Origin: Caldivirga maquilingensis IC-167
GTDB taxonomy: Archaea > Thermoproteota > Thermoprotei > Thermoproteales > Thermocladiaceae
Length of the DNA stretch: 32,000 bases
Assembly (NCBI RefSeq): GCF_000018305.1
Contig: NC_009954.1
Coordinates: 390,001-422,000 of the forward strand
Reading direction: 5' to 3'
The position numbers were made by a program, and so were the translations under genes. The notes beneath the pieces are model-generated. The model was not told where the DNA came from. It saw only the letters and a program-made list of their open reading frames with translations, and did no database searches. Positions 1 to 32,000 of this stretch are shown here, piece by piece; the stretch's first letter is position 1, and each line of letters starts with the position of its first letter.

Positions 1-246
1 TTAGCCATTAAGTTCGCCACAGCCCCAAGGGAGGAGAGGTTTAAGGGGTTAAGGATCATTACCGCTAAGACTGGTTCACCAATTATTAATGGTTCAATAG
101 CCTACCTAGACTGCAGGGTTGTGGCTAAGTATGATGCCGGTGACCACACTTTATTCATAGGGCAGGTTGAGGACGGCAGGGTACTTAACGCTAAGCCACC
201 GTTAATATACTTGAATAGGAATTACTACACTATTCAATCCCCATAA
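1..246 (+). CDS. Flavin reductase-like FMN-binding domain protein, C-terminal fragment (5' end lies outside the window)
   Basis: Frame 1 is open from base 1 to TAA at 244-246. The translation ...IAYLDCRVVAKYDAGDHTLFIGQVEDGRVLNAKPPLIYLNRNYYTIQSP carries the G-D-H-x-L/I-F-I/V-G ... P-L-x-Y motif typical of the C-terminus of flavin reductase (HpaC/NADH:FMN oxidoreductase) domains. Confidence 0.6.
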   Translation, partial: LAIKFATAPREERFKGLRIITAKTGSPIINGSIAYLDCRVVAKYDAGDHTLFIGQVEDGRVLNAKPPLIYLNRNYYTIQSP

Positions 247-320
247 CCCTACATCCACACCAGGTGAAGTAATACTAATTTAAGGCACAATACTTAATTA
301 GCTTAAGTAACGCCTCTACT

Positions 321-1262
321 ATGGAGGATTGGTTAAGGGGACTTAGGGCAATTATGGTTAGGAGCCTAAACTACAATAAGTTACCCATACCCGTTGAGAG
401 AAGCGTATGCAGTGAATGGGTTAATGGAGTGAATATTCCTGAATCAGGAGACACATTACTCTACACCTCATGCCTCTACCAACTCGTACCATACATAAAC
501 GCATTCACGGGCCTAATGGAGAAGGCGTCGCCTGAATCATTAGGCCCCCTAGTCAGTAGGTTTAGTGGCGCGGTTATCACTATGGCTAGGGTTATTTTAA
601 AGCCACCTAGAAGTGAGATTGATAGGGTTAATGGGATTGTTAAATCCATCGCTAACCTACTCATTAAGAATGGTGTTGAATTCACCTTCATGCCTGATGA
701 ACCCTACTCAGGGGCGTTACTATATGAGTTGGGGTTTGAGGATGACTTCAAGGACTACTTCTCATCAATTGTACTTAATTACTTTAAGAGTAAGGGAATT
801 AAGACAGTTATAACCATTGATCCGCACACTCACCATATATTAACGGTAGTGGCCCCTAGATTCTTCGGGGATCTGGGTATTAGGGTTGTGAATTACATGG
901 AGTTAATTAAGGGTGTTGATAAGGCTAAGTTGAGTAGAGTGGTTATTCATGATTCATGCCTATACTCAAGGTACCTCGGTATGAGGGAAACCTACAGGAG
1001 ATTACTGGAGCAGGCTGGGGTTGAGCATGTTGAGGATCCCTACGTAACAGGGATTTCAACATCAATGTGCTGCGGTGGTCCGGTGGAATCCATTAAACCA
1101 TCATTATCAAATAAGGTTGCTAGAAACAGGGTTGAATCATTATCCAGGTTGTCAAATAATGTAGTTGTGGCTTGCCCAATATGCTACGCTAACCTATCCA
1201 GGAACAGTAACGGTAGGGTTAAGATACTTGACTTAGCTGAGGTACTAAGTGGTGCTCAGTAG
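321..1262 (+). CDS. Cysteine-rich CCG-domain Fe-S oxidoreductase subunit (HdrB/GlpC/LutA-like)
   Basis: 313-aa ORF. The C-terminal half has the CCG-domain pattern C-x(~42)-CCG-x(~37)-C-P-x-C (HDSCLYSRY...SMCCGGPVES...VVACPICYANL). The N-terminal half looks like a degenerate second copy. Confidence 0.6.
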   Translation: MEDWLRGLRAIMVRSLNYNKLPIPVERSVCSEWVNGVNIPESGDTLLYTSCLYQLVPYINAFTGLMEKASPESLGPLVSRFSGAVITMARVILKPPRSEIDRVNGIVKSIANLLIKNGVEFTFMPDEPYSGALLYELGFEDDFKDYFSSIVLNYFKSKGIKTVITIDPHTHHILTVVAPRFFGDLGIRVVNYMELIKGVDKAKLSRVVIHDSCLYSRYLGMRETYRRLLEQAGVEHVEDPYVTGISTSMCCGGPVESIKPSLSNKVARNRVESLSRLSNNVVVACPICYANLSRNSNGRVKILDLAEVLSGAQ

Positions 1263-1263
1263 C

Positions 1264-1503
1264 CTAATCCTCAATAACGTTAATACCCCTTGAGCGAGCA
1301 TACTGCAGTAGCCTACTAATACTACTCCATGACTTAGCCTTAACCAGAACCACGTCACCAAGAACCTCACTGATGAGCCCAAGTTCCCTCACCTTATCTT
1401 CAATGAGCCTAAATACCTCAATACCCATAGCCACTGTGAAGAAACCGTCTGGTCCACGTATCTTACGGGCGTTAATTGAGTCAAGCCTTAAACCACGCCT
1501 CAC
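1264..1503 (-). CDS. Hypothetical small protein (79 aa), translationally coupled to the upstream ORF
   Basis: ORF track. Its GTG start overlaps the TGA stop of ORF 1500-1829 (GTGA overlap). I recognise no family. Confidence 0.4.
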   Translation of the reverse strand: MRRGLRLDSINARKIRGPDGFFTVAMGIEVFRLIEDKVRELGLISEVLGDVVLVKAKSWSSISRLLQYARSRGINVIED

Positions 1504-1829
1504 TTAACCACCCCCATTTTAATTAAGGCGCTATTAATAATCCTCATAACCTCCACTGCCTTATCAATTAAGTCCAGGTCCTTGGGCATTATGGTGAAGT
1601 TCTCGTCACCAACAGCGTACTCCACATTGCATTCAGTGTCTTCACATAGTATTGATATGAATACTGAAAAATCCTCGGTTAACTTAACCATAATAAGCTT
1701 CTCTGATCCATAATCCTCAACGGTAACCTGCCCGTAATTCCTAATCTCATTAATTAATTTACCAATAATTTCATTAACATTAATAGGCATCATGATGCTT
1801 CCTATCCCAAGAATATAAAGGTTACTCAC
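1500..1829 (-). CDS. Hypothetical small protein (109 aa)
   Basis: ORF track. ATG start with an A/T-rich box upstream (1835-1860). First gene of a two-gene minus-strand unit. Confidence 0.45.
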   Translation of the reverse strand: MSNLYILGIGSIMMPINVNEIIGKLINEIRNYGQVTVEDYGSEKLIMVKLTEDFSVFISILCEDTECNVEYAVGDENFTIMPKDLDLIDKAVEVMRIINSALIKMGVVK

Positions 1830-1914
1830 GCTTGTTTTAAAGGCCTATTAATGAGCTAACTCATGGTTAAGGTCACTTTAGGTAAACTTAAATACTGGTA
1901 TTACATATTACTAA

Positions 1915-2421
1915 GTGCTAATGAATCATATTGGCATAATGTTTAACGTGAGGTACCTGGATCCCCTAAGGGATGGTGAATTGGTTATTTCCTTCTATAA
2001 GTCATTAAGTAGGCAGTCCATTAGGTCAAGATTCCTATGCATGATGAATGATGTTGAGGAGTGCGTTAAGTCACTATTATCATCGAAACCAATAATATAT
2101 GGTGTTTACAGTAATGATGAATTAATAGCCGTTGGCGAGGCCTATAGGGTTAATAACGCCTACGAGATAGCCCTAGCTGTTAAGGATGAGTACCAGGGTA
2201 GGGGTATTGGTAAGTGGCTTGTGGGTTTAATGCTAAAAGACTTATTCAATAGGGGTGCAGTGAGGGTTTACGCATACATGAGTCTTGATAACATTAAGAT
2301 GGTTAGGATATCCAAGTACTATGGTGGTAAAGTCTTATTCAATGGTGACTCATATAAGGTTGTTTTCGATTCAGTAAACCTAAGGCTTGAGGGAATTCAG
2401 CAACTCAGTAATATCGCCTGA
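1915..2421 (+). CDS. GNAT family N-acetyltransferase
   Basis: 168 aa with the acetyl-CoA binding motif Q-G-R-G-I-G-K-W-L (QxxGxG/A) after a beta-strand (IALAVKDEYQGRGIGKWL). GTG start; ATG alternatives lie a few codons downstream. Confidence 0.7.
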   Translation: MLMNHIGIMFNVRYLDPLRDGELVISFYKSLSRQSIRSRFLCMMNDVEECVKSLLSSKPIIYGVYSNDELIAVGEAYRVNNAYEIALAVKDEYQGRGIGKWLVGLMLKDLFNRGAVRVYAYMSLDNIKMVRISKYYGGKVLFNGDSYKVVFDSVNLRLEGIQQLSNIA

Positions 2422-2667
2422 AAGCCTCCTAAGTTCACCCACACTTACACTACCAGTTACTTCAAGTTTAATTAAGTAAGTTAACCCATTAGCCTTAAGT
2501 TCAAGGGTTAAGTAAACCTTATCCCTAACTAAATCCACTTCAATTACTGAGGACGAAGCCTTCTCATTACTTTCCCCACTCATAGATACTTTAATATTAA
2601 TTATCTTACAGTTCAGTGATGAACATGGCCCCTCCTTAATCCTCCTAATCAACTCCTCAGCAACCAC
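2380..2667 (-). CDS. Hypothetical protein (95 aa)
   Basis: ORF track only. It converges on the GNAT gene and overlaps its 3' end by 42 nt. No recognisable motif. Confidence 0.35.
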   Translation of the reverse strand: MVAEELIRRIKEGPCSSLNCKIINIKVSMSGESNEKASSSVIEVDLVRDKVYLTLELKANGLTYLIKLEVTGSVSVGELRRLSGDITELLNSLKP

Positions 2668-2734
2668 AGGGTTACATTAATTCGGACTTATTAGTGTGAG
2701 CCCTAAAACCAATGATTAGGCATTCTTCATAAAA

Positions 2735-2747
2735 GAAAAGCTTATAA
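2735..2747 (+). promoter_or_regulatory. Putative BRE/TATA promoter of the tRNA-Ala 5' half gene
   Basis: GAAAAGCTTATAA ends 26-29 nt upstream of G1 (2773). The 10-mer GAAAAGCTTA is identical to the one upstream of the 3' half gene. Confidence 0.45.
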
Positions 2748-2772
2748 CCCATTCACTTTGATTCCTAGTCTA

Positions 2773-2821
2773 GGGCCGGTAGTCTAGCCTGGAAGGATGC
2801 CCAGGAGCCTAGCCCTCAGGA
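2773..2821 (+). tRNA. Split tRNA-Ala(UGC), 5' half gene: exon nt 1-29 (2773-2802) plus 3' trailer (2803-2821)
   Basis: GGGCCGG-TA-GTCT-AGCCTGGAA-GGAT-G-CCC gives the acceptor 5' strand, the D-arm (G18G19 present), nt 26 and anticodon-stem nt 27-29. The following 18 nt, GGAGCCTAGCCCTCAGGA, are perfectly complementary to the leader of the 3' half on the opposite strand. Confidence 0.85.
2804..2821. repeat. 18-bp exact direct repeat, copy 1 (GGAGCCTAGCCCTCAGGA); trailer of the tRNA-Ala 5' half
   Basis: Identical + strand sequence at 4243-4260. Flanks differ on both sides, so the repeat is exactly 18 bp. Confidence 0.95.
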
Positions 2822-3338
2822 AAAGCCTGATCAGATGATGGCAACTCATAACTTTTAATCAATTCTTGAAGTTAAGTGTTTAAGATAATATTCTTAATAT
2901 GATACCGCAAGGATACTTGCCAAGCTATTATGTTAATGACACTGACTCGCCAACATTTAAATTAACAGCATACGCAATTATAGTATCCTCCATTGGGTTA
3001 TAGATTCCTGCTTTTTAAGGTGAGTGATGAGTTTTTGAGGAGATGTATACCCTGTGAGAAATTTAGCCTATTCCTTAATGAGAGGAGTGGAATGGAGCTG
3101 TTGTAAACTAGCCTAGAAACAAGCAAACCTAGCGAGAAAGGTGGCTTACAAGTAATGATAAACATATGTAGTTGCTGGGACTTGGGGAAATATTCATTAC
3201 TAATACCACTAATTGTATAAGCATTCTACTCATTTTCACTACCCATTTATTAGTTTCATCGCATTTAATTCTAAATTAACTTATGGTCTCGGTAAATGTA
3301 TCACACTAGTATTAATGCATTTAAGCCTAGTACTAGGC

Positions 3339-4073
3339 TTACTGCCTTAACGCTTTCTCATATACCATATACCTACCATAGTACTCATGGAAGCTGCCAT
3401 CCTCGGTAGACATGGTCTCAAGCCTATTAGGTACCGTGGGTGGACCCACTGAGAACTCACCAAGTCCAATACCCTCACCAAGATACACTTCACTGATAAT
3501 TGACATTACGTAATCCTCATTGGCCCTGGTGCATAACCAATGCCCCCTAGTGGTGCAGTAATACCCATTACTCCTTTTCAACGCCTCCCTAATTAACCCC
3601 CTTGCCTCCTCCCCACGTAACACATTAACCTTACTAGGGTTAGCAACACCAGTGTGCAGTGTGAGTACTTCCTGGAATCCCAGGGACTTAGCTAATCTAC
3701 GGCTTGCCTCATTCCACTCAGCAATCATTAACATGACGTATCCTGCACCTAGCCTAATAGCCTCATTAATTACGTGTTCCGTCAATGCCCTACCAATTCC
3801 CCTCCTTCTGTAATCTGGGTGAACTCTAATGCCCTCAAGCCAAGCAATGCCCGTTTGTAGGGGCACCATATTAACCATACCCACAACCTTATCATCAGTA
3901 ACAGCCACGTAAACTGAACCATCCTTAATCCACTCGTGAATAACACTAGGTATGTAATCACCCCATTGGTAAGTATTCTTAGTGAAGCTGATTATTTGAT
4001 CAACATCACTTGAGACAGCTCTCCTAATAATCATTACACGGCGCCACTGATTCAGTGAATTTAAATCTAACAC
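3339..4073 (-). CDS. GNAT family N-acetyltransferase with a ~90-aa C-terminal extension
   Basis: 244-aa ORF. Motif A is R-R-R-G-I-G-R-A-L (IRVHPDYRRRGIGRALTEHV). The likely true start is the internal Met of MIIRRAVSSD (about 4034). It lies between the two tRNA-Ala half genes. Confidence 0.75.
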   Translation of the reverse strand: MLDLNSLNQWRRVMIIRRAVSSDVDQIISFTKNTYQWGDYIPSVIHEWIKDGSVYVAVTDDKVVGMVNMVPLQTGIAWLEGIRVHPDYRRRGIGRALTEHVINEAIRLGAGYVMLMIAEWNEASRRLAKSLGFQEVLTLHTGVANPSKVNVLRGEEARGLIREALKRSNGYYCTTRGHWLCTRANEDYVMSIISEVYLGEGIGLGEFSVGPPTVPNRLETMSTEDGSFHEYYGRYMVYEKALRQ

Positions 4074-4189
4074 ACTTCATGAATTATTCTCACATGGGCA
4101 TTAAATATTCGTGAACATGCTGTGGATTGATTAATAGTGCATGATGTTCCACAATCCTTTAAACAGTATATTGAGGAATTAGTGAAGAA

Positions 4190-4260
4190 TGGTGGACCGG
4201 CCGGGACTTGAACCCGGGATCTCCCGCGTGCAAGGCTTATGCGGAGCCTAGCCCTCAGGA
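4190..4260 (-). tRNA. Split tRNA-Ala(UGC), 3' half gene: leader (4260-4237) plus exon nt 30-76 with encoded CCA (4236-4190)
   Basis: The minus strand reads TCCTGAGGGCTAGGCTCC-GCAT-AA|GC-CTTGCAC-GCGGG-AGATC-CCGGG-TTCAAGT-CCCGG-CCGGTCC-A-CCA. This gives anticodon loop CUUGCAC (UGC), a canonical T-arm, and an acceptor 3' strand that pairs 7/7 with 2773-2779, including G3:U70, plus A73. Confidence 0.85.
4243..4260. repeat. 18-bp exact direct repeat, copy 2 (GGAGCCTAGCCCTCAGGA); template of the tRNA-Ala 3' half leader
   Basis: Identical to 2804-2821 on the + strand. Transcribed from the - strand it is the exact complement of the 5' half trailer. Confidence 0.95.
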
Positions 4261-4280
4261 TCATTAAGTTTCTGCCTGTT

Positions 4281-4296
4281 TATTTTTAAGCTTTTC
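4281..4296 (-). promoter_or_regulatory. Putative BRE/TATA promoter of the tRNA-Ala 3' half gene
   Basis: The minus strand reads GAAAAGCTTAAAAATA. The shared 10-mer ends 27 nt upstream of the first leader nucleotide (4260). Confidence 0.45.
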
Positions 4297-4332
4297 ACAC
4301 TTAAGCCTTAATCAAGTATTCCTGAATCATGC

Positions 4333-5358
4333 TTAACTATACTTCTCAATTAATTGCTCAAGGCTCAATACCTCATACCTAATCCTCCTACCTGACCCAG
4401 CGCTCTCCCTAAGACCCTCAATAATGTCATGGACTAGTAATGCATCGTAGATTGACTGCTCAGGTTTACGGCCTTCGGCTAAAACATCATCTATAAAATG
4501 CCTTACAATACCCTTAAAGGACTCCACGTAATCCACTGTCTTACCCATCATGAATGAGCCTGCTTGAAGTGATGCAACCACATCATCAAAGGAGTTAATA
4601 GTCACAGTACCCTTAGTCCCAATAACCTTGTCAAGCCACATGAATGGGTATGATGATAAATCATCCGCAGCCCAATTAGCCACAATATTGCCTAAAGCCC
4701 CATTCCTATACCTGAAGGTTGCCACAAAGACCTCATCACTCTTAACCTCCCTATAAGTTAACGTACCCCACATTGCCTGGAACTCAATGGGTGGTCCAAG
4801 GAGGTAGTTTGAGGTGTATATTGAGTGGTATGATTGAGTGAATAATGCGCCATGATGTCTCCTAGCCACTTCCTCACTTAACCTTTGGGTAACAATGAAT
4901 AATGCGTAGGTTGGTTCACCAATAGCCCCACTCTCAATGAGTTCCTTAGCCCTCCTAACCTTAGGCCTAAAGACGTAATTATGCACAGGCATTAATACTT
5001 TATTAGTCTCAAGGCTTACCTTAGCCATGTCCGCAACCTCCCTGGCACTTAAGGCTAGGGGCTTCTCAACAAGCACATGCTTACCAGCCCTCATAGCCTC
5101 CACTGCCTGATCATGATGATGCTCATCGGCACTACATATTATTAAAGCATCAATACCAGGATCATTAATCAACTCCTTGAAGGAGTAGTATGGCCTAGTT
5201 CCCCAAGCCTTAGCCACCTCCTCAACCCTATTCCTACTATGACTAAACACACCGGCTAATTCACCATACCTAGTGCTCCTGAGAGCATTATAGTGGTTTA
5301 GAGAGACTTCACCAAGTCCAACAATAGCAACCCTAATTCTCCTAACTGAGCTACACAT
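4333..5358 (-). CDS. Gfo/Idh/MocA family NAD(P)-dependent oxidoreductase
   Basis: 341 aa. N-terminal Rossmann motif IRVAIVGLGEVS, and the family motif AGKHVLVEKPLA (consensus E-K-P). Confidence 0.85.
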   Translation of the reverse strand: MCSSVRRIRVAIVGLGEVSLNHYNALRSTRYGELAGVFSHSRNRVEEVAKAWGTRPYYSFKELINDPGIDALIICSADEHHHDQAVEAMRAGKHVLVEKPLALSAREVADMAKVSLETNKVLMPVHNYVFRPKVRRAKELIESGAIGEPTYALFIVTQRLSEEVARRHHGALFTQSYHSIYTSNYLLGPPIEFQAMWGTLTYREVKSDEVFVATFRYRNGALGNIVANWAADDLSSYPFMWLDKVIGTKGTVTINSFDDVVASLQAGSFMMGKTVDYVESFKGIVRHFIDDVLAEGRKPEQSIYDALLVHDIIEGLRESAGSGRRIRYEVLSLEQLIEKYS

Positions 5359-5528
5359 TGATTAAGATAAGGGCCAAGTGTTTAAAACTAATTACGCTAA
5401 CGCTGTATCGTATATTAATGCATTAATATAACCATGAGTGAACACCCCCTGAATTAATATGAAATAGGTTTAAGGAAAGTTAAAAACAATAAGAATTTGA
5501 ATCAACATTAACCTAATACCCAGTAGTC

Positions 5529-6194
5529 TTAACCATACCAGGGCGTCCACTTAACCCAACCGGCCGTATGCTCAAAGGTAGCTCCCACACCTATAATGTA
5601 GGCGATAAGCCCAGCTAGTATCAATATTACCATCACTACGTAACCCATGTACCTACCCATGCTCCTACCATTAGTCATGTACACTAGCGGTGACAGTAAT
5701 GGTGCTAATCCAGTTAAAATGTATAATGCAGCCGCTAACGATGGTTCAGTGGTTAAATGATACTTAATTATATCAACACCATATACTATAGGTATGATGC
5801 CTAGGAACGCTAATGGTATTGAGGCTGCGTTTAATGAACCAGCGAAGTATAATGCTAGTCCAACTATTAATGCTGCGACACCGAATAGAGCCCATGGATC
5901 CATTAAAACTATATTATATGAACTAGGTAATGGCCATGTAGCTAAACCCCAAATACCGGTGGCTAATGCAAAGGCACCCACACCCATGTAGTAGAAGGAT
6001 AATGCCTTAATGGTAGCAGGGCACTCAGTGGCGCTTCTTCTTGTAGTAACCTCACTCCTAGCTATAGCCTGCTCACTAGGTGGATCCTCTTCCTTAATCG
6101 GCCTTGTGGTTAACCAAACAGTGTAAGCTGTACTAAGTAGTGTTGCCCCCAGTATCATTAGGAATATATCCAGGGGATCCATGAAGAGAGCCAT
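5529..6194 (-). CDS. Integral membrane protein (about 6-7 predicted TM helices), function unknown
   Basis: 221-aa ORF dominated by hydrophobic segments of about 20 residues. No catalytic motif recognised. Confidence 0.6.
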   Translation of the reverse strand: MALFMDPLDIFLMILGATLLSTAYTVWLTTRPIKEEDPPSEQAIARSEVTTRRSATECPATIKALSFYYMGVGAFALATGIWGLATWPLPSSYNIVLMDPWALFGVAALIVGLALYFAGSLNAASIPLAFLGIIPIVYGVDIIKYHLTTEPSLAAALYILTGLAPLLSPLVYMTNGRSMGRYMGYVVMVILILAGLIAYIIGVGATFEHTAGWVKWTPWYG

Positions 6195-6440
6195 ACCTCC
6201 TCAACACTAATGTATTTCACTTCACAAATAAAATTTACTAATGTGTAATTTATATCGAACTACAACATTGTATAGGTTTATAAATGCATCTTAATGCATC
6301 GTTAATACATTTTGGTATTTCACCTATACTACACTACTTTAATGTATTGCGTTATAATTGCTTAGAGTTAACTTAGTGGATTTACCTTTAACTTAATAAT
6401 AATTAGATTCAATATAAGTTAACTAAGGGTAGGGCCCGCA

Positions 6441-7568
6441 TTATGTTGAATTATGATTCCCGTAACTCAACACGTAGTACTTCACCTTCTTTTTTCCAAC
6501 AACCTTAACCATAACAGTGGCTAAACCCCTGCTGGTTAATGAGTCCAGTGCCTTATATACTCCAAGTAGTGATCCCTCACCAATGGTCTTCCACACCCCA
6601 TAGGCTGTTAATGGAACACCCTTAGGTACCCTTGTTAATATTACATCCTGGAGACCCTGGTTTCTACTAATTCTCCCCACCTTAGTACTGAGGCCAGCCT
6701 TAACCTTAGGTGAACCAGATACTACTGCCACTGATTCATGAATTTCCTTGGCTGCCACGTAGGCTGAGGCTGAAATCGGTCTGGCGAAAACTGAGTGCTT
6801 GGCTAATTCAACCACTGCGTTAATAGTGTCCTCAGGTTTAACACCCATGAATTTAATACCCAATTCCCTTAATTGATCACCTATTGGGCTTTTAAGTGGA
6901 CCCACGTGGACGCCTATTATTTTAGGCATATTGCTGATAATGCCTTTATCCTCAAGCTCCATGAAGCCCTTAACTAAAGCAAGGGCTAATGCACCCCTCT
7001 CCACGGGTACTGTGACTGCCCTTAAGTCATTAAGCTGCTCAATTAATTCATAGGATATTGTCTTAAAACCCTCAATTAGGAGCGGGTCAAAGTAATCCAC
7101 TGAAGGGTTCTTAACGCAATTAACGCACACCCTAGTGCTTAACTTAGCCAGTATGAGTAAGTCCCTTGGATCAACATTGGAGTCAACGCTAACAGTAACC
7201 TTAGCACCAACCATGGATAAGTATAATGCCAGTGACCTGGTTAAATCCTCCTCGAAGGTTAACTCAACATCACCATTATTACTGACACTGGCTAAGACCG
7301 CTGAACCCCTATCATAATACGTACCGGTGGGGTTATTACCCTCGTACTTAATTACTACACCATTAATCCTCCTAATCCTAGTGAAGCCTTCACCAAGGCT
7401 AATAAGCCTACTGGGCTTCGGTAACTCATTAATGTACCTCCACACCCCAGGTAGGTTACTCCTATGAAACTTACTGAAATCAACCCTATAAAGTAGTGGT
7501 AATCCACACCTTGGGCATACCCCGGGTTCACTACTCCTGTAGCCGCATAGTATGCATGTAAACTCCAC
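6441..7568 (-). CDS. Threonine-synthase-fold (PLP fold type II) protein lacking PLP-binding residues, with an N-terminal zinc ribbon and a C-terminal winged-helix-like domain
   Basis: 375 aa. CxxC...CxxC ribbon (CILCGY...CPRCG). SLGEGFTRI...IKYEGNNPTGTYYDRG aligns to the ThrC signature LNPTGSFKDRG with Lys->Tyr. STGN is replaced by FEED and GNAGN by ERGAL. The C-terminal ~80 aa look wHTH-like. Confidence 0.7.
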   Translation of the reverse strand: MEFTCILCGYRSSEPGVCPRCGLPLLYRVDFSKFHRSNLPGVWRYINELPKPSRLISLGEGFTRIRRINGVVIKYEGNNPTGTYYDRGSAVLASVSNNGDVELTFEEDLTRSLALYLSMVGAKVTVSVDSNVDPRDLLILAKLSTRVCVNCVKNPSVDYFDPLLIEGFKTISYELIEQLNDLRAVTVPVERGALALALVKGFMELEDKGIISNMPKIIGVHVGPLKSPIGDQLRELGIKFMGVKPEDTINAVVELAKHSVFARPISASAYVAAKEIHESVAVVSGSPKVKAGLSTKVGRISRNQGLQDVILTRVPKGVPLTAYGVWKTIGEGSLLGVYKALDSLTSRGLATVMVKVVGKKKVKYYVLSYGNHNST

Positions 7569-7657
7569 GCGGTTACTGTATTGAATTTAGTTATATTAGT
7601 ATTGCGTCGTAATCATCAACACTTATGGATTAATTATATAATGGGGTAGCATGAGGG

Positions 7658-8095
7658 GTGGCTGTGGCTTACGTATCCTTCGATATTGATGGTACGTTAG
7701 TGGATTCAACCAGTAGGCTTAAGTTATGTTACGTTAACGGCTTCATTGACTGGGATTGCTTCCTAGACTGCAGTAAGCTTCACCTTGACTCACCACTGGT
7801 TAACGCCATTGAGTACGCTAATTCACTGGCTAGGAGGAAACTGGGTATACTACTGTTGACTGGGAGACCTGAGAGAATGAGACAATGCACCGTTAAGCAG
7901 CTCACCGGCTACGGGTTACTGGGTTTCGTTGACTTAATCATGAGGCCTAACGATAATCATGACCCAGACCCAGTCTATAAGGCTCAGGCCTTAGCTAAAG
8001 TACTGAGTAAGTACCCTGTGGTGGTGCATTTCGACGATAACCCGGACACGGTGAGGGCAATTAGGGGTATAGGTGTTGATGCAGTATTAGTGTGA
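7658..8095 (+). CDS. HAD-superfamily phosphatase-like protein
   Basis: 145 aa. Motif I is F-D-I-D-G-T-L-V-D (DxDxT); motif II-like is LLTGR; an acidic motif FDDNPD lies near the C-terminus. GTG start. Confidence 0.65.
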   Translation: MAVAYVSFDIDGTLVDSTSRLKLCYVNGFIDWDCFLDCSKLHLDSPLVNAIEYANSLARRKLGILLLTGRPERMRQCTVKQLTGYGLLGFVDLIMRPNDNHDPDPVYKAQALAKVLSKYPVVVHFDDNPDTVRAIRGIGVDAVLV

Positions 8096-8196
8096 ATCAA
8101 TGAGGTTTTACAGCAGCATGAGGACTTAGGGTTAATTACAGTGCTCATTATGGTTCATAGCGTAAGAGATATTAAAGCATAAGACTTGTTATAAGT

Positions 8197-8856
8197 GTGT
8201 TTAAGCCGTATAACCTTGAACAGGGAAAATTCCTAGTTAGGTTAGCTAGAAGGGCGGTGGAGGAGTTCATAAGAAGTAAGCGTATTATAAAGCCACCTGA
8301 GGATACGCCCAGTAGGCTGCTTGAGGATAATTACGGGGTCTTCACAACTATAGAAACCATTAGGGAGGATGGATCAACTGAATTAAGGGGATGCATAGGT
8401 TTCCCAAGGGGTAATGTTAATACGGTTAAGGCTACTATAAACAGTGCCCTAGCCGCTGCCTTTGATGACCCAAGGTTTGCGCCACTTGATGTTAATGAAC
8501 TTGAGTCCGTGATATTTGAAGTAAGTGTATTAAGTCCCCTTGAGGAGGCTAAGTTTAATTCCCCTAAGGAATTAGTTAACTTAGTTAAGGTTGGTGTCCA
8601 CGGCTTAGTAATAGAGAGGGGGATGTATAGTGGGTTGCTTCTTCCTCAAGTACCCGTTGAGTACTGTTGGGATACAGTAATGTTCCTTGATGAGGCTTGT
8701 GAGAAGGCTTACCTAAGGCCTGAGTGCTGGGCTGAGAAGGGTACTAGGGTTTACACCTATGAGGCTCAAATATTTAGGGAAAAGGGGCCTAGGGGGGATG
8801 TTTATGAAAGGGATCTTATTGAGGAATTAAAGAAGTGTCACCTTGATGAGGCATAA
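8197..8856 (+). CDS. AMMECR1 domain protein
   Basis: 219 aa with the hallmark motifs LRGCIGF and HG-L-x-I-E...G-L-L-L-P-Q-V. GTG start with a TATA-like box (GATATTAAAGCATAAG) about 25 nt upstream. Confidence 0.9.
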   Translation: MFKPYNLEQGKFLVRLARRAVEEFIRSKRIIKPPEDTPSRLLEDNYGVFTTIETIREDGSTELRGCIGFPRGNVNTVKATINSALAAAFDDPRFAPLDVNELESVIFEVSVLSPLEEAKFNSPKELVNLVKVGVHGLVIERGMYSGLLLPQVPVEYCWDTVMFLDEACEKAYLRPECWAEKGTRVYTYEAQIFREKGPRGDVYERDLIEELKKCHLDEA

Positions 8857-9491
8857 TTACCCACTAGTCTTTTAATTACATTAACGTCAACATTAGATAA
8901 TGGTTTACTGGACACTATTATGGAGTACAGGGTGTCCTCAACAATGGGGACTACGTAAATACTGACCCCATCCTTAACTATGCTCATGTAGCTTAACTTA
9001 TCCCTACTCACCATGGTTACGTAATCATTCAATGATTCAAAGGGGTAGTCGCCATCCCTCTCAATCACCTTGTGGCTAACTGCATCAACTAGGGCTAAGG
9101 CATCCACATTAACCATATCCCTAACCTCACTTAAGCTTGAGGGAGCATAACTAATCATCATCACTGGGGATTCCTGCTGAGTGAATTGACGTGTTGCTAA
9201 TTCACTCACCCTCTTATTAATCTCACTGATCATTAACGTTAAGCCCTCTATCCTACTGATTAACTCATTCCTAAGCGAATCCACTGAGGATTGACTGGTT
9301 TGTTCATCAACCTGTTGGGTACCCATGCCCTGACCCCCTGGGTTTTGCCGTATATTTATGTTGCTTAAATTACCGGTTGAGGATGATGAATCCTTAACCC
9401 CGCCCCTCCTACCCCTTCTAACAGCCAGTAGGATGACTACTAAGGCCACTATTACTACAGCAGCTATCAGTACTATGTTTATTATGCTCAT
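8838..9491 (-). CDS. Membrane-anchored protein: N-terminal TM helix, S/Q/G-rich linker, short coiled coil, globular C-terminal domain
   Basis: 217 aa. MSIINIVLIAAVVIVALVVILLAV is followed by RRGRRG (positive-inside). The C-terminal ~110 aa alternate beta and alpha segments (possibly Roadblock/LC7-like; weak). Confidence 0.5.
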   Translation of the reverse strand: MSIINIVLIAAVVIVALVVILLAVRRGRRGGVKDSSSSTGNLSNINIRQNPGGQGMGTQQVDEQTSQSSVDSLRNELISRIEGLTLMISEINKRVSELATRQFTQQESPVMMISYAPSSLSEVRDMVNVDALALVDAVSHKVIERDGDYPFESLNDYVTMVSRDKLSYMSIVKDGVSIYVVPIVEDTLYSIIVSSKPLSNVDVNVIKRLVGNYASSR

Positions 9492-9530
9492 TGTGTGTTA
9501 GTTCACTGTATTAAATATAAAAATATTGCC

Positions 9531-10547
9531 CTACATCCTAATGGGGGTAATGGTTAGGAGGGGTATGAGGAATAGGCACATGATTGATAGGCCTAGGCCA
9601 ATACTATGAATAACCTTACCGGTTAACATTGATGTAGTTAACGCTGAAGCCAGTAGTATTATTGATGGTACATGGTAATTGAAGGGTGAAGCCAAGGAGG
9701 CGTTAACTGCTGTTGCTGAGATTGTGCTATTTATGAATTTAAGGAACTCAATTAACGCAATGTAGTTAATGGGGATTAATAACCCGTAAACCACGTTATC
9801 CCTAAACATTACTCTAATTTGAAAAACCAGTGAATCAACCACCCTAGCCGCCCTGGTTACGAAGTATGGTGCACCAATACTGTAGGCTATATCCCTTATC
9901 CTCGAGAACTCGCGTTCAATAATTGATGAACCCGTAATCTCCCTTGGATTAGGATTCCACGTTAACTCAAGTATAGGCTCCATGATCTTCCTCTCCAGGT
10001 TAGTGATGAGTCTTATGAAGTTGAGGAATTGAGGCATGTATAGTATTGAGAAACCTAGGGAGAAGGCTAATATTGTGTAACCTAGGGAACGCGTACTTAA
10101 GTACAATATTAATGCTGATGCAAAGCCAATTACAGTGGGCTTAACGTAGTCATAATCATATAGCTTCAATTGATTAACATGAATAAGGGGTATTAGCATT
10201 AATGGAGCTATGACAAGTATTGAATCAGCTAACCCAGCACCTATTAGCATTATCATTAAGGCCTCAAGCATAATTAATGCCGTTGTCAGCATCAGTACGC
10301 TTAAATTAACCTCACTACTCATCCTCCTCCAATCCTCAACCATATTACTGAACCTCTGATTAAGGAATTCAAAGTAGGCGTCGTAGCTTATACCGCTTTG
10401 CTCATAATGCCTAGCCATTGTTAACAATGCCTTACCACCCTTAGTTAACTCAACATTATCACCAATCAACCTAATAGCCTCCTCATAACCAACCAAGGGT
10501 GACATTAAAACCAGTAGAGTTAAGTTGACTAATTCCCTAATTCTCAC
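9531..10547 (-). CDS. Polytopic membrane protein, function unknown (weak resemblance to T2SS-F/TadC/FlaJ-type platform proteins)
   Basis: 338 aa. A soluble helical N-terminal segment is followed by several TM helices and then a second soluble segment plus TM cluster, an architecture reminiscent of T2SS-F repeats. No partner ATPase is nearby. Confidence 0.5.
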   Translation of the reverse strand: MRIRELVNLTLLVLMSPLVGYEEAIRLIGDNVELTKGGKALLTMARHYEQSGISYDAYFEFLNQRFSNMVEDWRRMSSEVNLSVLMLTTALIMLEALMIMLIGAGLADSILVIAPLMLIPLIHVNQLKLYDYDYVKPTVIGFASALILYLSTRSLGYTILAFSLGFSILYMPQFLNFIRLITNLERKIMEPILELTWNPNPREITGSSIIEREFSRIRDIAYSIGAPYFVTRAARVVDSLVFQIRVMFRDNVVYGLLIPINYIALIEFLKFINSTISATAVNASLASPFNYHVPSIILLASALTTSMLTGKVIHSIGLGLSIMCLFLIPLLTITPIRM

Positions 10548-10749
10548 ACCCTAATTACTGAGTATCTTAAATCCACATGCAGGCATGTAGGTTAATGTTT
10601 AAAACACCATAACCCTACATTACATTACGCTTATTAATATTGAATACCCATGAGACTTTAAGCGCAATGAATTTACGCATGCATCCTGGTTTAATTCAAG
10701 TTAACTTTAATAACATTGATTCAATACTAAGGATTAATGGTGATTTTAA

Positions 10750-11619
10750 TTAGGCTTCACTTAGGAAGCGCCAAGACAGTACTATCCCTATAGCCGAGAA
10801 CACGACTGCGAATATTGTTAAGTATAGGAAGTCCATGGGTACACTGAATGATGATGCACCCAGTAGTAATCCCCTGGTTACATCATTAACGTACGTTAAT
10901 GGGTTTATGTAGGCTATTGGTCTAAGCCACCAGGGCATCATCTTTATTGGGTAGAAGGAGTTGCTTGCGAACATTAAGGGCATGTTAAGTAGATTTATTA
11001 TAGCCATTTGGGACTGCCAATTAGTTGAACGAAGTGCTAGGGTTAGGTACAGTGATGAGAATCCTAGGGAAAGCAGCGTTAATGCAGCGTAGACGCCGAC
11101 TACGCTTAAGGCGAATTCAAGGGGGGTTAACTTGGTGTTGAACTTCATGCCTAGGAGCACGGCTATTAGCAGCACTATGGTGGCTTGGGCAAGTGACCTT
11201 ATCACTGAGTTAAGTACCTTACCCATTATTATACTACCCCTAGGCACTGGTGTTGTAAGTAACTTACCCAATACACCCAGTCTCCTATCCCACACTATAC
11301 TCATTCCACTATTCATTGCTGTGAAGAAGGTTATTTGAGCAACCATTGATGCAGCTAGGAAGGAGAAGTAGTCCGTTGTCCCGAAGGTTGACTTTAAGTA
11401 GGCTTGGGCTATTTGATCAATAATCTGCTTAGGTATGTTTAATCCAGGTATGTTAACGCTACCGTTAGTGAATATTGAGGTCATGTTCATTGACTTACCG
11501 AAGAATGCTAACCAAACTATTGGCTGAATTAACGTTACTATTAGGACCACTGGCGCCTTATACCACTTCTTAAGTTCCCTATCAGTTAAAGCCCATAGAC
11601 CATGGAGTGGATTACCCAT
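10750..11619 (-). CDS. ABC-2 type transporter permease
   Basis: 289 aa, 6 TM pattern, directly downstream (6-nt gap) of a DrrA-like ATPase. N-terminal motif REL/KKW..P typical of ABC-2 permeases. Confidence 0.8.
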   Translation of the reverse strand: MGNPLHGLWALTDRELKKWYKAPVVLIVTLIQPIVWLAFFGKSMNMTSIFTNGSVNIPGLNIPKQIIDQIAQAYLKSTFGTTDYFSFLAASMVAQITFFTAMNSGMSIVWDRRLGVLGKLLTTPVPRGSIIMGKVLNSVIRSLAQATIVLLIAVLLGMKFNTKLTPLEFALSVVGVYAALTLLSLGFSSLYLTLALRSTNWQSQMAIINLLNMPLMFASNSFYPIKMMPWWLRPIAYINPLTYVNDVTRGLLLGASSFSVPMDFLYLTIFAVVFSAIGIVLSWRFLSEA

Positions 11620-11625
11620 TCCCCA

Positions 11626-12654
11626 TCACCTCCTGGCAGTACTTATAATCCTCCTCATGGCCATAGCCTCCTCCCTACTACCCCACTCATCCCTTAGACT
11701 ATGGCCCGTGTACTCCATGAAGACCTCATCCATTGACGGCTCCTTAATAGATATACTCATTACCCTAATCCCAGCCTTACTCAATATATCGAAGATTACA
11801 GGCACAGCTCTGCTCCCATCCTTAACCTTAAACCTAACGTAACCCTCAACAACCCTAACATCACTTAAACCATCAACACCTTGAAGCACCTTAACCGCAA
11901 GTTCAGGATTACCAGCGACCTGTATCGAAACAACATCACCACCAATACTCTCCTTTAAGTCCCTAGGCGTCCCCATGGCAAGTATCTTACCGTGATCAAT
12001 TATGGCTATCCTATCACAGTACTGGTCAGCCTCCTCAAGGTAGTGGGTGGTGACGAATATTGTCGTACCCAATTGCTCCTTAAGCTTATAGACATATGAC
12101 CATATTGCTGCCCTAGTCTGTGCATCAAGACCTAGTGTTGGTTCATCGAGGAACAGTATTTTAGGTGTATTAATTAGACCCATGGCTATCTCAAGCCTTC
12201 TCCTCATACCACCGGAGTATGTTTCAACCTTCCTATCCGCTGCGTGGGATAATTCAACTAGGTTAAGTAACTCAGTAGCCCTCTCCTTAGCCTCCTTCTT
12301 AGGTATCCCGTAGAGACTAGCTATTAGCATTAGGTTCTCCCAACCTGTTAAATCCTCATCACTAGTGTACTCCTGGGGAACAACACCAATTGATTCCCTT
12401 ACCTTGGCAGGTTGCTTAACAATATCGTAACCATTCACTAATGCAGTACCTTCAGTGGGCCTAGTCACGGTGGTCAGCATCTTTATGGTGGTTGTCTTAC
12501 CAGCACCATTGGGGCCTAGGAAACCGAAAACCTCACCGTACTTTACATCGAAGTTAATGTGATCCACGGCTAATATTGGGCCATAACGCTTAGTCAGGTT
12601 TATAGCCTTTATGGCTGAATCTGATGACATAGCTACTCGATATCGGTGCTGCAA
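11626..12654 (-). CDS. ABC transporter ATP-binding protein (DrrA/CcmA-like, with a C-terminal extra domain)
   Basis: Walker A GPNGAGKTT, signature YSGGMRRRL, Walker B LFLDEPTLGLD, H-loop TTHY. The track start is TTG at 12654; the ATG at 12630 (MSSDSAIK...) is a more likely start. Confidence 0.9.
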   Translation of the reverse strand: MQHRYRVAMSSDSAIKAINLTKRYGPILAVDHINFDVKYGEVFGFLGPNGAGKTTTIKMLTTVTRPTEGTALVNGYDIVKQPAKVRESIGVVPQEYTSDEDLTGWENLMLIASLYGIPKKEAKERATELLNLVELSHAADRKVETYSGGMRRRLEIAMGLINTPKILFLDEPTLGLDAQTRAAIWSYVYKLKEQLGTTIFVTTHYLEEADQYCDRIAIIDHGKILAMGTPRDLKESIGGDVVSIQVAGNPELAVKVLQGVDGLSDVRVVEGYVRFKVKDGSRAVPVIFDILSKAGIRVMSISIKEPSMDEVFMEYTGHSLRDEWGSREEAMAMRRIISTARR

Positions 12655-12694
12655 CTCAGCTTATAAACGTTTCTACTCAATTAATGCATGGCAG

Positions 12695-13051
12695 TTAACC
12701 AGCCTCCTTATTCTCAATCCCCCTTGAGCCGAATAGGTTAATATTCCTTATCCTCATCCTAACAGCACTATCAACCCAATGCCAATACATTACCTTAGGC
12801 TCATTGAATCTATAGCATAGTAAAGCATCATAACTACCCCTATATAGTGTTGGGAAGTGAATGATACCGAGCCTAGGGTTTATGCTGAAGCCAAGCCTGT
12901 GTGATAATTTAATCAACCATCTTGACTGTTCACGTATGATGCCTAGTTCACCCTCCTTATACGCCTCCATTAAACCCCCTAATACTGGTTTAATTTCCAT
13001 GACTATTGCATTAGCCTCATTAACCGTGAAGACGTGGGTGCCTCTACCCAT
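12695..13051 (-). CDS. Hypothetical protein (118 aa)
   Basis: ORF track. ATG start, divergent from rrp4. No family assigned with confidence. Confidence 0.45.
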   Translation of the reverse strand: MGRGTHVFTVNEANAIVMEIKPVLGGLMEAYKEGELGIIREQSRWLIKLSHRLGFSINPRLGIIHFPTLYRGSYDALLCYRFNEPKVMYWHWVDSAVRMRIRNINLFGSRGIENKEAG

Positions 13052-13203
13052 GACTTAACCTTAACTACGGCTGCATTTAAGCGTAATTAATCTAGGGATT
13101 ACTGGGTTTATAGAGTTGACTAAAAGTATTAAACCAGTAATTAACATTGCAAGATTAGTGATCATAAGCAACGCTTATTATTCCCAGTCAAGTACCCCCA
13201 CTT

Positions 13204-13926
13204 ATGCTTAACGTTACTGATAGGATGATAGTGCTGCCTGGGGATTTAATTGGTGGGAGGAGTAATGATTACGTCATAGTTGGGTCAGTGTACTGGGAGG
13301 GTGATAAGGCGTACGCCTCAACAGTAGCTATGATTAATATTAAGGGTGACGTGAAGCCAATGGAGGTTCAAGTAATACCACTGAATGGAGCCTATAAGCC
13401 GAGGCAGGGGGATATAGTGATAGGCTACGTAATAGATATACTGGTTAACGGGTGGGAGATTGACATTAAGTCCCCGTACTCGGCCTACTTACCCATTAAT
13501 GAAGCCACATTGAAGCCTGTTGATGTCGTCACCGCAGATTTAAGAAACATACTTAACATAGGTGATATTGTTCTCGCTAAAATAAGCGACTTCAATCTAG
13601 CTAAGGATTACCCAGTGACATTAACCATAAAGGAATCTAGGCTAGGTAGGATTGAGGATGGGACTGTTATTGAAATAGACCCAGTTAAAGTACCCAGGGT
13701 TATAGGGAAGAGGGGATCTATGGTGAATATGTTTAAGGATGAACTTAACTGCGACGTAACGGTGGGCCAGAATGGTAGGATATGGGTTAGGTGTAGGAAT
13801 AAACGTGATGAATTATTCGTATCACAGACTATTAAATTCATTGAGAAGGAGAGTCATCAAAGTGGATTAATGGATAAGGTTAAGGCAATAATACAGAATT
13901 ATAAGTCTACATCAGGGTTACCGTAA
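13204..13926 (+). CDS. rrp4: Exosome complex RNA-binding subunit Rrp4 (N-terminal domain + S1 + KH)
   Basis: 240 aa. VIPLNGAYKPRQGDIVIGYVIDILVNGWEIDIKSPYSAYLP (S1) and DPVKVPRVIGKRGSMVNM...VGQNGRIWV (KH) closely track the archaeal Rrp4 consensus as I remember it from Sulfolobus Rrp4. Confidence 0.85.
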   Translation: MLNVTDRMIVLPGDLIGGRSNDYVIVGSVYWEGDKAYASTVAMINIKGDVKPMEVQVIPLNGAYKPRQGDIVIGYVIDILVNGWEIDIKSPYSAYLPINEATLKPVDVVTADLRNILNIGDIVLAKISDFNLAKDYPVTLTIKESRLGRIEDGTVIEIDPVKVPRVIGKRGSMVNMFKDELNCDVTVGQNGRIWVRCRNKRDELFVSQTIKFIEKESHQSGLMDKVKAIIQNYKSTSGLP

Positions 13927-14010
13927 CATACTCAATAACCATAGGTACGGTGGCTAAGGGTTAAGCACTTAAGTAAGTTTAAATACTATGTTACTCAGCA
14001 AGTTACTGAA

Positions 14011-14313
14011 ATGGGTAAGAAGGATTACTGGGTGGTGTGGAGGATTAACATTGATTCAACAGTAAGTAGGAGTAATGGTAGGGTGGTGCCCAGGCAGTTG
14101 GCTGTTGATAAGCCTACATTAGAGGAAATAGCTAAGGCAGCCTCAATGCTTGGGCTTAAGTATGAAGCCCACCCTGAGAAGAAGCATCCTAGGCATTGGT
14201 TTGAGGAGGATTACGTAGGCTGCATATACGTTTACAAGGTTGATGACTATAGTAGGAGAAGCCTTATTAAGAAACTAGCCCAAATAGTGAAGAGTAGTAG
14301 GAGGGGTGGTTAA
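14011..14313 (+). CDS. srp19: Signal recognition particle protein SRP19
   Basis: 100 aa. The N-terminal VVWRINIDSTVSRSNGRVVPR matches the SRP19 signature (W-P-x-Y-x-D-x-x-x-S-R-x-x-G-R-x-V). Confidence 0.8.
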   Translation: MGKKDYWVVWRINIDSTVSRSNGRVVPRQLAVDKPTLEEIAKAASMLGLKYEAHPEKKHPRHWFEEDYVGCIYVYKVDDYSRRSLIKKLAQIVKSSRRGG

Positions 14314-15052
14314 CATTCTTGCAGTATTCATTACCGGCACAGCGGGCTCAGGGAAGTCAACCTTAACCTCAGCCCTAGCCGACTACCTGGAGAATCAGGA
14401 TAATTACGTCAGTATACTTAACCTAGATCCAGCAGCCGAGTACTTACCCTACACTCCTGACATTGATATTAGGGATTACGTATCGGCTAGGAGCATAATG
14501 AGGAAGTATAAACTTGGCCCAAACGCATCATTAATAGCGGCCGTTGACCTAATGGTGACTAGGATTGATGACATTAAACAGCAGATAAGTGACCTGGACC
14601 CAACCTACCTAATAGTGGATACACCTGGTCAGCTTGAAATGTTCGCCTTCAGGGATACGGGGCCCTTAATTGTGGATAGGTTATCCATGGATAAGTCCAT
14701 GGTCCTCTTCGTAATAGACTCAGTGCATGCAAGAACCCCACTTGGCCTTGCCTCAAGCCTACTCCTATCACTATCAGTGCAGTTAAGGATACAGAAGACC
14801 CAGATTAACGTGCTTAATAAGGCTGATTTACTTACTGAGGAGGAGATTGAGGATATTGAGAACATGATTGAGGACCCAGATTACCTGGAGGTTAAAGGTG
14901 GGTCAGAGTTAGTGTCAAGGATAGGTGGGGTGATTAGAAGCGTCAACATTCTGCCTGAGCCAATACCCGTGAGTTCAGTTAATGGGCAGGGATTAGATAG
15001 GCTTCACGCCATAATGGAGCAGGTACTGACCGGTGGCGATAAGCCCTCGTAG
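14306..15052 (+). CDS. GPN-loop GTPase
   Basis: 248 aa. P-loop GTAGSGKST, the eponymous G-P-N motif (KLGPNASL), DTPGQLE (G3) and NKAD (G4). Its start overlaps the srp19 stop by 8 nt. Confidence 0.9.
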   Translation: MVNILAVFITGTAGSGKSTLTSALADYLENQDNYVSILNLDPAAEYLPYTPDIDIRDYVSARSIMRKYKLGPNASLIAAVDLMVTRIDDIKQQISDLDPTYLIVDTPGQLEMFAFRDTGPLIVDRLSMDKSMVLFVIDSVHARTPLGLASSLLLSLSVQLRIQKTQINVLNKADLLTEEEIEDIENMIEDPDYLEVKGGSELVSRIGGVIRSVNILPEPIPVSSVNGQGLDRLHAIMEQVLTGGDKPS

Positions 15053-15134
15053 GATTACACCAGGCTACTGGAGTAATTCTGAGTGAACATGCAGTATGAC
15101 TGCATAGCTTAATACCTGGGTTAAATGAACCCCT

Positions 15135-16103
15135 ATGCTTGACTTAGTGGCACTGGGTGAACCACTGGTTCAGTTTAATGCAGTAACGGAAGGTCCATTA
15201 AGGTACGTGACGTACTTCGAGAAGCATTCAGCGGGTTCTGAAGCCAACGTATGCGTAGCAGTCTCTAAGCTCGGGCTTAGGAGCGGGTTAATAACTAGGC
15301 TTGGTAATGATGAGTTCGGGTTCTTCATATATGAGTGGCTAAGGGGGCAGGGCGTTGATGTGTCTAGGATTAGGTTCGACCCTGAGAGGCCCACTGGAAT
15401 ATACTTTGTTCAGAGAAGCTACCCGGTACCAGGGGTTAGTACTGTACTATACTATAGGAAGGGTTCCGCTGCCTCGGCTTTAAGCCCCAGTGACCTGGAT
15501 GAGGGGTATATTGCTGATTCAAGGGTCTTCCACACAACCAGCATAACAATGGCTATAAGCGACTCAGCTAGGGAAGCGGTTGTTAAGGGGATTGAGATTG
15601 CCCATAGGCGTAACGTAATGGTGTCCTTTGATGTAAACATTAGGAGACTTCTCTGGCCAAGCATTGAGGATGCGGTTAAGGCTGTTGAGGGGGTGTTGAG
15701 GAATGTTAATGTACTTTTCCTTGATGAGAATGAGGCTGAGCTACTACTCGGAACTAAGGACCCACAGGTTGTTTTCAGAGAGGTGGAGGCTAGGTTTGGG
15801 ATTAGTAGGGTTATCTTGAAGATGGGGATTAAGGGCTCAGTGGCTAGGTGGGATGGGGAGACCGTTAACTCAAAGGCATTCCAAGTACCAGTCAAGGATC
15901 CAATAGGTGCAGGGGATGCCTACGCAGGTGTCTTTCTAGCATCGGTACTTAAGGGGCTTCCACCATCTAGGGCTATAGTTAGGGCATCAGCCGCAGCGGC
16001 AATGGTAGTAATGGTTAGGGGCGATGAGGAAAACCTACCGAGGGAACAGGACTTGGAGGTCTTCCTACGTAACTATGGGTTAAGTGATGTGGAATTAAGG
16101 TGA
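15135..16103 (+). CDS. PfkB-family carbohydrate kinase (2-keto-3-deoxygluconate kinase-like)
   Basis: 322 aa. N-terminal GEPL...GGSE-like motif (HSAGSEANV) and C-terminal PfkB signature DPIGAGDAYAGVFL. Confidence 0.85.
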   Translation: MLDLVALGEPLVQFNAVTEGPLRYVTYFEKHSAGSEANVCVAVSKLGLRSGLITRLGNDEFGFFIYEWLRGQGVDVSRIRFDPERPTGIYFVQRSYPVPGVSTVLYYRKGSAASALSPSDLDEGYIADSRVFHTTSITMAISDSAREAVVKGIEIAHRRNVMVSFDVNIRRLLWPSIEDAVKAVEGVLRNVNVLFLDENEAELLLGTKDPQVVFREVEARFGISRVILKMGIKGSVARWDGETVNSKAFQVPVKDPIGAGDAYAGVFLASVLKGLPPSRAIVRASAAAAMVVMVRGDEENLPREQDLEVFLRNYGLSDVELR

Positions 16104-16198
16104 AGCAACCCCTTAACTTTAACCCATATTTACGCCTCCCCTCACTTAATCACCTTAAGTTAGTGATGAGTTTAAAAAGCGTCCTCAGTTAAGAAGCC

Positions 16199-16954
16199 AT
16201 GCTCAGTGTTCCGCAAACAGTTGAGTTGGGGTTGAGGATCATTAATTCAAGTGAGGAGAGGGGATTAACCGTGAGGCTACTTGGTGGTGTGGCAGTCTAC
16301 ATACTTGCCTCAGACGTATACCCTAAGGTGCCTTCATTATCAAGGGTCCCTAAGGACATAGACCTAGTGGCTCATGTTAAGGATTCAAGTAAGTTAACCT
16401 CATTAATGGAGGATATGGGTATTGAGGCTGATAAACGCTTCAACGCCCTTCACGGCTACGAGAGATTAATGTTTAGGAATCCTAGGGATGGTACTAGGAT
16501 TGATGTATTCCTGGATGTGTTTAGAGAGAGCCATGTCATAAACCTTAAGGATCGGTTGGAGGTTTTTAAGCCCACGATACCGCCAAGTGATTTACTTCTA
16601 ACGAAGCTTCAAATATGGAGTATTAGTGAAAGGGACATTAAGGATATAGTAGCCCTCCTGTTTAAATTCAGGATCAGTAATAATGACTCAATGAATGAAC
16701 TAAACATTAATAGGTTAATTGAATTAACCTCAAATGACTGGGGATTATACAAGACCATTATGGTTAATTTAAGCAGGGTAACTGAGTACATTAGGAGTAA
16801 GGGGGAGTTAAGTAACATTAGTGGTGACGTAATTAGTAAAATTAATGATATTTCCCTCAAAATTGAGAAGGCGCCTAAATCAATGAGGTGGAGGCTTAGA
16901 TCCATCATTGGTGAAAGGGTTAAGTGGTACGAGGAGCCTGAGGAGGTTAATTAA
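16199..16954 (+). CDS. Putative nucleotidyltransferase-fold protein (AbiEii/DUF2204-like)
   Basis: 251 aa. N-terminal pattern RLLGGVAVYI...x(~20)...PKDIDLVAH resembles the G-G-x-A ... D-[IL]-D minimal nucleotidyltransferase motif. The remainder is helical. Confidence 0.45.
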   Translation: MLSVPQTVELGLRIINSSEERGLTVRLLGGVAVYILASDVYPKVPSLSRVPKDIDLVAHVKDSSKLTSLMEDMGIEADKRFNALHGYERLMFRNPRDGTRIDVFLDVFRESHVINLKDRLEVFKPTIPPSDLLLTKLQIWSISERDIKDIVALLFKFRISNNDSMNELNINRLIELTSNDWGLYKTIMVNLSRVTEYIRSKGELSNISGDVISKINDISLKIEKAPKSMRWRLRSIIGERVKWYEEPEEVN

Positions 16955-17014
16955 TTTCTTAACCACCGGTGAATACTTAGCAATCTTTATAAACTAGTAC
17001 TTCATGTAAGTATT

Positions 17015-17512
17015 ATGAGTAGTAGTGAAACTGGTAGTTCTGGTAGTGAGGAGGAGAAGAAGCAAGTTACCATTAAGGGTGTTGATAAGGAGCTTTACGA
17101 TAAGGCGCTTCAAATGTCAAGGGAAATGGGTATAACGGTTGGTGAGTTGATTAATAAGTCATTGAAGGCATTCATATCGCTGGCGGATGTCACTAATAAG
17201 GCTGTTACATCAATGGCGCAAGCAATATCTGAGTCAAGTAAGGCGTTCGTGGAGGGCGCCAAGGGTGCTAGAATAATATCTAATATTGATGAATTAATAG
17301 TCACTAGGGAGGATCTTGAGAACCTTGATTCGCAAGTTACCTTCAGGGGAATTAAACGCCTAGTCTTCAGTAATGATGTTACCTGGGAGTTATTTGATAG
17401 TAAGGTTAGCTCAATAGTAATGTGTGATGAAGTGGTTTTACCTAAAACCATACCTAAGCTTAAGGCTGTTGAGAAGATGAGGTTCGTTAAGAAGATAACA
17501 GTGACGCAATAG
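17015..17512 (+). CDS. Ribbon-helix-helix (CopG/Arc-like) domain protein with an uncharacterised C-terminal domain
   Basis: 165 aa. After an S/E-rich tail, KQVTIKGVDKELYDKALQMSREMGITVGELINKSLKAFI fits the beta-alpha-alpha RHH pattern. Confidence 0.5.
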   Translation: MSSSETGSSGSEEEKKQVTIKGVDKELYDKALQMSREMGITVGELINKSLKAFISLADVTNKAVTSMAQAISESSKAFVEGAKGARIISNIDELIVTREDLENLDSQVTFRGIKRLVFSNDVTWELFDSKVSSIVMCDEVVLPKTIPKLKAVEKMRFVKKITVTQ

Positions 17513-17571
17513 CGAACTCACCAATATTTTAAACACAATGTTTTATTAAAAAGTTAAGCCAGTTCCTAATA

Positions 17572-18309
17572 ATGGAGACCCTTCAGTTAAGCCCATTAAG
17601 TGAACTTGTGCAAACGGGGATACCGTATGGTTACCTTATACTGATTAGAGGTGACTTAGGTATGGGTAAGACACTTATGGTTAAGCGCATTGCAAGGGAA
17701 ATACTTTCAAAATACCCTGTACTATACATTACATTCGATGATGATCCTAATTCAATTAAAGACGAGCTTAGCGAATACGCGTCTAGATTATTCATAGTGG
17801 ATGGATTCAACCTAGGTGAAACCACTGGTAGGGTAATGCCTAATGTTGTGGGTAATATAACTGAATTAGACCCAAGGCAGTTAATTAACGTAATGATGAG
17901 CACTTTACCTCAGACTAAGGCTAGGGGAGTAATAATAGATTCGGTTAATGACATGCTTATGAATGTTGACCCAAGGAGCCTCCTATTCCTCCTAAAGGAG
18001 ATTAAGATGATTACCAGGCGTTATAATGCCGTAGGCGTCATAGTTGCCCACACGACCACTGAGGACTTGAGTGGGATGATTGATAATATGGAGTACGTGT
18101 TCGATGGAATAATTGAGATTGAACTTGATCCAAACCTAGCTCAATTGGGTGTTCCCGTTAGGAGACTCAGGATTAAGAGACTTAAGGGTACAGCCCACTC
18201 AATAGACTGGTTCTACTTCACAATATCTAAGGGCAATATGATGCCGATTAACATAGACGATATTAAGAAAGCCCTAAGCACCACACTTAACATGCAGGGG
18301 GAGAGGTAG
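17572..18309 (+). CDS. KaiC/RadA-like RecA-superfamily ATPase (COG0467-type)
   Basis: 245 aa. Walker A GDLGMGKT, hydrophobic strand plus acidic Walker B (GVIIDSVND), and a typical single-domain KaiC-like length. Confidence 0.7.
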   Translation: METLQLSPLSELVQTGIPYGYLILIRGDLGMGKTLMVKRIAREILSKYPVLYITFDDDPNSIKDELSEYASRLFIVDGFNLGETTGRVMPNVVGNITELDPRQLINVMMSTLPQTKARGVIIDSVNDMLMNVDPRSLLFLLKEIKMITRRYNAVGVIVAHTTTEDLSGMIDNMEYVFDGIIEIELDPNLAQLGVPVRRLRIKRLKGTAHSIDWFYFTISKGNMMPINIDDIKKALSTTLNMQGER

Positions 18310-18489
18310 GGGGTTAATGCCCGTGATTTTACATATATAAATATATAATAGTAGTGAAACTAATTAACTATTAAATGATAAGTGCTACCCCTTAGCTAAA
18401 AAGCCTATTAATGATAAATACTTTATATCGACTATTTTTAATACGTTAATAGGCGAAATAAATAAATACCCTAACTTGTCAAATATTCT

Positions 18490-19836
18490 ATGAGCAACTC
18501 CGGTGAGGATCGAACAAGGAAGTGGTATGATACGTCAATTAAGGTTGCGAAGGAATACGGTGGTAAAATCTCAGTAATGCCTAAGGTTCCCGTTACAGGC
18601 CTAAGGGACTTCTCAATATACTACACTCCTGGAGTCGCTGGTGTATCGCTTGAAATAGCCAAGAACTCTGACCTATCCTTTGAATTAACCTGGCGCTGGA
18701 ACGCAATAGCAGTATTAACTGATGGAACCAGGGTACTGGGCTTAGGTAATGTTGGACCTGAAGCAGCGTTGCCAGTAATGGAGGGTAAGGCGCTTATATT
18801 CAAGTACTTAGGCGGCGTGGATGCTGTTCCACTTCCAATTAGGGTTAAGTCAAGGGAGGAGTTCGTAGCCGTAGCCAAAGCCATTGAACCATCCTTCGGT
18901 GGAATAAACCTAGAGGATATTGAGTCACCCAAGTGCTTCTACCTGTTGGAAACCTTAAGGAAGGAGCTTAATATACCTGTGTGGCATGATGATCAACAGG
19001 GGACTGCTGGCGCAATCCTGGCAGGCTTGTTTAATGCCCTTAAGATTGTTGATAAGAACATTAACGATGTTAAGGTGGTGCTCTTCGGCGCAGGTGCATC
19101 AAACATAGCTGCAGCGAGAATACTCCATGCAGCAGGCGTTAATTACGGGAACATGATCCTCATAGATAGTAAGGGTCCATTACACGCCGAGAGGGAGGAT
19201 ATGGATAAGCTGATGCTTAATAACCCATGGAAGTACGACCTAGCCCTTAAGACAAACAAGGAGAGGAGTAAGACAATTGAGGATGCCATGAAGGGTGCTG
19301 ACGTATTAATCTCAGCATCAACACCAGGGCCTAATGTAATTAAGAAGGATTGGATTAAGGCAATGAATAAGGATGCCGTAGTCTTCGCCTTAGCCAACCC
19401 AGTTCCTGAAATATGGCCATGGGAGGCTAAGGAGGCTGGAGCCAGGATTGTGGCCACTGGTAGGAGCGATTTCCCTAACCAAATAAACAATAGTTTAATC
19501 TTCCCATCAGTCTTCAGAGGTGCCCTAGATGTTAGGGCTAGGGGGATTTCAGATGAGGTTATTGTGGCTGTGGCTAGGGAGATTGCTAAGTATGCTGAGG
19601 AGAAGGGGATAACTGAGGATTACATTATACCAACAATGGAGGAGTGGGAGGTTTACCCAAGGGCAGCGGCTGCGGCAGCCGTGGAGATTGTTAAGGAGGG
19701 TTTAGCCAGAGTCACCACGACTTATAATGAGGAGCTTGAGAGGGCTAGAAGCATAATAGCTAAGTCCAGGGCATCAATGGAGAAGCTTATGAGGGAGGGA
19801 CTTATAAAGGAGCTTCCAGCTGAGTTAATGAGGTGA
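18490..19836 (+). CDS. NAD(P)-dependent malic enzyme (malate dehydrogenase, oxaloacetate-decarboxylating)
   Basis: 448 aa. [46 protein letters not shown] and GAGASNIA dinucleotide motifs are all characteristic of short-type malic enzymes. Confidence 0.93.
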
Positions 19837-20309
19837 AGGTGATGGTTAAGGTCAGGAAGGCGGAGGAGAAGGACTTAGAAAACGTGGTTGAATTAGTGGT
19901 TAGGTTAAAGAGACTGAACAGTGAATTCGACCCATTACTTAAGGTTAGGGATGATGTTTACGTTCAGGTTAAGAACTGGATAAGCGGGTACTTGAATAAT
20001 AAGGGTAAGCTACTGCTGGTGGCTGAGTCTGATGATGGTAGGGTAATTGGAGCCTTAGTGTCTGAGGTTAGGGAGAGATTATTCTATGAACCACGCATGG
20101 AGGGCGTCATAATGGACTTCTACATTATGCCTGAATTCAGGAGGAGGGGTATTGGTAAAATGATGATGGATGAAGCCATTAGGATGCTCAGGGAAATGGG
20201 GGCGCATGTAATATCAGCGGAATTCCCAGCCCAGAACCAAATATCAGTAGCCTTCTATAGGAAGTACGGCTTCAGGCCAATGACGAATGTTTACGTTAAG
20301 GAGACTTAG
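19833..20309 (+). CDS. GNAT family N-acetyltransferase
   Basis: 158 aa. Motif A is [17 protein letters not shown] overlap with the malic enzyme stop; alternative ATG at 19842. Confidence 0.8.
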
Positions 20310-20641
20310 GAGGCTAGGAAAACCTTAATAGCCACTAATTCCTTATTAAAAATGAATAAGTCCTGGTTCTCCATGCTTAAAACCCTTAAACCACTGGTGA
20401 ATGAGCTTAGGGGTGTATCTTTTATCCTGCTTAAGCAGTCCTGTAGGTATGATGATAACTCCTTCAGCTTACCGGGTTCATTAACCTCAACGTAGGCTAC
20501 CCACGTGAACTGCTGCCCATTATCAATTATAATAACCCTCTCAGCAGTATTCTTAAGTAGGCACTCAAGGGTGCTTCGAAAGCTGGCTTGAGTAGGTGTG
20601 GATACTTGACTAATGCACCTATCTAGTTGACACTCCTTCAT
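20306..20641 (-). CDS. Hypothetical protein (111 aa)
   Basis: ORF track. Last gene of the minus-strand series 22619->20306. No recognisable motif. Confidence 0.4.
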   Translation of the reverse strand: MKECQLDRCISQVSTPTQASFRSTLECLLKNTAERVIIIDNGQQFTWVAYVEVNEPGKLKELSSYLQDCLSRIKDTPLSSFTSGLRVLSMENQDLFIFNKELVAIKVFLAS

Positions 20642-20709
20642 GATTAACTACTCATCAACCCATTTATAATTATTACTAGTAAAGTAACCATTAAAGGTAA
20701 TGAATGCCC

Positions 20710-21246
20710 CTAATCCTCAACACTTATTAAGTATAATTCACCATCATTAGCGGTAACCCTCCTAACCTTACCCATTACATACGCCAATGCAACTAAGGCG
20801 CATACGGCAGCATCATAGGCATCCTTACCTCCATTAATAACCAGCTTCCTCACCCCTAATTTACTGGATAATTGAGTTAAATCCATGTTAAGCCAGTGAA
20901 GTACACTCCATGGGTGAGTTTCAATGACCCTAATACCCAATTCCTCAAGCCTACCCTTAATTCGAATAGCCCTCTCACTTAACTTAATCATCCACCTCCA
21001 GTTAGCTGGCATAACCTTAAGCCCCATCTTAAGCATGAGTCTATCAACATCCCTATACTTACCTACCCCACTAAGTGGTGCATCAATAGCCACCACTGAT
21101 GCATCATTCAACTCATTAATTACCTCATCATCACTCTCAACAAGCCTACTAACCAGTACCCCATCATTAACCTCAGCTACCCCACTCACCCTCTTCACTG
21201 ATAAGTCAACACCACCAAGCTTCACTGCCTCTGCTGGCTCTGACAC
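20710..21246 (-). CDS. DUF429-like predicted RNase H-fold nuclease
   Basis: 178 aa. The pattern GGVDLS...VVAIDAPLS...VIETHPWS...DAYDAAVCALVA matches my recollection of the DUF429 conserved blocks (G-x-D, IDAPL, E-x-x-P, DA-x-x-A). Its start overlaps the upstream coiled-coil gene by 25 nt. Confidence 0.55.
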   Translation of the reverse strand: MSEPAEAVKLGGVDLSVKRVSGVAEVNDGVLVSRLVESDDEVINELNDASVVAIDAPLSGVGKYRDVDRLMLKMGLKVMPANWRWMIKLSERAIRIKGRLEELGIRVIETHPWSVLHWLNMDLTQLSSKLGVRKLVINGGKDAYDAAVCALVALAYVMGKVRRVTANDGELYLISVED

Positions 21247-22619
21247 TGTTTAACCAATTCCTCGTACTTCCTTTTAATCTCCTCGAACTCGGCCTGCTGC
21301 CTCTTTAAGTGCTCAGCTTCCTCATCAAGCTTCTCCTTAAGCTCCACGAGCATACTCTCCCTAACCACAAGGGTCCTCTGGTAATTAATCAACTCCCTCT
21401 CCCTCTCCAGTAGCTTCCTCTCCCATTCAGCCAACCTCCTCTCCTCCTCAGTTAACCTAGTTACTAGAGGCTCCAACTTACCCTCAAGCTCCCTTCTCCT
21501 GGCGTCGAGTTCATTCTTAATGGACTCAAGTTCCTTCTCCCTCTTATTTAACTCATCCCTATAATTATTCAACTTAGCCTCAAGCTCACTGAGTTCCTTA
21601 GCCTTCCTCTCCCACTCAGCAGCCAACTTATTAACCTGCTCCTCCCTAGCCTTAATCTGGCTCTCCCTATTGGCTAATTCCTGGAGCCTAGCCTTAATCT
21701 CCTCCTCCTTCTTCTCAAGCTCCTTAAGCCTCTCTGAATTAGCCTCAATCCTCGCTGCCTCAAGTTGTAGCCTAGCCTCAAGGTTCTTTAGGTTAATTTC
21801 CTGCTCCCTGAGCCTAGCCTCCCTCTCCTGAAGGTCCTTAAGGGTCTTCTCGTAGTTACTCAACCTATTAACCAACTCACTTATGACGCTTCCCATGTTG
21901 TTGGATAAACTGGATAAGTCATTCATGAGTTTTGAAGCAGCATCAACTCTACGCTTCTCCTCCTCCAGGGTAGCCTCAATCCTACTTAACTCCTCCTCCC
22001 TCCTCTTAAGACTCTCCTCCCTAACCTTAAGCTCACTCTCCTTATTAGCTAACTCAATTATCCTACTTTCAAGCTCCCTCTGCCTACTAATGGCCTCATC
22101 ACTGGCTGCCTGAAGCCTAGTGGCAACCTGCTCTATTTTAGAGAATTGATCAAGGAGTTGACTTGACCTCTGGGAGACGTCACTCAACTTACCATCTATT
22201 ACACTCATCATGTTTAAGCCACCTTCAAGACCCTTACTCAATTCATTAATCCTAGCTGTTAACCCATTGGCAGCATCCTCCATCACCTTACTCAACTGCT
22301 CAACTCTACCGAGTAGCGCTGAGAGGGCGTTTAGGTAACTGTCCGTGGCCTGTGAGAACCTCTGGTATAATTCACTTATGTCATTTATCCTCTTATCCTG
22401 AACCGAGACAATATCCCTAATAATACCGCTTAAATCCTGAACAATCTTACTAAGCCTACTCACCTCACCCCCAATACCCTGAAGCATACCTCTAACGTTA
22501 CTAACCTCATTCATCAACGCCTGCTGCTGCTTATTAAGGTTATCAACAGTTAAGGCAATCTGCTCAATCCTCTGCACAACACCACTCACCTGATCCTTTC
22601 TACCACCGAATAGTGACAT
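21222..22619 (-). CDS. Long coiled-coil protein (465 aa), no NTPase motif
   Basis: Heptad-rich, E/K/R/L-dominated sequence throughout. Internal duplication (ELANKESELKVREE / ELANRESQIKAREE; AEWERKAKE / AEWERKLLE). No Walker A. TATA-like TTAATTATTTTAAAC lies about 20-30 nt upstream. Confidence 0.75.
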   Translation of the reverse strand: MSLFGGRKDQVSGVVQRIEQIALTVDNLNKQQQALMNEVSNVRGMLQGIGGEVSRLSKIVQDLSGIIRDIVSVQDKRINDISELYQRFSQATDSYLNALSALLGRVEQLSKVMEDAANGLTARINELSKGLEGGLNMMSVIDGKLSDVSQRSSQLLDQFSKIEQVATRLQAASDEAISRQRELESRIIELANKESELKVREESLKRREEELSRIEATLEEEKRRVDAASKLMNDLSSLSNNMGSVISELVNRLSNYEKTLKDLQEREARLREQEINLKNLEARLQLEAARIEANSERLKELEKKEEEIKARLQELANRESQIKAREEQVNKLAAEWERKAKELSELEAKLNNYRDELNKREKELESIKNELDARRRELEGKLEPLVTRLTEEERRLAEWERKLLERERELINYQRTLVVRESMLVELKEKLDEEAEHLKRQQAEFEEIKRKYEELVKQCQSQQRQ

Positions 22620-23013
22620 ACTTTATAAGCCTTGTTAATTATTTTAAACTTATCGCGTATTAACTCTTCCCACCCTGAGGGTGAACGTTCCCTGAGCCTT
22701 GGGGTTACTTACCTTTATGGAGACTGATAAAGTAATACTGCTTAAAAATTTATAAAGCAACTTAGTTATTCATGATTAAGTTTTTCCTCATCATTACGCT
22801 TAACCACAGGAGGCAAAGCATTAGGAGTCTCTTAGGTGAATGTTAAAGATCTTAACCGTAGTATCCATGTGCTTAGCGTTAATAGTATTGAACCTGGATT
22901 AAAAGGCGTAGAGACGGTGGTGTTACGTTAATTATCATGGAGTAATTACATCATGTTGAATGAAATCCAGTGAAATATGAGGGAGTAAAGTAGCCAAGGC
23001 ACTTGATGAGACT

Positions 23014-23091
23014 TGGCGGGCCCGGTGGGATTTGAACCCACGCCCTACGGGTTAAGAGCCCGCCGCTCTGGCCAGGCTGAGCTACGGGCCC
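23014..23091 (-). tRNA. tRNA-Lys(CUU), intact, with encoded CCA
   Basis: The minus strand reads GGGCCCG-TA-GCTC-AGCCTGGCCA-GAGC-G-GCGGG-CTCTTAA-CCCGT-AGGGC-GTGGG-TTCAAAT-CCCAC-CGGGCCC-G-CCA. All stems pair, the anticodon is CTT, and a TATA-like CCTTATAAAC lies about 25-33 nt upstream. Confidence 0.93.
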
Positions 23092-23182
23092 CTTTCATCT
23101 GCTATTAGCGGTGGGTTTATAAGGTTTTACCTTAAGTCTAATAAACTTAAAGATTAAAAACCCAACTTAAGATTACCTTTCT

Positions 23183-23797
23183 GTGAAGCTAATTGTTGTT
23201 GCCGTTCCTGGTGCTGGTAAGTCCACTATACTTGGGATTGTTAAGAGTAAATTACCTGACGTGACCGTTGTTAATTACGGTGACTACATGTTTGATGTCG
23301 CCAAGAGGCGGTATGGGATTACTCATAGGGATGAGATGAGGAGGAAACTACCCCTTAGTGAGTATAGGAGGGTTCAGGAAATAGCCGCTGAGGAGATTGC
23401 TAAACTACCCGGTGACGTCCTAATAGATACCCATGCCGCAATAAGGATGAGCGGTGGCTTTTACCCTGGCTTACCCAGTAGGATTGTGGAGAGACTAATG
23501 CCTGATGCAATAATTGTACTTGAGTTTAACCCAATGGATATTATTCAAAGGAGGATGAAGGATGAGGCCCTTAGGATTAGGGAGAAGGAGACCCCCCAGG
23601 AGATTGAGATGCATCAATTAGCTAATAGGCATTACGCCTTCGCTGCGGCTAATGAAGCTGAGTGCCCAGTTTACATACTTGACTTCCATAATAAGGTTCA
23701 GGAGAAGCCGTTTCAGCATGCTGAGGAGGCTGCAGCATTCATAGTTGACTTACTGATTAAGAATAGGCAAAGTAGCCTAAACCCACCTCAGCCTTAA
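23183..23797 (+). CDS. adkA: Archaeal-type adenylate kinase
   Basis: 204 aa. N-terminal MKLIVVAVPGAGKSTI P-loop, and the length and layout (THAAIR...GFYPGLP) typical of archaeal AdkA. GTG start. Confidence 0.8.
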   Translation: MKLIVVAVPGAGKSTILGIVKSKLPDVTVVNYGDYMFDVAKRRYGITHRDEMRRKLPLSEYRRVQEIAAEEIAKLPGDVLIDTHAAIRMSGGFYPGLPSRIVERLMPDAIIVLEFNPMDIIQRRMKDEALRIREKETPQEIEMHQLANRHYAFAAANEAECPVYILDFHNKVQEKPFQHAEEAAAFIVDLLIKNRQSSLNPPQP

Positions 23798-23850
23798 TAA
23801 TGAGGGTATTAAATGATACACTAATAAAACGCCAGTAAGCTTGATTTAAC

Positions 23851-24360
23851 GTGCCGATTAATGAGAGGAAGCTAGCCATAGTTTCAGGCATAGTGCTTGG
23901 GGAGGATTCTGAGACCGGTGTTAGCGTTAGGTTGAGTGAATTGAGGCAGGTCTTATCTAAGAGGATTAGTAATCCTGATGCGGTAATAGGGAAACTCGCA
24001 GAGGAGGGTGTGTTTAAAATAGAGAGGATTGGGGGTGGCTTCAGGGTCATTATTCAATACACACCCGAGGTAAGGGGCATATATGGTTATGTGATTGAAT
24101 CCGTAATAACCTTCGATGACTTCATTAAGGAGTTAAATAACGCAATAATGAAATACGCCAACCCAGCAACAGGTTATGCAGACCTCGGTGTCGTTATGAA
24201 GCACGTATGCAGTAGACTGGGTATAGGGGATTTGGATTTCGATCAATTATTCCTTAAGGCCATTAGGATTAATGGGAGGAAGTATGTGTTGAGTTACGGT
24301 GGATCACATAGGGTTAAGGTTGGTTCAGGTTACTATGGGTTAATTAAGGTGATTCCATAA
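23851..24360 (+). CDS. Hypothetical protein with an N-terminal winged-helix-like domain (169 aa)
   Basis: ORF track. VSVRLSELRQVLSKRISNPDAVIGKLAEEGVFKIERIGGGFRVI fits a helix-turn-helix plus beta-hairpin wing. Its stop overlaps the start of the next gene (TAATG). Confidence 0.5.
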   Translation: MPINERKLAIVSGIVLGEDSETGVSVRLSELRQVLSKRISNPDAVIGKLAEEGVFKIERIGGGFRVIIQYTPEVRGIYGYVIESVITFDDFIKELNNAIMKYANPATGYADLGVVMKHVCSRLGIGDLDFDQLFLKAIRINGRKYVLSYGGSHRVKVGSGYYGLIKVIP

Positions 24361-25181
24361 TGCAGAGTAGGCTACTGGCCACACCGGAGAGGGCTAATAT
24401 ACTACTTGGGCCCTCCTGGAGGACTGTGAAGGAGAAAGTAATGGGCATGATTAATGATTACCAGTTAATGGCCCTAGTGGGTAGGGCTGGGTCGGGTAAG
24501 ACTCACATGGCCTTGAACATATGCAGTGAACTTAGGAGGGAGTGGTTATGCATGTACCTTGATGCCGCCCAGTTAACCGATAAGAGACTTGGTCAGTTAC
24601 TGGGTGTGGCGGTTAAGAATAATGAGGACTTCATTAAGGGAGTTATGAGGCTGGCTAAGTCAAAGAGGCTTAATGGCACTTTGTCCAGGTTCATTAAGCT
24701 AAGCATCAATGACCTCATATCAGCATCCCTAAACTACCCGGTGGACTTCCTAACAATGCTACATGACCTAACCCTAGCCGTTGGTTTAAAGGGCCTGGTG
24801 CTGGTTATTGATGAAGGTGCGTTAAGCCAGGATGACCAATCAATAGGAGGATTCATAACCGCGGTGCATACCTTGAGGAACACTATGCCTAGGTTAAGTG
24901 GATTAAGGGTTATTTTAACCATGCTCCCCGATGTGGTTGATTACATTGCTAAAAACGACCCACCACTCTTCGAGATACTAAACATGGGTGTAGTCAATAT
25001 GCCTGACTACGTAACTGAGGAGGATTTAATGGAGGTAGCTGATGCATATGATCTGAACGGTGAATTACTTGAATTAATTAAAGCAAGTAACCTATCAATG
25101 AGGCAAGTAATATGCGTCGCCGAGTTAAAGGACCTTCAGAGGTGTGGGCTTCAGGGTGAGGTTGAGGTAACCATAACTTAA
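24360..25181 (+). CDS. P-loop NTPase (AAA/ORC-like or AAA_22-like), 273 aa
   Basis: Walker A GRAGSGKTH and Walker B GLVLVIDEG. Translationally coupled to the 23851-24360 ORF. Confidence 0.65.
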   Translation: MQSRLLATPERANILLGPSWRTVKEKVMGMINDYQLMALVGRAGSGKTHMALNICSELRREWLCMYLDAAQLTDKRLGQLLGVAVKNNEDFIKGVMRLAKSKRLNGTLSRFIKLSINDLISASLNYPVDFLTMLHDLTLAVGLKGLVLVIDEGALSQDDQSIGGFITAVHTLRNTMPRLSGLRVILTMLPDVVDYIAKNDPPLFEILNMGVVNMPDYVTEEDLMEVADAYDLNGELLELIKASNLSMRQVICVAELKDLQRCGLQGEVEVTIT

Positions 25182-25254
25182 TACTTTAAGTTAACTATAG
25201 GGAAGTATTTTACCTAATTCCCTTATAAGGCTCCCAGCTTAAACAGTATTAGGC

Positions 25255-25773
25255 ATGCCATCACTGTTATCGGTCATTTCAACAGCCGTATCGGGGCAGG
25301 GGATTAAGGTAATCGTCAATAGGGATATACCTAAGGTTGAGGTTAATGAAATAACCTTCGGAGGTTACTCAACAGGTGACTTAGTCACATTACCAGTACC
25401 ACTGGTTGAGAGACTTCTTAGGCGTAGGTACGTTTCACTAACTCAACAGGACCTGGTTACAGTGGATGATGTTAAGAGGATTCACTGGACTGAGGGTAAG
25501 GAGGCTGAGTTAACTAAGCTTGATAAGTTATTCTACGTTAAGGCTAGGTTAAGCGCATTAGGTAGCGGTCAAGGGAATTCAAGGGAATTAATGATTGCCC
25601 TAAGGGACCTAGTCTCCATTAGGCTTAAGAAGATACTAAACATGATTAGTGTATCACCATCAGGTCTACCTCAGGAAATCATGGATAAGTTAACCATTGA
25701 GGAGGAGCTACTCGTTAAGGAGTTGACTAGGGTTATTAATCCATGGTTCAACATGGTGATTAATAATGAGTAA
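25255..25773 (+). CDS. Probable GINS subunit (Gins23/Psf2-Psf3-like)
   Basis: 172 aa. A small beta-rich N-terminal segment is followed by DLVTLPVPLVERLLRRRYVSL (resembles the Psf2-type VPLWLA..L..R motif) and then a helical domain. The stop overlaps the mcm start by 8 nt, matching the gins23-mcm synteny known in Sulfolobus. Confidence 0.6.
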   Translation: MPSLLSVISTAVSGQGIKVIVNRDIPKVEVNEITFGGYSTGDLVTLPVPLVERLLRRRYVSLTQQDLVTVDDVKRIHWTEGKEAELTKLDKLFYVKARLSALGSGQGNSRELMIALRDLVSIRLKKILNMISVSPSGLPQEIMDKLTIEEELLVKELTRVINPWFNMVINNE

Positions 25774-27832
25774 TGAGGAATTACTTCAACTGAGTAGGGA
25801 TGAGTTGATTAATAGGGTTGAGAAGTTTCTGAGACAGGTTGAGAAGTATGATGAGGAGTTAAGCCTAGTAATAGTGAATAGGAGGAGGTCACTTGTAGTG
25901 GATTTCAATGATCTCCTACTCTACGATAAGCAGTTAGCCGACTACCTAATTGAGAAGCCTGATTTAGTGATTGAAAGCGCCTCAGAGGCCGTTGGTAGAT
26001 TAATAGAGGAAAAGGACCCTGAGTACGCTAGGCTTGTTCAAAGATTCCACGCCAGGTTTAGGTTAAGCCCAATGGAGAGGATGAGCATTAGGAGGCTTAG
26101 GAGCGAACACTTGGGTAGATTCGTCTCAATTGAGGGTATTGTGCTTAGGCAGACACCGCCAATGCACTACGTTAAGATGGCTAAGTTCAGGTGTAATCAA
26201 TGCGGATACGAGGTAACGGTAACCACGGACACCTATAATTCACTTCAACCACCTAAGAAATGCCCCCAATGCGGTGCAGTGAACTCAATGGTATTCGTAA
26301 CTGAGGAATCAGTGATAACTGATTGGCAGAAGATACTTGTTCAAGAGAAGCCTGAGGAAACCCCCTCAGGTCAATTACCGAGGAGTATTGAGGCTGTCTT
26401 AACCGATGACTTAGTTGACACAGTTAAGCCTGGTGATAGGGTTATGTTGAGTGGGGTACTTGAGATAAATCTGTTTGAACCAAGGAGGGGTAAGTTACCT
26501 GTGTTCTCAAGGTTAATTAACGTTAATTACATTGAGAGCCTACAGAAGGAGTTCGCTGAAATAGAGATAACCCCCCAGGATGAGCAGGAGATAAGGAAGC
26601 TAGCCATGCTTCCAGACGTTAAGGAGAGGATTATTGCATCAATAGCACCCTCAATTTATGGTCTTGATGACGTTAAGGAGGCTATAGCCTGTCTACTCTT
26701 CGGTGGTGTGCCTAAGGAACTACCTGATGGGACTAGGATAAGGGGTGATGTCCATGTTCTACTGGTTGGTGACCCAGGTACGGCTAAGTCGCAGCTGCTT
26801 AAGTACGTGGCCAGGATAGCGCCAAGAGCAGTCTACACCACTGGTAAGGGATCCACTGCGGCTGGTTTAACAGCGGCTGTGGTTAGGGATGGGTTAACCG
26901 GTGAATTTTACCTAGAGGCTGGTGCATTAGTCTTGGCTGATATGGGGGTTGCTGTGGTTGATGAGATTGATAAGATGGATGCTAAGGATAGGGTTGCTAT
27001 GCATGAGGCCATGGAGCAGCAGACCGTCTCAATAGCTAAAGCCGGCATATTAGCCACACTTAACGCTAGGGCAAGCGTCCTAGCCGCCTCAAACCCAGCC
27101 TTCGGTAGATACCTACCCAATAGGACTGTGGCTGAGAACGTTGACTTACCCGTAACCCTATTGTCTAGGTTTGATTTAATATTCATAATTAGGGATGAAC
27201 CCAATATTGATAGGGATAGGACTGTGGCTGAGCATGTGGCTAAGCTACACTCAGGTGAGTTGACTCAAGGCTTCAGGAACATGATTAGGGTTGACTTACT
27301 TAGGAAGTACATTGCCTACGCCAGGAAGTACATTAAACCAGTCCTAACCCCTGAGGCTAAGGATAGGATAGTGGGCTTCTACACCCAAATGAGGGCTAAG
27401 TCAACCCAAGAGGCTGGTTCACCAGTGGCCATTACAGCTAGGCAACTTGAGGCATTGATTAGGTTAACTGAGGCTGAGGCTAAGATGAGGCTAAGCAGCA
27501 TAGCCACCGCTGAGGACGCTGAGAGGGCTATTAGGTTATTCATGAGGTTCCTGCAGAGTGTTGGCATTGATATGGAGACAGGTAACATTGATATTGACGT
27601 AATCATGACTGGTAAACCCAGGAGTCAGCAGGAGAAGATTGCACTATTAATGAGTCTAATAGCTAAGCTTGAGGAGATTAATAATAATAAGCCAATCAAG
27701 GTTGAGGAACTTTACAGGGAGGCTGAGAACGAGGGGCTTGATAGGGCTACAGTGGATAAGATACTGAGTATACTTAAGAGTAATGGGGAAATATATACAC
27801 CTAAGCAGGGTTACATTAAGAGAACCGTTTAA
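25766..27832 (+). CDS. mcm: MCM replicative helicase
   Basis: 688 aa. Zinc finger CNQCGY...CPQCG, Walker A GDPGTAKS, Walker B VVDEIDKM, arginine finger SRFDL, C-terminal winged helix. No intein. Confidence 0.97.
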   Translation: MSNEELLQLSRDELINRVEKFLRQVEKYDEELSLVIVNRRRSLVVDFNDLLLYDKQLADYLIEKPDLVIESASEAVGRLIEEKDPEYARLVQRFHARFRLSPMERMSIRRLRSEHLGRFVSIEGIVLRQTPPMHYVKMAKFRCNQCGYEVTVTTDTYNSLQPPKKCPQCGAVNSMVFVTEESVITDWQKILVQEKPEETPSGQLPRSIEAVLTDDLVDTVKPGDRVMLSGVLEINLFEPRRGKLPVFSRLINVNYIESLQKEFAEIEITPQDEQEIRKLAMLPDVKERIIASIAPSIYGLDDVKEAIACLLFGGVPKELPDGTRIRGDVHVLLVGDPGTAKSQLLKYVARIAPRAVYTTGKGSTAAGLTAAVVRDGLTGEFYLEAGALVLADMGVAVVDEIDKMDAKDRVAMHEAMEQQTVSIAKAGILATLNARASVLAASNPAFGRYLPNRTVAENVDLPVTLLSRFDLIFIIRDEPNIDRDRTVAEHVAKLHSGELTQGFRNMIRVDLLRKYIAYARKYIKPVLTPEAKDRIVGFYTQMRAKSTQEAGSPVAITARQLEALIRLTEAEAKMRLSSIATAEDAERAIRLFMRFLQSVGIDMETGNIDIDVIMTGKPRSQQEKIALLMSLIAKLEEINNNKPIKVEELYREAENEGLDRATVDKILSILKSNGEIYTPKQGYIKRTV

Positions 27833-27933
27833 TCAATCAGCCGGTACGTGAATACTTCACTCCTCCGCCACGAGGGCTCTCATCACTGTTAAATTAGGCT
27901 AAGGGCCTCTTTTAAAATTACCTAGGAGGCAGG

Positions 27934-28809
27934 TTAAGTACGGTTATAGGAACCAAGGGCCATTAACGCCGAGTGCACTTTACCGTTATAGAACCTCGTC
28001 TTAACCCCATTAATCCTCAAGGTTGCATCAACAATATCGCTACTTAACTTAATTGGGTTAACCCCCTTGGTCGCCAGTATGAAGCTTTCAGAGTACATGA
28101 ATGATGGTACCCAAACCTGGTACTCAGTGACTAGAGGGAATATTAACTTAACAGTGTCGTAAACAAGCCCATATTCCCTAGGGAATAGGAAGCTTGAGCC
28201 AGCCTGTACGATCAAGGCCCCATTATCATTAAGCATACTGTAAATACCCCTAATCACATCAACTGAGTAAACCTTAGCACCAATCTCCGAGCCGTATGGG
28301 TCCGTTAAATCCATTATAACCACATCAAACTTCTCCCCAGTGGTTACGGTATTCCTAACGTAGTCAACGGCATCCTGGTAAATCTCCTTAACCCTCGGGT
28401 CCTTGAATGAGTCATTGTGGAACTCCTTAAGGTACTCCTTAACGTAATTAATCAACTCGTAGTCTATATCCACTGTAACAACCTCCTTAACACTACTATA
28501 CTTCACAACCTCCCTTAAGGCAGCACCCTCACCAGTACCCAGTATCAGAACCCTCTCAGGATTACCAACAGTCACCATGGCTGGGTGAACCAGTGACTCA
28601 TGGTAAATGTATTCATCAACCTGAGCCGACTGCAGGATACCGTCAAGGAAGAGTGCCTTACCGAAGTCCTCAAGCTCAACTATGAGAACATGCTGGTACT
28701 TAGTCCTCTCATTAACAAAAATCCTCCTAACACTCATGTAGACCCAGGTGTGGGGTGCAATGTATTGAACACATTGGAGAGGGTTGTGTATCACGTATCC
28801 ATTACTCAT
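27934..28809 (-). CDS. speE: Spermidine synthase / polyamine aminopropyltransferase
   Basis: 291 aa. LFLDGILQS..DEYIYHESLVHP, LILGTGEGAALREV, and VVIMDLTDP are the classical SpeE blocks. Confidence 0.9.
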   Translation of the reverse strand: MSNGYVIHNPLQCVQYIAPHTWVYMSVRRIFVNERTKYQHVLIVELEDFGKALFLDGILQSAQVDEYIYHESLVHPAMVTVGNPERVLILGTGEGAALREVVKYSSVKEVVTVDIDYELINYVKEYLKEFHNDSFKDPRVKEIYQDAVDYVRNTVTTGEKFDVVIMDLTDPYGSEIGAKVYSVDVIRGIYSMLNDNGALIVQAGSSFLFPREYGLVYDTVKLIFPLVTEYQVWVPSFMYSESFILATKGVNPIKLSSDIVDATLRINGVKTRFYNGKVHSALMALGSYNRT

Positions 28810-28922
28810 AGGTTTAAGGTGAAGCAGTGGGTTTATTACTATACCTAAGCATCATTCATTAACCTACACTTATTATTGAACCATGGTTAACCACTAATAC
28901 CCTCATCCCCTAGTATGGGTAA

Positions 28923-30401
28923 TCAACGCCTCCTACTTAACCTAGCAAGCACCATTAGTGCCATTAGGAATTCCACAGCGGAAACCAGGAACATTATGAG
29001 TGATGGTAATGCGTATCCACCAATCATTATGTGGGCTATTATTAAGGCTGCTGCAGGTAAGCCTTCAATAATGATCATCACTAGGGCGTAGATAATCATC
29101 AATGAGACTGATGATACGGAACCCTCCCTAATATTTAACTCGAAGAGAATAGCCATGACTCCTGTGGCAGCCATGGGTAAACCGAAGGCTAATATCACTA
29201 CTGCCTGGAGGCTAATCGGTAATCCATATATTATCATTAACACGGATATGGGTACCATGGCTACGTAGTAGGCTATTAATGTTACCAGGAGCTTACTGGC
29301 TAAGTTCCTTAATGGGGTTATGGGTAAGAGCCTAAAGACAACAGCACCCCTTAATTCGCTTAAGTAAAGGGCGTATGGTATAAACGCTATAATGGCACTA
29401 AGTTCAATAACGTAGGTTAACAGTAACATTGGGTTCAACCTAACACCCCCTGCAATCACCGTGAACACTATTATAACCCAGTAACTTACTGGGATTGCCC
29501 ATATTCCAGCCATTCTTGATCTAAAGGATTGGGTTAAATCAACCCTAACAAGCGCCATGAGTGGGTTCCTAATCCTAAATCCCTTGAATTCACTAGCCTT
29601 AATGACTTGAACCTGCACATTGGATTCAAGAATCCTGTCACTAACCCTCCGCAGCATTAGGTATGCGGCTAGGGTGAAGGCAACAGTGTAAACTATGGTT
29701 AAGTAGAAGGATGCGTTAAGGCCATTAATGAATAGGCCACTGGTTACTGGTATTAGGGATAAGGCTGGGTTAAGTTGACTTGGATTAATGTTAACTGCGT
29801 AACCGAGAATTAATACCGCGAGCATTATTGGAATCATTCCAATAATCCTGGAGACACTCCTACTTATTGTGCTACTTGCCCTCTCAGTAATTATTATGAA
29901 GCCTGAAGCCACTATTACGCCTAAGGAAATTCCCTGGAGAGTACCTAGGAGTGGATAAGGTATACCACCCATTATTACTGATATTAGCGTTGATACTGCT
30001 ATTGAGACGTAGGTCGGAATATCCATAATCATGAAGAGTGATAACGTTGAGGCCGACTTAACAATCCTTGGTTCAAGGGGTAGTGTAGCCAGTAGGCTTC
30101 TAACATTATCAATTTGCTGAAGTGAGAAGGCGACGTTTAATAGGGATGAGAAGATTATGAAGAATGAACCAGTTAAAGTCTCTATTAGACTTACACTGGG
30201 TCTTTTAAGGGCGTAGGGTATAATACCCATTAGACCCACGTAGAAGCCCATTAATGCGCTTAGTATTATCTTATTAATCCTAGCAGCCCTAACAGCCCTC
30301 TCAATGTTCATCGGCCTTAAGCCACTTACCCTAGATGCAGTGTAACCCTGGTACATTAACTCCTTGGATAAAACCGAGGCCAGCCTACGTACACTTACCA
30401 T
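28923..30401 (-). CDS. Polytopic membrane protein, putative permease partner of the upstream ABC ATPase
   Basis: 492 aa with 12 or more hydrophobic helices. Its start overlaps the stop of the ABC ATPase gene by 1 nt (operon). Confidence 0.65.
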   Translation of the reverse strand: MVSVRRLASVLSKELMYQGYTASRVSGLRPMNIERAVRAARINKIILSALMGFYVGLMGIIPYALKRPSVSLIETLTGSFFIIFSSLLNVAFSLQQIDNVRSLLATLPLEPRIVKSASTLSLFMIMDIPTYVSIAVSTLISVIMGGIPYPLLGTLQGISLGVIVASGFIIITERASSTISRSVSRIIGMIPIMLAVLILGYAVNINPSQLNPALSLIPVTSGLFINGLNASFYLTIVYTVAFTLAAYLMLRRVSDRILESNVQVQVIKASEFKGFRIRNPLMALVRVDLTQSFRSRMAGIWAIPVSYWVIIVFTVIAGGVRLNPMLLLTYVIELSAIIAFIPYALYLSELRGAVVFRLLPITPLRNLASKLLVTLIAYYVAMVPISVLMIIYGLPISLQAVVILAFGLPMAATGVMAILFELNIREGSVSSVSLMIIYALVMIIIEGLPAAALIIAHIMIGGYALPSLIMFLVSAVEFLMALMVLARLSRRR

Positions 30402-31147
30402 TAAAGACCCTCCAGTATACTTCTAATCTCCTCCTCAGCATGTATAGCCTTCAGGAACGCATCCTCCAATGTGCCTGCATTAGCCTCCTCCTTAATCCTA
30501 CCTGGAGTACCCTCAGTAACCAGTACACCATCATTAATTATACCTATCCTACTACACACCCTCTCCGCAACCTCCATTATGTGGGTTGAAAATAATATTG
30601 AGCCCCCTGACTCAATATGCCTCTGCATTATCTCCTTAAGTATCCTAACTGACTTTACGTCAAGGAAGTTGAATGGTTCATCAAGAAGCAGGAGCCTTGG
30701 CTCATGCATTAACGCAGCCACTATAGCCACCTTCTGCTTATTACCAGCTGATAACGCGGCTATTGGAGTATTAATGTAATCCTTCAATTCAAAGGCCTCC
30801 AGAAGCGCCTCAACCCTCCTAGCATTGAATGTACCTCTAACAGATCCAAGGAACTCAAGGAACTCCTTCACAGTTAATGCCTCTAAGACAGCTGGAGTCT
30901 CCATAACAACCCCCACGTGATTCATGACCACTGGTGAAGGGGGGCCGAGGCCAAGTACATCTATTAAACCCTCATACTTAACTAAACCTAATACAGCCTT
31001 TATCGTTGATGTCTTACCGGCTCCATTAGGGCCTAGGAGACAGTAGACTTCACCATTATTCACAGTGAAGCTTATACCCTTAACGGCGGTTTTTTCACCA
31101 TACTTAACCACAAGCTTCTCAACTTTAAGTACATCATTATTACTCAT
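30401..31147 (-). CDS. ABC transporter ATP-binding protein
   Basis: 248 aa. Walker A GPNGAGKTS, signature LSAGNKQKV, Walker B LLLLDEPFNFLD, H-loop STHIM. Confidence 0.9.
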   Translation of the reverse strand: MSNNDVLKVEKLVVKYGEKTAVKGISFTVNNGEVYCLLGPNGAGKTSTIKAVLGLVKYEGLIDVLGLGPPSPVVMNHVGVVMETPAVLEALTVKEFLEFLGSVRGTFNARRVEALLEAFELKDYINTPIAALSAGNKQKVAIVAALMHEPRLLLLDEPFNFLDVKSVRILKEIMQRHIESGGSILFSTHIMEVAERVCSRIGIINDGVLVTEGTPGRIKEEANAGTLEDAFLKAIHAEEEIRSILEGL

Positions 31148-31198
31148 TAAATATGCGACTTGAATTAAGTCTTAAAAACTTAACTCACTGAAGACTAG

Positions 31199-31323
31199 GC
31201 GTAAGGTATTTGACTTAAAAATAAGCCTCAGCGTGGTTTATAGATTTTGTGCAGGAAATCTTGTCTTTCTGAGGTGGGGGTGAATGCGTAAGGTTTTTTA
31301 AAATCTGTGCAAAAATAATCTTA
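31199..31323 (+). mobile_element. Putative left end of an IS200/IS605-family (tnpB-only, IS1341-like) element: repeated 9-mer plus nested imperfect hairpin
   Basis: GCGTAAGGT occurs at 31199-31207 and 31286-31294. Nested inverted repeats are CCTCAG (31226-31231)/CTGAGG (31269-31274) and AGATTT (31242-31247)/AAATCT (31256-31261). All lie immediately 5' of the tnpB ATG. The exact IS boundary is not determinable. Confidence 0.35.
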
Positions 31324-32000
31324 ATGCCCACCTTGGGGTTTCGTTTTAGAGCTTACACTAGTGAATTAACGTTGAGGGCGTTAAAAGCCCAGTTGAAGTT
31401 AGCGTGTGAGATATATAATACCCTAAGGTGGGCAGACATCTACTTCTACCATAGGGATGGGGAGGGTTTAACACAAACTGAGTTAAGGCAACTGGCGTTA
31501 GATCTCAGGAAACAGGACGATGAATATAAGCAACTATATTCTCAGGTAGTTCAACAGATTGCTGACCGTTACTATGACGCAAGGAGCCGTTTCTTCAAAG
31601 ACCTGGCGAGATTCCCCAGGGAGAAGAAGCCGCATAAGTACTATTCCCTAGTGTATTCTCAGTATGGCTGGAGGATAATCTCAGAGAGGGAGGTGAGGAC
31701 AAGGAGCAAACATAGGGAGAGGTTACTCACACTAAGACTCAGTAATCTCGGCGTGTTTAAGGTTCTTGTGCATAGGGACTTCCCATTAGATGAGGTGAAG
31801 AGGGTGGCTGTTAAACTGACTCCATCAGAAAGAGTTTTCATAACTTTTATCGTCGAGAACGTTGCATTAGATGTAGGTATTGAGAAGATGTTAACGTCCA
31901 GTGATGGGTGGTTTATTGAGAACTTGAAACCTTACGAGAAGGCATTAAACAGGCTCAGAAGACTGCATAGAGCTCTCTCGAGAAAGAAGTTCCTCTCTCA
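31324..32000 (+). CDS. tnpB: IS200/IS605-family OrfB/TnpB (RNA-guided endonuclease family) transposase-associated protein, N-terminal 225 codons (3' end outside window)
   Basis: Frame 1 is open from ATG 31324 to the window end. The ORF track omits it because no stop is reached. [24 protein letters not shown]...[23 protein letters not shown], the ..[12 protein letters not shown] block and [15 protein letters not shown] (RuvC-I D-x-G block) follow the TnpB layout. Confidence 0.8.

What the first reader, a model, noticed from the sequence alone, without database searches (positions are those of the whole stretch)
2773..4260. Split (trans-spliced) tRNA-Ala(UGC): two half-genes on opposite strands 1.4 kb apart, joined through a textbook bulge-helix-bulge motif at position 29|30
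Seen directly in the sequence:
- 5' piece: + strand 2773-2802 is GGGCCGG-TA-GTCT-AGCCTGGAA-GGAT-G-CCC. That is the acceptor 5' strand, the D-arm, nt 26 and nt 27-29; tRNA-like sequence then stops.
- 3' piece: - strand 4236-4190 is GC-CTTGCAC-GCGGG-AGATC-CCGGG-TTCAAGT-CCCGG-CCGGTCC-A-CCA. That is nt 30-31, the anticodon loop with UGC, the rest of the anticodon stem, the variable loop, the T-arm, the acceptor 3' strand, A73 and CCA.
- Joined product: a complete 77-nt cloverleaf. The acceptor stem pairs 7/7 and includes G3:U70, the alanine identity pair. The anticodon stem CCCGC/GCGGG pairs 5/5.
- Long helix: the 18 nt after the 5' piece (2804-2821) are the perfect complement of the 18 nt before the 3' piece (4260-4243).
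- Splice motif: between that helix and the tRNA body lie a 4-bp central helix ATGC(2797-2800):GCAT(4242-4239), two 3-nt bulges on opposite strands, CC|A (2801-2803) and AA|G (4238-4236), and an inner helix AAGG(2793-2796):CCTT(4235-4232). This is the canonical hBHBh' substrate of the archaeal splicing endonuclease. Cleavage between the 2nd and 3rd bulge nucleotide gives exactly C29 and G30.

Established knowledge: split tRNA genes are known from Nanoarchaeum equitans (Randau et al. 2005), and split and tri-split tRNAs from Caldivirga maquilingensis (Fujishima et al. 2009). The class is therefore described but rare. I cannot tell from here whether this particular locus is already catalogued.
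Basis: partly seen in the sequence, partly recalled or inferred. Interest (0 to 1): 0.8.

Follow-up and report, generated by a model that had tools for sequence, protein, structure and literature searches.

The report
Known split alanine tRNA, Caldivirga

Summary
Every sequence statement in the finding checks out. The 30-nt 5' piece (2773-2802, +) and the 47-nt 3' piece (4236-4190, -) join into a 77-nt tRNA-Ala(UGC). This product is 77/77 identical to an uninterrupted gene in Vulcanisaeta sp. UBA163. The 18-nt trailer and leader are exact complements, and RNAcofold returns helix / 3-nt bulge / 4 bp / 3-nt bulge / helix. Each half has a tRNA-type promoter motif at the usual distance.

Four window proteins are exactly identical to Caldivirga maquilingensis IC-167 proteins. 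Reviews held in the library state that this organism makes tRNA-Ala(UGC) and tRNA-Ala(CGC) from halves split at 29/30, with one shared 5' half (Fujishima et al. 2009). The locus is therefore already known.

Added here:
- The split is conserved in four Caldivirga lineages. One compensatory C:G to U:A change occurs in the annealing helix, and an unlinked Ala(CGC) 3' half also carries it.
- Vulcanisaeta has the same gene uninterrupted, or with a short cis intron at 29/30 with the same bulge-helix-bulge flanks.
- The DNA flanking the halves is rearranged between lineages.
- A conserved K-loop-like hairpin follows the 5' half. It is unexplained.

The parts
2736..2747 (+). Promoter motif AAAAGCTTATAA (BRE/TATA-like) of the 5' half. 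It ends 25 nt before G1.
   Evidence: The motif AAAASCTTAWAA occurs only 3 times in the 32 kb: before the 5' half, before the 3' half and before tRNA-Lys. The pattern was derived from these three sites after the fact. The same motif precedes the Vulcanisaeta tRNA-Ala genes. It is invariant in 4 Caldivirga lineages.
2773..2802 (+). 5' exon of tRNA-Ala, nt 1-29: acceptor 5' strand, D-arm, nt 26 and nt 27-29.
   Evidence: It is 30/30 identical to the 5' part of contiguous Vulcanisaeta tRNA-Ala genes.
2801..2803 (+). 5' bulge CC|A of the BHB. The cut falls after C29 (2802).
   Evidence: RNAcofold. The same CCC|A boundary is seen in the Vulcanisaeta cis introns.
2804..2821 (+). 18-nt trailer GGAGCCTAGCCCTCAGGA, which anneals to the leader of the 3' half.
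   Evidence: A compensatory change is seen across lineages.
2825..2842 (+). Conserved hairpin GCCUGA-UCAGAU-GAUGGC with a K-loop-like arrangement (CUGA ... UGAUGG). A T-run follows at 2851-2854, the likely terminator. Its role is unknown.
   Evidence: Alignment A1: the stem and GA positions are invariant and the loop varies. It is not part of a complete C/D sRNA.
4284..4295 (-). Promoter motif AAAAGCTTAAAA of the 3' half. It ends 23 nt before the leader helix.
   Evidence: A conserved TTTAAAAAT box occurs in all the 3'-half loci.
4243..4260 (-). 18-nt leader TCCTGAGGGCTAGGCTCC, complementary to the trailer.
4236..4242 (-). GCAT (4242-4239) is the central 4-bp helix partner of ATGC 2797-2800. 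The 3' bulge is AA|G (4238-4236), and G30 is 4236.
   Evidence: RNAcofold. GCATAA|G or GCATAG|G is conserved in all split and cis-intron relatives.
4190..4236 (-). 3' exon, nt 30-76: rest of the anticodon stem-loop with UGC, variable loop, T-arm, acceptor 3' strand, A73 and an encoded CCA.
   Evidence: Rfam gives a partial tRNA-like (tmRNA clan) hit at 4190-4254. It is 46-47/47 identical to Vulcanisaeta genes.
3339..4073 (-). GNAT acetyltransferase ORF (244 aa) lying between the convergent halves. It is not part of the tRNA system and is absent from this position in Caldivirga sp. lineages A and B.

Best explanation
This is the published split tRNA-Ala(UGC) gene pair of Caldivirga maquilingensis IC-167.

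Proposed pathway:
1. Two convergent transcription units, each with its own BRE/TATA promoter, make two RNAs. One is a 5' half: exon nt 1-29 plus an 18-nt trailer. The other is a 3' half: an 18-nt leader plus exon nt 30-76 with CCA.
2. The trailer and leader anneal in trans. Together with ATGC:GCAT and AAGG:CCUU they form a helix-bulge-helix-bulge-helix motif.
3. The crenarchaeal splicing endonuclease cuts between the 2nd and 3rd nucleotide of each 3-nt bulge, after C29 and before G30.
4. An RNA ligase joins the exons into a 77-nt tRNA-Ala(UGC) carrying the G3:U70 alanine identity pair.

The same 5' half also pairs with a second 3' half, Ala(CGC), encoded elsewhere.

Shown here: the anatomy, the predicted duplex, the promoter motifs, conservation with one compensatory change, and homology of the trailer/leader ends to cis introns at 29/30 in Vulcanisaeta.
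Taken from the literature: expression, the joined product, endonuclease processing and the shared 5' half.
Inferred: the ligase, RNase P 5' trimming and the termination point.
For: Anatomy and cofold.

Organism: four window proteins are exactly identical to C. maquilingensis ABW01196, ABW01202, ABW01203 and ABW01204, carried on a 2,077,567-bp contig.

Literature:
- PMC4090602 gives the split at 29/30.
- PMC3218864 states that the C. maquilingensis endonuclease processes split tRNAs.

Comparative evidence:
- The joined product is 77/77 identical to the contiguous gene in Vulcanisaeta sp. UBA163.
- Cis introns at 29/30 with the same CCC|A...GCATAA|G flanks occur in V. distributa JCM 11217 and JCM 11216 and in an uncultured Thermoproteaceae archaeon, and two of the three fold into a BHB.
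- The split arrangement is conserved in four Caldivirga lineages. 98.5% of duplex cells are paired, with one C:G to U:A compensatory pair.
- An Ala(CGC) 3' half at an unlinked metagenomic locus carries the matching leader, including the compensatory base.

Other support:
- The promoter motif occurs only before the two halves and tRNA-Lys.
- A splicing-endonuclease gene ends 369 nt before the window start in a 100%-identical contig.
Against: - Nothing in the sequence argues against it.
- The primary paper (Fujishima et al. 2009, PNAS) is not held in the library. Its coordinates could not be compared, and the match rests on reviews that cite it.
- The source genome could not be scanned: one search returned no Caldivirga hit. 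The absence of an intact tRNA-Ala(UGC) and the position of the CGC 3' half in this genome were therefore not checked directly.
- Covariation rests on a single pair in five sequences (50 of 500 shuffles reach the observed score). Gene conversion between the repeats could also produce it.
- The MFE cofold loses the 4-bp central helix in lineages with U27, where that helix contains a U:G pair.
Confidence: 0.97

Rival explanations
1. The two pieces are inert debris: remnants of a tRNA-Ala gene broken by inversion or by integration of a mobile element, like the att-site tRNA fragments left at integration borders. A working tRNA-Ala(UGC) would then be encoded elsewhere.
For: - tRNA genes are frequent integration and rearrangement sites (PMC3218864).
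- The DNA on both sides of the 3' half differs between Caldivirga lineages.
- The trailer and leader form a direct repeat on the + strand, as integration borders do.
Against: - The pieces abut exactly at 29|30 with no overlap or gap.
- Each has a tRNA-type promoter motif at the normal spacing.
- Exons and the annealing helix are conserved across four lineages with a compensatory change, while the flanks diverge or are replaced.
- The BHB geometry is exact.
- The literature reports these halves as the source of tRNA-Ala(UGC).
Confidence: 0.02
2. The resemblance to tRNA halves and the 18-nt complementarity arose by chance.
For: None beyond the short length of the 5' piece. ARAGORN and Rfam do not detect that piece on its own.
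Against: - None of 100 shuffles gave the paired 18-mer.
- The joined product is 77/77 identical to a contiguous Vulcanisaeta gene.
- The arrangement is conserved in related genomes.
Confidence: 0.005

Closest known systems
Split tRNA-Ala(UGC) / tRNA-Ala(CGC) of Caldivirga maquilingensis IC-167 (Fujishima et al. 2009, PNAS 106:2683; summarised in PMC4390854 and PMC4090602)
   Same: Same organism, same isoacceptor, and the same split position 29/30. This is that locus.
   Different: Nothing known to differ. The paper's coordinates could not be read here.
Cis-spliced tRNA-Ala genes of Vulcanisaeta with a non-canonical intron at 29/30
   Same: Exons are identical or differ by one base. The BHB flanks are the same, CCC|A ... 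GCATA(A/G)|G. The intron ends are homologous to the Caldivirga trailer and leader ends.
   Different: There is a single transcript with a 22-26-nt intron forming a 6-8-bp hairpin, instead of two transcripts with an 18-bp trans helix. Some Vulcanisaeta copies have no intron at all.
Split tRNA-Asp(GUC) of Thermosphaera aggregans and split tRNA-Lys(CUU) of Staphylothermus (Chan, Cozen and Lowe 2011, PMC3218864)
   Same: The halves lie close together in the genome. In T. aggregans they are convergent on opposite strands. In Staphylothermus there is a canonical hBHBh' followed by a perfect 13-nt trans pairing.
   Different: Different tRNAs and split positions (37/38 and 30/31). [quoted passage not shown]
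Split tRNAs of Nanoarchaeum equitans (Randau et al. 2005; PMC3491384)
   Same: Separate promoters, GC-rich complementary stretches, and processing by a heterotetrameric endonuclease followed by a ligase. One half is shared by two isoacceptors (Glu).
   Different: Most splits are at 37/38 with a relaxed BHB. The halves are dispersed over a reduced genome. For Glu it is the 3' half that is shared, not the 5' half.

Membership tests
Archaeal split (trans-spliced) tRNA gene | Two separately encoded pieces that together give one complete cloverleaf, with no overlap and no gap | tested here: met
   The joined 77-mer is called tRNA-Ala(tgc) by ARAGORN. It is 77/77 identical to a contiguous Vulcanisaeta gene. 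The halves lie on opposite strands, so they cannot be one transcript.
Archaeal split (trans-spliced) tRNA gene | Complementary trailer of the 5' piece and leader of the 3' piece | tested here: met
   18/18 complementary. The pairing is kept in four lineages, with one compensatory and one G:U change.
Archaeal split (trans-spliced) tRNA gene | Bulge-helix-bulge motif at both exon boundaries, placing the cuts so that the exons join in register | tested here: met
   RNAcofold gives 3-nt bulges CCA and AAG separated by 4 bp and flanked by 18-bp and 4-bp helices. The cuts give C29 and G30.
Archaeal split (trans-spliced) tRNA gene | An independent promoter for each piece | tested here: met
   AAAAGCTTA(T/A)AA lies 23-25 nt upstream of each piece, with the same motif and spacing as tRNA-Lys in the window and the Vulcanisaeta tRNA-Ala genes. 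This is motif evidence only; transcription was not measured here.
Archaeal split (trans-spliced) tRNA gene | No intact gene for the same isoacceptor in the genome | not testable with these tools
   The source genome was not retrievable: the genome scan returned no Caldivirga. The window itself has no other tRNA-Ala. The literature lists Ala(UGC) as made from halves.
Archaeal split (trans-spliced) tRNA gene | Both halves and the joined product are detected in the cell | not testable with these tools
   An experiment is needed. Reviews citing Fujishima et al. 2009 state that the tRNAs are generated from the halves.
Archaeal split (trans-spliced) tRNA gene | A splicing endonuclease is present in the genome | tested here: met
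   A 192-aa gene with Pfam tRNA_int_endo_N and tRNA_int_endo ends 369 nt before the window start, in a contig 100% identical to the window. Its subunit composition was not examined.

The most novel reading that the evidence does not exclude
The 5'-half transcript carries a conserved K-loop-like hairpin 4 nt after the annealing helix (2825-2842, GCCUGA-loop-GAUGGC, with CUGA facing UGAUGG). If this hairpin binds L7Ae, maturation or stability of the shared 5' half would be assisted by a ribonucleoprotein module. I found no mention of such a module for split tRNAs in the papers I could read.
Probability: 0.12. Interest if true: 0.5.

Novelty: already known. Interest (0 to 1): 0.15.

Why it matters
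Split tRNA genes are rare and figure in the debate over whether tRNAs began as two half-molecules or were split late by introns and mobile DNA. This locus is one of the published type examples, so the finding adds no new kind of system.

The comparison made here does add some detail. Sister-genus genes are intact or carry a cis intron at the same site. The trans helix co-varies at three loci. The flanking DNA is rearranged between lineages. All of this fits the late, intron-derived origin already proposed. It also shows that the first-stage reader can recognise such a gene from raw sequence.

Tried and rejected
- The primary PNAS 2009 paper could not be opened by DOI or by two PMC ids. I relied on reviews instead.
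- An exact-protein look-up of the GNAT ORF failed, probably because of start-codon choice.
- The genome-contig scan with nt 30-53 returned only Vulcanisaeta and one uncultured Thermoproteaceae archaeon, not Caldivirga. The source genome is absent or masked there. I could therefore not locate the Ala(CGC) 3' half in IC-167 or confirm the absence of an intact Ala(UGC).
- Locus L003 has a different flank after the CCA, which looked like a route to the CGC locus. The flank encodes a KaiC protein only about 79% identical to non-Caldivirga archaea, and it matches neither the window nor L029. It is a chimeric metagenome contig.
- I tested whether the conserved CUGA/UGAUGG block is part of a full C/D box sRNA. 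No C box lies upstream and no D box downstream. The other seven CTGA...TGATG matches in the window lie in coding sequence.
- I looked for further tRNA pieces in the window with a T-arm pattern scan and an Rfam E-value scan and found none.
- ARAGORN mis-calls the Vulcanisaeta intron-containing Ala genes as Ser, Val or Met. I ignored those calls.

Full report
OBSERVATION

- The + strand at 2773-2802 reads GGGCCGGTAGTCTAGCCTGGAAGGATGCCC.
- The - strand at 4236-4190 reads GCCTTGCACGCGGGAGATCCCGGGTTCAAGTCCCGGCCGGTCCACCA.
- ARAGORN finds no tRNA-Ala in the window as it stands, only tRNA-Lys(ctt) at 23014-23091.
- On the in-silico joined 77-mer ARAGORN calls tRNA-Ala(tgc). The acceptor stem pairs 7/7 and contains G3:U70, and the anticodon stem pairs 5/5.
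- 2804-2821 is the exact reverse complement of 4260-4243. Because the halves are on opposite strands, this shows up as a direct repeat on the + strand. None of 100 shuffles gave two copies even with 3 mismatches allowed.
- RNAcofold of the two precursors (-76.2 kcal/mol) returns an 18-bp helix, a CCA bulge, a 4-bp ATGC:GCAT helix, an AAG bulge and a 4-bp AAGG:CCUU helix. This is the canonical hBHBh'. Cutting between the second and third bulge nucleotides gives C29 and G30.
- Rfam sees only the 3' half, as a partial tRNA-like (tmRNA clan) match at 4190-4254.

ORGANISM AND PRIOR KNOWLEDGE

The neighbouring oxidoreductase (4333-5358, -) is 100% identical to a Caldivirga maquilingensis protein on a 2,077,567-bp contig. 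Four window proteins match C. maquilingensis IC-167 exactly: ABW01196, ABW01202, ABW01203 and ABW01204. The accession spacing fits the gene order in the window.

Three papers in the library bear on this locus.
[quoted passage not shown] It also states that the two Ala tRNAs share one 5' half.
- Yoshihisa 2014 (PMC4090602) gives the Ala split position as 29/30.
- Chan et al. 2011 (PMC3218864) note that the C. maquilingensis endonuclease processes split tRNAs.

The primary paper (Fujishima et al. 2009) is not held in the library. On this evidence the locus is the published one.

TRANSCRIPTION SIGNALS

AAAAGCTTATAA (2736-2747, +) ends 25 nt before G1 of the 5' half. AAAAGCTTAAAA (4295-4284, -) ends 23 nt before the leader helix. 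AAAACCTTATAA precedes the intact tRNA-Lys by 25 nt.

The pattern AAAASCTTAWAA occurs at these three places and nowhere else in 32 kb. I derived the pattern from these three sites, so only the absence of other matches is informative. The same AAAAGCTTAAAT or AAAAGCTTATA box precedes the Vulcanisaeta tRNA-Ala genes. A box A about 26 nt upstream of the start, with a T-stretch terminator, is the pattern described for nanoarchaeal tRNA-half genes (PMC3491384). T-runs follow both units here.

RELATIVES

A scan of species-representative genomes with nt 30-53 returned 11 loci. All were Vulcanisaeta except one uncultured Thermoproteaceae archaeon. No Caldivirga was returned, so the source genome is not searchable there.
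- In seven loci the tRNA-Ala(UGC) or (CGC) gene is uninterrupted. Its first 30 nt are identical to the window's 5' half. In Vulcanisaeta sp. UBA163 the whole gene equals the joined product, 77/77.
- Three loci carry a short cis intron exactly at 29/30 with the same flanks, CCC|A...GCATA(A/G)|G. These are V. distributa JCM 11217 (UGC), V. distributa JCM 11216 (CGC) and the uncultured archaeon. In two of the three the minimum-energy fold shows the BHB.

This reproduces the published statement that the intervening sequences of split tRNAs resemble introns at the same position in related species.

SPLIT ORTHOLOGUES

Syntenic loci from other Caldivirga genomes show the same convergent split in four distinct lineages: IC-167, UBA161, and two Caldivirga sp. 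groups I call A and B.
- The exons differ by 1-2 bases. C27 becomes U, which still pairs with G43 and within the BHB central helix.
- In groups A and B the trailer reads GGAGCCTAGtCCTCAGGA and the leader TCCTGAGGaCTAGGCTCC, a C:G to U:A compensatory change.
- Group B adds a one-sided change that gives G:U.
- A metagenome scan found one Ala(CGC) 3' half (L029) with its own promoter-like box. Its 17-nt leader carries the same compensatory base. In that lineage three unlinked or separate units therefore co-vary.
- On five duplexes, 98.5% of cells pair against 21-50% for slid registers. There is one compensatory pair. With so few sequences this is supportive rather than statistically strong (50 of 500 shuffles reach the observed score). 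Gene conversion between the repeats is an alternative cause.

FLANKING DNA

Between the halves there are 223-285 nt in groups A and B. In IC-167 there are 1.37 kb, including a GNAT gene. In UBA161 there are about 4 kb, holding five Ser/Thr/Asn-rich ORFs plus a GNAT; this rests on a MAG contig containing Ns.

An amidohydrolase gene lies between the 3' half and the oxidoreductase in every lineage except IC-167. The promoter-exon-helix units are islands of conservation.

Contigs of run SRR253096 are 100% identical to the window and stop at 4219 and 4235. If the assembly used 31-mers, which I am assuming, this implies that 4190-4264 is repeated elsewhere in the genome. That would fit a near-identical Ala(CGC) 3' half, but it is an inference.

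MECHANISM

Shown here: the two units, their motifs, the predicted duplex and its conservation.
From the literature: transcription of both halves, the joined product and endonuclease cleavage.
Inferred from established archaeal tRNA splicing: cleavage leaves a 2',3'-cyclic phosphate and a 5'-OH, which an RtcB-type ligase joins. RNase P removes the short 5' leader. CCA is encoded in the gene.

The BHB needs an alternative fold in which D-arm nucleotides pair with C31-U34. For the CGC partner the inner helix loses one pair.

RIVALS

Decayed fragments or att-site remnants are contradicted by four things: the exact abutment at 29|30, the promoters, the conservation with a compensatory change amid rearranged flanks, and the literature. 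Chance is excluded.

OTHER OBSERVATIONS

Four nucleotides after the trailer helix lies GCCUGA-UCAGAU-GAUGGC (2825-2842). A CUGA faces a UGAUGG across a 5-6-nt loop with flanking G-C pairs, which is the arrangement of a box D'/C' K-loop. The stem and the GA positions are invariant in four lineages while the loop varies. It is not part of a complete C/D sRNA. The excess of CTGA...TGATG matches in the window (8 observed against 1.7 expected) comes from coding sequence. Its function is unknown. I rate an L7Ae-binding role as possible but unproven.

The splicing-endonuclease gene ends 369 nt before the window start. It keeps this position in all the Caldivirga loci examined.

VERDICT

The locus is already known and was experimentally characterised in 2009. 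Interest is low.

Noticed in passing
window 2825-2842 (+), T-run 2851-2854: A conserved hairpin GCCUGA-UCAGAU-GAUGGC lies just after the 5'-half trailer. CUGA faces UGAUGG as in a box D'/C' K-loop. The stem and GA positions are invariant in four Caldivirga lineages and the loop varies. It is not part of a full C/D sRNA.
   Followed up: partly
just outside the window: L004 8733-9311 = window -947..-369: A tRNA splicing endonuclease gene (Pfam tRNA_int_endo_N + tRNA_int_endo, 192 aa) lies about 3.1 kb from the 5' half. The synteny is kept in all the Caldivirga loci examined.
   Followed up: partly
window 2822-4189; L021 9598-9881; L024 9823-14342: The DNA between the convergent halves varies between lineages. 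It is 223-285 nt in Caldivirga sp. A and B, 1.37 kb with a GNAT gene in IC-167, and about 4 kb with five Ser/Thr/Asn-rich ORFs plus a GNAT in UBA161 (a MAG contig containing Ns). An amidohydrolase gene next to the 3' half is missing only in IC-167.
   Followed up: partly
window 4190-4264; SRR253096 contigs L004 and L001: Two short-read contigs 100% identical to the window end at 4219 and 4235, inside the 3' half. If the assembly used 31-mers, this implies a second near-identical copy of leader plus 3' exon elsewhere in the genome, presumably the Ala(CGC) 3' half.
   Followed up: partly
L029 5684-5754 (ENA ERZ1669250 NODE_192): A tRNA-Ala(CGC) 3' half of a Caldivirga sp. lineage has its own TTTAAAAAT box. 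Its 17-nt leader matches that lineage's 5'-half trailer, including the compensatory base. No 5' half is detected (ARAGORN and a fuzzy pattern search) in the 11.9-kb locus.
   Followed up: yes
L014 3153-3253 and L009 118-194; L010 478-580 and L017 2606-2682: Two Vulcanisaeta distributa strains differ in which Ala gene carries the 29/30 intron. In JCM 11217 it is UGC, with CGC intronless. In JCM 11216 it is CGC, with UGC intronless. ARAGORN mis-calls these intron-containing genes as Ser, Val or Met.
   Followed up: no
L003 1305-2020 (Logan SRR9435972): In this contig the UGC 3' half is followed by a different flank. That flank encodes a KaiC protein about 79% identical to non-Caldivirga archaea. 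The contig is most likely a chimeric metagenome assembly joined through the conserved tRNA 3' end.
   Followed up: yes
window 23014-23091 (-), promoter motif 23117-23128: An intact tRNA-Lys(CUU) has the same promoter motif and spacing as the Ala halves. This isoacceptor is split in Nanoarchaeum and Staphylothermus but not here.
   Followed up: no
window 2867-3338: About 470 nt have no ORF of 60 aa or more and no similarity to the other Caldivirga loci. Their content is unknown.
   Followed up: no
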